Assembly: GCA_963815195.1 (NCBI GenBank)
Contig: CAWFGE010000008.1
Location: 352,001 to 416,000, forward strand
Direction of reading: 5' to 3'
Source of the DNA: an uncultured Planctomycetaceae bacterium
GTDB lineage: Bacteria > Planctomycetota > Planctomycetia > Planctomycetales > Planctomycetaceae
DNA length: 64,000 nt
How positions within the stretch are numbered: the stretch's first letter is position 1; every line of letters starts with the position of its first letter. The translations under genes and the position numbers were made by a program. Positions 1 through 64,000 of the stretch are shown piece by piece. The notes beneath the pieces were generated by a model. It was not told the origin of the DNA. It saw nothing but the letters and a program-made list of their open reading frames with translations, and ran no database searches.

Positions 1-554
1 CAATTGGATACGCCCACAGAGAATGGTGACACTGAGATTCACATCCTGACCAACTTGCCTGTCAAAGTCGCCAATGCGCGAAAAGTGGCTTTTCTGTATC
101 GCAAGCGCTGGACGATTGAAGAAGCCTTCCAAACTCTGACCGAGGTGTTGCGCTGCGAAGTGGAGACGCTGGGCTACCCCAAGGCGGCGCTGTTCGCCTT
201 CGCCACGGCGGTTTTGGCTTATAACACCTATGCCGTGGTGAAAGCGGCGCTGCGATCGGTTCACGGTGAAGAAACGATCGATGAAGAACTGTCGGACTAC
301 CACCTGACGCAGGACGTGACTGCCACGACGGTGGGCATGAACATCGCCGTGGACGCGGAAATCTGGGAGGGCTATCAAATCATGCCACCTCGAAAACTCG
401 CGATCGAGTTGGTGCGACTCGCGAAACGCATCGACCTGACGCGTTACCCCAAAAAGAAACGCGGGCCGAAAAAACCACAGCCTCGAAAAAAGAGCGGCAA
501 ACGGAATCACCATATCTCCACCGCGCAACTCTGGCCAAATCCAGGGGTAAGTGA
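1..554 (+). CDS. IS4-family transposase, C-terminal part (5' end outside window)
   Basis: LTNL...LYRKRWTIEEAF (IS4 Y-R-W-IE signature) and basic tail KKKRGPKKP. One missing base near 531 would give HISTAQLLAKSRGK with a stop at 554; the ORF-track extension to 864 looks spurious. Confidence 0.85.
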
Positions 555-571
555 CATGTTGAAAGGGGTGG
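1..571 (+). mobile_element. IS4-family element, right end at about 571
   Basis: Transposase stop is followed by a candidate terminal repeat CATGTTGAAAGGGGTGG (555-571) that abuts a truncated tRNA. The left IR is not visible. Confidence 0.65.
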
Positions 572-592
572 GTGCCGCTCCCCTACATCCCG
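570..592 (-). pseudogene. 5' fragment of a tRNA (Pro-like), cut by IS4
   Basis: Minus strand reads CGGGATG-TA-GGGG-AGCGGCA-CCC, i.e. a tRNA-Pro-type acceptor 5' strand, U8A9 and D arm, then IS sequence. The anticodon is not visible. Confidence 0.6.
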
Positions 593-602
593 AGTTGTCA
601 AA

Positions 603-692
603 TAGCCCGGACCACGCTGCGGGCGCTGCCCGGAGTCGAACCCGATCCCAACCGAGTTTCGTAAACTCAGTGCCACATCCCGTGGACAGGCC
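603..692 (-). tRNA. Atypical tRNA-Arg(ACG), disrupted by a 22-bp insertion
   Basis: GGCCTGT / D arm CCAC-GGGAT-GTGG / anticodon arm CTGAGT-TTACGAA-ACTCGG / TCGGG-TTCGACT-CC [22-bp insert 610-631] CGGGCT-A. Confidence 0.75.
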
Positions 693-701
693 AGGTTGCA
701 G

Positions 702-771
702 TAGCCCGAAGTGGAGTCGAACCACTCAACCAACCTTCGGAGGGTTAGGGCCAGAATCCGCTGGCCGGGCC
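702..771 (-). tRNA. Atypical tRNA-Arg(CCG)
   Basis: Acceptor GGCCCGG/TCGGGCT, discriminator A; D arm CCAG-CGGATT-CTGG; anticodon arm CTAACC-CTCCGAA-GGTTGG; T arm AGTGG-TTCGACT-CCACT. No U8-A9 linker, no encoded CCA. Confidence 0.8.
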
Positions 772-810
772 ATGATGGTGTTTTTGCTAGTGTTGTTGAA
801 CTTGCCGAAG

Positions 811-883
811 TACCCCGTAGGAGAATTGAACTCCTATCTGCGGATTGAAAGCCCGCGATCCTAAACCGTTAGACGAACGGGGC
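811..883 (-). tRNA. tRNA-Glu(TTC)
   Basis: GCCCCGTTCGTCTAACGGTTTAGGATCGCGGGCTTTCAATCCGCAGATAGGAGTTCAATTCTCCTACGGGGTA folds as a canonical cloverleaf with anticodon loop CTTTCAA. No encoded CCA. Confidence 0.93.
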
Positions 884-913
884 AAGTTGAAGGTTTCGAT
901 GTTTGAGGCGGCG

Positions 914-944
914 AAAAAACCCGATGCCATTCGTGACACCGGGC
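914..944 (-). terminator. Intrinsic terminator upstream of the tRNA cluster (attenuator)
   Basis: Minus strand GCCCGGTGTC-ACGAAT-GGCATCGGGT followed by a T run, about 30 nt before tRNA-Glu. Confidence 0.75.
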
Positions 945-1078
945 TTCTGATGGTTCCACAGAAATGCCGCCGAGTGTCACAGACGCAGGGGACGCGCGGG
1001 CCGAATGTCCGCCGATTGGGGGGCGAGACGGCCATCGCGTTTGCGTTTTGAAGTGAGACTCGACCCCAAGGACATCAT
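933..1078 (-). promoter_or_regulatory. Putative leader peptide and antiterminator
   Basis: uORF 1078-977 MMSLGSSLTSKRKRDGRLAPQSADIRPARPLRL. GTGACAC...TTCTG (980-959) can pair with CAGAA...GTGTCAC, which overlaps the terminator 5' arm. Confidence 0.5.
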
Positions 1079-1292
1079 TTTTCCGGTTTCCTGTTTTTGG
1101 CCTCCGTGGGCCATTGGTTTGTTGTTCTGCCAGGATAGACGCCCACGCCGGGAGGAGGTTCGGATCTTTTTCGCGGCATGGGCTATTCCCTGTACGCGAT
1201 AACCATCGGCTTTATTCGCAAATGTCGGAGAAAAAAGGTGTCCCTCAAGTTCAGTACTTCCAAAAAAGCTCAGGAAATTGGTTTGGTTTTCA

Positions 1293-1358
1293 AGAGCCGC
1301 GCACGAAGTAAGCGGTTTCAGGGACTCAGACCGCAAGACCGCACTTCGTGCGCGGCTC
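1293..1358. repeat. REP-like inverted pair (AGAGCCGCGCACGAAGTAAGCGG family)
   Basis: Forward arm 1293-1316 and inverted arm 1338-1358. The same unit occurs at 7849-7871, 40088-40112 and 40315-40388. Confidence 0.85.
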
Positions 1359-1744
1359 AGGCCTTTCTTTTTTTGGAACGACTGAAGTTGAAAATCGCCT
1401 CGCATCAGACGCTTCCCCACCCGGCCGCTACCGCGTCCGACCTCCCAAGGGGAGGTGAAAGAGCACACAAGATATTCTTTAACACCATCGTAGTTGGCCC
1501 CCTCATTAGCCGGAAGAACCGGTTTTTGGTAATAAATAAGGCAGTGGCGACGAACTCGACCCGGCGCTGTCGTCCCGAAAGTGAAAGCACCGAGAGAAGG
1601 ATCCAAACTATGTCGAACTGGATGCGCTGGGCAGACAATCCGAACGCGATCGGCTGGCAGTTTGGCAATGTTGAACAGATCGAGTAAATCGAAAACAGGG
1701 TTCCGGTTTCGAGCCCCCCCCGATGCCATCGGCTTTGATCTCCC

Positions 1745-2974
1745 GTGCATATTTTGTTCGTCCATCAGAATTTCCCAGCTCAGTTCGGGCACATCGCCGC
1801 GCACTTGGTCCGCGAACAGGGATTTCGATGCACGTTTCTTTCGGAACGGCCGGGCGGATCCACCGCGGGGATCGAGCGGATTCAATACCAGACAGCGGGC
1901 GGCGCCACTGGGCGGACGCATTATTGCAGCCGGAAATTCGAGAACCAGGTCTGGCACTCGCGCGCCGCGTTCGAGGCCCTCAAAGCCCGGCCGGACATCC
2001 GGCCGGATCTCATCGTCGGCCATTCGGGGTTTCTGTCCACGCTTTATCTCCGCGAGCTCTACGATTGCCCGATCATCAATTACTTTGAGTATTTCTACCG
2101 CACGCGGAACTCGGATCTGGACTTCCGCAAAGACTTGCCTCCATGCAGCGAGCTGGACCGGCTCCGCGCCCGGACCCGCAACGCCATGCTGCTTTTGGAT
2201 CTGGAAAATTGCAATGCGGGATACGCCCCCACAAACTGGCAGCGGGATCGGTTGCCCGAGGTCTTTCATCCGAAGACGCGGGTGATTTTCGACGGCGTGG
2301 ACACCGCCGTTTGGCGGCGGCAGGAAACGGGGAATCGCAAAATCGGCGGGTGGGACTTGCCGGAGACCATGCGGGTCGTGACCTACGTGAGCCGGGGCCT
2401 GGAAGCGATGCGCGGCTTCGATGTGTTTATGAAGTTGGCCCATCGGTTGTGCGGTTTGCGGAAGGATGTTTTGTTTGTTGTCGTCGGTGAAGACCGCATC
2501 GCCTACGGAGGCGACCAGCGCTACACCGAAGGCAAAACGTTCAAGCAATGGGTTCTGTCCCAAGAGAACTACGATCTCAACAGAATCCTGTTCCTGGGCC
2601 GGCTGCCACCGCCGGAACTGGCAAAGCTGTTTTCCCTGAGCGACCTGCATATCTATTTGACCGCGCCGTTTGTGTTGTCGTGGTCGCTGATGGATGCTTT
2701 GGCCTGTGGAGCCACCGTCCTCGCGTCCGACGTGGGACCGGTGCGGGAGATGGTTCGGCACGAAGAAAACGGTCTGCTTGTCGATTTCTTCGATTTGGAG
2801 GCGATGGTCGATTTAGCCGGCCGGGTCTTGGATGATCCCGCGGCGTTTCGGCCGCTCGGTGTGCGTGGCACGGAAATGATCCGGGAACACTACAGTGTGG
2901 AACAATGTCTGCCCCAGATGCTCGCTCTCTACCGCGAAACCCTCGAACAATCCGGCCGCAGCGAAGAGGCTTGA
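1745..2974 (+). CDS. Glycosyltransferase family 4 (GT-B)
   Basis: N-terminus MHILFVHQNFPAQF; RGLEAMRG; HIYLTAPFVLSWSLMDALACGATVLASD (GT4 C-terminal motif). Confidence 0.92.
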   Translation: MHILFVHQNFPAQFGHIAAHLVREQGFRCTFLSERPGGSTAGIERIQYQTAGGATGRTHYCSRKFENQVWHSRAAFEALKARPDIRPDLIVGHSGFLSTLYLRELYDCPIINYFEYFYRTRNSDLDFRKDLPPCSELDRLRARTRNAMLLLDLENCNAGYAPTNWQRDRLPEVFHPKTRVIFDGVDTAVWRRQETGNRKIGGWDLPETMRVVTYVSRGLEAMRGFDVFMKLAHRLCGLRKDVLFVVVGEDRIAYGGDQRYTEGKTFKQWVLSQENYDLNRILFLGRLPPPELAKLFSLSDLHIYLTAPFVLSWSLMDALACGATVLASDVGPVREMVRHEENGLLVDFFDLEAMVDLAGRVLDDPAAFRPLGVRGTEMIREHYSVEQCLPQMLALYRETLEQSGRSEEA

Positions 2975-3079
2975 GGAAAGTCTCGGTTGAGCGAAAGCTT
3001 GTCATACTGCCGGGCCGATTCCCGGTGTATAATTTTCGTCACGCGGATTTGAGTTGCTCTCAAATGGAAACAAATCGTT

Positions 3080-3802
3080 TTGGCGGAGATTTTTCGGCCG
3101 ATGCTACCCGGACTTTACGAGCGGATCCCCAGCCACGCCGACGGCGATCTGACGTTTTTTACGCACGTGCATCGAGATGCCGCGCGGCTGGAATGGATGC
3201 TCGGCCAACTCCGCGGGCATTATCCCGCTTCGCGCGTGATCGTGTGCTCGGACGGCGACCCGGATCCGCAGCTGGAAAAAATCGCGGACAATTCCGGGGC
3301 CGAGTTCCACCTGGGCGAGCGGCTGTATGCGATCGAATTCGGGGGCCGCATCATGCACCGCTTGCTGGAGTTGTTTTTCGAGCAACCGACGGCGTTCTTG
3401 TTCAAGATCGATCCCGACACGGGGGTTCATCGGAGGCTGGCCTGGCTGCCGCGGCATTCGGGCGTGTTCGGGACGCTGCAATCGAATCCTCTGTTGTGCT
3501 CGATCCAAGGCGGTTGCTGCGGGTTCAGCCGGGAGGCCGCCGAGCGGATGTTTTATTCCGAGGCGTTCTTATGTCGTTCGCTCGAGCACCCGGAAACGAC
3601 CTGGGCCGGCCACGAGCCGTTGCTCAAATACATGAAGCGGGTCGGACGGGTCTCGACGGATTGGCTTACGGGATACGTGGCGACCGTGCTCGGCATCCCG
3701 CAGTTCGGGTTTTCCGAAGTGCATGCAACGTGGGGAGGCCACGTTTCCAATCCGAACCTTCGCTACGCGATCACCCATCCCTGTAAGCCAATGCGTTTGT
3801 AA
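3080..3802 (+). CDS. Hypothetical protein, possible GT-A-like fold
   Basis: Coding-like ORF with VIVCSDG and a DxD motif (FKIDPDT), located in a glycosyltransferase cluster. Start may be the ATG at about 3101. Confidence 0.55.
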   Translation: MAEIFRPMLPGLYERIPSHADGDLTFFTHVHRDAARLEWMLGQLRGHYPASRVIVCSDGDPDPQLEKIADNSGAEFHLGERLYAIEFGGRIMHRLLELFFEQPTAFLFKIDPDTGVHRRLAWLPRHSGVFGTLQSNPLLCSIQGGCCGFSREAAERMFYSEAFLCRSLEHPETTWAGHEPLLKYMKRVGRVSTDWLTGYVATVLGIPQFGFSEVHATWGGHVSNPNLRYAITHPCKPMRL

Positions 3803-3854
3803 TGCCGCGGATGATTTCACGCCCCTCTTCTCTTCAATTTCCGTAGAAACCGCC

Positions 3855-4734
3855 GTGCGCCTTTTATTCGCCATCCCGCATTTTTTTGATGCCCAACCTT
3901 CCCAGCGGCCGTTGCATGGCGCGAGCCGGGGCCGAAGCGAATCGCGACTTGCCGCGCTGACCGCTTCGGTGCGGGCGCTACACCAATTATTCGGCTCGGC
4001 GCAATTTATGATGCAGTTGGCCGAACGGCGAACGCGGCCGGCCAACGAACTGCTCCGGGCCGAGGTGCATGTCGTGATTTGCACGACCGGCGGCCAGCAC
4101 CTTTTGGACCGATTGCCTGTAGATCGGAACCTGTATTACCACCATCCGACCCATTCGGAACCGCCGCTGTTGGGTTACGAATGCCAGGCCGTGCTCCGCG
4201 ACCGCTGGGGGAATTACGACTATTACTGTTTTTTGGAAGACGATCTGATTCTCCACGACCCCTGGCTGTTTGCGAAACTCGCGTGGTTTTCGTCGCAGTG
4301 CGGACCGGAAGCCGTATTGTTGCCGAACCGCTTCGAGCGCGGAGCCGAGACGTTGGTCAACAAGGCCTACATCGACGGAGACCTGGCGGAGCGGGCGACG
4401 GCGGGCTTCCAGGATGTGACACAAAACGCCGAGTTTCGAGGCACCGCTTTGGGAGTGCCGGTGGTATTTCGCCGCCCGCTCAATCCGCATGCCGGTTGTT
4501 ATTTCCTCACGGCCGGCCAGATGGCGCACTGGATGAAGCAGCCGCATTTTCTGGACCGGTCGTCGGCGTTCGTCGGCCCATTGGAAAGTGCCGCGACCTT
4601 GGGCATCATGCGGCACGTTTCGCATTTATAAGCCAGCCCGCGAGAATGCGAGCTTTCTGGAAATCGAGCACTTCGGCGGCGGTTTCCTCAGCCAGCTCCG
4701 CCGCCCGGATCCGACCTCCAAAACAACATCCTAG
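3855..4734 (+). CDS. Conserved hypothetical protein, GT-like (YDYYCFLEDD), frameshift at about 4612
   Basis: GTG start RLLFAIPHFF; LEDDL motif; C-terminus continues in another frame as TFRIYKPARENASFLEIEHFG to a stop at 4734. Confidence 0.65.
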
Positions 4735-4907
4735 CCGCGGTTATTGTCAATCCGACATGGCCGATCGGTGTGTTGCCGGTTAGAATAATCCTTCCCTTCA
4801 ATAGATAGGCATTGGCTCAGGCGCGTGGATGAGTCGGCGGATTGCTTCGGTCCGGCGCGAGCCGAATGTAATCGACGGTTCGGTAATATCCAGGAGGTCA
4901 ACCAGTC

Positions 4908-7836
4908 ATGGCGAATCTTTCTGACGGACGTGACGCTGCGGGCAACGGGGACAATTCGTTGCCGAGGGTGTTGGACGAGTTTCGCCGGGCTTGGGAGCAG
5001 GCGCTCGATCGGTTCACACCGCCCAGTTTGGATTGGTTTCTCAATCAGACCGGGGAGCAAGATGGAGAATTGGCGGAGCGTCTTTCCGCTGTGGATTCCG
5101 AATATCGAAACCGGATCGGAACCGAGAGCCGGTCTTCGGCACAATCCCCCGCGCTAAATCCCACGGTGGTCGCTCCGGAAGAGGCTTTCGCGGGGATTTC
5201 CGAAGACGCGGCGTTTGCGGGGACGATCGACTGGGATCCTCCCGAAGAGGACATGGACCCCTCGAACAAACCGTTCGCCGCCACAGTGATTGGAGACACG
5301 GCGAACGCCGACAAAGATCAGACCGATCCGGCAACGGGGCAGGATTCCCATTCCCAAAAGTCCGGCCGGAAGGTTGCGGGCTATGAGATTCTGGACACGT
5401 TGGGCCGAGGCGGGATGGGCGTCGTTTATCGCGCCCGTCAAGTGGGATTGAACCGGCTGGTGGCGCTCGAAGATGATCCTGGGCGGAAGCCACGCGGCTC
5501 CTGAATATCTGGCGCGTTTCCAATCCGAGGCGGAAGCCGTCGCCCAACTTCAGCACCCGAATATCGTACAAATCTACGACATCGGCGTGCACGAGGGCCT
5601 GCCGTTTTTCTCGCTCGAACTGATCGACGGCCAATCTCTGGAAGCGGAACGGGCCAACCGTCCGATGGAGCCGATGCGGTCGGCGAACCTCATGGAGACT
5701 TTGGCCCGCGCGATGGGGTATGCCCACAGCCGGGGCATCGTGCACCGGGACCTCAAGCCCGCGAATGTGCTGTTGACCGCGGCGGGCGTGCCGAAGGTGA
5801 CGGACTTCGGCTTGGTGAAACGCCTCGAAGAGGAGGATTCCGGGCAGACGGCGACGGGCACCGTCATGGGCACGCCCAGTTACATGGCGCCGGAGCAAGC
5901 CTGGGGCAGCAAAGACGTCGGCCCGCTTGCCGATGTGTATTCGCTGGGGGCCGTGCTGTATGCGCTCATCACGGGCCGCCCGCCTTTTTTGGGGACGAAC
6001 GCGGCGGAGACGGTGATGCAACTTCGGCAAGAAGAGCCGGTCCCGCCGTCCCGCCTTCAGCCGAATCTGCCCCGGGACCTGGAAACCATCTGTCTCAAAT
6101 GTTTGCAGAAAGAACCCGAAAAACGCTACGCCAATGCCGAGGAACTCGCGGAGGATCTCAGACGGTTCCTGGCGAACGAACCGATCCTGGCCCGCCCCGT
6201 CAGCCGGGCCGAGCGCGCCTGGCGGTGGTGCCGGCGGAATCCGTATCTGGCGACTTCGGGCGGCATTGCGATCGCGCTGGCGGTCTGTTTGTTGATCGGC
6301 GGTCCGCTGGCGGCACTGCTCATCAACCACGAACGCGAAACCGCCGTCACCGCCCAGGGCCTCGCCGAAGCGAACGAACAGAAAGCCACGAAGAACGCCG
6401 GCCTCGCCCGGCAGCAGCGGGATTACGCGGTGTTGGCCTTTAATATGCTTGTCGAGCGCGTGCCGACCGATCTCAAAAACGTGCCGGGGACCAATAAGAT
6501 CAAACAGAATCTCATCCTCACGGCGATGAACGGGCTGACCAAAATCGAAACCGTCGGCGGCGAAGAAAGCAAGGACCTCGTGCTCGCCCGGCGCACACCA
6601 AGATGGGCGAAGCGCTGCTCGAAGTTGGGTCTCCTACAGAGGCCAACGAGCAATTCCTCAAATGCCACGCCATCCTGTTGAGACTCGCCAAAACCGAAAC
6701 CGCGACGCCCGACTCCACCCACCAGCTTCGGTTAGGGCGTTCCTCCCGCAATCTGGGCAAGGCCGCCGAGCGACTTGAAGGGGCTGAGAAGGCGTACGAG
6801 TTTTACGAGAAATCGCTCAAAGTCCGCCAAGCCGCGCTGGCGACCGCGAACGACCCTTTGCTCGTCAAGCAGGAACTCGCGGACAGTTACGGACACCTGG
6901 GCCGCACGGCCCTCGATTTGGGCCGGCCGCAAGACGCCGCTCGACGACGCCAACCAAAGCATCGCCTATCTGAAGGAGTGCCTCAAGAACCATGAGCACG
7001 ATGCCGATTTGCTCAGGCAGTTGGCCGGAGCGAAATCCTTGCTGGGGCATGCCCACATCAATCTCGGGCACCCCGCGAAAGCGGTCGAGGATTATCGAGG
7101 CGCTCTCCCCGTGTTGACCGAACTGGCCGAAAAGAACACGGCCGACATCACCGGCAAAACCAACCTGGCCCTGTGTTACAACGATCTGGGCACGGCCTGG
7201 TTGCTCTCCGGGAATGCGACCGCCGCGCGGGAAAACTGTGCAAAAGCGGTCCCGATGTTGGAAGATTTGTTCCGTAAAAACGGCGGCGGCACGAACGCCT
7301 ACCTGCTCCGGAAACTGGCGAAAGCCTACTACTGCCTGGGGACGGCTTGCCAGGAATTGAACGATCCCGAAACCGCCAAGCACCTGGAACGCAGCGCGAC
7401 GGCCCGGCGGGTTCTCTTCGAAAAAGCTCCCGAAGACCGAAGCGCCCGGCACGACTACATGCTCTCCTTGGCCCGGTACGGACAAATCGAGAAAGCGATC
7501 TCGCATGCCGATGAGGTCGCCCAGATCGCTCCCCCAAATGCCAATGCCCTCTACATGGTGGCTTGCACATACGCCCTTTCCGCGGCGGCGCGGGAACGGG
7601 CCGATCAAACAGAGACCGGGCCGTCGATTCCCTCGGCCGAAGAATTGCGCAAAAAAGCGATCGCAGCTCTCAAGGAAGCCGCCAGGCAAGGTTACCGCGC
7701 CACGGCGATGCTCAAGCTGGATCCCGACCTGGCCGGCGTCCGAAACGACGCTGACTTTCAAAAGCTCCTCAGCGAGCTGGAGGAAGGCCAGCCGACAGGC
7801 GAAAAAGTCTCGCAGAAATCTAGCGAAGAAAAGTAA
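4908..7836 (+). CDS. Ser/Thr protein kinase with TM segment and TPR repeats (frameshifts at about 5470, 6600 and 6940)
   Basis: LGRGGMGVVY, VAL(K)MI, HRDLKPAN, DFG, GTPSYMAPE, then a hydrophobic helix, TPR-like helices and a C-terminal DPDL. Four ORFs join by 1-bp indels. Confidence 0.88.
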
Positions 7837-9626
7837 GCGAACAGCCCTCCGCTTACTCTGTGCGCGGCTCTTGTGACGAATCCAGATCGGCCGGAATTTG
7901 GAAAAACCGCCCGCAGCAGGTCGTACTTGAGGAACCAAGCCAATGTCGCCCGCGCGGTTTGCCTGGGGACTCCGGCACTTTCCAGCACGGTCTCGAGATC
8001 GGCGATCAAGCAAGTTTCTTCCGCTTGGGAAAGTAGGGATGACAACAGGGCCAAATCCGCGCTGCGGCATTCGGCGACATGGTTTGTCAGCGGAGTTTGA
8101 AGAAGCTCTTCCAACCGATCGGCTGCGCCCGGAGCGGCCGTCACTTGATCGTTCGCATCCAGCCAGCAGGTCGGATAACCCGCGAACGTGTATTCGGGAG
8201 CCGGATAAGCCGCCGGTCCCGCGTACCGCCGCGGGGATTGTGTCTGAAGCCGCAAATAGTCCTGCCGTTCGCGTTCCTGCTCGCGCCACAATTCTTCATA
8301 GGCGCGGATCACGCCCTGCCAGGAGAATTGTTCCTCCGCCCGCCGGCGGCCCGCGGCGCCCATTCGCCGGCGGAGTTCCCTGTCCTGGAAAAGTTGGACG
8401 AGAGCTTTGGTGGTCGCGGCGACATCCACGGCGACGGCCTGGCTGGCGCGGGCCAGAAAATGATCGTAGTTCAAAACATCCAAAACCAGCCGGGAGGTGA
8501 GATCGCTCAACGAATCCCGGACGCCCGCCGTCGGGACCAAAAACCCCGTCTCGCCGGACGCCACCAGATCGCGATAGCCGTTCCAGTCGGAAGCGACCAC
8601 CGGCAGCCCGCCGGCCATCGCTTCGATGATGACGAGGCCAAAGGTTTCCTGAAGATTATCCGAGAGCGACATAAAAACATCCGCCGCCCGCCAGGCTCCA
8701 AATCGGTTTTCGGACTGGAGTCCATCGAGAAACGAGGTCTGCACATTCGGGCCAAAGCTTTTGGCCCCGTCCTCGAATGCCTTTCGCACCGCCGCCGAGG
8801 CCGCCCAGCCAACCATCAGCAAATGCACCTTTTGCCTCGTCTGGGCCGCGGCTTCCGAAAGGCTGCGATACATGGGAAACGGATGAGCCTTGGCATGATG
8901 CGACAACCGGCCCACGAACAGCACGGCGATTTCGTCGTCGGCGATGCCCAGCCGCTGCCGCTCTAAAGTCCGCTCCTCTTTGGTGGCGGGGCGAAACTTC
9001 TCGACATTGACGCCGAGGGGAATCGTCTCCAATCGAATGCGAGGCCGAGGCTGTCCGCCGTGCCGCTCGCGAAGGTGCTCCGCGTAAGCGTCCCATACGC
9101 CTTGGACCATTTCCGCAACGGCCCGCGAGGTCGAGATCAATCGGTCGTAAGGTTCATAAGGCGCGGTGAGCATGCCCCGAAGGACTTCCACCGCCCGCGC
9201 CGAGCAAAGCGTGTGCGTGACTCCCGACAGGCTGAAACCGTGCGGCGGACCGGACTCCCGCGCCCAGGCAAACGCCGGATCGGGCGGGCACGGAAAATAC
9301 AACCGAGGCGCGGGTGGATCAGGAAGAAAGGTTTCAAAAAATCGGGTGCGCTGAATCACGCGGAGCCGGCGCTCGCGATGCCGGCTCGACGGATGCGACC
9401 GGCAGAATTCCGCGATCGATTTCTCGCTGGCGGCGTTGGGCACAAGGGCAAACAACTCCGCCCAATCCCCGTGGCTCAGGTAGGCATCGAGAAATTCCTT
9501 TCCCGCGACCTGCCGTCCCATCAATCCGGCCGGTTTGCCCGCTTGGCGATGAGCCGCCGGCTCCAACGTCTCGCGGTAGGCGCTGTCATCGTAGTAAAGC
9601 GCGATCGCGACCGGTTCGCCGTCCAC
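7758..9626 (-). CDS. Glycosyltransferase family 4
   Basis: GLMGRQVAG, LFVGRLSHHAKAHP, SDNLQETFGLVIIEAMAGGLPVVASDWNGYRD. Confidence 0.9.
   Translation of the reverse strand: MDGEPVAIALYYDDSAYRETLEPAAHRQAGKPAGLMGRQVAGKEFLDAYLSHGDWAELFALVPNAASEKSIAEFCRSHPSSRHRERRLRVIQRTRFFETFLPDPPAPRLYFPCPPDPAFAWARESGPPHGFSLSGVTHTLCSARAVEVLRGMLTAPYEPYDRLISTSRAVAEMVQGVWDAYAEHLRERHGGQPRPRIRLETIPLGVNVEKFRPATKEERTLERQRLGIADDEIAVLFVGRLSHHAKAHPFPMYRSLSEAAAQTRQKVHLLMVGWAASAAVRKAFEDGAKSFGPNVQTSFLDGLQSENRFGAWRAADVFMSLSDNLQETFGLVIIEAMAGGLPVVASDWNGYRDLVASGETGFLVPTAGVRDSLSDLTSRLVLDVLNYDHFLARASQAVAVDVAATTKALVQLFQDRELRRRMGAAGRRRAEEQFSWQGVIRAYEELWREQERERQDYLRLQTQSPRRYAGPAAYPAPEYTFAGYPTCWLDANDQVTAAPGAADRLEELLQTPLTNHVAECRSADLALLSSLLSQAEETCLIADLETVLESAGVPRQTARATLAWFLKYDLLRAVFPNSGRSGFVTRAAHRVSGGLFAYFSSLDFCETFSPVGWPSSSSLRSF
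7831..7871. repeat. Degenerate REP-like palindrome at the convergent gene junction
   Basis: AAGTAAGCG...CCGCTTACTCTGTGCGCGGCTCT matches the 1293 repeat family. Confidence 0.7.
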
Positions 9627-9710
9627 GAGAATTCCTATCCATTCTGTTTGATTGCGGCGGCATAAACCTGGCGAGCCAGGGTACTCAGCTAAAGCGTACG
9701 CGACTCGACC

Positions 9711-12700
9711 CTAAATCTCCAGGAGCAGCCAGTCCAAATCGCCGGCGAAGGCTTCATCATGCAGGTCGGTCACGCGGTCGCCGTCCTCATTGAGATTGAA
9801 CCAGAACCAATCGTCGCCCACGGAACCGGTGAGAACATCGGCGGAGCCGTCCCGTTGGACCGTGGTTTGATTGAGGACGACCGGCGCGCTCTTATCGCTC
9901 AGCGTGTTTATCCGCTCGGAATAAGTCAGATCCGTTCGCGTCCAGACAAGCATGACGAGGTTCAGCAACGAGGGAATGCGGTCGTAAATGATCGAACCGG
10001 CAATGAGGATGTCATCATCGGTGTTGCCCATGATGCGGTCGGCGTCCGGTGCCGCCAATTTCCAGATCCCGGCCGGCTCCTCCCAAAAGAAGGTCTTCGC
10101 CCGCACCGCCCAGGAGGACGTCATTGCCCGCTCCGCCTTTGAGCCGGTCATCGCCGGTGTCGCCGTAGAGCCACGCGGAAATCTCGACGTTCGCGCTAAC
10201 TTGGACATCATCATCTCCAGCCTGGCCGAAGACCACCAGTCGCGTGAGCATACCCGGCGGAACGGCGTAATGCGCGGTGGCCACGTCCACGGTGATCCCG
10301 TCGATCTGGCGCGTCAGTTCCAGATCGAATCCGGTCGCCGTCGCCTGAAACACGCCGACGAGCGTCTCCTGACTCGTCGAGGACAGCGGCGAATCCACCG
10401 TGGCGGTCAACGATCCCGAGGCCAAATGCCGCGAAAGGTCGCCCGAGAGTTGAATATCATCGGCTTCCAGCGTCCCGCCGACGGTCAATGTGTATTGGCC
10501 GGCGTTAAGCGGATCGTACTGAAGCGCCATTTCGGCGATGGTGATCCGGCCGGAGATCGAGGTCTCGACGCCGTGATCGTCCCGCACGGTGAGTGTGACC
10601 AGATACTCCCCGGCCGCGGTGAAGATGTGCGTCGGCGTAAACGCGCCCCCATCGGCGATCGAATGGAAGTCGATCACGGTCCCATCGCCGAAGTCCCACC
10701 GCACCAGTTCGGGCGTATGCGGTCCCGGAAACGTGATCGCTCCCGTGAAGGAGAGTTCCTGCCCGCGGACGCCGGAGAAGCCGGCCTGGTCCACGTTCAA
10801 TTCGGGACCGGAGAGCGAGAGCGTCAACGGCATGGCGACAACGTGAAGGCTAAAGAAAGCCGGTTGGCTGATGCCGCCGTCATCGTCCGCGACCACGAGA
10901 GACAGCACAAAGTCGCCGAGCGCATCGGGAGTGAAGTCGAATGTCGCCGCATCGACGATGGTTCCGGTCGGCAGGGCGTAAGGCAGGCCGTCTTTTATCA
11001 CGCTCCAGGCATAGCTGCTGGTGTCGGCGGTGCCGGGATCGTCGAAACTCGCCTGATATGTCGACTCCCGTGCGATGACCAAACCGTCATCCCCCAGGAT
11101 GGCGACGTTCTGCGGGGCGACGTTGTTGACGAACACGGTCACGGTGCCGCTCGCTTGCCCGCCGTCGTCGTCAGTGACGCTGAACGTGATCTGATAGGTG
11201 CCGTTGTCGGCGGGGACGAAATCGTAGCTCGCCCCCGTCGCCCCGGGAACGGTTTGTCCATCGATGGCCCATTGGAAACTGTGGGTATCGCTGCCGGGAT
11301 CTGTGAAGACGCCCGTCAGCATCAACGAGCTGCCTTCATCAAGGAACACCTGATTTTGGCTGCGGTCGCCCGCAGTGTCTGGGCCGATGAGCACGTCCAC
11401 ATCTTGCGGAGCGACGTTGTTGACTCGAATCGCCGCATCGATCGTTTGCATGCCGTCCACCAGGACCACGAGCGGGAACACATCGGGTCCACCGGAGGGG
11501 TCATCCCCATAGACATGGGACGTGAGGAACCGTGCGGTGGCGGAATCGAACACGGCCTGCGAGGTTTGCCCGTCGCCCCAAGCAATCTCGACAACTTCGT
11601 TGCCCGTCGCGTTCGTCAGCGCGACCGATGCGCTCACCCGGCCGCCTTCGTCGACGTCCGTTTGATCCAACCGGAGATGAACGTCGCCCTCGACAAAGTC
11701 CGCACCGCCGCTGGGATCCAAAAACACATCGCCTTCGGCGGCCCGAAATGCCACCACCTGCTCGCTGCCGCTGCTGCCGAACAATTTGTCCGCCCCGGCT
11801 CCGCCAATCAACACGTCGCCCGCCGGCTGCCCAGAGGCCGAGGGCTGTTCCGTCGGCGTTGTCTTGTACAAGAACAACTCGTACTGCCCCTGGTCGGTGT
11901 CGGTCACGCCGGTGTGGGCGGGATTGGCGGCCGCAAACGCATCCACGTCGAAGTTGGGTTCGTAAACGCCGAACTCCGGCGAATAAAAACGGAACGTGTC
12001 CACCTCGACGTAATAAACTCCATCCGCCGGCAAGATCACATCGAGTAACAGAGAATCGGTCGATTCGATGTTGTCATCGTTGAAGGCTCCCAAGGGACTG
12101 CCGTAATAATCCAGTTTATTCCCGTTCGAATCGTAGAGCCGGAGCAGGGAATCGATGGGATTGGCAATGCGATCGAGCGTGCTCGAATAGAGTTCCAGCG
12201 TGACCACGTCCCCGGCGCGGCCTTGGAAGGCATAGAAGTCGCTTTCGCTGTGGCCGGTGGCATCGAGGACAATTTCCCCAGCCACGTTCAACGTCGAGAC
12301 CATCCGATCGCCGCCCGCCAGGGGAACATTCATCATCTCGAGTTCGCCCAGATCCTGCGCCGCGTGCTGCGTCCCGCCGACGGTGATCGAATCAGACTTT
12401 TGTTCGTCGGGAAGTTCAATGGCCGTCCTGCCCGTCTCGGCGAAGGCCAGTTTGACGGATTCCCGTTCCCCGAAGTACGGATTGCCGACGGCATCGACGA
12501 GCGAAGTGCCCACCGACGCGGGCGACGCCAACAGATGCAAACGGGTCTCCACCGCAGATTCCGGCCCGCTGTAAGTCGGCAGGATGCGGTCGAATTTGAA
12601 GTTTGGAGACAGCCCGCTGCCGATCGGACCGAAGGCATCCTGATGCCGGAGTCCGAATTGGTGGCCCAGTTCGTGAGCGGCGATCGTGGAGGACAGGGCA

Positions 12701-15700
12701 ATGAAATGGTCGGACGTGCCCGGCAGCCGCTTCGGACCGAGAAAACCGTTGACATCCACAACGACGGTGCCGGAAAGACCCAAGAGCCGCCAGTTGAGCG
12801 ATTCCGCCCGGCCGCCCGGCTGCGCGACGCCGCCAATGATCGGCGTGGCATTGAAGAGCACCTGGAAGTAGCGGCCCGACTCGGGGCGGGTCTCTGTGAA
12901 CTGGATGTCAAACGCCCCGAAGTCGGCGGCCATCCGGGCCGCGATCGCATTCCGCTCCTCCGGCGAATAAACGTGCTCGCCCGAGTCGGTCGCCGAGTCG
13001 AAATCCAGATACACGAGCTTGGTGAAGTCGGACTGCAGAATGTCGTCGCCGCCCCGGCCGTCGAGGGTATCCGCGCCGCCTCGGCCGATGAGCTCGATTC
13101 GAGCGGTCGTTGCCGGCGATCACATCGGCGAAGGCGGTGCCGAACACGTCCTCCACGCCGCTGGGATCGTTGAGCGTCAGCGTCAGGTTGCCGCCGACGA
13201 TTTGCGCAACAGTAAGGCCCAAATCCAGCGTGACGCCGTTCGTGAACGCGTCGAAATCGAGCATATCCTCATCGAGATTCACGGCTTCGTTGATGGCGTC
13301 GTTTCCGCCGGCATCCGCGCCGAAATTGTAAACATCGCTGCCCGCGCCGCCGTCGAGCACATCATTGCCCGCGCCGCCGTCCAAGGTATCGTTTCCGATG
13401 CTGCCGATCAGAACATCATCGCCCCCGCCGCCCACCAAAGCCACGTTGCCGCTGAAGGCCGAAGCGTTCAAAACGTTGTTATGCTCCCCGCCCGTGAGCT
13501 CGACCCCCTCAAAGCCGTCCAGCGGGATGACGGTGCTGCCGAGGGTCAGCGAGTTGTTATTGAGGACGAGGTCGGCGTCGGCGTAATAGAGGAACCAGTC
13601 GGTGCCGGTTCCGGTGCCGTCCACGTTGTCGCCGAAGTATCGATCCTGGCCGCGGCCAACGATGCGATCGTCGCCTTCGCCGCCGACGATGAGATTGGCC
13701 CCGCCGGTGCCGAAGATCAGATCGTTCCCGTCCCCGCCGAACAGCGTGTCATCGTCGGTCGCGGTGGTGGTGTCGTTGCCGTCGCCGGCGTAGAGCGTGT
13801 CGTCTCCCATGCCGCCGTCCAGCGAATCGTTCCCGTCGCTGCCGATGAGGGTGTCGTTGCCCATGCCGCCGTCGAGGGACTCGTTGCCGTCGCCTCCGAC
13901 AAGCGAATCGTTTCCGTCGCCGCCCATCAGCGTATCATCGCCCGTACCGGCATCGAGAGAATCCTCCCCGCCGCCGGCACTTAATGTGTCGTTGCCCGCG
14001 CCGCCGTCGAGCGAATCGTTGCCGCCGCCGCCGAAGATCAAATCGTTCCCGTCGCCGCCGAAGAGCGTATCGTCGCCGTACTCGTTTGTGTCGGTGCTGT
14101 CGCCGTTGCCCTCGCCCGCAATCAGCGTGTCGTTGCCCATGCCGCCGTCGAGCGAATCGTTGCCGTCCCCGGAGACCAGCGTATCGTTGCCGTCCGCGCC
14201 GGTGAGCGAATCGTTCCCCGAACCGCCGTCGAGGGTGTCATTCCCCACCCCGCCATCCAGCGAATCATTCCCGCCGCCGCCGAAGATCAGGTTCGCTTCC
14301 TCGTTGCCGCTGAGGTTATCGGTCTGCCCGGAACCGAGGACGTTCTCAAACGTGCCCTTGAGCGTGATCGTGTCGCCGCCGTCTGTGGCGGTTTGAGGCG
14401 CATCGGTCGCCCCCAAATCGAGCGTGACGCCTTCGTCCACGGCGGCGAAGCTGATGGTGTCGTTGCCGTCGGCCCCACTTTCATCAAGAACCTTGTCGCT
14501 GAAGCCCAGAATAAGGTACAGATCGTCTCCAGCCCCGCCGACCAGGCTGTCGTTGCCAAGGCTGGTGAGGGTGTCATTGCCGGCCCCGCCGACCAGCGTA
14601 TCGTCCCCCGAACCGCCGTCGAGGTAATCGTCCCCCGAACCCATGACGACGAAATCGTCGCCGGCCCCGGCGAACACGGCCACGGGGATTGTCACCGCCG
14701 AACTTATCGTCACAGTATCGTTGCCCGCGTCGGTCGCGATCAGAATCGCAATCGCCGGCCCGGTATCAATCGCCGGTCCCCCGTTGAAGATCACCGTGAC
14801 GGCCGTGGGATCGTCGGTCGTGTCGGCGGTGGGCGCGATGTCGATTCTGTCGTCCTGATCCCTGCCCCCGATGAACAAGACCTCGGCGTTGCCCTGCCCG
14901 CCGTCGTCGTCAACCGCGTTTAATATCACGCGGGCCACGCCGCCCGACGGCCGAGGAAAACTCAACGTGGATTGGTCGTCCGTCAGCCCCGTCAGCGGCA
15001 CCCCGTCAACCGTCACGGTCCAAGCATATTGATACGCCTCCGCCGGACTTGGATCCGCCACCACGGCCCGCAAGCGGACCGTCATGCCGTCGCTTCCATC
15101 GTCAACGACGTTCGGTTGCGGCGGGACGTTGGTCACGGTCGCGGACGACTGCTCGAGAACCGCCGCGCCGCTGGCATCGGTCACCGTGACCGACATCAGA
15201 TAATCGTCGCTCGCCGTCCCTGGGAGATTGTCGTCGGGGTATCGGTGCTTGACGGTAAAGCTCGAGACGCCCGCATTCAGAGTGAACGTCGTCTCGGGAC
15301 ATGATCGAACGAGAATCCCAACTCGCCGGGGGCAACGACCAGCGTATCGCTCGTCCCGTCCCCCCAATAAACGAACACCGTATGTTGATCGTCCGGATCG
15401 GGGGCTTCAAACAGGCCGTCCAAACGAAAATCGCGGCTCTCGGGCAGATCGAACGTGACCAGTCCGAATGCTGCTTCCGGGGCGGTGGTGGGCTCGAGGA
15501 TCGTGACGATCAAGCTGTCAGGCAAAATCGTGAGCGGCTGGCTGAAGTTTGCCGCCTGGGCCAGTGAAAACTCGCTGGTGCTTCCGCCGGCCGCGGTCGC
15601 GGTCGCAGTGACGGATTCCCCCGCGACCGTGTATGCGGAGAGCGTGACATCAAAGCCGGCGGCGCCCACAGAATTTGTGGTCACGCTCGTCGATCCAAGA

Positions 15701-18700
15701 TACCGCCGGCCCTCGCCAAACCCGCTCGGATCCAAAGCGGCGTTCGCGTAAAAGTCCAGCATAAGCGTTATACCGGCCGGTCCGCTGATGCTTCCCAGCA
15801 AGCGCGTCGCGGCTCCACCTTGAACGCTGAAGAACACAGGGAAGTCTTGAACCCCGGCACCGTTCACCGTTACGCCGTCGTCCAAATAGTCGATGCCCAG
15901 TCCGCCGTTGGAATAGATACTGTTGCCCCGAATCGCCGCCCCGCCGTCAAAATATGTCACGCCGTCGAGCGAGTTCGAGGCAATCGTGTTTCCCTCGGCG
16001 GCATCGTTTGTTCCATCGCCGTCGGCCCCGATGAAATTCGCCGCGGCCCCGGCCTGGATGCGCACGCCGGAACCGACGTTGCCAAGAGCGAACAGCCCCC
16101 GTTCGTCCGTGCCGATCGAGTTGCCCATCACGAGATTCCCCGTGGTCCCCGCATCGCTGAGCAGGACGCCGTTGGCCCCATTCGCGGAAATCACATTCCG
16201 CGCCGCCGGAATAGAACCGCCGATCACGTTGGCCGAAGCACCGAGTTGGAGCAGCAAGCCGTTGCTCCCATTCCCCAAAGGGACCGTGCCAGTGATGTCC
16301 GTGCCGATGTCATTCCCGGCGACAACATTTCCATCCGTCCCGGCGTTTCGAATCAGGACCCCGGCGCCCCGGTTGCCTGAAATCACATTGCCTTCGAAAC
16401 CATCGGACTTCCCATTGCCGTCCGTTCCCACAAAATTGCTTGTTGCTCCGTTTTGGATGGTCACGCCGTTAAATCCGTTCCCAAGCGGATTCTTCCCTTC
16501 CGCATCCGTCCCGATCCGGTTGCCTGCGACGATGTTGAATTGCGTTCCGGCCTGCGAAATGTTCACGCCGTTAAACTGATTTCCGGAGATGAGATTGCTT
16601 TCCGTCGCGTCATTTGCTTCATCGCCATCGGTGCCGACAAAGTTACCCGTCGCGGCCGCAAAGATGTTGACGCCTTGTTGCAGGTTGCCGAGCGCGATCT
16701 TCCCAATCGCGTCCGTTCCAATGTAGTTGCCCTGAACCCGGTTGCCGGTGGTTCCGGGATTGACGATCCGCACGCCGTCGATTGTGTTGCCGGAGATTAC
16801 GTTTCGTTCCGCTGCGCTTGACCCGCCGATCCGGTTGTTGGCCGCACCATTCGAGATTACGATTCCAGTTGAGTGATTCCCGAGAATAGCCGTTCCTGTC
16901 TTGTCGATACCGATGGAGTTCCCGGCGACCAGGTTGTTCTCTGTTCCCGGGCCGGTAATGGCAATACCGATTCCAAGATTGCCGGAGACAAGATTCTCCC
17001 GGATGCGATTGCCGGCCGCCCCGGCTTGAATCATAATCCCATGAAACGTGTTTCCGAGCGAGATTGTTCCCTTGGCATCCGTCCCAATCCGGTTGCCTGC
17101 GACGACGTTGGCGTCCGTTCCGGTCTGCGCGATGTTGACGCCGACAACGAGGTTGGCCGAGATGACGTTGCCCTCGTCCGCATCGTGATGCCCATCGCCG
17201 TTGGTGCCGATGTAGTTCGAACTTGCGCCGTTGACAATTCGCACGCCATCGACCGCGTTGCCGAGACCGCTGTCGCCCGCGGCATTGGTGCCGATCAAGT
17301 TGCCGGCGATCACGTTGTTGCTCGTGCCTGTGTTGAGGAGGAACACGCCGTGGCGATCGTTGCCGGAGATGACGTTCCGCTCATTGGCATTGAAGTCGTC
17401 ATCACTACCATCGGTTCCGACGCGATTGAACGCCGCGCCTTGCCAGATCGCGACTCCATCAAAGGCATTTCCCAGATCCACGGCTCCCGTGACATCCGTG
17501 CCGATGTAGTTGCCCGCGACGATGTTCTGATCGGTCCCGGCATGCACGATCTCGACGCCGAGAAACCCATTGGCGGAAATGATGTTTCGCTCGTCGGCAT
17601 CCCTCTGGCCGTCGCCGTCGGTGCCGACTCGATTGTTTGAGGCACCGGCGGCGATGCGGACTCCGCTGCCCCCGTTACCCAACGACGACATCGTCCCCGA
17701 CACATCCGTGCCGAGGTAATTCCCTTCGACAACGTTCCCCGAACTTGCGTTGATCTCGATGCCGTCGCCGCCAAAGCGATTGATTGCCAACCCGCGAATC
17801 GTGCTGCCGTCGCTCCCCGCAACCAAGCGCAGACCATCTACCGCGGCGCCTGCGCTGGTGCCATCGAGCTCAATCACCGGGTTGTCGGCGACGTTGGGGT
17901 TATTGGCGAAGCCAGGTTCCGTCCAACCATCGATCGTGACGGTGTCGGTGATTGCGGGGAGCGGCGAAAGCAGCGAAATCGTATGCGGCCCCACTCCGGG
18001 GATATTGAACTCGATCGTGTTGAAGTCCGGCGACGTGTTCGAATCCAGAATCGCCTGCCGCAGGGAACCGGGGCCGCTGTCGTTGGTGTTAATGACGACG
18101 ATCGTCTGGGGGATCGAGCCGCTCACCGTCAGCGTAATGGTCGCGGTTCCCTGCGCGGTGTATGTTGCACCGGCGACCGCTTCGTAGTTCGCAAGGACCT
18201 GCGAATCATTGAGCAATTGATCGTCGTAAATCCGGAAAATGGCGATCTGGCCGTCAAAGCTCTCAGTTCCCGCCTGCCCGCCGCCGATTCCCCCCGCGTT
18301 AGCGCCTCCACGTGTTCCAATGGCCGACGGATCTCCGCCGGTCCAATCCCCCCCGACCGCCGTGTCGGTTCCGACGAACTGCCCGTTAATATAAAGGTTC
18401 ATGACGCCCGTCGACACCTCGTAAGTGCCGATGGCTTGAATGAACTCGCTACTGATTCCAGAAATGTCAAAGGCGATATCGCCGGCGTTCGGCTGCTTGC
18501 GAAACCGGAGCAGGTTGTCATCGACATAAAAACCAACGCCCGTTCCCCCGCCGTCCTCAAACAGGATCTGCCCGTTTATCGCGGTCGGCGCGAGGTTGTC
18601 CGGTTTGAACCAGATCTCAAAGGTCACGTTGTCATTCGACCAGTCGCCGGGGGCGTTTTGAAAGGACTGGGCGGTCGATGTATTCACGGCGACCAATTGA

Positions 18701-21700
18701 GCACCGGCCTCGTTGTTTACATATCCCCCTGGAAAGTCGTATGCAGCTGTGATACCGGGCAAACCGCTCACACCCGTCACACGTGCCACCGCGGGCAGAT
18801 TGTCGAGCAGCAACTCCAGCGCCGATGTGCCGATTTGATCTTCCCAACGATCGTCGCCATCCGCATCGAGACTCGCATCGACGGCAAAGTCACTCCCCGG
18901 TGTCAATGCCCCGGCGATGGTGGTGGCAATCTCATAGGTGAACGTGTCCGACGTAAAGGTTCCCGGAGTCAAGGTGGACGGGTCATAGGTAAAGCTGCCG
19001 TCCGGATTCACCATGACCGTGGCGCCGTTGATGCTGTTTGTATTGGATATGACCTCAATCGGATCGCCAAAGTCATTTGCCAACACGCCATTTAAGCCAT
19101 CGACACTCAGCGGCGTATCGACGTCGGTGGTATAGTTCGGGTCATCTGGCGTTTCGGGATCGTCATTGGCGTAAGCCGCTGGGATCAGCGCGACGTCGTT
19201 GCCGTCGCCGCCTGCGTATGTAATCAAAAAACTGATCCCCCCAACGCTCAGCAAGGCTCGCTCGGGAAGTCCGGCAAACGTGCCAATGACAGGGTCCGTA
19301 CCGTCATTCGTAATCAACTGAAAACTGTCGCCGGGGCCGGGCGTAACTCCTCCGAAAGGCACCCCATCGAGCGCACCCGCGAGCGTGACCGTCCCGTTGA
19401 CGATCAGTTGATCGAAATCGGGCGTCAAGGGGTTTGTGCCTGCGATTTCGATGTCGAGCGTTCCGCCTGCGTTCTGCGTGTAGTCGCCATTGATCGTAAT
19501 AATGCCGGGCGAGTTGCCGGGTGCGAGCGTGCCATCGTTGGACACTCCGCCGTTGATCGTTCCGCTGCCGGACAGCGTCGCACCGCCCGCAATGTCGACA
19601 GCAAGCCCAGTGTTCAGAAGCAAAGCCCCGCCGTCCACCGTTGTGCCGATTCCGTTACTAAGGAGGGACCGGTTTCCTATCGTTTGGGCGCCGTCGAGGC
19701 GAATCCCATCACCGTCATTGCCGGAAATCACGTTCCGCTCAGCCGGGAGAGAACCGCCAATGTCGTTATTTGACGCTCCGCTCTCGATGTTGATCCCGTG
19801 TCGCAGATTGCCCCGTGCCGTTTGTCCGTTCGGGTCGGTGCCGATGTAATTGCCCGCCACGATATTATCATTTGCGAACAGCTCCGAAGAATAGGCCGTG
19901 ACCGAGATGGAACCGGCCAGGGCGAGTTCCGGAGCGGGGTTCGGGTCTCCGAGGACTCGATATTGAAATGCGGTGTCGCGTACTGCCAGTTCCCAACCGG
20001 CGCCGCCACCCGCGTCGAAGCCGGCCCACTCAAAGGAATGCAGGCCGGCCGAAAGCACGACGCTCCCGGCACGAGTTCGGAATCCGTGGGGTAAGTCATC
20101 GACGACCACATCGGCCCCATCGATCCGCAGGCGGCTCCCGTCGTCACCCCCGATGCGAAACACGTATGTTCCGGGCGTGACCACATTGATCTGCCCGGTG
20201 GCCACGAAGCCGAAATCGTCGCCGCCACCGCCTGGAACCGGGTTGTCATAAGCAAAATTGCCAGCCGGCCCCCCCACGTCCCGGAGGTCCGCCTGGTCGA
20301 TCGTGCCGCTGGCGGTGCGGTTGGGGAGAGTTCCCGCAACCAGGGCATCCAAAACGGACAGTCGCGTAATCGGGACCAAAATTCCTGTGATCGCGATCCC
20401 GTCTTGCCCATTCCCCGAAACAATATTTCGTTCTTCTTCGTCCTGCTGCCCGTCGGCATCTGTGCCAATTCGGTTGCCCCCGCTTCCCACAATCGAGATT
20501 CCGTTCAAGTTGTTCGCTAAAACGTTTCCCATCCCATCCAGGCCGACCAAGTTTCCGGCGACGACGTTGTTGGACGCCATTCCATCGATGAGGATCCCAT
20601 GCTCCCTATTTCCAGAGATCACGTTTCCCGCCACAGTATTATTCGAAGTATTGTCGTCCACGATTTCGACGCCGTTCAACTGAGAGCCTGCAATAATATT
20701 ACGCTCGAAAACTTCGCTTACTCCGTCGCCATTTGTGCCGATACGGTTCTGGTTTGCGCCGTTCTCGAGGCGGATACCGTTGCTGCTATTCCCAATCGCT
20801 GTGGTTCCGTCCGCAGCTGTTCCAATGAAATTCCCCGCGATCACGTTCGATTCCGCGAGAGAAGTAATTAACACCCCGTCGGAATGGCCGCCCGAAATCA
20901 CGTTACCTTCCGATTGATCATTCGATCCATCGCCGTCCGTACCGATCACATTGGATTTCCCAAAAGAGATTCTGACGTTACGACCATTGCCAAGCGCGTT
21001 GGCTCCTGTCGCATCGACACCGATGTAATTTCCGGAGACCCGATTACCGTTCGCACCAGAACTAAAGAATAGGCCATCTCCAACGTTCCCACTGATCACA
21101 TTTCGTGCAGCGGCGGTCGATCCTCCGATGAGGTTGTTTTGCGAGCTGATGATTTCGATGCCGCCACTGGTATTGCCGAGGGCAGACATACCGGCTACGT
21201 CTGTGCCGATGTAGTTGCCTGAGATCACGTTGTTCGAACTACCTAGAATCAAGATCCCGTAGTAGCCGAAGCGATTGATCACCAAACCGCGGATCTGGCT
21301 CCCGCTACTGCCGGCCTGCAGTTCCAGGCCAAAATGGAAGTAACCATTTCCGTGCAGTTCCACGACCGGCGTGCCGGCAAAATCCGGTTCCGACCAGCCG
21401 TCGATCATGACGGTGTCCGTGATCGCGGGGAGCCCTGCCGGGCCCACGCTGATCCGATGCGGCCCCGGACCCGGGATGTCGAAGGTGATCGTGTCAACGC
21501 CCGGGTTGTTGTTGGCGTTGATGATCGCTTGCCGCAAGGAACCCGGTCCGAAGTTTTCTGTGGTGGTAACCGTTGTCGGCCGAGGCGAAGGGGATGCACT
21601 CGTTCCCAAAAGCACGGAAACGTCGTCGCTGAAATTATTCGCCGTCACCAGGTCGATCACATCGTCGGCGTCGAAATCCCCCGTCGTAATGGATCGCGGG

Positions 21701-23811
21701 CTCTCACCTGCGGCATAACTTTGTGCCGCCTGAAACGTGCCGTCGCCGTTGCCCACAAGGACGGAGATGTCGTCGCTGCCGCTCTCGGCCGTTGCCAGGT
21801 CGACCACGCCGTCGCGGTCAAAATCCGCGGCTGTCACGGAACTCGGAGGATTTCCGGTCGCGAAGTTCTGAGCCGGCTGAAACGTCCCATCTCCGTTCCC
21901 CACGAGAACGGAAACGTCGGCGCTCGTTTCATTTGCCGTGACGATGTCGATCGCATTGTCGCCGTTGACGTCGACCGTCACGACGGAATTTGGCTCATCA
22001 CCGGCGGCGAAACTTTGCGGTGTCTGGAACGTTCCATTTCCATTGCCCAACAACACCGAGACCTGACCGATACTTGGGTTTGCCGCGACCAGGTCGATGT
22101 CACCGTCGCCATCAATGTCCGCCGCCGCCACTGCCCGTGGACTGGTGCCGGCAGCAAAGTTCTGTGCCGCTCGGAACGCCCCGTCGCCGTTCCCGAGGAG
22201 GATTGAGACGTTGTGGCTGGCGACGTTGGCGATGGCGAGGTCGATCAGCCTGTCGCCATTGAAATCCCCCGTGACCCCGGCGACCGGGCCGCTACCGACG
22301 GCGATCGTTGAGAGTAAGGAGATGCCTTGAAGTAGCACCGTCACGCTGTTGGCGTTCGGGTTGATCGCGGCCAGATCGGTCCGGCCGTCCGCATTGAAGT
22401 CCCCCGCCACCAACGACTGCGGCCGCTGGATGACTGCAATCGTTTGAGCCGTCTGGAAGCTTCCATCGCCGTTCCCATACAGCAAGGAGATCGCCTTGTT
22501 GCCAAAAAGATCGGTGTTATTGAAATTGGCCGTGGCCAGGTCCGTCACGCCGTCGCCGTTGAAGTCTCCCACAACCACCTCTTCCGGATTCTCGTCGACC
22601 GCGATGTTCCGCACCGACACAAAGGTCCCATCGCCGTCCCCCAGGAGAACTGAGACATCGTCGCTGCCGGCGTTTGCGACGGCGACATCGATCACCGAAT
22701 CGCCGTTGAAGTCCCCCGTGGTCACCGACTGCGGTGTGTCGCCCGTTCCAAAACTCCGGGCCGCCTGGAACGTCCCATTCCCGTTCCCCAAGAGGACGGA
22801 GATGTCGTCGCGGGTATAGTTCGCCGTGATGACGTCGGTTGCCCCGTCGCCGTTGACATCCGCCGAGGTCACAGACCAAACGGCATTGCTGGCCGCGAAC
22901 TGCTGGGCCGACTGAAACGTCCCATCCCCGTTGCCGAAAAGCACTGCGACGGTGCCACTGGCAACGTTGCCGGTGATCAAATCGGTTGCGTTATCGTTGT
23001 TAAAGTCCCCCGTTGCCACGGACTGCGGGCTGTTGCCGGCAGAGAAGTTTTGCGCTGCTTGAAACGTGCCGTCGCCGTTGCTCAAAAAGACCGACGCCTG
23101 ACCGCTGCTGTAGCTCGCAACGGCGACGTCAGCCAGATTGTCGCCGTTGAAATCCCCGGCTGTCAGAGACCGCGGGGAGCCGAGCGTCCCGAAAGTCAAC
23201 GCTGCCTGAAACGACCCATCCCCGTTGGCGAAGAGCACCGACACGGTGCCGGTGTTGATGTTCGCTGTGGCGAGGTCGATGGCTCCATCATCGTTGAAAT
23301 CGCCGGTCGTCACCGACCGCGGGCCGTCTCCGACGGCAAAGTCAACCGCCGTCTGAAAGGTGCCGTCGCCGTTGCCCAACAGCACCGATACGCTGTCGCT
23401 GCTGTTATTGGCCACAGCCAGGTCGATCCGATTGTCGCCGTCGAAGTCCGCAGTCGTCACGGAATAGGGTGCATTGCCGACGGCGTAGTCTTGCGCCGCT
23501 TGGAACTTCCCATTTCCATTGCCCAAAAGCACGGAGACATTGGAACTGTTGAAGTTCGCGGTGACGAGGTCGCTGGCACCGTCGCCGTTGAAGTCGGCCA
23601 TCGCCACCGACAACGGTTGATCACCGACGTCGAATCGCGAATCCGGAAACAGCGGCTCGCCCGAAAGCAGAGTGCGATCCTCCAAGACTTCCGCGCCGAT
23701 CCAATGTTCCCGCCGTCGCCCGATGCGGCTTCGGCGGGCGTGGAAACGGCCTGCGTTGGTCTTTGTCCAAGAGATCGGGAGGGACCACAGCAATTGAAAA
23801 AAGCGATTCAT
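9711..23811 (-). CDS. Giant (~4,700 aa) secreted multidomain adhesin/protease: FG-GAP, beta-helix, PA14, Ig-like, LamG, PKD, RTX repeats, Zn-protease, PPC-like. Split at about 15298, 13097 and 10050
   Basis: Leader MNRFFQLL...AEVLEDRTLLS; DFNGDG..DL repeats; GNYIGTD helix repeats; GDDGSRLRIDG (PA14); WGDG/WDFGDG (PKD); GGxGNDxL nonapeptides; HELGHQFGLRH. Four collinear ORFs on one strand. Confidence 0.85.
13330..14690 (-). repeat. RTX/hemolysin-type Ca-binding nonapeptide repeat coding block
   Basis: Many GGxGNDS/TL units, seen as tandem 27-bp periodicity. Confidence 0.9.
21600..23650 (-). repeat. FG-GAP/VCBS repeat coding block
   Basis: About 13-14 units of ~49 aa: PxSVxxGDFNGDGxxDLxxAN...VSVLLGNGDGTFQ. 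Confidence 0.9.
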
Positions 23812-24435
23812 TCTGAACCTCACGTTGCCGACTCTCGTGGAGGGACGCGCCGCCTGGCAAGACCGGCGGCATGGGGGATCGACCAACTCGGGAAAACCTG
23901 CCGAAAGCAAAGTGCCATCTTCCAAGACCTCCGCACCGCCAACATCCGCCGGGCGCGGTGGTGGCGGGAACCCCAAGTGCGGGCATGGGCCTGTTTGAAA
24001 ATCGAAGACAGCAGGCGCACGATGGCGGATCGGCCTCTGAGTCCAGTGGAGGAACAGGTCAAATCAATGCAGGAATGAAATACAGACGTCATCGAAGTGA
24101 AAGCAGGGATGGAAAACCGTTCAGTCGTTGTCGGCAACTTTCGAGAGATTACCAGGGAACTTGCCGGGAACTTCTCGCCACGGAAAACATCGCGTTTCAC
24201 TTCATCGATTGAGAATGGGCGCGGCCAGAAATCGGACTCTTCTATTCATAAATCGCTGAACGAGTCGCAAGTGTGACACGGTAGAGGCGTTTTGATTTTG
24301 CGACTTCCATTCGGCCGTTCTTTGTGGACAAAATTTCACAATTTGTCGCCGGAAAAGCCGCTTTTTTCTTGAACGTGTTCGATCTCGCATGCGAGAATTA
24401 TGACTAACCATGCAATTACTGAAACGAGGGTTTCG

Positions 24436-25035
24436 ATGGCGGACGGTTCAGTCAGTCGTTGGATCAGCCAACTCAAAAATGGCGAGCATGAGGCCGCCCA
24501 GGCGCTTTGGGAACGTTACCACGCCCGGTTGCTTGGTTTGGCGAGACAAAGGCTTGCGCAGTCGAATCGCGGTCATGCCGACGAGGAGGATGCCGTGCAA
24601 GTGGCCTTCAAATGCTTTTTTGAAGGGGTCATCTTCGGCCGGTTTCCTAATCTCAGCGATCGAGATGACTTGTGGCGTCTGTTGGTTGTGATCACAACAC
24701 GCAAATCGATCGATCACGTCCGCCGAGAACAGCGAAATGGAAGCGGTCATGTCACACTCTCGGTGGCTTCCACGATTTCCATTAAGAGGGGCGAGGACGA
24801 TCTGGAGAATCTGGTGTGCCGAGAACCAACGGCCGATATGGCACTCGAATTGATCGAAGGCTACGAAACCTTGTTGGCCCGCTTGGACGATCCGCAACTG
24901 AAACGAATTGCTGTGTGGAAACTCGAAGGCTACAACAATGAAGAAATCGCCGCGAAGTTGGGATGCTCCCGTCGAACGGTCATTCGCAAGTTGGAAACGA
25001 TTCGTCTGATTTGGAGCAATGATTTCGACCCATGA
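24436..25035 (+). CDS. ECF sigma factor (planctomycete type)
   Basis: SVSRWISQLKNGEHEAAQALWERY, DEED, DRDDLWRLL, C-terminal HTH LEGYNNEEIAAKLGCSRRTV. Alternative start at 24400. Confidence 0.9.
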   Translation: MADGSVSRWISQLKNGEHEAAQALWERYHARLLGLARQRLAQSNRGHADEEDAVQVAFKCFFEGVIFGRFPNLSDRDDLWRLLVVITTRKSIDHVRREQRNGSGHVTLSVASTISIKRGEDDLENLVCREPTADMALELIEGYETLLARLDDPQLKRIAVWKLEGYNNEEIAAKLGCSRRTVIRKLETIRLIWSNDFDP

Positions 25036-28000
25036 CTTCCAAGCCTCCGGTGGAAATCAAGGATCTGACGGTTTCCGCCGCCTATCGAATCGATGCGATT
25101 TGCTGCCGGCTTGAGGAGGCCCTCAAAGCGGGAACGGCCTCCCGATTAGAGGACTACCTCAACGAGGTTGAGGAACCCTTGCGGGCGGCTCTGTTTCATC
25201 AGATGCTGCTTTTGGAATGGGAGGTCTTTTCGGATCAAGGCCTGCCGATCGACGTTTCCCGGTATGAGCAGCGATTTCCCCGCTTTGTGCCGCTGATCCG
25301 GGAAACATACCGCGTGCACCAACCGCAATCCCGGCCGAGTTCTCCCATCGTCTTTGGGGACTCGGAATTGATTTCACTCACCCGCGCCATCGACTGTTCC
25401 CGCCGCTGGAAGCAGCGTGGATGCGATATCATCGGGCGGCTCGGTCGAGGCGCGGCGGGAAGCGTTTATCTCGCCTGGCATCATTCCCAGGCCCAACTCG
25501 TGGCGGTGAAAATTCTCGAGCGCGGACCGGAAGATCTGGAAGGTTTGGAGCGCTTCCGCCAAGAGGTCCAAATTCTCAAGGATCTCGCTCATCCAAACAT
25601 CGTGGCAATCTTCGACTACGGCGAATTTGAGGCGCGGCCGTTTTACAGCATGGAGTACTGTGCCAACGGCAGCCTCGCGGACTACCTCAAACAACACCGG
25701 TTAACGCAAAGCGCAGCGGCCGGGTTGATGCGGATCCTGGCAGACGCTGTTCACGCGGCCCATCGGGTTCAGGTTGTGCACCGTGATATTAAACCAAGCA
25801 ACGTTCTCATCCAGCGGCTCACCGCAAGAGAGATGGAGAAGGTTCAGGAAACGGAACACGGGAAAGACGTACTTCGCGGCGTTCCATTGGAACCAGAGGA
25901 ATTCCTCGTTCCAAAACTTGCGGACTTTGGCCTCGCAAAAAGCGTAGACACGCAGGAGTTGACGACAACCGGCCAGATTTTGGGGACGCCGCGGTACATG
26001 GCGCCGGAACAGATCCTTGGAGAAACTGGAATTGATCGTGCCAAGGCCGACGTTTACTCGTTGGGGGCGGTGCTGTTTGAGTGCTTGACGAATCAGCCCG
26101 TATTTCCCGGAGAAACCGTTTTGGGAACCATGCAGGCCGTCATTGAGAGGGATCCGGTTCCTCCCACGCGATTGCGAAAAGAAATCCCAAGGCCTTTGGA
26201 AACCATTTGCCTGAAATGTCTGCAAAAGAATCCCCAGGATCGTTACGCGGATGCCAAGGAGTTGGCCGAAGATTTGGGGCGTTTTTTGAGTGGGGAAGCG
26301 ATTCTTGCCCGTCGGGTCGGTCCTTTGAGGAGATGTTGGCGATCAATCCGCCGCCATCCGAGTCGCCTTGCACTTGGCTGCGTGGTCGTTTTGTTGCTGT
26401 TATCGGCTATGTTATTGCGATCGGTTTTCCGTGTCGGTCAGGACCTCGAAACGGCCCACGCAAAGCTCAGTCGAGAGGCGGCCGTGTGGGAATACGCCGA
26501 CGCCCTGTTGGAATCGGAACATCAAGCGCGCGAAACCACCTTGCTTAGATTGTCTCGAAGCCTGAAAGCCGCGGCCGACGCGAAGGCGCACGACCTGGAA
26601 TATACGATTCGGCGGCAAATCGGCGCGTGGCAGCGGGAGATCCATCCCCTCACAAACGAGTTCGACCATGCGGGCAAGATTATGGCAATCGACTGCAGCA
26701 GGGAGGGGAATTTGATTGTGAGCGGCGGCCAATCCTGCCGAGCTCTTATTTGGGATGCCGCCACCGGGGAACTTGTTACCGGACCGCTTTGGCATCACGA
26801 CACGATCTTCTCCGTGGCGTTCAGTCCCGATGCGAAATGGGTCATCACGGGATCGGCCGACGGAACCGCCCAGGTTTGGGAAACGGCTACCGGACGAAAA
26901 GGGGCGACGCTCCGGCACAAGGATCGTGTGCTGTCGGTGGCTTATAGTCCGGACGGATTGAAAGTTTTGACCGGTAGCCAAGATGGGACGGCGCAGCAAT
27001 GGGATCCATCGACCGGGGAACCCATCGGATTGCCGATGCAGCATGCGGATGTTGTACGTTGCGTCAAATACAGCCCCGATGGCCGATGGATTGCAACGGG
27101 CGGCAACGAACCGACGGCCAAGTTGTGGCACGCCGCCGATTCCAAACGCGCAGGAACGACATTTCGCCATCCGGGGATCGTATTCAGCCTGGCCTTCAGT
27201 CCAAAGGGTGACAAGCTGGCCACCGGGGGCGGCGATGGGGCGGTTCGCCTCTGGAACCTCGAAAGCGGCCTGCCGATCGGTGCTCCGTTCCGTCCCTATA
27301 TCACCGTCAAGAGCGTCGATTTTAGTTTGGATGGGAATGTTCTCTTAACGGCGAACAATAGCACCCGAGTGACTCTATGGGAAATCTCCTCCGGCAAGCC
27401 CATCGGCCGGGGAATTGTTCATGCCAACAAAGTGGCAGCGACGGCCTATACGAGAAATGGCCGGATCGTAACAGGGGGCTACGACGGCCGGGTCCGAGTT
27501 TGGGATTCGTTCGATCCGCTGATGGTCGAACACGGCCAGTCCATCCGGTGCTTCGCGTTTCGGCCTCCGGGCGAACGTTTCTTGTGCGGGTGTTTGCATA
27601 ACGTTTTCATCGAGGATGCAAAGACACTGAGCAACCTGCCATCCGTGCTAAAAACAAGCGCGTCGATTTTGGCCATCAGCCCTGATTCGAGCACGATCCT
27701 CACCGGCCCATCGGAAGGCATGATGCAGTTGATTGATGCGAAATCGGGGGAGAGGTTCGGACGTTTGATGGCGCATCAAGGGCAGACGACCGCAACGTTC
27801 AGCCCGGACAGTCGCACATTGTTGACGGGCAGTCGCGATGGATCGGCCTGCTTATGGGACGCCTCCAGCGGGAAGCGAATCGCCGGCCCGATTCGGTTTT
27901 CAAAAGTCGTGTCCGCTTTGGCGTTTGCGCCCGACAACCGCACCGCCGTCCTCGGCATATGGGACCATGCGGAAGTTTGGGATATAAAATCGTGCAAGCG

Positions 28001-28445
28001 GCTCGGCCCGGGTTTAGGTCATTCCGGGGGCGTCGTATCGGCCGCATTTAGTCCCGATGGCCGATACATTCTCACTGGGACGAGCGACCACAAATCCTAT
28101 TTATGGGACGTCTCCTTTTGGCAACTGATCCACCCGTCCATTCTGCACGGTGGCCGAGTCCGTGCCGTGGCCTTTCATCCCAATGGCGAAGACTATGTCA
28201 CCGGGAGCGATGATGGAGTCGTTCAGCGATGGTTCGTATCATCTGGGGATCGGCTGGGACCGCCTCTTCGGCATCCTTCGCGGATCAATGTCCTTGCATT
28301 TGACCCCTCCGGCACATTTTTTCTGACCGGCTGCCAAGATGGCCGTGTCCGCCGATACTCTCTGCCGGCCCCCATCGAGGGATCTCCGGAATCGATTCGA
28401 CTCTGGATCGAAACGGCGATAGGCCGCTCCTTGAATCACAATTGA
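25032..28445 (+). CDS. Ser/Thr kinase with TM segment and WD40 repeats
   Basis: GRGAAGSVY, HRDIKPSN, DFG, GTPRYMAPE; repeated VAFSPDG..TGS.DG..W. ATGA overlap with the sigma gene. Confidence 0.93.
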   Translation: MTSKPPVEIKDLTVSAAYRIDAICCRLEEALKAGTASRLEDYLNEVEEPLRAALFHQMLLLEWEVFSDQGLPIDVSRYEQRFPRFVPLIRETYRVHQPQSRPSSPIVFGDSELISLTRAIDCSRRWKQRGCDIIGRLGRGAAGSVYLAWHHSQAQLVAVKILERGPEDLEGLERFRQEVQILKDLAHPNIVAIFDYGEFEARPFYSMEYCANGSLADYLKQHRLTQSAAAGLMRILADAVHAAHRVQVVHRDIKPSNVLIQRLTAREMEKVQETEHGKDVLRGVPLEPEEFLVPKLADFGLAKSVDTQELTTTGQILGTPRYMAPEQILGETGIDRAKADVYSLGAVLFECLTNQPVFPGETVLGTMQAVIERDPVPPTRLRKEIPRPLETICLKCLQKNPQDRYADAKELAEDLGRFLSGEAILARRVGPLRRCWRSIRRHPSRLALGCVVVLLLLSAMLLRSVFRVGQDLETAHAKLSREAAVWEYADALLESEHQARETTLLRLSRSLKAAADAKAHDLEYTIRRQIGAWQREIHPLTNEFDHAGKIMAIDCSREGNLIVSGGQSCRALIWDAATGELVTGPLWHHDTIFSVAFSPDAKWVITGSADGTAQVWETATGRKGATLRHKDRVLSVAYSPDGLKVLTGSQDGTAQQWDPSTGEPIGLPMQHADVVRCVKYSPDGRWIATGGNEPTAKLWHAADSKRAGTTFRHPGIVFSLAFSPKGDKLATGGGDGAVRLWNLESGLPIGAPFRPYITVKSVDFSLDGNVLLTANNSTRVTLWEISSGKPIGRGIVHANKVAATAYTRNGRIVTGGYDGRVRVWDSFDPLMVEHGQSIRCFAFRPPGERFLCGCLHNVFIEDAKTLSNLPSVLKTSASILAISPDSSTILTGPSEGMMQLIDAKSGERFGRLMAHQGQTTATFSPDSRTLLTGSRDGSACLWDASSGKRIAGPIRFSKVVSALAFAPDNRTAVLGIWDHAEVWDIKSCKRLGPGLGHSGGVVSAAFSPDGRYILTGTSDHKSYLWDVSFWQLIHPSILHGGRVRAVAFHPNGEDYVTGSDDGVVQRWFVSSGDRLGPPLRHPSRINVLAFDPSGTFFLTGCQDGRVRRYSLPAPIEGSPESIRLWIETAIGRSLNHN

Positions 28446-28492
28446 AGGATTCACCGACTCAATCCTTTGCGGTGGACGAAACGAATGCGTCT

Positions 28493-31400
28493 TCAGTCGA
28501 GATGCATCTTTTTCAGTTGCCTTTGGATCGCATCCCAGTTCCAAATATGGAGCAAATCGTCCGCCGTGAATGAAAGCTCGCGGCCGTCGCGGCTGAATTC
28601 GAGCCAGCCGACGGTTTGGCGTTCCGGCGGTTCGAGGATGGCCACCTGCTTTCCCGTCGCCACGTCGAGCATCTGGACCGAATAGCGGGTGTGAGTGAAA
28701 GCGACGAGTTTGCCATCGGGCGAGAAGGCCACGTGTCCCGGCCATCCGTCCGGATGTTCGCGGGGCATGCGATGCACACACTCCCAAGTCTCGGTGTTCC
28801 AGAGGAAGTGAACGTCCGCCGCGCCCACCGCCAGCCATTTGCCATTGGGACTGAATACGGGTGCCGCACTCTCGATTTCGGGAGCGAGGTTTTCCAGCAT
28901 CGTGCCGGTGGCCCGATCCCAGATTCGCACGCCGTGGCCCTGCCAGGTCGCTGTGGCCACGAGCCGGCCGTCGGGGCTGAGCACAGCCCGATCCAGGCTC
29001 GCGTGCGGCGCGAGCGAGACTTTCTGGGCGGGTTCTTTCAGGTCCACCACCATCGCGTGGCGATCGCCCGCATCGACGGCGACATACCGGCCGGAGGAAT
29101 CCATCGAGGCCCGCCCGGTGGCGCCCGGCAAAAGCAGCAACCGCGGACCGATTTGGATGGCGTCGAGGTTCTCCGGGTCCAGTTCGATTGGCCATTGGTT
29201 CAGCCCCAATCCGCCGCTGGTGAGGATGGATTTTCCGTCCGGAGTGAAGAGCACACCCTGAGTATATTGCGAGGGCAGCACATCGAGCAGTTGCCCCGTT
29301 TTCGTATTCCAGAATTGCACGCCCTGGCTCGTGGCCGTCGCCAGAAGGTGGGGAATGCTGGGATGGTACTGCGACATCCAGCGGGCGGTTTTCTGGCCTT
29401 TGCGTCCCAGAGTCATCAGCGGCCCACCCAGGGCGACCTCCCAGATGCCGAAGGTCGTATCGAATCCGCCAAAGCCGAGTAATCGGTCGTCCGGGCTGAA
29501 ATCCGAGCGCACGGGATGGCGAAAGTCCATGCGGAGCAACTCGCTGGCGCGTCCGAGATCCCACAGACGCGACGTGCCGTCCCACGCCCGGGAGAACAAC
29601 AGTCTTCCATTATGGCTCGCGTTGAGTTGAACCACGCGGGCGAGATGCCCTTCCAACTCATGAATCGGCCGCTGCGGCCGGCCAGCGTCCCAAATGCGGA
29701 TCACCCCATCCGGGGTTCCACACGAGATGTATTCTCCGTTCCAAGCCACACAGGTCACAATACGGGCGGGCTGGAGCACGACATGCCCGGGACGGTCCGG
29801 CTTATTTTCTGAAGCGACCTGATCCGCTGCGGGAACATCGACGATCTCTGCGCCCATGTTGGTCGCGACGGCGACTTTGGTTCCTTCCGGATTGAAACAG
29901 AGTTCCGTCAGTTCGCCCCGAAACTGTTCTTCGAACAGGACGTTGGCTTCGGGGAGCGAAAACACCCGCAGGACGCGATCTTCGCCCGCGACCGCCAGCC
30001 GTTGGCTGTCCGCTGCGAACGCCATCGTCGTCGGCATGGCGGTTTTGATGTCGCATTCCAACACAATGCGGCCGCTGTCGAGTTCCCAAGCCCACAAAAC
30101 CGGCGAAGTGTCCTGGTCGTGAAACTTCGCGGCCAGAAACCGTCCATCGGGACTAAATCGCAAAATCCAAGCGCGGGCCCCCGGCCCCGTGAGCGACTGG
30201 ATTTCCAGATTGTCCGCCACACGCCGAATCGTGATGTTGCCCTGGTGATCGCTATGGGCGTAGCGGTCGTATTCGGACGTAAAGGCCACCACTCCCGTCC
30301 AGCCCTTTTCCACCGGCCAACTCTGTTTGATGCGGACATCGACCAAAGGCATCGCGGCGATCGCCTCGTTTCGCAGCTTGAATTTTTCCCGCTCCAGTTC
30401 GTCGCGATTCCATGCGAGGGTGGGAAGGATCTTCGCCGCCTCGGTTAGGGCGGTGAGGCTGGTGAAATGTTGCCCCGGCCGATGACTCCATCGGCCCGCA
30501 TTGGCGCGGCCGCGATGCGATTCATACAGCGCCTGGGTGGCAACCTGCGTGGCCTTCCGCGCCTTGACCTCCGCCTGCACCACGCGCTGGTTCTCGGCTT
30601 CCAGTTCCTCGGCGTGCTGGCGGGAATCGTAAGCGGAATACAACGAAACGCCCGCCAGGACCACCAACAGCACGGCGATGCACGCGGTCAACGCGGCTTG
30701 AGCGGGATTCCGCCGGCACCAGCGCCAACACCGCTCGCGCAGCGAAATCCGCCGGGCCTGGATGGGCCGGTCCTCGACGAACAGCCGCAGGTCTTCCGCC
30801 ATTTTTTCCGCCGACGAATAGCGATGGCTCGGCTCCCGGTCGATGGATTTTAAGATGATCGTCTCCAGATCCCGCGGGATGCGCGGATTGATCTGCCGCG
30901 GCGGCGGGGGCGTATGATGCGTCACCTGATGGATCAGTTCCGCGCGGTCGGATTGCTCGAACGCATAGCGAAAGGTGCAAAGCTCGTAAAGCGTCAGCCC
31001 CAAACTGTAGAGGTCGCTGCGGACGTCGGCCTGCCCTTGAAACCGTTCCGGAGCCATGTAGCGGAGCGTTCCCACAATGTCGCCCGTGTGCGTGAAGTCA
31101 TCGCCTTCGTGTTTGGCCAGGCCGAAGTCCGTCACCCAGACCACGCCCTGCATGTCCAACAGCAGGTTCGACGGCTTGATGTCGCGATGCAGCACGCCTT
31201 GCAGGTGGGCATAGTGGAGAGCCTCGGCGACTTGCAGCCCCACCCGCGCCACCCGCCGAAAATATCCTTCGCCCGCTTCGCCGATGCGGGCGAATTCCGA
31301 TCCCTCCGGAACCTGGATGGCTTTATCGCTTTCGGAAGAACCCGCAAGACGCCCCGGGTCGGCCGTCGCCGGGACGTGTTCCACGATCTGTTCCGCGACC

Positions 31401-32116
31401 ACGGTGGTCGTCGCCTCGGGCGGAAGCTCCCATTGGCCGGAGAGAAGATGTTGGGCCACGGACCCGTTGCCGAGCGTGGGTTTGCGGTTCCGAATTCGCG
31501 TGGTGGCGCACGAGAGCCCGGCGTGGTCGCGCCCTTCATGATGCCCGCGAAGCTCGTCGATCACCGTGTCCAAATTCTGGCCGTGAATGTACTGCATCGC
31601 GTAGAAAGACAGCCCCTGATCGAAGCCGACTTCGAAAATGGGCACAATGTTCGTGTGATGCAGATTGCCCGCCGCCCGAGTTTCCCGCAGGAACCGGTCC
31701 CGGTTTTTGCCTTGCGATGCAAGTTCCTTGGGAAGCACTTTCAAGGCGACCCGCCGCTGCATGGTCTCGTGGATCGCTTCATAAACGATGCCCATGCCGC
31801 CCCGGCCGATTTCCCCGCAAATCTGATATTTGCCGAGCGCGGCAGGGGCGTTCGAGGGCAGCCCCGCGGCAACCGTCGTGCGCTGAGGCTCATCGGGCGT
31901 CAATTTTTCCAGCATCGCGAGGGTGGGAAACAACTCGCGGATCTCCTCTGCCAAGTCCGGATGCATTGCGGTGTAGGTCTCCAGATCGGGCGACTCTCCG
32001 CGGCGGAGGCGGTCGAGGTATTCCTCAGCCAAGGCTTCGATCGGATCCCGCTCGGGATCGCGGGACTCGGTTTCCCGCGGCCGATCCGCTTTGTCGGTGT
32101 TCCAGTTTTCAATCAT
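28493..32116 (-). CDS. Ser/Thr kinase with TM segment and WD40 repeats
   Basis: IGRGGMGIVY, HRDIKPSN, DFG, GTLRYMAPE; FSPDG repeats. Confidence 0.93.
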   Translation of the reverse strand: MIENWNTDKADRPRETESRDPERDPIEALAEEYLDRLRRGESPDLETYTAMHPDLAEEIRELFPTLAMLEKLTPDEPQRTTVAAGLPSNAPAALGKYQICGEIGRGGMGIVYEAIHETMQRRVALKVLPKELASQGKNRDRFLRETRAAGNLHHTNIVPIFEVGFDQGLSFYAMQYIHGQNLDTVIDELRGHHEGRDHAGLSCATTRIRNRKPTLGNGSVAQHLLSGQWELPPEATTTVVAEQIVEHVPATADPGRLAGSSESDKAIQVPEGSEFARIGEAGEGYFRRVARVGLQVAEALHYAHLQGVLHRDIKPSNLLLDMQGVVWVTDFGLAKHEGDDFTHTGDIVGTLRYMAPERFQGQADVRSDLYSLGLTLYELCTFRYAFEQSDRAELIHQVTHHTPPPPRQINPRIPRDLETIILKSIDREPSHRYSSAEKMAEDLRLFVEDRPIQARRISLRERCWRWCRRNPAQAALTACIAVLLVVLAGVSLYSAYDSRQHAEELEAENQRVVQAEVKARKATQVATQALYESHRGRANAGRWSHRPGQHFTSLTALTEAAKILPTLAWNRDELEREKFKLRNEAIAAMPLVDVRIKQSWPVEKGWTGVVAFTSEYDRYAHSDHQGNITIRRVADNLEIQSLTGPGARAWILRFSPDGRFLAAKFHDQDTSPVLWAWELDSGRIVLECDIKTAMPTTMAFAADSQRLAVAGEDRVLRVFSLPEANVLFEEQFRGELTELCFNPEGTKVAVATNMGAEIVDVPAADQVASENKPDRPGHVVLQPARIVTCVAWNGEYISCGTPDGVIRIWDAGRPQRPIHELEGHLARVVQLNASHNGRLLFSRAWDGTSRLWDLGRASELLRMDFRHPVRSDFSPDDRLLGFGGFDTTFGIWEVALGGPLMTLGRKGQKTARWMSQYHPSIPHLLATATSQGVQFWNTKTGQLLDVLPSQYTQGVLFTPDGKSILTSGGLGLNQWPIELDPENLDAIQIGPRLLLLPGATGRASMDSSGRYVAVDAGDRHAMVVDLKEPAQKVSLAPHASLDRAVLSPDGRLVATATWQGHGVRIWDRATGTMLENLAPEIESAAPVFSPNGKWLAVGAADVHFLWNTETWECVHRMPREHPDGWPGHVAFSPDGKLVAFTHTRYSVQMLDVATGKQVAILEPPERQTVGWLEFSRDGRELSFTADDLLHIWNWDAIQRQLKKMHLD

Positions 32117-32156
32117 GGGAAAGCCTTGCCTCTGTTTCGATCGCCCCGGCCGGCGA

Positions 32157-32819
32157 TCAATGTCCCGAGGCGTTGGGATCGATATTCGCCGCGTCCAGGA
32201 GTTGTTTCAAACGGCGGATGGCCCGCACATACCGGCCGCTCGCCGCGGATTCCTGAATGTCGAGCACCCGGGCCGTCTCCGCATTGTTGAGCTGCTCAAA
32301 ATGCCGAAGCATCAGCACCTCGCGATCGATGGCATCCATCGCATTGAGCATCTGCTCGAGCTTCTGGCGAAGTTCATTGCGGACGGCCGCTTCGCTGGGG
32401 CTGGTATATGTGCCCAGCAACTGGGCGGCTAAGATCGCCGAGGTCGCCTGCGGCGAAGGACCGCCGAACAACGAAACCTCTCGCTCCACGTCCCGCGATT
32501 TGACATGGAAATGTTCGCGATGGATCTGCATCAGCTTTTGCATCGTCAGAAAACGAAGCCACAGGAAAAAGGGGATCTTCTCTTGCTGCCGAACATAGTC
32601 AGGGAAGCGATTGGCAGCCTCGAGATACGCTTCCTGGAGAATGTCCGCCGGGTCGATTCGTCCCCGCAGACGCGGATCCATCCGGTACGCCGCGATCCGC
32701 AGCAGTCGATCCTGGTCTTGCGTCAACAATCGTCCCAAAGCCTGAGGATCGCCCGCCGCGGCGCCTTGGACCAGGCGGGCGGTCTCCTCCGAATTGAATT
32801 GGGCGTGGTGGTGGCTCAT
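32157..32819 (-). CDS. ECF sigma-70 factor, planctomycete-specific subfamily
   Basis: RMDPRLRGRIDPADILQEAY, FFLWLRFL, TSPSEAA, DREVLMLRHFEQLNNAETA. Confidence 0.9.
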   Translation of the reverse strand: MSHHHAQFNSEETARLVQGAAAGDPQALGRLLTQDQDRLLRIAAYRMDPRLRGRIDPADILQEAYLEAANRFPDYVRQQEKIPFFLWLRFLTMQKLMQIHREHFHVKSRDVEREVSLFGGPSPQATSAILAAQLLGTYTSPSEAAVRNELRQKLEQMLNAMDAIDREVLMLRHFEQLNNAETARVLDIQESAASGRYVRAIRRLKQLLDAANIDPNASGH

Positions 32820-32910
32820 CGGGCCGATCGGCTTCGGGACGTGAAACGGCAACCCGTTGTAGTTTATCAGGCGGGGCGGGAAAACACCCATTGCAAAACC
32901 GTCGGCGAGC

Positions 32911-33675
32911 TCAATTCGATTTGACAGCAGATTGCGAGATCGCCGTGCTTTGAGGAAACGGAAAGAACTTGCGGGTCCGCCGGCGGTAGGCTTCGTACGC
33001 GTCGCCATAAGTTTTGATCAAGTCCCGCTCTTCGAAGGAAACGCCAATGATGATGTAGCCCGTCAACCCGACGGCGAACACCAGATGGCCCAGCGTCATG
33101 GTCGGGGTCGCCCAGATGCCCAAGAGAACCCCCGTCATCAGCGGGTGGCGGATCACTTTATAGATCGAGCGTTCGACGAAGCGGGGTGGCGTGTATTCCT
33201 TTCCCCGCAGGCAAAGATACACTTGCCGCAGCCCGAATAAATCAAAATGATCGATCAAAAACGAACTCACGAACAGCAGGGCCCAACCGGCCATCGACAC
33301 CGCAATGAGCAATGCCCGCATCACCGGCGGTTCGATGTGCCAGATTGTCGTCTTCATCGGTTGCCATTGCCAGAACAGCAGCAGCAAAACGCCGCTGGCC
33401 AACAGGACGAAAGTGCTCCGCTCCATAGGTTCGGGAAGCGTTTTTTTCCACCAGGCTTTGAAGCCGGGCCGGGCCATAATCGTATGCTGAACGGCGAACA
33501 GGCCGATGAGCAGCAAATCGACCACCGCAGCCGGCAAGGGAGAAATCTCGGCTCCCGTGTCGATGGATTTGGGAACCCAAAAATTCCCCACGAAGCCGAT
33601 CAGATACAGAATCGTGCCAAAAAATGCCAGGTAAGCCAGCAAGCCGTACAGAAAGATGGAAAAGCGTTTCGTCAT
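32911..33675 (-). CDS. mddA: Methanethiol S-methyltransferase (MddA-like, ICMT/NnrU family)
   Basis: VPKSID, LFAVQHTIMARPGFKAWW, ERSTFVL, LLFWQWQP, IDHFDLFGLRQV, Y..IRHPLM.G, WATPTMT, EERDL. Confidence 0.82.
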   Translation of the reverse strand: MTKRFSIFLYGLLAYLAFFGTILYLIGFVGNFWVPKSIDTGAEISPLPAAVVDLLLIGLFAVQHTIMARPGFKAWWKKTLPEPMERSTFVLLASGVLLLLFWQWQPMKTTIWHIEPPVMRALLIAVSMAGWALLFVSSFLIDHFDLFGLRQVYLCLRGKEYTPPRFVERSIYKVIRHPLMTGVLLGIWATPTMTLGHLVFAVGLTGYIIIGVSFEERDLIKTYGDAYEAYRRRTRKFFPFPQSTAISQSAVKSN

Positions 33676-33944
33676 GGAGAACTCCGGTTTTCGGGGAATG
33701 GGAATGGCGAATCGAGTGATGGAGATCACTCTCCCCGTTTAACTGCGCACCGTCGTTTTCCAGCACAAAAAAAATCAAATCACGGTAAATTGCCGGTTCC
33801 CCGGATTTTGTAACAACTGGTTGAGAATCGGGGATCGAGGATCCAGAATGCTCATCGACCGCGGCAGCGGCCGACCCGGCCAAACCGCATCCAACGACGC
33901 GGCCGTGCGACTAGGAGACTTGAGCCGACAGAGTCTTGAATGAC

Positions 33945-36900
33945 CTAAAACGGCTCTTCGACCATCACTTCCGACGGCAGTTCGCGGCATTTGTTGATCG
34001 TGCGATCGACCGTGTTTTCGACGGAGTTTAGGACGGTCTCATCCAAGACGTGCACGAGCAGCCGCTGCGAAAAGCGGTACAGATCCCAAAAACCCTCTTG
34101 CGTGTAATCGAGGGCATTGTGCACGAAGCAATGGCCGGGAAAATACGGGCGGCCTACGGCGTTCGCGATTTTTGCGTGCAGGCATTGGTTGCGATCCTGC
34201 ACCCAGTCCACGCCGCGATCGATCCGCTTCATGTTCCCCACCGACGAGAGGTTATAGTCCCAAACGGTGATGCCGGGCACGTCGCAGACCGCGACCGCTT
34301 GCGCAAAACACCGCCGGCAATGATCGCGGGAAAAGCGGTCCACGCGGTCCATGAAGTTCATCACCGGGTGTTTCTTGTGAAGCAACGGCCCGGCCGCCAG
34401 GTCCATCACCCGCCAGACGTTGATGTCCAGCGTGCTGAGCACGTTGTAGGCCATGTTGTTCAAATCCAGCCGGCAATCGGGACGGTTGATCGTCCAGGGC
34501 AAGTTCGGGTATTTCTCCCGGCACTTGTAATACAAGGGCCCCCAAGCCGCGAGGTCGATGTCCTCCCAGAACACGGGCTTCAAGTTCTCGGGAAGCGCCG
34601 CGAACTCGGGCTGCTCGAGCGGAGCAGGCGCGCAGGGTTCGTAAATTGTCCGCATCGCCGTCCCATCCATTTCGCAGGGGTTGTGCGGCGTGCCCGTCAT
34701 CTCAAGCAATGTCGGCGTCAAATCCGCGAGCCGGGCCGGTTCGTCGATCCGCGCACCCCGGCGGATGTTCGGACCGGACACAAACATCGTGGCATGCATC
34801 GAGTCGGAAAGCGGATAGCCGTGCATCGTGCCGCGGGATCCTTCGAGGCCGAAGTACCAGCCCGGCCGGGCCGTCACCACCAAATCAGCGGCGTATTCGC
34901 GTTCGCGGTACACCAGGTTGTCCTGCCAAAGCAAATGGCGAGACAGCGTGACGACGCTGTCGGGATACTCTGTGGGCGTGGTCATCTTCAGCCAGGTCCG
35001 CTCGTCATAATATTCCGCGAGCTGCTCCGGCGTGTAAAACGCCCTGAGTCCCAGCGGATCGCAGGCCGGCTGCTCGACGGGCGTAAAGCACACCTGCCCA
35101 TCGGCGGTCGGGGCCACGTTCGCGACGACGGTGTAGCGATACCACCACTTGCCGTCCTCGCGAAGCTGGCGGTCGATCACGGCCTGGCCGCGGTCGGCGG
35201 TAGAGATCAAAATCGAGCAGTCGCTCAGCCGCAGCATCACGAGGTCGATGGGGCTTTGCTGATAGCCGCTGCCGTGGATGGCTTGAATGCTCTGAAGGGA
35301 ATCCACAAGGTTCACCGGCGGCAAATGCGGTGCGATGCGGTAGGCCAACAAGTCTCCGGGACGATAGGGGGCGAGCCAGTCTTTGGAATGATAATGTCCC
35401 CGCGGCAGGAAAATCCGCGCGGCCCCGTCGGAATCGCCGTCGATGAACACAAACTCCCGGCCCGAATCTCCCGGGTGCTTGCTCCACACGCGATGCAGCC
35501 GGACCGACAACCCCAGTCCGCCGCCCACCCAGCAGCCGCCTTTCGAGAGTTTGCGGGGATGATAAAAAAACTGGTGGGCCAGGTCGAAATGCGAAAGGTG
35601 CGTGTTCCGCCCGCCGTGGTGTCCGTGATCGCTCACCAACAAGAAGTATGTCCGGCAAAGGCGGTTCTGGTCGCGGATCTGCTGGACGACCTGGCCGATG
35701 AGTTCGTCGGCGCGGGCGATCGTCCGGCGGGTGATGCCGAACTGCCCCCGGCTCCGCTTGTGGCTGATCGAGTCCGTCTCCGGCAGCCAGATGATCGTCA
35801 CGGGCTTTTCGTTGTCGATCAGATGGGTCTGGGCGTAATGGATGTTCGCATCGTCGATGTAGTTGTAGGCTTCGTGCATGTGAAACATCGGCATCGAACG
35901 CACGAGGCTCCGGCTCCACAAGATCGGGGGCATCTCGGTCATCATCGGCAGGGCCCCCGTCGCCCAGTCGCCGCCGTTGTTTCTCAGATGGGCAAACAGC
36001 GGCGGGACTCCCGTGCAGGTGCTCATCAAGTATTGCGTCTTCGCGTCGGCTCCGTTGACGAGCCCCACCGTGTTGGCTTTCGCATTGTGGACGATCTTGT
36101 CGACGCACTGCGGCGAGAGCAGCTTCGCGCTGCGGTTGGGTCCCAAGGGTTCGAGATACGATTGGCTGTGCAAAGTTTTCCGGCTGAAGCGGACCTGGCC
36201 TTTCAGCCCGTGCCGATCCGAAAAACAGCCCGTCCACATCGTGCCGTTGGAGGTGATCGTGTCGGAGGGGAACGCGGTGAAGCAGTTCTTCAGATAGCAT
36301 CCGCCTTCGAGAAACAGCGACCGGATGTTGGGCAGATGCCCCATCGCGGCCATTTCCTGAACCACGTCGGGACGCAGTCCGTCGATGTAAAACACGATCA
36401 CCTGCGAGCCGGCGACCGGCGCTCCGGGAAGTGCATCCGGCGGGACGACGTCCTGCAACGCGATCGGCTGCGGCTGCTGGGGCTTGGTGATGGACGCCTC
36501 GAACTGGCCCGTGTTGTCGGAGAAATCAAAATCATTGACGCCCAGCCACAGCGGACCCGAAGAGCGGGCGATCCAGCTTTTTCCCCGGCCGACGAAGAAC
36601 GCGGGGCCGTCTCCGATGCGCCCCATCAAGCAATAACACGGAGCCGGCCCGCCCGCGGCACTGGGCAGCGGGAAATTCTGAAACGCGACGTCGTCGCCAT
36701 AAAGATAAAGCCCTTCGGGACCCGTTCGAGTGGGGCGGTCGCGGTCGCAGCAGGCGGGGTCGCGAAACTGCACCACGCCGTCCGCCGTGATCGTGATCGC
36801 TTCCCCGGCGTGGACTTCGATCGGCGTCGAAACCCAGCCGGCGTTCCCCGGCACGGCGAACACATCGCCGGGCGAAACCTGGGGCCCGGGCACCAACAGC

Positions 36901-37169
36901 TCCGCGCACGAGCGGGCCGGCGATTCGTGAGAACACCCGCCCGCCCACAAGCCGCCTGCGGCCAAAGCGGCAAGGCCAACGAGCCTGCAGAACAATCCAG
37001 CGAGCTTCGCTTGTCGAGGGTGATAATCCAAAAGTCTCTCCCAAAGCGAGTCGAGTCGTTTGCCCGTTGGCCCATCTGGGGCGTGAAACCACTGAGCCAA
37101 TCCACGGCCGCCGGTCGGTCGCTCATAAAAGCTGCCAGCCAGACAATCCGGCGAACCGCGCCACGGCAT
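33945..37169 (-). CDS. Alkaline phosphatase superfamily (NPP/type I phosphodiesterase) protein with an N-terminal lectin-like beta domain; start uncertain
   Basis: IDGLRPD, FPSDT, LPETDSISH, VSDHGH, GTMHG. N-terminal W...GVNDFDFSDNTGQF domain and a lipobox-like LWAGGC. Confidence 0.82.
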   Translation of the reverse strand: MPWRGSPDCLAGSFYERPTGGRGLAQWFHAPDGPTGKRLDSLWERLLDYHPRQAKLAGLFCRLVGLAALAAGGLWAGGCSHESPARSCAELLVPGPQVSPGDVFAVPGNAGWVSTPIEVHAGEAITITADGVVQFRDPACCDRDRPTRTGPEGLYLYGDDVAFQNFPLPSAAGGPAPCYCLMGRIGDGPAFFVGRGKSWIARSSGPLWLGVNDFDFSDNTGQFEASITKPQQPQPIALQDVVPPDALPGAPVAGSQVIVFYIDGLRPDVVQEMAAMGHLPNIRSLFLEGGCYLKNCFTAFPSDTITSNGTMWTGCFSDRHGLKGQVRFSRKTLHSQSYLEPLGPNRSAKLLSPQCVDKIVHNAKANTVGLVNGADAKTQYLMSTCTGVPPLFAHLRNNGGDWATGALPMMTEMPPILWSRSLVRSMPMFHMHEAYNYIDDANIHYAQTHLIDNEKPVTIIWLPETDSISHKRSRGQFGITRRTIARADELIGQVVQQIRDQNRLCRTYFLLVSDHGHHGGRNTHLSHFDLAHQFFYHPRKLSKGGCWVGGGLGLSVRLHRVWSKHPGDSGREFVFIDGDSDGAARIFLPRGHYHSKDWLAPYRPGDLLAYRIAPHLPPVNLVDSLQSIQAIHGSGYQQSPIDLVMLRLSDCSILISTADRGQAVIDRQLREDGKWWYRYTVVANVAPTADGQVCFTPVEQPACDPLGLRAFYTPEQLAEYYDERTWLKMTTPTEYPDSVVTLSRHLLWQDNLVYREREYAADLVVTARPGWYFGLEGSRGTMHGYPLSDSMHATMFVSGPNIRRGARIDEPARLADLTPTLLEMTGTPHNPCEMDGTAMRTIYEPCAPAPLEQPEFAALPENLKPVFWEDIDLAAWGPLYYKCREKYPNLPWTINRPDCRLDLNNMAYNVLSTLDINVWRVMDLAAGPLLHKKHPVMNFMDRVDRFSRDHCRRCFAQAVAVCDVPGITVWDYNLSSVGNMKRIDRGVDWVQDRNQCLHAKIANAVGRPYFPGHCFVHNALDYTQEGFWDLYRFSQRLLVHVLDETVLNSVENTVDRTINKCRELPSEVMVEEPF

Positions 37170-37429
37170 GCGACCGATTCCGCAAGGAAAATCGTCACGG
37201 GCGGACCGCGGCCATCATGCAAATCGAAGCGCATGCCCTCTGCGGACCCGGTCCCGCGCGGGGAAAACGCCTTAACCCTATCGCAAGGATTTGACGGTTT
37301 GGAGAAACCTTGCCGGTTCTACGGCTTCTTCGGGGACGAAGGCGAGCGTGGGGCGTAAGCCCCATGAACATCCCAAATCAAATCGAGAATCTTAGCCGGC
37401 TCGACTCAAACCCCACCAAAAGGCCATTT

Positions 37430-39019
37430 TCACACAATCTCCACGTACGGTTTGATATCCGACGGCTTGCGGGCACGCACGCGGGAGTTGAGCACCTGGA
37501 CGGCTCCCCGATACATCGCGGGCATGTTGACGAGCACGGAGACGCTCGCCAACACGAGCAGGATCCCGATCACCTGCTGGGCCAGATCGTTCGCACGCAT
37601 GGACAAATACAGGCTCGTGTTGTAGGGATCGAGCACTTGCAGCAAATGGAAGCCGTTGCGGTGAATATCGATGACTTCGCTCACATCCAACAGCGGCGGA
37701 CCGACGATGGCGGCCATCAAGATCAGGAACGTGACGACGCGGGCATGGGCGGGTTTGACGATCTCGGAGACGGCCTGCCCCCACCGCGCAAGCGCGGTGT
37801 TGATCCCGCCGTAAATGATGAGCTGCAGACTTACGGCGGTGATTGCCGTCAGCCGCCGGTCCTGGCCCTGGAAGGCGATCCAGGTTTTCTCCCAAACGCC
37901 GCTGCCGACCCAGCCGCTGCGGGCGAAGTTGGACATGCCGACGGCAAACAGCCCCCACAGCGCGACGACGTTGATCAGCAGGAACGCATACCCCCGCGAC
38001 CCGCCGGGCAGGAACGGGAGCATCAAGCACCGCAGGAGCTGGCTCTTGGGAAACCCGCGGCGGATGCGGCGGGACAGGCTGTCCCTCTCCGCCGTGAACG
38101 CCAGACCGAACGCCGCCCAATGCGCCAGCGAAAGCGCCGCGAGCACGACGAAGACGTGGTAGTCCGCATGAATGCCGTTCCACTGGCAATAGCCGAACGC
38201 CACGAGCCAGAGCAGCCAGAACTGCGCGGCCGCGGTGATGCGGATCCGCGTGCTGTGGTTGGCGGATTCGAATGTGAGATTGGCGGTCGCAATTTGCTGG
38301 AACAGAACAAAGTACGACGCCATCACCAACAGGGCCGCGAGGTTGACCTGCCAGAACATCGAGTTGGTGATGGGGATCCGCGTTTCAAACGTGACCACGA
38401 TCATCAATTGGACCGCCATGGGCACCACCCACACCAGTTGCCCCAAGAGGATCACCCACATCAATCCCTGCGACGCCCGCTGCTTGGCGAGGGTGCTCAT
38501 CATCAGCGAGGCCATCGAGAGCATCACCGAGATCAGAATCGTCACGACCAGGACGTACGCCGCGCGCGGGGCGTCGAAGCCCTGCATCGTCGAGGCGAAT
38601 GCCATGAACGGCGTGATCGCCGAGTAATAGATCAGGCACTGCACCAGGGACGACAGCAGCTTGCCCCGCACGATTTGCTGCGGGGTGATCGTGGTCACGC
38701 TGAGAATCTCGAACGTGTTGAAGTCCCGCTCGGCCTGCAGGCTGCGAAACGTGCCGAAGGGCACGATCAACAGCGTCGCGGCGGCGAGCGCCAGATAAAA
38801 CCCCACGAAGAAATACCGCCCCGCCGGTCCGTATTGAATCTGCGGCCCGAACATCAAGAGTCCAAACACCGACACCAGCCAGGCCACCGTCACCAACAGC
38901 ATGAAGGTGATCACGAACTGCTTGCTCTTCAGCGATTGCCGCAACTCCTTCACCAGAATCGGATTCGCCCAATCCACAATCCGAAACAGCCAGGTCGACT
39001 TGGCTTCCAACGTGCTCAT
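37430..39019 (-). CDS. ABC-2-type transporter permease-like membrane protein
   Basis: NPILVKELRQSLK, ERDFNTFEILSVTTITPQQIVRGKL, many TM helices. Confidence 0.8.
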   Translation of the reverse strand: MSTLEAKSTWLFRIVDWANPILVKELRQSLKSKQFVITFMLLVTVAWLVSVFGLLMFGPQIQYGPAGRYFFVGFYLALAAATLLIVPFGTFRSLQAERDFNTFEILSVTTITPQQIVRGKLLSSLVQCLIYYSAITPFMAFASTMQGFDAPRAAYVLVVTILISVMLSMASLMMSTLAKQRASQGLMWVILLGQLVWVVPMAVQLMIVVTFETRIPITNSMFWQVNLAALLVMASYFVLFQQIATANLTFESANHSTRIRITAAAQFWLLWLVAFGYCQWNGIHADYHVFVVLAALSLAHWAAFGLAFTAERDSLSRRIRRGFPKSQLLRCLMLPFLPGGSRGYAFLLINVVALWGLFAVGMSNFARSGWVGSGVWEKTWIAFQGQDRRLTAITAVSLQLIIYGGINTALARWGQAVSEIVKPAHARVVTFLILMAAIVGPPLLDVSEVIDIHRNGFHLLQVLDPYNTSLYLSMRANDLAQQVIGILLVLASVSVLVNMPAMYRGAVQVLNSRVRARKPSDIKPYVEIV

Positions 39020-39080
39020 CGATCGTTTTGTCCTATGAAATATGGGAACCGGAATGGCGATGGCGTCCGGTTTATTTGAT

Positions 39081-39423
39081 GAACCGGGGCGGTGCCCCCC
39101 TGCGGCTGATAATCTCAAACTGTCAGTCGAAAGTGGACGGGGTGGCTGGGGCGCAAAGGAAGGTTCCGAGGAAAAAGGAGATTTAAGATCTGGGGCCGTG
39201 CCAGATTTTTCTCGCCCGGTGACAGCCCCAGCATTCGCAATTCAAGCCTTATTCCACGGGGGGTTTGCACCCAGCCACCCAAACGCTTACACTTTGAGTA
39301 ATAATGCTTCCGTCATCATAGCAATTCCCCGCCGGGGTTGCTCAAGTGTTTCCGGCAACGAAACGCAGCGGCGGCATCTTGCCGCCGGGGGTCGATCTCC
39401 GGCGGCTGGAAGCCGCCGTTACC
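39081..39423. repeat. Cluster of REP-like palindromes (three families)
   Basis: GAACCGGGGCGGTGCCCCCCTGCGGCTGAT; GGGTGGCTGGG...CCCAGCCACCC; GCGGCGGCATCTTGCCGCC...GGCGGCTGGAAGCCGCCG. Confidence 0.65.
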
Positions 39424-39444
39424 GGAGAAACGAAGAAACTTAGA

Positions 39445-40044
39445 CTACCGATACAGCCCGTGCTCGGCGATGTAAACTTCCACCGCCCGGGGCAGCATGT
39501 AGCGGATGCTTTTGCCGTCCCGCACTCGGCGGCGAATGTCCGTGGCGGAGAGATCGATCCCCGGCATCGTCACCAACTCCACCCGGGCTGCGATTTTTTC
39601 GCCGAGACGCCGGGTGAGTTCCTCCCGGCTCGGCAAAGGCCGATCGCCGCGGTTGACCGCGACCACCGTCGCCAGCTCCACAATGCGTTCCGGCTCCCGC
39701 CAACTCGGCAGGTCCGCCAGCGAATCGCCGCCGATGAGAAAGAACAACTCATCCTCCGGGCGGTCGGCGTGCAGTTCCTCGAGCGTATCGACCGTGTAGG
39801 TCTTGCCCGCGCGCGAGAGTTCCATGCGGTTCACGATCAGCTCGGCATGACCGGCCGTCGCAAACTCCAACATCTCCGCCCGCTGCCCGCCCGTTGAGAT
39901 CGCGGCGTCCGTCTTGTGCGGCGGCAAACCGGCCGGCAAGAGCCACACCTGATCCAGCCGGCATTGCTCCCGGCACTGCTCCGCCATCAGCAAATGCCCC
40001 CAATGCACCGGATCAAAAGTCCCCCCAAACACGCCGAGCCGCAT
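39445..40044 (-). CDS. nadD: Nicotinate-nucleotide adenylyltransferase
   Basis: MRLGVFGGTFDPVHWGH, PPHK, YTVDTL, LIGGDS, LSATDIR. Confidence 0.96.
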   Translation of the reverse strand: MRLGVFGGTFDPVHWGHLLMAEQCREQCRLDQVWLLPAGLPPHKTDAAISTGGQRAEMLEFATAGHAELIVNRMELSRAGKTYTVDTLEELHADRPEDELFFLIGGDSLADLPSWREPERIVELATVVAVNRGDRPLPSREELTRRLGEKIAARVELVTMPGIDLSATDIRRRVRDGKSIRYMLPRAVEVYIAEHGLYR

Positions 40045-40087
40045 GGTCTGTTTTCCTTTGGATGACTCCGTCGAACGTTGATACCTT

Positions 40088-40395
40088 GAGAGCCGCGCAC
40101 GAAGTAAGCGGTTTTGCATTCAAAGATCTTAAATCTTAAGTGCTGATCCGAAATCCAGTCCGCAGCGCAAGCAAGGGTTTTCACGTCTTTGTACTGCCTC
40201 GCTTGCACTTTGTGAAGTTGCGCATTTCCGGAGTCGCGAAGCGGCTGCCGAGGCGCAATTTCAAAACTCGCGCTTCGGGCTAATTTGGAAACCAAGTTTT
40301 TGGATGGTTCTTAGACCGCTTACTTCGTGCGCGGCTCTCGCCTTTTTATTCTTAGTTCTTAGACCGCTTACTTCGTGCGCGGCTCTCGCCTTTTT
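40088..40395. repeat. Composite nested REP/MITE-like locus
   Basis: Forward REP at 40088-40112; two inverted tandem copies at 40308-40346 and 40356-40395; a second palindrome family with an internal IR element lies between them. Confidence 0.8.
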
Positions 40396-40406
40396 GACAT
40401 TCAAAC

Positions 40407-40447
40407 AAAAACTCGCGGAATCTCCAAATGGATTCCGCGAGCGTTTT
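40407..40447 (-). terminator. Intrinsic terminator
   Basis: AAAAACTCGCGGAATC-TCCAAATG-GATTCCGCGAG, about 30 nt after the stop at 40475. Confidence 0.75.
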
Positions 40448-40474
40448 GATTTTGGAGGAGCGAAGAGCCTGGCC

Positions 40475-41580
40475 TTATTTGCTGCCGGCGGGTTGGCAGT
40501 GGCTGAGGGCCATCAGGCTGTAGGCGGTCACGAGGTTGGGATCGCCTTCGTACCAGCGGTCGGCCGAGTTCACCCAACTCCCATTGTCGCGCTGGAGATC
40601 GGCGAGCTTTTCGATCATATCTTTCCGCCAGTTGTGCTTTTCGCCCTGGGCGTCGGTGAGGGTCTTCTCGCCCAAAACGTCCAGCGTCTTGGCGAAGGTG
40701 TGGTAATAATAGAACTGCCCCGCTTTGCCCATGCCGGGGTTTTCATCGAGCGTGTAGTGTTTGGTGATCCATTCCAGGGCCGCCTTCACGCGAGGATCTT
40801 TGGGAGTCAGACCCGCGTAGATCATGCTCTTGAGGCCGGCGTAGGTCATGGACGCATAGGACCTTAATCCGCCGTCGGGCGTTTTGCCGGCTTGCGACGA
40901 TCCGCCCGCAGCCGGGGTGTAATAGAAGCCGCCGTCGTTGACCTTGGCGGCGAAGGGGGTGGTGTTGTATTCGGTTTCCAAGTTTTGCGAGCGGGACACG
41001 AAGACGAGCGCCTTCTTGAACGCCGGGTCGTCTTGGGAAGCGCCGCGGCTTTGAGGGCTTCGAGCAGAAACTGCGTGTTGGACAAATCGGGCCGGCTGCT
41101 GCCGCCGTAGCCCGCGCCGCCGTAAGCCGTGTCGGAGGTTTCCAGTCCTTCGCCTTCGTCCCATTGGAGTTCCCGCAGGAACTTCTCGGCGTTTTTGATG
41201 ATGTCGGCGTACTTCTTTTTATCCGCGTTGCTGAAGGCCATCAGCGAGATGCAGGTCTCGTAGTTGCGGTGCGTGCTTTTGGGCGTATAGATGCCGCCGT
41301 CTTTCTGGACGAACGATTTGAGATTCTTGAGTCCCTTCTGCACGGCGGGATCGCTTTCCGGGACGCCCGCTTCCAGAAGGCCGTTGAGCACCAGCCCGGT
41401 GATGCCTACGGTTTTCGTGGTGGTCCAACTGCCGTCGTCGCTCTGCGAGGATTTTAAATAATCAATCCCCTGCTTCATCATTTTTTCCCGCTTGGCTTCC
41501 AGGTCATCTGCCGCCACCGCTTGCGAGCAGACCGCCGCGAGCAGTGCGGGCACCAGCATTCGTTTGGAGATTTGCATCAT
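40475..41580 (-). CDS. Secreted prenyltransferase/squalene-oxidase-repeat protein (frameshift at about 41040)
   Basis: Signal peptide; QW-like motifs [34 protein letters not shown]. Confidence 0.85.
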
Positions 41581-41852
41581 GGAGGTTTGTCCTTTGTCCA
41601 TTGAAATGGGTTCGTTGTTTCGTTGATGATACCGACGCACGGTGATCGCTGTATAGGTGGAACGGGATCACCATTGCAACTCGCATGCCCATCTTCAAGT
41701 TTGGGACGGTTCGAGCACGAGGAATGCTTGTTTTATCGGAGATTGGCGGGTTTTGAGGAAATCACCACGCAGGCACGAAGAATTTCGATGCCGTGGAGCC
41801 TGGCGGGATTTTCAGCGCGCGTGGACAGTTTTCCGCCGGGGTTCCACGCGGC

Positions 41853-42389
41853 TCAAAGCGAGCCCTCGTTCTCCCCAAAGCCGATGTACTCCCCACACAC
41901 CGGGCACGAGAGCTGGGTCACGCCGCCGTGAAGGAAGAGCAGCATTGCCAGGCTCGCGTGGCCGTGCAGCGCCGCCAGGGTCGCCAGCAACTCCTGCGAG
42001 TCGGAAGGCTCCCAGCCCGCCTCTTTCAAAGTCTCGGCGGTCAGCCGCCGGGCTTCCTCGACAGCCGCGAGAAATTCCCCGCGCCATTCGTCCGGCAGCG
42101 GAGGGGCCTGAGTGGGAGAGGACAGCCGCGCCGCCTGGACCGTGCCCACAATGCTCAAAGGCCAGACCCGTCTCTTGAGATCGGCCGCTCGGGCGATCTC
42201 GACCAGATGGGGGACTGCCACATAAGCGACGGGCCCAACGGTGAATTGATGGCACACCTGGTGGTACAACTCGGCATACGCCGAGTCGTCGCCCGCTCGT
42301 GCCTCGCGAAGCAACTTCACCGCGAGGGCGCTGCTGCGGCTACAACTCGCAGGGATGTCGGCCCACCGCGGCGAATCGAGATCCAACAT
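41853..42389 (-). CDS. Hypothetical protein with C-terminal CxxC
   Basis: GGAGG RBS; LYHQVCHQFTV..AYVAVPHLV; CPVCG. Confidence 0.7.
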   Translation of the reverse strand: MLDLDSPRWADIPASCSRSSALAVKLLREARAGDDSAYAELYHQVCHQFTVGPVAYVAVPHLVEIARAADLKRRVWPLSIVGTVQAARLSSPTQAPPLPDEWRGEFLAAVEEARRLTAETLKEAGWEPSDSQELLATLAALHGHASLAMLLFLHGGVTQLSCPVCGEYIGFGENEGSL

Positions 42390-42618
42390 TCCTCCACCTC
42401 CGCCGCTCAACTTGTTTTCTAGAAAGGTTCTGCCTGTTACCTAAAGCGGGCAGACGCGCCGCGTCATTCACAGGCAGTCGATTTCCCTAAGTCGTATCGT
42501 ATCAATCAGGTGGCTCGTTTTCACAGTGTCTTGGGCGTGATCGGCCCTTTCGATCATCGTCGTGCGAACGCTTTGTGGCCCAGCATGCGCCGGGTCGCTA
42601 AAATGAAATTCGTTGTCC

Positions 42619-42763
42619 ATCAACCGCTCGGCGCTGGCCCACGGTTTGGTATTTCGTAGCCGAGAAACCGGACGCTATTACTGCGTCAAACCAGAAAACC
42701 AGCCGCAGGCCGCTAGCCCCGGTTCTTCCCTGAGCGAACCGGCAGCAAGCGCGTTCCGGCTGA
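42619..42763. repeat. REP-like palindromes (AxCAGCCG...CCGGTT / AACCGG...CGGCTGAT family)
   Basis: Two imperfect inverted pairs upstream of hisF; a related arm occurs at 39081. Confidence 0.65.
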
Positions 42764-42788
42764 TAAGGCGAAAGCGAACAGGAAAAAC

Positions 42789-43667
42789 ATGTTGGCGAAG
42801 CGAATTATTCCCTGCCTGGATGTGCATGGCGGGCGGGTGGTCAAGGGGGTGAATTTTTTGAACCTCCAGGATGCCGGCGATCCCGTGGAAGTGGCAAAGC
42901 GCTACGAAGAAGAAGGGGCCGACGAGCTGGTGTTTTTGGACATCACCGCCAGCCATGAGGAGCGCGAGATCATCCTGGATGTCGTCCGCCGGACCAGCGA
43001 AGTCATCTTCATGCCGCTCACCGTGGGCGGCGGCATCCGCACGCTCGAGGACATCCGCACGCTGCTCAAGGCCGGCTGCGACAAGGTGTCCATCAACTCG
43101 GCCGCGGTGAAGGATCCCGATTTCGTCCGCGAAGCCGCGCTCCGCTTCGGCAGCCAGTGCATCGTGGTCAACATCGACCCCAAGCGGGTCGTGGAAAAGC
43201 AGCAGAACGATGTTCTCGAACATCTCCGCGTGATCGAACGACCGCTGCCGCAAGAGGGGCCGTTCGCCAAAAAGCTCTCCACTCTCGGATCTTCGCACTC
43301 CGCTTGCTACTGGGATGTGCACATCAATGGCGGGCGGATTCCCACGGGGCTCGATGCGGTGGCATGGGCTTTGGAAGTCGAACGGTTGGGCGCGGGGGAG
43401 ATCGTGTTGACCAGCATGGACGCCGACGGCACCAAAGACGGCTACGATCTCGAAATCACCAAAGCCGTCGCCGAGGCGGTGACGATTCCCGTCGTCGCCA
43501 GCGGCGGCTGCGGTTCGCCCCAGCACATGCTCGAAGCGGTGACCATCGGCGAAGCGTCCGCAGCGCTCGCGGCCAGCATTTTTCACTACGGCGAATACAC
43601 GATCGAAGAAACCAAACGCCACCTCGCCGCTCAAGGCGTCCCGGTGCGATTGGATCCGGTCGCATAG
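42789..43667 (+). CDS. hisF: Imidazole glycerol phosphate synthase cyclase subunit
   Basis: [66 protein letters not shown]. Confidence 0.98.
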
Positions 43668-43680
43668 TGTGGGGGAATCA

Positions 43681-43950
43681 ATGAAGCCGAAGGTCTGTCG
43701 TCTTGGCCTTCACTCGATGCGACCGATGAGGCGGCAAGTTTGGCACAGCAATTGATTGACTCGGGGGCAATTCCTGAAAAAGCCGCAGGAGATGCAGGCC
43801 ATATTGCCATCGCTGTAACAAACGGCATTGAGTATTTGGTAACATGGAATTGTCGCCATATTGCCAATGCGACCATGCGATCACAAATCGAACAGGTTTG
43901 CCGGAATGCGGGCTACGAACCAACAATCATCTGCACCCCTGACGAAATTG
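43681..43950 (+). pseudogene. PIN/VapC-family toxin remnant with internal deletion
   Basis: MKPKV start joined out of frame to IPEKAAGDAGHIAIA..GIEYLVTWNCRHIAN...ICTPDE. Confidence 0.8.
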
Positions 43951-44151
43951 CTCCCACCGTCCCAACGCTGCTACCGCCGACTTGAACACGCACTCGCCTT
44001 CACCCAGCCCGATCCGGGTGTGGTCCACGACATAACCGGCTGGGGGTTGTGCCGCCGTCCCACCGATGGCCGTATAGGTGACGTTCAGCCTCGCCTGAGC
44101 CGTCAGGAAGCGGTTGATCGACTCGGCAGATGGCTTCCGCAGCGACAACAT
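43945..44151 (-). pseudogene. DUF1990-like protein, N-terminal fragment
   Basis: TY..IGGT..PPAGYVVDHTRIGLGEG..F..A..AL..W.QF, then truncated. Confidence 0.7.
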
Positions 44152-44265
44152 TCTCGACCTCGACTCGAACGTGGCTCTCGGTTTCGCTTCCGCAACAAGT
44201 AAAATGATCCCTGATTATCGTAACCGCAGAAACAGCTTGTTTTCTAACCGGAATCGACCAGGGTA

Positions 44266-45207
44266 ATGACGATCACGGAGCCGGAACTTGTTGGCGGAAC
44301 GAGAGTTCCCGTCGTCTTGCTGACGGGTGGAACCGGCTACGTCGGCGGTCAGCTGATCCCGCTCCTGGAACAGCAGAATACGACGCTGCGTTGCCTCGCC
44401 CGTGACCCGGCCAAATTGCGATCCCGTGTTCAGCCCAGCACCGAGATCGTCGAGGGAGACGTACTGGATGGGGCTTCGCTCGACGCAGCGATGCAGGGCG
44501 TCCAGACGGCCTACTACCTCGTCCACCTAATGTCGGGGGCCAGGGACTTCGAGGCACAAGATCGGCAGGCCGCATCGAATTTCGCCCAGGCCGCAAGGAA
44601 AGCGGGAATTCAGCGGATCATTTACCTGGGAGGATTGGGTGACGACACCGACCCGAAGCTCTCACCACACTTGTGCAGCCGTCATGAAGTAGGACGGATT
44701 CTGCGGGAGTCAGGGGCCGAGGTCATCGAGTTTCGGGCCTCCGTTGTGATCGGTGCGGGCAGCCTTTCCTTCGACCTCATCAAGACATTGACCGACCGAC
44801 TGCCGGTGATGATTTGCCCTCGCTGGCTCACCACTCCGACCCAGCCCATCGCCGTGGACGACGTGCTGACCTACCTGCTGGCGGCGAAGGATTTGCCTCC
44901 CGGTGAGAGCCGAATCTTCGAGATCGGCAGTGAGGATGTCACGACCTACGGCGGCATGATCCGTGAATATGCTCGTCAGAAAGGAATGCGCCGCTGGCTG
45001 ATCTTCGTGCCGGTTTTAACGCCGTACCTTTCGAGCCTGTGGCTGGCCCTGGTCACGCCCGCCAAGTTCGAGGTCGGGCGGCATCTCATCGAGGGTCTGA
45101 AGAATCCCACCGTGGTTCGTGACAGGAAGGCGCTGGATGCGTTTCCGATCCGGCCCATGAGCGTGAAGGAAGCCATCTCCAAGGCACTGGCCGGTACAGA
45201 CGCATGA
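44266..45207 (+). CDS. Atypical SDR / NAD(P)-binding epimerase (YbjT-like, short)
   Basis: LTGGTGYVGG, AYYLVH, IIYLGGLG, SPHLCSRHEV, FRASVVIGAGSLSF. Confidence 0.88.
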   Translation: MTITEPELVGGTRVPVVLLTGGTGYVGGQLIPLLEQQNTTLRCLARDPAKLRSRVQPSTEIVEGDVLDGASLDAAMQGVQTAYYLVHLMSGARDFEAQDRQAASNFAQAARKAGIQRIIYLGGLGDDTDPKLSPHLCSRHEVGRILRESGAEVIEFRASVVIGAGSLSFDLIKTLTDRLPVMICPRWLTTPTQPIAVDDVLTYLLAAKDLPPGESRIFEIGSEDVTTYGGMIREYARQKGMRRWLIFVPVLTPYLSSLWLALVTPAKFEVGRHLIEGLKNPTVVRDRKALDAFPIRPMSVKEAISKALAGTDA

Positions 45208-45507
45208 CGATTTCATGCAAAGTGCCAACGCCTCCTTCAACTTCTCGACCGCCACTTCCTTCGCTTTGGCTTCGACCTCAACCGTGATCGTTTTCCTTCC
45301 CCAGCACTCCGGGAAATGGCGGGAGGAAAGCTGTTTCCCCTTTTTCGACAGCCTTGGCTGCTCGAAGTGTGTCATCGGTCCAGGTGGGCTTTCCTGGTCT
45401 GCTATCGTGCCACGACTCGATGTGCCGCCACAGTGTCGTGATCTGCTCCAGGCGTTGAAGGGCGATGGCCCGGTCATGCCCCAAGTAGAACGTCGGTTGG
45501 CTGCCCG

Positions 45508-47008
45508 ATGGTGAAGCTCAGCCTAACATTTTCGAACCCGATTTCAATCGTTCCATCAAGGTCAAGGCCGTCGATGCGCGGCTCACGTCACACTCCGGTG
45601 CCGTTCTGCTGCGGGACTTCGATCATCGGCTCGGACTCACCGAATCGCTCGCGGATCAACTGATCGATCCTCGCCAGCAAGACCGCGTCCGCTATCAAGG
45701 CGTCGAACTGCTGCGGGAAAGAATCTACGCCATGGCCCTGGGAGAGTCCGATCAGGATGATCTCGACCGGCTCGCCCATGATCCCGCCATGAAGATGGCC
45801 GCGTGGGACCGGCCCGGCGAAGAAGTGCTCAATCAACGCCTGGCCAGCCAACCCACTCAATCCCGGCTCATCGATTGGCTGGCCGACTGCAAGACGAATC
45901 TCGAGGCCGTGCGGAGCGCCTTGTTCGACTGGATCCATCGGCATATCAAAAGCACCGGCGACAGCGACCGCCGCGTCCGCTACGCCACCATCGACATCGA
46001 CAGTTTCCCGATGCAGGTTTATGGCCAGCAGCCGGGGGCCCGCTACAACGGTTACTACAAGGAGACCGTCTATCATCCGCTGGTCGCTAGTTTCTCGGTC
46101 GGCGGCGACTACGATACGCGCGGGAAGGCCAGCGGCTGGGGAACGGCTTCATTCATGCCATCCTGCGGCAAGGCAGCGTGCATACGGCCAATGGCATCCG
46201 GCGGTTTATTCGCAACGTGGTCGGCAAGGCCCGGCAACTGGCGTGGAGCTTCGACCTCCGGATCGATGCGGGTTTCATCGCCGGCCCGGTGTTGGATGAG
46301 TTGACCGACGAAAACATCCGTTTTTGCGGGAGAATCAAGAAGAACAACGTGCTGGAAGAGATGGCCGCGCCCTATCTGACACGTCCCGTAGGCCGGCCGC
46401 CCAAAGGGGGATATGAGGACGTGATCGAACTCGGAAAGTACCAAGCCGAGGGCTGGCGTCATCCGCAGCGGGTGATTCTGGTCATCGTCGACAAGCCGGA
46501 GGCGAAGACGGGCCAACTGGCTCTGTTTCCGCGTTACTTCTTCCTGATCACAAACTGGATCGAGGAGCAACGCTCGGCGGATGAGGTGTTGTCGCACTAC
46601 CGCAAGCGCGGCACGTTCGAGGACCGGCTGGGCGAATTCAACGCGGTGATTGGCTGCCGTCTTTCGTCATCGGTGTTTGCGGAGAACGAAGTGACGTTGC
46701 TGTTGGGCCTGCTGGCGTTCAACCTGGCGTCGATGCTGCGGATCGAGTTCGAGGACGAGTTGGGCGGTTGCTGGGACTTGCATCGTTTCCAGCAGTCGGT
46801 GCTGCGGACAGGAGCGCGGGTCGTGAAGCACTCCCGCCGCCTCGTGATTTACATTGAGGAAAGCGTGCGCGCGTTTTGGGCCGCGATGTCTTCCCGCATC
46901 CGATCGCTGCGTCTGGCCAACCTCTGGCCACGTCCGCGTGGAGCTCGCCCGCGGCCCTACACACCTCTCCCACGTCACGCCCATGAGCAACTGGTTCTTC
47001 GGGACTGA
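45508..47008 (+). CDS. IS1380-family transposase (frameshifts at about 45511 and 46120)
   Basis: FEPDFNRSIKV, LTSHSG, DQDDLDRLAHDP, LASQPTQSRL, IDIDS, YHPL, RIDAGF, HYRKRGTFE. Confidence 0.88.
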
Positions 47009-47179
47009 GCAGTTCGCCATCGTGGCATCCGCCTTTCTGTTTCTTTCCTTCACTCACCCAACGATCGCCAGGCCCCAGGGGGAAAGGGGGCGGTCCGCCC
47101 ATCCTCCGCTCCCCAACCACCCGGTGCACTTTCCGCCACGGAAATACTCACCACGCACGGACCTGATGAATAATCCGGG
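45508..47179 (+). mobile_element. IS1380-family element, left end not recognisable
   Basis: Transposase followed by right terminus GATGAATAATCCGGG ending at 47179, exactly where a serine recombinase ORF is cut. Confidence 0.8.
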
Positions 47180-47461
47180 TTCATAGCCCAGAATGATGCC
47201 AACCTTACCCAAGCCGACGTCGGCGACCATCTGTTGAAAGGCCCCGCGTCCCGCCGTTTGCGTGGCCGATTGCCCTTGATCATCCTCCAGGATGCTGACT
47301 TGTTCCGGCTTCCACCCCAACTCCAACAACCGGGTTTTCAAGGCTCGCTGGTTGTGGGCACTCTCTTGGTTTTTCTCGACCTGCTTCGTCGTGCTCTGAC
47401 GAAGATATACGATCCCGCGGCGATTCAAATGGCTGGTGCTGACTTTCATCGATCCGTTCAT
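47180..47461 (-). pseudogene. Serine recombinase N-terminal fragment truncated by IS1380
   Basis: HLNRRGIVYLRQST..QV..N.ES...Q, EDDQGQSA, GRGAFQQM, GKVGIILGYE then IS sequence. Confidence 0.88.
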
Positions 47462-47564
47462 GCTCCAGTTCCTCCGTTAGAATGACGACGATTTGCTGGA
47501 TGATCCGCTGCTGCTCTGGAAGAGTCAGACGGTTCCACACCTGGTCCGTGGCAATGGGTGACAT
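47280..47564 (-). CDS. Small hypothetical protein overlapping the recombinase start
   Basis: MSPIATDQVWNRLTLPEQQRII... with a GGAGG-like RBS; tightly coupled to its neighbours. Confidence 0.5.
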   Translation of the reverse strand: MSPIATDQVWNRLTLPEQQRIIQQIVVILTEELEHERIDESQHQPFESPRDRISSSEHDEAGREKPRECPQPASLENPVVGVGVEAGTSQHPGG

Positions 47565-47857
47565 CGGCTTCCCTCCGAGAAAGAATATCCCGAAAGGTAG
47601 TCACCAAATCCTGGAGCGCGTCCGGGGTCAGACAGGAAGTTTTTTGGGGAGGAGCGGTGGAAAGGTTCGTGCTGCTGACGTCGATGTAGGTCATCTCGTC
47701 AGGAAAAATCTCGACTTGATAATACTGACGATAACCTGGCAGGCGGGCTAAGCCGAACAAATCAAATGTTCGGCCATAAAGCGGATGGGCCGGATCGATG
47801 ACGGTGATCTCACCGCGCGATAACTGAGTGACCAGAGGTGTCTTGTGATGGTCGGAC
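47458..47857 (-). CDS. Y4bD/Y4pK (DUF5372)-like protein at the edge of the recombinase element; start unclear
   Basis: ITVIDPAHPLYGRTF motif, which I associate with serine-recombinase elements; TGA/ATG overlap with the recombinase. Confidence 0.6.
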
Positions 47858-48217
47858 CTTTCCCGTCCCCGGTTGGCCGAGAAAACACACATTGAAATGC
47901 TGGGCAATCCACTCCCCGCGGGCCAACTCCAAAATCGTTTGTTTGTGGAGGCCGGGCACCGCTTGGAAGTCGTAATCCTCCAGTCCCTTCTCCACCGGAA
48001 AGTTCGCATTGCGGATCCGGCTGTTCAAGGCATTGGTCTGCCGGGCCGCGACCTCCAGTTCGGTCAACCGGAGCAGGTACTGCTCGAAGGTCTGGTTCGA
48101 GGCACTCGCTTCGCGGGCCAACTTCTCGTACTCGGCCAGGATTGTCGGCAGCCGGAGTTGCTTGAGGTTGGCCTTGAGGAGCATCTGGTTGGCATCGTGT
48201 TTCGGGTTCGGGGACAT
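47858..48217 (-). pseudogene. istB: IS21 helper ATPase, truncated within Walker A
   Basis: LKQLRLP, FPVEKGLEDYDF, NVCFLGQPGTGK then unrelated sequence. Confidence 0.9.
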
Positions 48218-49744
48218 AATCGGAATCTCCTTGGAAGGAGGACAGGAACTGGTCAAAATGGCTCAAGCTCGGACAGGGAACTTGAACCGACAACACGCCG
48301 GGGTGTTCGCACTCGATCGGAGTGGAAATGCCCTCGGACGATGTTTCCGACAGGCGGAGGGCGGAGGCTTCCACGCGGCGAATGATGCGATCGGCATCGG
48401 CTCCTTCGGGGCCGCGAAGTTGCTCGATCGCCGCCTGCACGCGCGAGAGCGGATGCTCGGCCAGCAACTGCAGCACCCGCACGAATTGCCGCACGCCCGC
48501 GTGGGGACCGTGCCGCCTTTCCAAACGCTCGCGGAGTTCGCCGAACACGGCGGGCAGCTTCCAATCGCGATACACGTTCGCATGATCCAAAGCCGCCGGG
48601 CGACGCGTTAATGTGGTCAAATAGTGCAAAGGATCCAGCACATCCTCGCCCGCCTGATAGCTCCGTTTATGGACGGCGATGACGGTTTCGTTCAGCACAA
48701 TCTCGACGCGATCCACATAGCCTTTGACCGTCACCGTTTGAAACGCGGCGTGGCGAGGCACGCTGTAGTTCACGTTGTCGAACCGCGCGAACTGATACTT
48801 GTTGACCTTCGCCGATTGCCGGATGCAGGGATCAAACCGCGGCCCCGGAAGCGGAGCGGATCGCTGTTTTTCCTCCGCAAAGCGCTCCCCAATCGTTTGC
48901 GTCTGGCCGCTGCTGCAGCGATCGTGTTCCTTCAAACAGCACTCGCGAAGATAAGCATTGAACTCTTCCATATCCTTCACCCGAGGCACGGGCGTGGACC
49001 ATTTCCGCTCCAACGTCTTCACGCGGTTTTCCACCACCGGCTTTTCATTGCCCCGCGCAGGCATGCAGAACAGCGGATCGAAAACATAGTGACTGGCGAG
49101 CGCTTGATAACGTGGGTTGATCTTCCGCGACCGCCCCGCCAACAGCGTCTCGGCCACCGTCTTCGGATTGTCCCACCAGACTTCTTCCGGCACACACCCG
49201 AAAAAATCAAACGCCTGCGTCATGCCCTCCAAGATCGCTTCGGTTCGCTGCGTCGGCAGCGCCACCGCGAACGGAAGGTTGGAGTACGACCAGACCAGGA
49301 TCAGCACGTTGACCTTCCGGCGACCGTCGGGGAAGTCCACCGAAATCTCGCCAAAGTCGGCTTCGATTCGCTGGCCGGGCCGATGATCCAACGGGATGAA
49401 CGTCTCAGCATGGTTTTTCCGATGCCGGTTCACGAACCGCCGCACGGCATCATAGCCGCCCGTGTATCCGTCTTCGTCCCGGATCCGCTCGAAGATCCGC
49501 ATCCGCGTATGCCGCTGCTTGGGCGGCGCGGATTCATCCTCTTTGAGAATCTCCAGGATGCGATCGTGAAACCGTCCCAATTGGGGAGCCGCTTGCTGCC
49601 GCCGTAAGGCGTCGGCTCGCCCGCGCCTCGCAAGACCTCACGAATCTTTTTTCGCGAGTGATGAAATGTTCTCTCAATTTCCCTGAGGCTCATGCCATCG
49701 CGATAAGCCCAACGAATCCGTGCATAATCGTCCACCGTGAGCAT
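48200..49744 (-). CDS. istA: IS21 transposase (frameshift at about 49595; 3' end approximate)
   Basis: MLTVDDYARIR HTH, PGQRIEADFG, FFGCVPEEVWWDNPK, PARGNEKPVVEN, YSVP. Confidence 0.9.
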
Positions 49745-49869
49745 CCTCTCCTCCGCTGAAACAGGACCAGACTCCTCCAATCCTGTAGCATGCGAAGTTT
49801 TCTACGGTGGGTCCATTTTCCGCGCCGATCCTGCCCCCGAAGTGGGTCCCAATTGCACGCCGATCTCCA

Positions 49870-50860
49870 GTGTGATCCAAGTTTTCCAACAGAACGCCGA
49901 GCGGTGCCAGAGCAGTTTCCACATCAGCTTCTGCTCGCCTTCGTGCGGCACGTAGATTGAGTTCTTCTTCCTCGGTATCTTGCAGCCGGGGCAAGCCTGG
50001 CCTTTTGCGGATTCGGCGTGGGAATAGATTCTCTCGCAAGCCGTGCACTTTAGCGCGAATCCGCGGGGCACCTTGCCGGAGTTCGGCAAACCCAACGCCT
50101 TGAGCTTGGCGAGTCCGCGCTTCGTATGGCGGCTGACCTGCTGGCGATACCACTGGGCGAACATCGCCATCAGGTTGAGCCACATTTCGCCCATCGGGTC
50201 GTTGATGTCGATATCCGGAAAATCGCCGATGATCAAGTTGATCTTGTGCCGCCGGAAAAACTCGGCCTGATTACACCAGTCCGCCAGATTGCGGAATCCG
50301 CGGTCCAAGAGCGGCAGGATCAAATAATCGCCGGGGCGGAGCCTTTGCATCAATTCGCCCCCGTTCGGCCGCTTGCGGACGGGCATTTTGCCGCTCACGT
50401 TGATGTCCGCCACGATTTCGAGTCCGCGGGCGATCTCCGGCGGGAGTTTCTGCTCGACGATTCTCCGGCAGATGTCGGACTGGCTTTGAATCGAGAGCGG
50501 ATCCCGCTTTTCGACTTGGTACGTGCGATTGCAGAACGGGCAGTCAAATTCGGTTTGCTCTTTGTTCTTGATGCGCAGCGTCCATTCCTGCTGGCAGGCG
50601 GAACATCGGACGGTAATCTCGTCCTTGGAAAGTCGGCAGTAGCCGTAAGCTTTGGGTGTGCGAGGCATGATCTGCTCCGGTTGCCGACGAGCGGCGGCCA
50701 GTTTGTTGCCCGCATCCTTTGGGGAAAGCCGTTCGCATCGCCGGTAGTATTCAGCGTCTTCCCAGTCCTGTTTGGGAATCGGGTAGTTCGGACCAAGCTG
50801 CTCACGCAATCGCTTTGCAAATTGCTTGTTCCACGTTGCGGGTGTGAGTGTTCTTGCCAT
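49870..50860 (-). pseudogene. Serine recombinase with two zinc ribbons, C-terminus cut by IS21
   Basis: AYGYCRLS, SIQSQ, DINVSGK, RPNG, LDRGFRN, GKVPRGF; two CxxC...CxxC pairs. Confidence 0.85.
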
Positions 50861-51516
50861 CGGCTCTGTCCTTTCGTGTTGGGAAAAACGCAGTCGAATC
50901 TGATCGGTTTCCGCCGGTCGTCAACCTATGCGAATCGGCGGGACGGTATTGATCCAAGCGCGGCTTAAGTCAAAACGAGCCGCGCGCCCGTTATAGTGTG
51001 TTCAGTTTAGCGAAATGGTCCGCCCAGTTCGTGTTTAAGATACACTATATATATGAACTAAAAAAATAATAATGCAACAAAAGCCTACAACCTAAGGGTT
51101 ATTCCGCATTGTGAATAGCGAACCACCCCAAGCAGATCAGTTTAGCGTCCCCTGCTTCTCGGCCAATGTTCCCCAGGACGATGATTTGTGTAGGCGCGTT
51201 CGTACTATGCTGCGAGGCCGACAATCCCAAGCCATCGCCACGGCGTACCCTACGTTCCCAGACGCCTCGTCGAACAGGTTGTAACAGCCATCTGGGATTA
51301 GCTGCCGGCTCGCTGAGCCTGGCGGAACTTTTTCTTCTTGTCCCGCGTTCGTTTTTTCCAAGGTTTCTTGGGCGGTCCTGACGGGTGCCAGTGTTCTGAG
51401 CAAACGGCCTGGAGTTGGTCCAACGATGGTCTCGCGCTTGCAACCCGATTGGAGGTGGTTTATCGTCAACGACTTCGTCCACAGCGTGCTTTCGGAAGTT
51501 GATATAAGGATGCCAG

Positions 51517-52827
51517 ATGGTTCGAGTGTTGTTAGCAGTGCTGGTCATAGCGGTCCCGGCGTCTCAAGTTTTCGCCCAGAAGGTGCGGGCGTTTGTGGGG
51601 GCCAAGATCCTGCCGATTGATGGTGAGGAGATCGCGAAGGGCACATTGGTGATCCAAGGGAAGAAGATCCTCGCCGTCGGTCCGTCAGCGGATGTGAAGA
51701 TTCCCGATGGCGTGGAAACCATTGATTGCCAAAACCGGGTGATTATGCCGGGGCTGATTTGCACGCACAGCCACATTGGCGGCGTGGGGGCGGCCGACGG
51801 CAGCGGTCCGATCCAACCGGGCGTGCGGGTGTTGGATTCCATCAACATTCGCGATTCAGGGTTTCGGCGGGCCCTGGCGGGGGGATTGACCACGCTCAAC
51901 GTGATGCCCGGTTCGGGCCACTTGATCAGCGGCCAAACGATCTACGTGAAGTTGCGATTTACCGACCCCAGTCCGGCGAAAATCGAAGATTTGTTTATTC
52001 TCGACAAGGCCGGCAAGCCCACGGGCGGCTTGAAGATGGCCAACGGGACCAATTCCATTCGTGAAGCCCCCTGGCCGGGGACGCGGGGCAAGTCGGCTTT
52101 TTTGGTGCGGGAACAATTTATCAAGGCCCGCGAATACCAGATGAAGATCGCCCGCGCGGGGGACGATGAATCCAAGCGACCGCCCCGCGATCTGCATTTG
52201 GAATCTCTGGTTGAAGCCATGAACGGCCAGCGGGTCGTGCACCATCACACGCACCGTCACGACGACATTGTGACGGTGCTGCGGTTGTCGCGGGAATTTG
52301 GTTTTGATGTCGTGCTGCACCACGTCAGCGAGGGCTGGAAAGTCGCCGACGAAATCGCCCGCGCCAAAGTGCCCTGTTCGATGATTCTGGTCGATTCCCC
52401 CGGCGGGAAATTGGAGGCCCGTTACCTCAAATTCGAGACGGGCAAGATCCTGGATGAGGCCGGTGTGCGGGTCGCGTTTCACACCGATGATTTGATCACC
52501 GATTCGCGGTATTTTTTTCGCATGGCGGCGTTCGCTGTCCGGGCGGGGATGTCGCGAAAGGCCGCTCTCGAAGGTTTGACGCTCGCCGGTGCGGAAATGC
52601 TGGCTTTGGATGACCGAATCGGATCCCTGACGCCGGGCAAGGACGCGGACTTCATCATCCTGGACGGCGATCCGTTGAGCATCTACACCAAAGTCCGCGA
52701 GACTTGGGTCGAAGGCCAAAAAGCCTTCGATCGGGAGAACCCCAAACACCACTTGTATGCTGTCGGCGGCTACGGAGCCGGTCACGATCAATCCCCGTAT
52801 TTCTGTTGTTTCGGGAACCAAAATTGA
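51517..52827 (+). CDS. Secreted amidohydrolase-family protein
   Basis: Signal peptide; PGLICTHSH, KMANG, HHTH, LHH, FHTDD, GSLTPGKDAD. Confidence 0.9.
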   Translation: MVRVLLAVLVIAVPASQVFAQKVRAFVGAKILPIDGEEIAKGTLVIQGKKILAVGPSADVKIPDGVETIDCQNRVIMPGLICTHSHIGGVGAADGSGPIQPGVRVLDSINIRDSGFRRALAGGLTTLNVMPGSGHLISGQTIYVKLRFTDPSPAKIEDLFILDKAGKPTGGLKMANGTNSIREAPWPGTRGKSAFLVREQFIKAREYQMKIARAGDDESKRPPRDLHLESLVEAMNGQRVVHHHTHRHDDIVTVLRLSREFGFDVVLHHVSEGWKVADEIARAKVPCSMILVDSPGGKLEARYLKFETGKILDEAGVRVAFHTDDLITDSRYFFRMAAFAVRAGMSRKAALEGLTLAGAEMLALDDRIGSLTPGKDADFIILDGDPLSIYTKVRETWVEGQKAFDRENPKHHLYAVGGYGAGHDQSPYFCCFGNQN

Positions 52828-52892
52828 AAAGAGGCCAGTCTCGGTTGTCGCCCTTCCGCCAAACCGTCTCCCATTTGGACATCAAAACTCCC

Positions 52893-54149
52893 ATGAGATT
52901 CTTGCGGACCATTCTTTGTTTTCTTGGGCTGTCCCTTCTTGGGGAGCCGGCGACGGCTCAATTGGCGGTCCAGGGCGATCGCGTTTACACGATGGCGGGA
53001 GCGGCAATCCAAGATGGTGTTGTGGTCATCAAAGACGGCAAAATCTCGGCGGTCGGCCGGGCCGCGGATGTGGAGATTCCCGCCGGATTCAAAGTACTGA
53101 AGGCCAAAGTCGTCACGCCAGGGTTGGTGGATGCGCACAGCGTCGTCGGCTTGGCGGGGATTTTGAACTTCAAGCACGATCAGGATCAGTTGGAAAAATC
53201 CAATCCCATCCAACCCGAACTGCGGGCTCTGGATGCCTACAATGCCCAGGAAGACCTGATCGAATGGGTCCGCAGCTTTGGAGTCACCACCCTGCATACG
53301 GGGCATGCGCCGGGCGAACTCATTTCCGGCCAAACGCTGATCGTGAAAACCGTCGGCAAGACCGTCGAAGACGCGGCGATGGTCAAAGCCCGAGCGATCG
53401 CCGCTACGCTGTCTCCCATCGCGAAAAAAGACGACAAGAAACCGCCGGGCACGCGCGGCAAAATGGTTTCGATGTACCGAGCCGAGTTTGTGAAAGCCCA
53501 GGAGTATCTCAAGAAACAGCAGACCGCCCAAGCTGGCGGAAAAGAGGGCGAAGGCGGCAAAGAGAAATCGCCCGAGCCACCGGCACGCGATCTCAAGTTG
53601 GAAGCCCTGGCCCAAGTCCTGAAGGGCGAATTGGCGCTGATGGTCACGGCCGATCGCGCTCAGGACATTTCCAGCACGCTCCGGCTCGCCAAGGAGTTTA
53701 AGATCAAACACCTGTGGCTTGATAGTGCGGCCGAGGCATATTTGGTCATCGATGAAATCAAATCCGCGAAGGTTCCGGTGATTTTGCATCCTACGATGTC
53801 GCGGGCCGTGGACGAGAAAGAAAACCTCAGCTTTGAAACGGCGGCCAAATTGGTGAAAGCTGGGATTCCGGTGGCGATTCAAAGCGGGTACGAATCCTAT
53901 GTTCCCAAGACCCGTGTGATCCTGTTTGAAGCCGGCATGGCGGCGGCGAATGGCTTAACTTTTGAGCAGGCTCTGGGCACAATTACGATTGAGCCCGCCA
54001 AGATTCTGGGTGTGGAAGATCGTGTGGGTTCGCTCGCCGTCGGCAAGGACGGCGATGTTGCCCTCTACGACGGCGATCCATTCGAGTACACCACGCACTG
54101 CATCGGCGTCGTCATCAACGGCGAAATCGTCAGCGAAACCAAGCGATAG
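52893..54149 (+). CDS. Secreted amidohydrolase-family paralog with degenerate metal site
   Basis: Signal peptide; PGLVDAHSV, GSLAVGKDGD. Confidence 0.88.
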   Translation: MRFLRTILCFLGLSLLGEPATAQLAVQGDRVYTMAGAAIQDGVVVIKDGKISAVGRAADVEIPAGFKVLKAKVVTPGLVDAHSVVGLAGILNFKHDQDQLEKSNPIQPELRALDAYNAQEDLIEWVRSFGVTTLHTGHAPGELISGQTLIVKTVGKTVEDAAMVKARAIAATLSPIAKKDDKKPPGTRGKMVSMYRAEFVKAQEYLKKQQTAQAGGKEGEGGKEKSPEPPARDLKLEALAQVLKGELALMVTADRAQDISSTLRLAKEFKIKHLWLDSAAEAYLVIDEIKSAKVPVILHPTMSRAVDEKENLSFETAAKLVKAGIPVAIQSGYESYVPKTRVILFEAGMAAANGLTFEQALGTITIEPAKILGVEDRVGSLAVGKDGDVALYDGDPFEYTTHCIGVVINGEIVSETKR

Positions 54150-54199
54150 GGCGAGACCGACCTCACCCAGGCTTCCTGTCGCTTGATGGAGAAATCATC

Positions 54200-54762
54200 A
54201 TGCCACAACTTTCAAATCGCCGTTCTTTCTTGCAAAGTTCGGGTCTGGGATTAGCGGGTTCATTGGTGGTTCCGGCTGTTTTGCGGTCCGCTTCCCCGAA
54301 CGAAACGGTTCGGCTGGCCAGCATTGGCGTCGGCGGAAAGGGCTGGACCGATCTCACCTCTGCCGCGAAACACTGCGACGTGGTGGCCTTCTGCGACGTG
54401 GACGCGGGTCAGAACGGTCGTCGCGGCGGATACGGGACCGCGGCCGAGAAATGGCCCCAGGCCCGCCGGTACACCGACTGGAGAGAACTGTTCGACAAGG
54501 AACAGGGCCGGATCGATGCCGTGACCGTCAGCACGCCGATCACATGCACGCCCCAATCACAATGACCGCGCTGCAACAGGGCCTCGCGACTTACACGCAA
54601 AAGCCGCTGACGCGCACCATCCACGAAGCCCGACAACTCGCGCTGGCCGCCAAAAAAGCCAAAGTGGCCACGCAAATGGGAAATCAGCATCATAGCGGGG
54701 CCGGTTATCGCACGCTGGTCAAGATGGTGCAAGGCGGCCTGCTGGGAAAGATTCGATCGGCT
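54200..54762 (+). pseudogene. Gfo/Idh/MocA oxidoreductase with Tat signal, truncated
   Basis: SNRRSFL, IGVGGKG, CDVD, DAVTVST(P)DHMH, QKPL, TQMGNQ; ends abruptly against IS21 sequence. Confidence 0.88.
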
Positions 54763-54777
54763 GCATTAAGTTCCCAA

Positions 54778-56495
54778 TCATCGGTTTTGCTCCTTTCGAA
54801 GAGCGGATTTCACAAACTTGGAATAACTCACCAGCGGCCGAATGACCGGGTGCTCATCCAGAAACTCGAACTGTGCTTGCACGGGGGCGTTGCGATCGAT
54901 CAACTTGCGAACGGTCTTGAGACGATAGGCCCCATAGGAGTGAGCCGTTTGGCAGGCGAGTTCGATGTCCTCGCGCGAATGCTTGTCGGCCAGTTGCTTC
55001 AGGCCCATCAACACGCGCACGCCTTGAATGCCCCGCGTTTGCAGCATGGCCGCGGCCCAATCCCTGGTTTCCGTGCCGATTTCGCTGACTTTCGCCAGCC
55101 ACCACGCGGCCCCGCGTTCCACGCCGGAGATTTTCCGCGCGTCGAGATGGCTGTTCTGCGTGCTGAAACCTCCCGGCTCTTGGCGGGCGTGCAAAGCGAT
55201 CTGTTCCATCTTGGCATTGAAGATTCGCACCAATCTGCCGTCCCAACGCACCCAGACTTTCCTTCCCATAAATTCCGGCGGCACGGAGTAACACGCCTTG
55301 TCCACGGAGACATGTCCATCACGATGCACGCTCCGCAAGGCTTCATGGAAAAACGGAAATCGTTCCAACGGCAACGGCAACAGTGCCGACCGTTCCCGTT
55401 CGCGAAATGCCTTGCCCACTTGCTCTCTTGTCGTGCCATGAATCCGTGTGTCCGCCACTTGGGATTCCCATTCCCACAGGTGTTCGTTCTGTTCGCGAAG
55501 GCTTCGGAATGTCCGCCCCTTGAGCGCGTTTTCCTGGGCATAATCCACGCCGCGTTCCACCTTGCCTTTGTGTCTCGGCGTGCGAACCCGCGTGGGCAAA
55601 AACACCGTGCCGTAATGCTCGGCGAACGATTGAATCTTGGGATTCAGTTCCGGATCGAACCAATCCGCTTTACTCACGGCGGCACGCAGGTTGTCGATAA
55701 TCAGGGTCTTGGGCACGCCGCCAAAATGCCAGAACGCACTCTCCAAACAGCGAATGAAGCCATCGGTCGTCTGTTTCTCGATCGCTTCCGTGTACCCCTT
55801 GCGACTGTGGCTGAGCACCACCCGCAACAGGTGCGGCCGGCGACGACGACCGCTTTCATTCACGACCGGCGCTCCCTGGCCAAAGTCCACTTGGGCCTCC
55901 GCGCCGGGCTCACATTCCATCCGCCGAAACGGCAACTCCTTCGAAGACTTTAACTGCCGCACGAAGCGCTTCACGCTGTCATAGCCATGCACAAAGTCAT
56001 GGTCATTTGCCAGGTCTTGAAAGATCCGCTGCGCGGAAAGCCCCTGGGCAAGCTTCTCCAAGATCACATCCCGCCAAGGCGCGCACCGACTCCGCGAATG
56101 ATCTTCCTCCTCATTCGAAGACTCTTCTCCAAAAGGCTCCGGGAAATCATCTGTTCCCTCGGACAATTGGGCCTTCGACCAGGTGGGCGGGCACGGTGCG
56201 GAGACAAGTTCCACGTGGGGAAAAGCGTCTGCCGACCCGGTGGGCGGGCACCGCCCGTAGGGTGGTCTGGCCAGTTTTGCCTCCTCCGACCCGGTGGGCA
56301 CTTTGGCCGGTTTTGCCTCCTCCGACCCGGTGGGCGGGCACCGCCCGAAGGGTGGTCTGGCCGGTTTTGAACTGAGATGAGCGGCCACCGTTGAACGGTG
56401 AATGCCCAATTCGCGGGCAATCCTGCGCAAAGACCACCCTTGAGGCGCAAAGCATGAATGGCTTGAACCGTATCCATCGAGAGTTGATTCGACAT
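54778..56495 (-). CDS. istA: IS21 transposase (frameshift at about 56440)
   Basis: MSNQLSM..WSLRRIARELGIHRSTV, PGAEAQVDFG, FGGVPKTLIIDNL, PRHKGKVERGV, YSVP. Confidence 0.9.
56232..56368. repeat. Three tandem 36-bp units in istA, two carrying a 22-bp insert
   Basis: CCGACCCGGTGGGC-[ACTT or 22-bp element]-TGGCCRGTTTTG. Confidence 0.9.
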
Positions 56496-56609
56496 CGCTT
56501 GTTCCCTTCCGAGAAAACTCGAATGAAAACAAAATGCCGAATCCCTTTCCTCTCAAAATGGCCGGTTTTGAACTGCCCACAAGTGGCCGGTTTTCACTGC
56601 CCGGTGACA

Positions 56610-56982
56610 GCCGGTCGAGCAACTTCCGCAGCACCCGCTTCCCAAGGGGGTGGACCTTGAACATCTCCTTGCGGATCTGCCCCAGGTTCCGAAAGTGACT
56701 ACGCGAAATATGCCGGGAGGACGGATACTGCGGGGCCTCGTCACGGGAAAAACCAGAGCCTGGAAGATCCCCAGTTCGCGGGAGCTGCAAACGAGGCTCC
56801 GGCCGCATTTCGAACTGTTCCGAGCGATTTCGTTCCCCCAAGTGGATGAGAACGTTCTCGATTCCGAAAGGGGAACCGCTCGATGAAATACCGCCGGGCC
56901 AAACTGCACACGGTTCTGCAGATCTCCGGACTCGCGGTCGTCGCGTTGGGTGTTTGGGGAACGTACCTCTGGCACGCGACTC
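56610..56982 (+). pseudogene. Two gene fragments (C-terminus of a hypothetical, N-terminus of a membrane protein)
   Basis: An ORF tail ending at 56886 overlaps MKYRRAKLHTVLQISGLAVVALGVWGTYLW, which then joins terminase sequence. Confidence 0.5.
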
Positions 56983-57936
56983 TTCGCCGAATACCAGAAC
57001 GAGCCGTTGCCGGAAGAAACAATCGGCGACGATCTGCTATCAGCGGATCAGATCGCGGGCAAGGTCAACGGAATACCGAGGCGGGAAATCCCCATCGGTT
57101 GCGATCAGCTGACAATGTTTATCGACGTGCAGCAGAACCTGTTGTTCTATGTGATCGCCGGCTGGGAATCGGATTTTACCGGCTATGTCGTGGACTACGG
57201 CGCTTATCCCGATCAGCAGCGGGCGTATTTTACGTTGCGCGACGCCCGCAGGACCTTATCGCACGCCGCACCCAATACCGGATTGGAAGGCGCGATCTAT
57301 GCGGGCTTGGAAACATTGGCCGGCCAACATCTGGGGCGGGAATGGAAGCGGGACGACGGTGCTGCGATGCGAATTGAACGCTGCCTGGTGGATGCCAACT
57401 GGGGTTCGTCCACCGATCTGGTGTATCAGTTCTGCCGGCAGAGTCCGCATGCGGCCGTGTTGCTGCCGTCCCACGGCCGTTTCGTCGGGGCGTCCAGCGT
57501 ACCCTATTCGGATTACAAGCGCCGGCCGGGTGACCGCGTGGGTTTGAACTGGCGGATTCCAAACGTCCGCGGCAAGCGGGCCGTCCGCCACGTCTTGTTC
57601 GATGCCAACTACTGGAAGAGTTTCATTCAGGCCCGCTTCGCCGTGGCGATGGGGGATCGCGGCTGCTTGTCGCTATTCGGAACCAAGCCCGAACAGCATC
57701 GGTTGTTCGCGGAACATCTGACGGCGGAATACCGGGTGAAGACCGAAGGGCGCGGCCGCACGGTGGATGAATGGAAGATTCGCCCTGAGCAGCCCGACAA
57801 CCACTGGCTGGATTGTCTGGTGGGCTGCGCTGTTGCGGCTTCGATTCAGGGCGTGATGTTGTTTGGAACGGATGCCAAACCGGTGGTGAAACGGACGCGG
57901 GTCAAATTATCCGATCTGAAACGGGAGCGAAGATGA
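56983..57936 (+). pseudogene. Phage terminase large subunit (GpA-like), C-terminal nuclease portion only
   Basis: FAEYQNEP, MFIDVQ, CLVDANWG, FDANYWKS, EHLTAE, DNHWLDC; no N-terminal ATPase domain. Confidence 0.78.
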
Positions 57937-58076
57937 ACGATGCCGGCGAAATGACGAAAGAAGACCGTTTCCGAGAAATCGCCGCAATCCTGGCCCGCGG
58001 CGTCCGCCGCTATCGCCAACGGTTGCGGGACAAAGGCAAAACTTCGAAATCCGCCCAAAAAAGACTTGGCCAATGA
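57933..58076 (+). CDS. Small hypothetical protein
   Basis: ATGA overlap with the terminase; MTKEDRFREIAAILARGVRR. Confidence 0.6.
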   Translation: MNDAGEMTKEDRFREIAAILARGVRRYRQRLRDKGKTSKSAQKRLGQ

Positions 58077-58156
58077 CCTTGAGGTTCTCCGCGAAACGAG
58101 GCTGAGTGTCTCACGTGTTTCGTTTTAACCCACCGAGAACCAGAGAAAGGACCAAC

Positions 58157-58621
58157 ATGCCACTGGACATCCAACGCGAAGTTTCATCGCTGGAAAAGAT
58201 GACCGCCGGCGAATTGCGAGAACGCTACGCCGAAGTCTTCGGCGAAACCACACGATCCCGCCACAAACGATGGCTGATCCGTCGGATCATCTGGCGGATG
58301 CAGGCCAACGCAGAAGGCGATTTGAGCGAACGCGCCCGGCAGCGTGCCGCGGAACTGGCCGTCGACGCCGAGGTCCGCACCACGCCGCCGAAGGATTTTA
58401 CGGCCAGCCGGGTTCCCAAGGCCGGTTCCCACGATCCCCGGCTGCCGGCCCCCGGCACGTCCATCGTCCGCCAATACAAAGGCCGCGAAATCGAAGTCCG
58501 CGTTTTGAAAAGCGGGTTTGAATGGGAGGGCGACCGCTACCAATCATTGTCTGCCGTCGCCAAGGCCGTCACCGGATCGCACTGCAACGGATTCCGCTTC
58601 TTTAACCTGGAGGCGAAATAA
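58157..58621 (+). CDS. DUF2924-domain protein
   Basis: EL..RYAEVFGE, WRMQA..EGDLS, P.PGTSIVRQYKG, FEWEG..Y.SLSAVAKAVTGSHCNGFRFF. Confidence 0.88.
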   Translation: MPLDIQREVSSLEKMTAGELRERYAEVFGETTRSRHKRWLIRRIIWRMQANAEGDLSERARQRAAELAVDAEVRTTPPKDFTASRVPKAGSHDPRLPAPGTSIVRQYKGREIEVRVLKSGFEWEGDRYQSLSAVAKAVTGSHCNGFRFFNLEAK

Positions 58622-60186
58622 TGCCGCGTAAGAAATCCAAACCCAAACAAAAAACGCCGCAGAAAATCCGCTGCGCGATTTATACCCGCAAGTCCCATGA
58701 AGAAGGCTTGGAATTGGAATTCAATTCGCTGGACGCCCAACGCGAAACCGGCGAAGCTTACATCGCCAGTCAGCAGCATGAGGGCTGGGTCTGCTTGCAA
58801 ACCCGATACGATGACGGAGGCTATTCCGGCGGCGACATGGAACGCCCGGCGCTTCAGCGGTTGCTGGAAGACATCCAGGCCGGAAAGGTGGATTGCGTCG
58901 TGATTTACAAACTGGACCGGCTGAGTCGGTCGCTGTTGGATTTCGCCCGCATCATGGAGATCTTCGACCGGCACGAGGTGTCGTTCGTTTCCGTGACGCA
59001 GCAATTTAATACGGCCACGTCGATGGGCCGACTGATGTTGAATATCCTGCTGTCGTTCGCGCAATCCGAACGCGAGATCATCGGCGAACGCATCCGCGAC
59101 AAGATCGCGGCCCAGCGGCGGAAAGGCAAATGGGCGGGCGGGATCCCCGTTCTGGGCTACGATGTGGACCGTTCCGGGCACAGTCCCAAATTGGTGATCA
59201 ACGCGACCGAAGCCGCCCGCGTGCGGGAGATCTTCGATTTGTACCAGAAGCACGGATCGCTGTTGGCGGTCGTCGAAGAATTGGAGCGGCGGGGCTGGAC
59301 CAACAAAGAATGGCTGACCAAGAAGGGCAACCGGCGTGGCGGGCAGCCGTTCGAGAAGGCCAGCCTGCATGCGCTGTTGACGAATCCCATTTATGCCGGC
59401 CGGGTCAAACACAAGTCGGACTTCTTCGAGGGCGAGCACGAAGCCATCATCCCGAAAGAAGTGTTTCGCGAGGTCCAAGCCCGGCTGAAACAGAATAACC
59501 GCACGGGCGGGGCGGAAGTTCGCAATAAGCATGCCGCCCTGCTGAAAGGCCGGCTGGTCTGCAAGGCGTGCCAGCGGGCGATGGTGCACACTTTTACGGC
59601 ACGCGGGACGAGACGCTACCGCTACTACACGTGTTCCCGGGCGATTCAAAGCGGCTACCAAACCTGCCCGTCGCCGTCCCTGCGGGCGCCGGAAATCGAA
59701 GCCGTTGTTGTGGACCAGATCCGCTGTATTGCCACGGACCGCAAACTGAAGGCCGAAGTCTTGCGCCAGGCGGAATTGTACGCGAAAGAAGAACTGGCCC
59801 GCCTACGGTTGGAACGCACGCAACTGGAGCGGGAACTTTCCCGCCATCACCGGGAAATTCGCCAGGCGGTGACGAACCCCGACGGTGTCGCGACCGTGTT
59901 GATTGCCGATCTGCAAAATCGAATTTCAGAGGCGGAACGGCGGATGCCGGAATTGGCGGAAGAAATCGCCGCCGCAGAAAACGACCAATTGACGAAGGAC
60001 GACGTGGACGCCGCGTTCGGCGATTTCGACAGTCTGTGGGACGCCCTGAGTCCCCGCGAACAAAGCCAACTGGTGGGCCTGCTAATTTCCCAGGTGGAAT
60101 TCGACCCCGAAGACAGCAGCATCGAAATGGAATTTCACCCGACGGCGATCAAGAAATTGGCCCAGCAAATGGGGGTGATAGCATGA
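58621..60186 (+). CDS. Large serine recombinase (resolvase + recombinase + zinc ribbon)
   Basis: RCAIYTRKS, FNSLDAQRE, YDDGGYSGG, KLDRLSRS, NPIYAG, GEHEAII, CKAC...YYTC. Confidence 0.95.
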   Translation: MPRKKSKPKQKTPQKIRCAIYTRKSHEEGLELEFNSLDAQRETGEAYIASQQHEGWVCLQTRYDDGGYSGGDMERPALQRLLEDIQAGKVDCVVIYKLDRLSRSLLDFARIMEIFDRHEVSFVSVTQQFNTATSMGRLMLNILLSFAQSEREIIGERIRDKIAAQRRKGKWAGGIPVLGYDVDRSGHSPKLVINATEAARVREIFDLYQKHGSLLAVVEELERRGWTNKEWLTKKGNRRGGQPFEKASLHALLTNPIYAGRVKHKSDFFEGEHEAIIPKEVFREVQARLKQNNRTGGAEVRNKHAALLKGRLVCKACQRAMVHTFTARGTRRYRYYTCSRAIQSGYQTCPSPSLRAPEIEAVVVDQIRCIATDRKLKAEVLRQAELYAKEELARLRLERTQLERELSRHHREIRQAVTNPDGVATVLIADLQNRISEAERRMPELAEEIAAAENDQLTKDDVDAAFGDFDSLWDALSPREQSQLVGLLISQVEFDPEDSSIEMEFHPTAIKKLAQQMGVIA

Positions 60187-60596
60187 TCCGCGTCAAACAA
60201 AAACTGCATTTCGGCAAGGTCCAGCGTGGTCAACAGAAGATTCGCAAGGAAAAGCCCGTTTCCGTGGCGGAAGGGCGGGTTCCGCGAATATCGCGGCTGA
60301 TGGCGTTGGCGATCCGGTACGATGGGTTTTTGCGGGATGGAACTGTTCGGGACCAAACCGAACTGGCAAAATTGGCCCACGTCACCCAGCCCCGCATGAC
60401 GCAGATTTTGAATCTGTTGTATTTGGCGCCGGACATTCAGGAAGAACTTTTGTTTTTGCCGCGGGTGATGGAAGGCAGGGATCCCGTGCATGAAAGGATG
60501 CTTAGGCCGATTGCGGCGGAGGTGGATTGGGGGAAGCAGAGGTCGATGTGGGAGGAGATTATTGTGGATTTGAAAACGATATCGATTGAGGGCTAA
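60183..60596 (+). CDS. Recombinase-associated hypothetical HTH-like protein
   Basis: GRVPRISRLMALAI, ELAKLAHVTQPRMTQILNLLYLAPDIQE; overlaps the recombinase stop. Confidence 0.8.
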   Translation: MIRVKQKLHFGKVQRGQQKIRKEKPVSVAEGRVPRISRLMALAIRYDGFLRDGTVRDQTELAKLAHVTQPRMTQILNLLYLAPDIQEELLFLPRVMEGRDPVHERMLRPIAAEVDWGKQRSMWEEIIVDLKTISIEG

Positions 60597-60608
60597 TTCC
60601 TTCGGTGT

Positions 60609-60700
60609 GGCGAAAGACCCGCAAAAGCGTTTTCATACATCCGACGAATTGGCGCGAGAATTAAAACGCTATCTCAACGGCGAACCGATCCACAGTCGAA
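60609..60700 (+). pseudogene. Short Ser/Thr kinase remnant
   Basis: AKDPQKRFHTSDELARELKRYLNGEPIHSR resembles the kinase C-lobe ends in this window (KEPEKRY..AEELAEDLRRFLANEPILAR). Confidence 0.65.
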
Positions 60701-60884
60701 CGAACGAAGAGAACATCTGTTACGCGACGTTCCTTACTCCGTTGTTCGCCGAGGCGGTTGAAGTTGGCCGCGAGGATCGATGTCGCCAACTTCACAATAT
60801 CTTTGTTCATCTCCTGATTTCTCTCCCCCCCTTAACAACGCGGCGGCTGTCTCGAAGATGTCGACCCGCTCTTGACAGCGACGG

Positions 60885-61119
60885 ATAGTCCACCACGAAC
60901 AGCGAGATCTCCAGCAGGTTCGGCGCGTGTGGGCACTCGATCCGATAACGCTGGAGCGCGCCGAGGTAATCCGCGTAGCCGAGTTCCTCGCGCAGCGCCT
61001 CGAAGATCCACTCCAAGCGATTGGACGAGATGCTGCTTCGAGTCGGTGACGATCTGATCGTTGTCGAGCAGCGTGTTATCGATGTCGAGCAGAAACACCA
61101 CTCGGGCAGGTGCGGTCAT
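60885..61119 (-). pseudogene. HAD-family hydrolase fragment
   Basis: VVFLLDIDNTLLDND then, out of frame, IFEALREELGYADYLGALQRYR; truncated after DYP. Confidence 0.78.
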
Positions 61120-62507
61120 GCGGAACCTTCCTCGGGCTCGGGGTTGATCCAGCATCCGTCGCCTGCGATGAGTGCGTCGGCCTCTTTCGGTCCCCAACTG
61201 CCGCGCTCGTAGGAGTGAACGCAGTGGTGATTCCCAAGGACTGGCTCGACAACGGCCCAGGCAGACTCCACCGCGTCCTCGCGTGTGAAGAGCGCTCCGT
61301 CGCCCGCCATCGCGTCGCCCAATAGTCGCTCGTATGGCGATTCCTCTCCAGGCTCTTCCTCGACCAGGTATAGCTCCCGCTGGTCGCCGACGAATTCCTT
61401 TCCTTTGCGCTTCACGCGAGCAGCGAGGGCGACGGCGGAATTAGGGGAAAGTCGGAATCGAAGATAATTCGATCGGCCCGTAGCCGAGTCGGCGAACAAA
61501 TCTTGCGGCGGCGGCTTCAACTCGATTAGGACTTCGTGCCCCGTTTCGGCGAGGCATTTGCCAGACCGCAGATACCACGGCACTCCGTTCCAGCGCCACG
61601 AGTCGATGAACAACCGAAGGGCGCAGAATGTCTCCACATCCGAGTTCTTCGCGACGTTGCGTTCCTGCAGGTAGCCAGCGTACTGGCCGCGCACCAGATT
61701 GTCGGGCTTCAGAGGCCGCATGGCCTGGAACACTTTGGCCTTCTCGTTATGAACGGCTCCAAAGTCCCTGACGGCCGGCGGCTCCATGGCCAGCAGCGCG
61801 ACAACCTGGAACAGGTGGTTTTGGATCACGTCCCGCAGGCAGCCAGCCGTTTCGTAAAATGCCCCTCGTTTCTCCACACCAAAATCTTCGGATAGGGTGA
61901 TCTGCACGCTGGCCACGTAGTTGCGATTCCAGATCGGCTCCAGAAACGAATTGGCGAAACGGAAATAGAGAATATTCATAATCGCCTCCTTTCCGAGAAA
62001 GTGGTCGATGCGAAAGATCGAGTCCTCCGGAAATACCGACCGCGCGATACGGTTTAGTTCCCGCGCGGAGGCCAGGTCCCGGCCGAAAGGCTTTTCGACG
62101 ATGACCCGCGCATGGTCAGCCAGTCCCGCGGCACCCAACCCCGAGATGACCGTCGGGAACAGCGAGGGCGGGATGGCGAGATAGTGCGCCGGGCGCTGTG
62201 AGCCGTCCAGCGCCTTTTTTAACTTCGTGAACGTGTTCCGGTCGTTGTAGTCTCCGCTCACGTAACTGAGCTGGGACAGAAGTTGGTCGCAGGCGCTTCG
62301 CTCATCAATGCCGCCCGATTGTGTGATGCTGTCCTCCACGCGGTTGCGTAAATCCGCCAAGCTCCATTGTGGGGAGGCGACACCGACGACCGGGACCTTC
62401 AGGGCACCTCGTTTCGCCAGCGCGTAGAGAGCTGGGAAGATCATCTTGTGGGCGAGATCACCCGTCACGCCGAAGAGCACGAGTGCGTCCGAATCGGACA
62501 TGGTCAT
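61116..62507 (-). CDS. zwf: Glucose-6-phosphate dehydrogenase
   Basis: [28 protein letters not shown]. Confidence 0.96.
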
Positions 62508-63523
62508 GGGGTGGCTCCCTTCTCTTTGTGGCCGCCAAATTCATAACGCAGAGCAGCCAACAGCTTGTCGGCAAAGTCGTCCTCGCCGCGCGAGCTAAAC
62601 CGTTCGAATAGGGCGGCGCTGAGCACGGGGGCCGGAACCGACTCGTCGATAGCGGCCGTGAGCGTCCAACGACCCTCGCCTGAATCCGAGACCCGGCCGG
62701 CAAACTTCGCCAGGTCCGGACTATCGAGGAGTGCCGCGGCGGCCAGATCCAGAAGCCACGACGCAATCACGCTACCGCGGCGCCAGACTTCGGCAATGTC
62801 GGCCAGATTCAGATCGTACCTGTAGTGCTCGGGGTGCCGCAGAGGCGTCGTTTCGGCATCGACGTTACGTCCTTTATCGCCGACGTTCGCGTGGCGAAGG
62901 ATATTCAACCCCTCCGCGTAGGCAGCCATCAGGCCGTACTCAATGCCGTTGTGGATCATCTTCACGAAGTGGCCAGCGCCACTCGGACCACAGTGCAAGT
63001 ACCCGTGCTCGGCGGTGCCACTGATCTTCTCGCGGCCGGGCGTGCGTGGCACCGCGTCGATACTGGGAGCCAGGGCGACGAAAACGGGATCGAGGCGGCG
63101 TACGATGGCTTGTTCGCCCCCAATCATCAAGCAATAACCACGTTCCGCCCCCCAGACGCCTCCGCTCGTCCCGACGTCGACATAGTGAATCCCGGCCGGT
63201 TTCAATTCGGCCTCGCGGCGGATATCGTCGTGGTAGTGTGAATTGCCGCCGTCGATGACCACGTCGTCGCGTTCGAGGAGTGGGACGAGGGTCTTCAGAA
63301 TCTGATCGACCACGCCCGCCGGTGCCATCATCCAGACGGCGCGGGGTTTTCTCAGTCGATGCGCGAAGTCTTCGAGCGACTTCGCTCCGACCGCTCCCTC
63401 TTTCACAAGTGCCTGGACGGCTTCCGGCTGGTGGTCGTAAACCACGCATTGATGTCCGCCCTTCATCAGTCGGCGGGCCATGTTCGCGCCCATCCGCCCC
63501 AGACCAATCATGCCTAGTTCCAT
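62504..63523 (-). CDS. gnd: 6-phosphogluconate dehydrogenase, short decarboxylating type
   Basis: [48 protein letters not shown]. Confidence 0.95.
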
Positions 63524-63617
63524 GAGAATTGTCCTTTCACGCGCAGGTTCACCAACCATGCTGCCTTCTAGTTCGAGTCAGGCAGGGGTTTTCGGGTTCC
63601 CAGTTCCAATTCGACGC

Positions 63618-64000
63618 TCAGCCCTCCTTCGCCGCGTGATACTCGCGGCGAATGTGCTCCAAATTCACCTTCGGTTCGGGGCGCTTCATGTTCAATCCTT
63701 CCAGGTGTTCCACGACGATCCGGGCCACGGCCAGGTTCCGGAACCACTTGTGGTCGGCCGGGATCACAAACCAGGGCGCGTGATCCGTGCTGCACCGAGA
63801 CAAGGCGTCCTCATAAGCCGCCACGTAATCGTCCCAGAAGGTGCGCTCTTTGTAGTCGGCCTCGCTGATCTTCCATTGCTTGGCCGGGTCGTCGAGCCGC
63901 TCCTTGAAGCGAGTCAATTGTTCTTCTTTGGAAATGTGCAGGTAGAACTTGAGAATGTGGGTGTCGTGTTCGACCAGGCCTTTCTCGAAGTCGTTGATGC
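63618..64000 (-). CDS. ppk2: Polyphosphate kinase 2 family, C-terminal part
   Basis: [22 protein letters not shown]...[22 protein letters not shown]. Confidence 0.92.

What the first reader, a model, noticed from the sequence alone, without database searches (positions are those of the whole stretch)
610..631. 22-bp hairpin micro-element that replaces 4 bp: copy inside a tRNA-Arg gene
Seen: on the minus strand GGGCAGCGCCCGCAGCGTGGTC interrupts tRNA-Arg(ACG) between TTCGACTCC and CGGGCTA. A complete T stem plus acceptor stem needs exactly 4 more nt there (CGA plus one purine), and the neighbouring Arg tRNA also ends CGGGCTA. The insert matches, at 19 of 22 positions, each of two inserts 55 kb away in an unrelated IS21 transposase (56246-56267, 56336-56357), where an empty sibling repeat shows 4 bp in its place. 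All three sites read C-[element]-YGG, and the tRNA site has no target duplication. Inference: a tiny non-autonomous element, or the scar of a cut-and-patch enzyme, that swaps 4 bp for 22 bp (net +18). I know of no named element with this rule; Rickettsia palindromic elements are the closest analogy for in-frame coding insertions.
Basis: partly seen in the sequence, partly recalled or inferred. Interest (0 to 1): 0.88.

Follow-up and report, generated by a model that had tools for sequence, protein, structure and literature searches.

The report
Tiny hairpin that overwrites four bases
A 22-base DNA hairpin has copied itself into spare tRNA-like genes, a transposase gene and other repeats of a few planctomycete bacteria, each time replacing exactly four bases, which points to a cut-and-patch mechanism that nobody has yet described.

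Summary
The 22-mer at 610-631(-) and its two relatives at 56246-56267 and 56336-56357 belong to a family: GGGC, then a 7-bp stem (ACCGNCC/GGNTGGT), a GNA loop, then C.

- **Copy number.** This genome has 63 exact copies. Two same-genus genomes have 114 and 99, a third has none. None of 400 sampled genomes of the phylum has a copy, yet dozens of scattered Planctomycetota MAGs do.
- **The rule.** In nine sequence contexts a filled copy could be compared with an empty one. Each time 4 nt are replaced by 22 (net +18), with no target duplication. The contexts are two tRNA-like genes, two sites in IS21 istA (five paralogs empty at one, a sibling repeat at the other), four repeat families, and the element's own loop (nested copies).
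- **Recency.** The tRNA-like copy is recent: the orthologs in two sister genomes are empty.
- **Structure.** Stem positions co-vary, while the ends GGGCACC...GGTC stay fixed.
- **The gene.** The interrupted "tRNA-Arg" is a degenerate spare copy in a decaying tRNA array.
- **Mechanism.** The enzyme is unknown. A link to Y1/RAYT transposases was tested and not supported.
- **Earlier work.** Earlier notes of this scan describe other small hairpins in spare tRNA genes of other phyla, but not this sequence.

The parts
610..631 (-). 22-nt hairpin element, slightly decayed: 2 differences from the genome consensus GGGCACCGCCCGCAGGGTGGTC, both in the stem
   Evidence: it does not fold into the canonical hairpin
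603..692 (-). tRNA-like Arg(ACG) pseudo-gene. The element replaces tRNA positions 63-66, which read CCCA in the empty orthologs
   Evidence: not called by ARAGORN or the Rfam tRNA model
702..771 (-). Neighbouring tRNA-like Arg(CCG), empty here (ACTT at 709-712). The same spot is filled in a sister genome (G002:C35)
   Evidence: cloverleaf-like fold
810..883 (-). Canonical tRNA-Glu(TTC), first member of the array in the window
56246..56267 (+). Element copy in the istA linker (reverse orientation relative to the gene), 1 difference from consensus, at the loop position
56336..56357 (+). Second element copy in the istA linker. Five paralogous IS21 copies carry AAGT (coding strand) here instead
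56300..56303 (+). ACTT: the empty site in the middle sibling repeat of the istA linker
54781..56494 (-). IS21-family istA (HTH, rve, Mu-transposase C domains) that hosts the two copies. It has a 1-nt deletion near its 5' end
37341..37362 (-). An empty copy of repeat family B (GGGCTTACGC-CCCA-CGCTCGCC), one of the element's preferred target families
   Evidence: G000:C8:389341-389362

Best explanation
This is a non-autonomous micro-element, and it is copied, not merely conserved.

**What it is.** It is a 22-nt unit, with relatives of 18-24 nt. It has a fixed single-stranded 5' foot (GGGC), a hairpin whose first three pairs are fixed (ACC:GGT), a distal stem that is free to co-vary, a GNA loop, and a 3' C.

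**How I think it works.**
1. A factor acting in trans recognises the foot and the base of the hairpin on one DNA strand.
2. It pastes a copy into a new site while removing exactly 4 nt of the target. No target duplication results and the net gain is always 18 nt.
3. Preferred targets are GC-rich structured DNA: the centres of small palindromes, other REP-like repeats, the element's own loop, and the T-arm/acceptor junction of spare tRNA genes in arrays.
4. Many copies then multiply passively, because the host repeats are themselves mobile.

**Shown:** the anatomy, the 4-for-22 rule, recency, nesting and patchy distribution.

**Inferred:** that single-stranded DNA is the substrate, and that a dedicated enzyme exists. 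On anatomy I favour an HUH/Y1-type nuclease, or an unknown nuclease-ligase that cuts 4 nt apart. No gene has been tied to the element.
For: **The 4-for-22 rule, comparing filled and empty copies**
- tRNA-like ACG: filled here; CCCA in G001 and in G002:C27.
- tRNA-like CCG: ACTT here; filled in G002:C35.
- IS21 istA: filled in the window; AAGT in 5 of 5 paralogs, with an exact 18-column gap.
- Family B frame: 158 copies with 4 nt and 29 with the 22-mer, out of 220 frame matches.
- Family A frame: 139 copies with 7 nt and 17 with 25 nt, out of 233. One orthologous A element is filled in G001 and empty in G000 (L182).
- Palindrome CCCTCTCC..GGGAGAGGG in five other genomes: 154 strand-matches with a 22-nt gap. 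All 150 printed rows are the element. There are 1405 strand-matches with a 4-nt gap.
- Nested copies replace CGAA of an outer copy.
- Host CATCCGGCCTTCGGCCACC-TTCT-CCCC compared with its filled form.

**Structure**
- Positions 9 and 17 pair in 114 of 116 copies from other genomes (85 expected if independent) and in 58 of 63 here (29.7 expected).
- Further compensatory variants appear.
- A conserved G.T pair makes only one strand foldable.
- The ends GGGCACC...GGTC are constant across the 18-, 19-, 22- and 24-nt relatives.

**Mobility**
- Exact copies: 63, 114, 99 and 0 in four genomes of one genus. The empty host family B is present in all four (128, 32, 65, 50).
- 0 of 400 sampled genomes of the phylum have a copy, yet 76 of the 80 listed loci of a whole-collection scan are Planctomycetota.
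- The commonest loop variant differs between lineages.
- Filled B copies occur on several B sub-types.
- Six tRNA(-like) genes in four genomes carry the element at the same tRNA position.
Against: - No enzyme is identified.
- Y1/RAYT genes are not next to copies: 0 of 6 loci here and 1 of 30 in five other carrier genomes, where about 2 would be expected by chance.
- No Y1 ortholog is shared at high identity by the carriers.
- There is no orientation bias relative to flanking genes or to GC skew, so a lagging-strand single-stranded DNA route is not shown.
- No known transposition chemistry removes a fixed 4 nt.
- The targets share no clear motif beyond a C (once G) on the left.
- The 22-mer alone is only marginally more stable than shuffles (z -0.7 to -1.0).
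- Much of the copy number may come from amplification of host repeats, so the number of independent insertions is about ten contexts, not hundreds.
Confidence: 0.55

Rival explanations
1. There is no dedicated enzyme. The 22-mer spreads by short-patch gene conversion or polymerase template switching between GC-rich structured repeats. Each new context is seeded by a rare illegitimate event.
For: - Most copies sit in repeat families whose filled and empty members share long flanks.
- In family B, 14 of 27 filled copies carry a T right after the element, against 2 of 158 empty copies. This looks like a conversion tract that extends 1 nt beyond the element.
- The IS21 target GGTGGGCAC resembles both ends of the element.
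- The A-type core shares an 11-mer with a GTAG-type REP of the same genome.
Against: - tRNA-like genes, istA and the various palindromes share only 1-3 nt with donor flanks.
- Template switching would not give a constant 4-nt loss in nine contexts.
- The ends stay fixed and the stem co-varies across distant lineages. This argues that something recognises them.
Confidence: 0.2
2. It is an ordinary REP/REPIN family serviced by one of the genome's RAYT (class 2) or class 3 Y1 transposases. It has not been recognised only because its tag is GGGC rather than GTAG or CGTC.
For: - The anatomy matches a REP: a 5' tetranucleotide followed by an imperfect hairpin.
- The genome has 6 Y1_Tnp hits.
- REPs inserted in small palindromes and inside genes are on record (PMC3733652, passages read).
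- Class 3 Y1 genes occur mainly in Planctomycetes and Acidobacteria and come with atypical hairpins (PMC6006769).
- Host family B flanks the class-3-like Y1 gene at G000:C13:617065-617625.
Against: - Copies do not flank any Y1 gene.
- One carrier genome (G436) gave no L123-like hit.
- Copies are mostly single, not inverted doublets.
- The tag differs from both described super-families.
- The 4-nt replacement and the nesting in its own loop are not described for REPs in the passages I read.
Confidence: 0.15
3. It is a selected functional motif, for example a protein-binding hairpin in RNA or DNA, kept wherever it is useful. It is not a selfish mobile sequence.
For: - Strong conservation of the ends and of pairing, with a free loop base.
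- Only one strand folds.
Against: - No orientation bias relative to genes.
- It destroys the T stem of tRNA-like genes and sits in a frameshifted transposase gene.
- It is absent from a same-genus genome and from 400 of 400 sampled genomes of the phylum.
- No Rfam family matches it.
Confidence: 0.05
4. Each 22-mer is the scar left when a larger element with these ends excised.
For: - The ACC...GGT ends are inverted repeats.
- There is no target duplication.
Against: - I saw no recurrent longer unit bounded by the two halves among 73 orphan left halves and 57 orphan right halves in this genome (judged by eye).
- Scars would not co-vary in their stems, nor nest inside one another by the same 4-for-22 rule.
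Confidence: 0.04

Closest known systems
REP / REPIN elements with RAYT (Y1 HUH) transposases, including GTAG- and CGTC-tagged REPs (PMC3733652; PMC6006769; PMC3116915)
   Same: It is 20-40 nt long and has a 5' unpaired tetranucleotide followed by an imperfect hairpin. It reaches tens to hundreds of copies and makes no target duplication. Some REP families sit inside small palindromes (T. roseum GTAG-23) or in frame inside genes (passages read).
   Different: The tag is GGGC. Copies do not flank a Y1 gene and are mostly single, not doublets. Each insertion removes exactly 4 nt. Copies nest in the loop of other copies, and spare tRNA genes are hot spots.
Small dispersed repeats (SDR) of Nostocaceae (Elhai et al. 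2008, Genome Res 18:1484). The paper is not held; it is known to me from recall and from citing passages
   Same: These are very small (21-27 nt) dispersed repeats thought to be mobile. As I recall, they have hairpins supported by compensatory changes and are embedded in other repeats. According to PMC5861425, SDR5 has a specific insertion site (HIP1).
   Different: A different phylum and a different sequence. I could not check whether SDRs replace target bases.
   Same: Palindromic inserts tolerated in frame inside genes. The net gain here is 18 nt, or 6 codons.
   Different: As I recall, RPEs are about 100-150 bp and confined to Rickettsia. No 4-nt replacement rule is known for them.
IS200/IS605 family and its miniature derivatives (description taken from the PMC6006769 abstract and from recall)
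   Same: Hairpin ends are recognised on single-stranded DNA, a tetranucleotide lies next to the hairpin foot, and insertion makes no target duplication.
   Different: Those elements insert next to a fixed tetranucleotide and remove nothing. This element has one hairpin, not two ends.
Spread of short introns among tRNA genes in Thermoproteales archaea (recalled; not looked up)
   Same: Short, similar, hairpin-forming inserts at several positions of many tRNA genes.
   Different: Those are RNA introns with bulge-helix-bulge motifs, removed by a splicing endonuclease. This element also sits in non-tRNA DNA and deletes tRNA bases that splicing could not restore.

Membership tests
REP / REPIN (RAYT-associated) | Short imperfect palindrome of 20-40 nt, present in many copies | tested here: met
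   22 nt with a 7-bp stem containing a G.T pair. Exact copies number 63, 114 and 99 in three genomes
REP / REPIN (RAYT-associated) | Conserved 5' tetranucleotide GT[AG]G or CGTC at the foot | tested here: not met
   The foot is GGGC in all families. A separate GTAG REP exists in the genome
REP / REPIN (RAYT-associated) | Copies flank a single-copy RAYT gene (REPtron) | tested here: not met
   0 of 6 Y1 loci here. 1 of 30 in five other carrier genomes, about what chance would give
REP / REPIN (RAYT-associated) | Typical arrangement as inverted doublets or BIME clusters | tested here: not met
   93 loci for 107 copies. Only about three inverted pairs lie within 600 bp. The clusters that exist are 17-bp direct tandem arrays
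MITE (DDE-transposase derived) | Terminal inverted repeats plus a target-site duplication | tested here: not met
   No duplication in any of nine filled/empty comparisons; 4 nt are lost instead
IS200/IS605-type single-strand elements | Insertion 3' of a fixed target tetranucleotide, with no loss of target bases | tested here: not met
   The replaced 4-mers vary (CCCA, ACTT, CGCT, CCCM, CNNN, CGAA, TTCT) and are lost
IS200/IS605-type single-strand elements | Orientation bias towards the lagging-strand template | tested here: inconclusive
   No correlation with GC skew, but skew is weak or irregular and the origins of replication are unknown
Cyanobacterial small dispersed repeats (SDR) | 21-27-nt dispersed repeat with a hairpin supported by compensatory changes, embedded in other repeats | not testable with these tools
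   The same properties are shown here, but the defining paper could not be read. The sequences are unrelated and come from another phylum
Functional tRNA-Arg gene | Recognised cloverleaf with an intact T stem | tested here: not met
   Neither ARAGORN nor the Rfam tRNA model calls it. The T stem's 3' strand is replaced
Known RNA family (Rfam 15) | Match to a curated covariance model | tested here: not met
   No family covers the element in the window or in 12 loci, at E up to 1-10

The most novel reading that the evidence does not exclude
The element marks an undescribed way of moving DNA. A trans-acting enzyme recognises a 4-nt foot plus the base of a hairpin, and exchanges a fixed 4-nt stretch of structured target DNA for a roughly 22-nt hairpin. 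It leaves no duplication and adds a whole number of codons. That would make this one of the smallest mobile elements known. It would also be a natural, programmable 'replace 4 with N' editor that prefers palindrome tips and the T arm of tRNA genes.
Probability: 0.3. Interest if true: 0.92.

Novelty: new variant of a known kind. Interest (0 to 1): 0.78.

Why it matters
Very small mobile repeats (REPs, SDRs) are abundant, but how they insert is largely unknown. This family gives an unusually clean footprint: 4 nt out and 22 nt in, seen in nine contexts. It also has empty and filled alleles in sister genomes, nested copies, and a sharp presence/absence pattern among related genomes. Together these make the insertion chemistry and the responsible gene directly searchable. 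The family also shows how spare tRNA genes in arrays are inactivated, and how 6-codon blocks can be added to proteins.

Tried and rejected
- **Y1 genes next to copies.** 0 of 6 loci here and 1 of 30 in G435-G439.
- **A Y1 ortholog shared by carriers.** Best identities were 35-52% and patchy. The L123-like protein is 85% identical in G001 (with an internal stop) and 35% in G002. It was not found in G003 or G436.
- **Orientation relative to flanking genes.** In G000, 18 copies lie in the same sense and 18 in the opposite sense, of 93 loci. In G435, of 52 copies, 14 had a flanking gene only in the same sense, 20 only in the opposite sense, 15 had no callable gene and 3 were mixed.
- **Orientation relative to GC skew.** No correlation.
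- **Public reads.** Only Logan contigs were available. One run holds the filled allele, and no contig shows an empty allele. This cannot show absence.
- **Rfam.** No family matches.
- **Viral contigs.** 6 single hits, one of them in a tRNA array.
- **Genes flanking the tRNA array.** Housekeeping genes, with no nuclease among them.
- **Folding energy of the 22-mer.** Not significant against shuffles.
- **Structural target rules.** A purely structural rule (always a hairpin loop) fails for the tRNA T arm, family B and host 'h'. A sequence rule C-[ ]-YGG fails outside the window.
- **Literature.** The element's sequence is in no held paper. Searches for Planctomycetes repeats and hairpins found nothing on it. 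Elhai 2008 is not held.
- **Earlier scan notes by sequence.** None.

Full report
**The observation**

On the minus strand the window reads GGTTCGACTCC-GGGCAGCGCCCGCAGCGTGGTC-CGGGCTA, with the 22-mer at 631..610. A search allowing three mismatches finds exactly three copies in the window: this one, 56246-56267(+) and 56336-56357(+). None was found in 100 shuffles. The two distant copies lie in a three-unit tandem repeat. The middle unit of that repeat has ACTT (56300-56303) where the outer units have the 22-mer.

**The interrupted gene**

ARAGORN finds only tRNA-Glu (810-883) in the window. The Rfam tRNA model calls neither 'Arg' gene. Their empty orthologs in sister genomes are not called either.

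- The CCG-type copy (702-771) folds into a cloverleaf-like shape. Its D arm abuts the acceptor stem directly. The empty ACG-type does not give a cloverleaf as its minimum-energy fold.
- The genome has 97 ARAGORN tRNAs. These include a canonical tRNA-Arg(ACG) and two tRNA-Arg(CCG) elsewhere.
- The window's genes are the upstream end of a tRNA array that continues at G000:C8:349717-351119.
- In that array, tRNA-Pro(TGG) is split by an IS. The IS has a DDE_Tnp_1 transposase, 15-bp inverted ends and an 11-bp target duplication.

So the element sits in a redundant, decaying tRNA-like gene.

**A genome-wide family**

The genome (8.87 Mb, 25 contigs) holds 63 exact matches to GGGCACCGNCCGNAGGNTGGTC and none to the reversed control. 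It holds 107 copies within three mismatches of two consensus forms, at 93 loci.

- The fold is GGGC, then ACCGNCC, then GNA, then GGNTGGT, then C.
- The two main forms differ by a compensatory C:G to A:T change.
- Positions 9 and 17 pair in 58 of 63 copies here (29.7 expected if independent). They pair in 114 of 116 copies from other genomes (85 expected).
- The middle loop base is free.
- A conserved G.T pair means that only this strand folds.
- The tRNA copy differs from the consensus at two stem positions and no longer forms the hairpin.

**The 4-for-22 rule**

1. *tRNA-like ACG.* Orthologs in two same-genus genomes read GACTCC-CCCA-CGGGCT. The G001 ortholog has flanks 94% identical to the window.
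2. *tRNA-like CCG.* It is empty here (ACTT). In G002:C35 it is filled at the identical spot.
3. *IS21 istA.* All five paralogs in this genome (81-86% identical) have CCGGCCA-AAGT-GCCCACC where the window copy has the 22-mer. The alignment gap is exactly 18 columns.
4. *Repeat family B.* Of 220 matches to the flanking frame, 158 hold 4 nt (CCCC 81, CCCA 60) and 29 hold the 22-mer. Only 6 hold 3 or 5 nt.
5. *Repeat family A.* Of 233 frame matches, 139 hold 7 nt and 17 hold 25 nt (G + element + CG). Longer forms grow in 17-nt steps. At one orthologous A element, G001 is filled and G000 is empty, again with an 18-nt gap.
6. *The palindrome CCCTCTCC..GGGAGAGGG in five unrelated carrier genomes.* There are 154 strand-matches with a 22-nt gap, and every one of the 150 printed rows is the element. 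There are 1405 strand-matches with a 4-nt gap, made of the last stem C plus a 3-nt loop. Gaps of 5-21 nt are mostly ordinary 6-7-nt loops, plus shorter relatives of 18-19 nt.
7. *Nested copies.* A variant (stem ACCATGC/GCATGGT) replaces CGAA, the last stem C plus the loop, of an outer copy.
8. *Another repeat host.* CATCCGGCCTTCGGCCACC-TTCT-CCCC compared with its filled form.

With the second istA site, which is judged against its sibling repeat, this makes nine contexts. Every one gives net +18 with no duplication. In families A and B the base after the element sometimes differs from the empty form. The exchange could therefore be read as 5 for 23.

**Evidence of movement**

- Within the genus, exact copies number 63, 114, 99 and 0.
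- Empty family B elements are present in all four genomes (128, 32, 65, 50). Family A is present in only two of them.
- The commonest C:G-type copy has loop GCA in G000 and G001, but GAA in G002 (rows listed).
- Several loci that carry the element in G001 or G002 lack the whole host repeat in G000. The hosts are therefore mobile too and carry the element along.
- None of 400 evenly sampled genomes of the phylum has an exact copy. Of the 80 listed, 76 are Planctomycetota MAGs (Pirellulales, Thermoguttaceae, Planctomycetaceae) and 4 come from other phyla.
- Six tRNA(-like) genes in four genomes carry the element directly after GTTCRANTCC.
- tRNA arrays in a distant MAG, in G435 and in a 94-kb viral contig hold several copies. 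These occur in both orientations, at the anticodon, variable and T-arm positions, and some are nested.

**Mechanism**

The constant parts are the 5' GGGC, the first three stem pairs and the 3' C. The distal stem co-varies and its length ranges over 18-24 nt. This is how a protein reads the foot of a hairpin, as in REP-RAYT and IS200/IS605 systems. That comparison comes from established knowledge plus the passages read.

I therefore favour a trans-acting enzyme working on one strand. Nothing ties a gene to the element, however:

- Copies do not flank Y1 genes.
- No Y1 ortholog is shared by all carriers.
- There is no orientation bias relative to genes or to GC skew.
- The genes beside the array are housekeeping genes.

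A fixed 4-nt loss is not a feature of any transposition chemistry I know of. Cuts staggered by 4 nt whose overhangs are removed would produce it; this is inference only. Short-patch conversion between repeats remains a serious rival.

**Comparison with what is known**

- REPs are the nearest family. However, the defining tag, the REPtron arrangement and the doublet arrangement were each tested and not met.
- REPs inside small palindromes and inside genes are on record (PMC3733652).
- Cyanobacterial small dispersed repeats are the nearest concept, but the paper is not held.
- The element's sequence occurs in no held paper and matches no Rfam family.
- Earlier notes of this scan describe other small hairpins in spare tRNA genes of other phyla. 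None describes this sequence.

**Verdict**

This is a real, recently active, ultra-small hairpin element with a strict 4-for-22 replacement signature.

Noticed in passing
window 555-592 and G000:C8:351041-351134: tRNA-Pro(TGG) of the array is split by an IS with a DDE_Tnp_1 transposase. The IS has 15-bp inverted ends (ACCCCTTTCAACATG) and an 11-bp target duplication (GAGCGGCACCC). The transposase reading frame has no stop inside the IS and runs on to window 864.
   Followed up: partly
window 56358-56375, 56270-56285, 56558-56610: The repeated IS21 end motif (CAGTTCAAAACCGGCCA and variants) recurs inside the 5' coding linker of istA. There it encodes the SKPA.. repeats, so transposase-binding repeats and coding repeats appear to be the same sequence.
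   Followed up: no
window 56400-56494: The window's istA has a 1-nt deletion relative to three of its five paralogs, soon after the ATG. The conserved frame is therefore not reached from that start. Two paralogs share the deletion.
   Followed up: partly
G000:C13:617007-617999 (locus L123): Empty family B repeats lie 37 nt downstream and 6 nt upstream of a class-3-like Y1 transposase gene (motifs NHVH...YVRNQ), and a third lies 350 nt away. This is a REPtron-like layout, suggesting that family B is that enzyme's own repeat.
   Followed up: partly
G000:C13:650484-650573; C4:61809-61864; C16:128130-128185: In family A contexts there are direct tandem arrays of the element's first 17 nt (GGGCACCGCCCGCAGGG), up to five units long. 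They probably arise by slippage between the flank's CCGCAGGG and the same 8-mer inside the element.
   Followed up: partly
G000, about 13 sites, e.g. C15:628395, C18:295980: A canonical GTAG-tagged REP, often in inverted doublets (GTAGGGTGGGCACCGCCCACC), shares the 11-mer GGGCACCGCCC with the C:G-type element.
   Followed up: no
window 603-771; L002, L003, L009: Two tRNA-like 'Arg' genes have no nucleotides between the acceptor and D stems. They are missed by ARAGORN and by the Rfam tRNA model, yet are conserved at up to 94-100% in three genomes of the genus.
   Followed up: partly
L072 (MAG contig), L258 (G435:C1:683005-686022), L160 (viral contig): tRNA arrays carry many element copies in anticodon, variable and T-arm positions, in both orientations. 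Some tRNAs carry two copies or nested copies.
   Followed up: partly
loci L035, L052, L062, L079: Single exact copies occur in MAGs labelled Gemmatimonadales, Allosphingosinicella, Acidobacteriota and Longimicrobiales. These could reflect transfer, binning error or chance.
   Followed up: no
run X1, record 4: The best-matching soil run also holds a contig that matches the CCG-type tRNA-like gene but continues upstream like the G001 relative. Two members of the genus seem to coexist in that sample.
   Followed up: no
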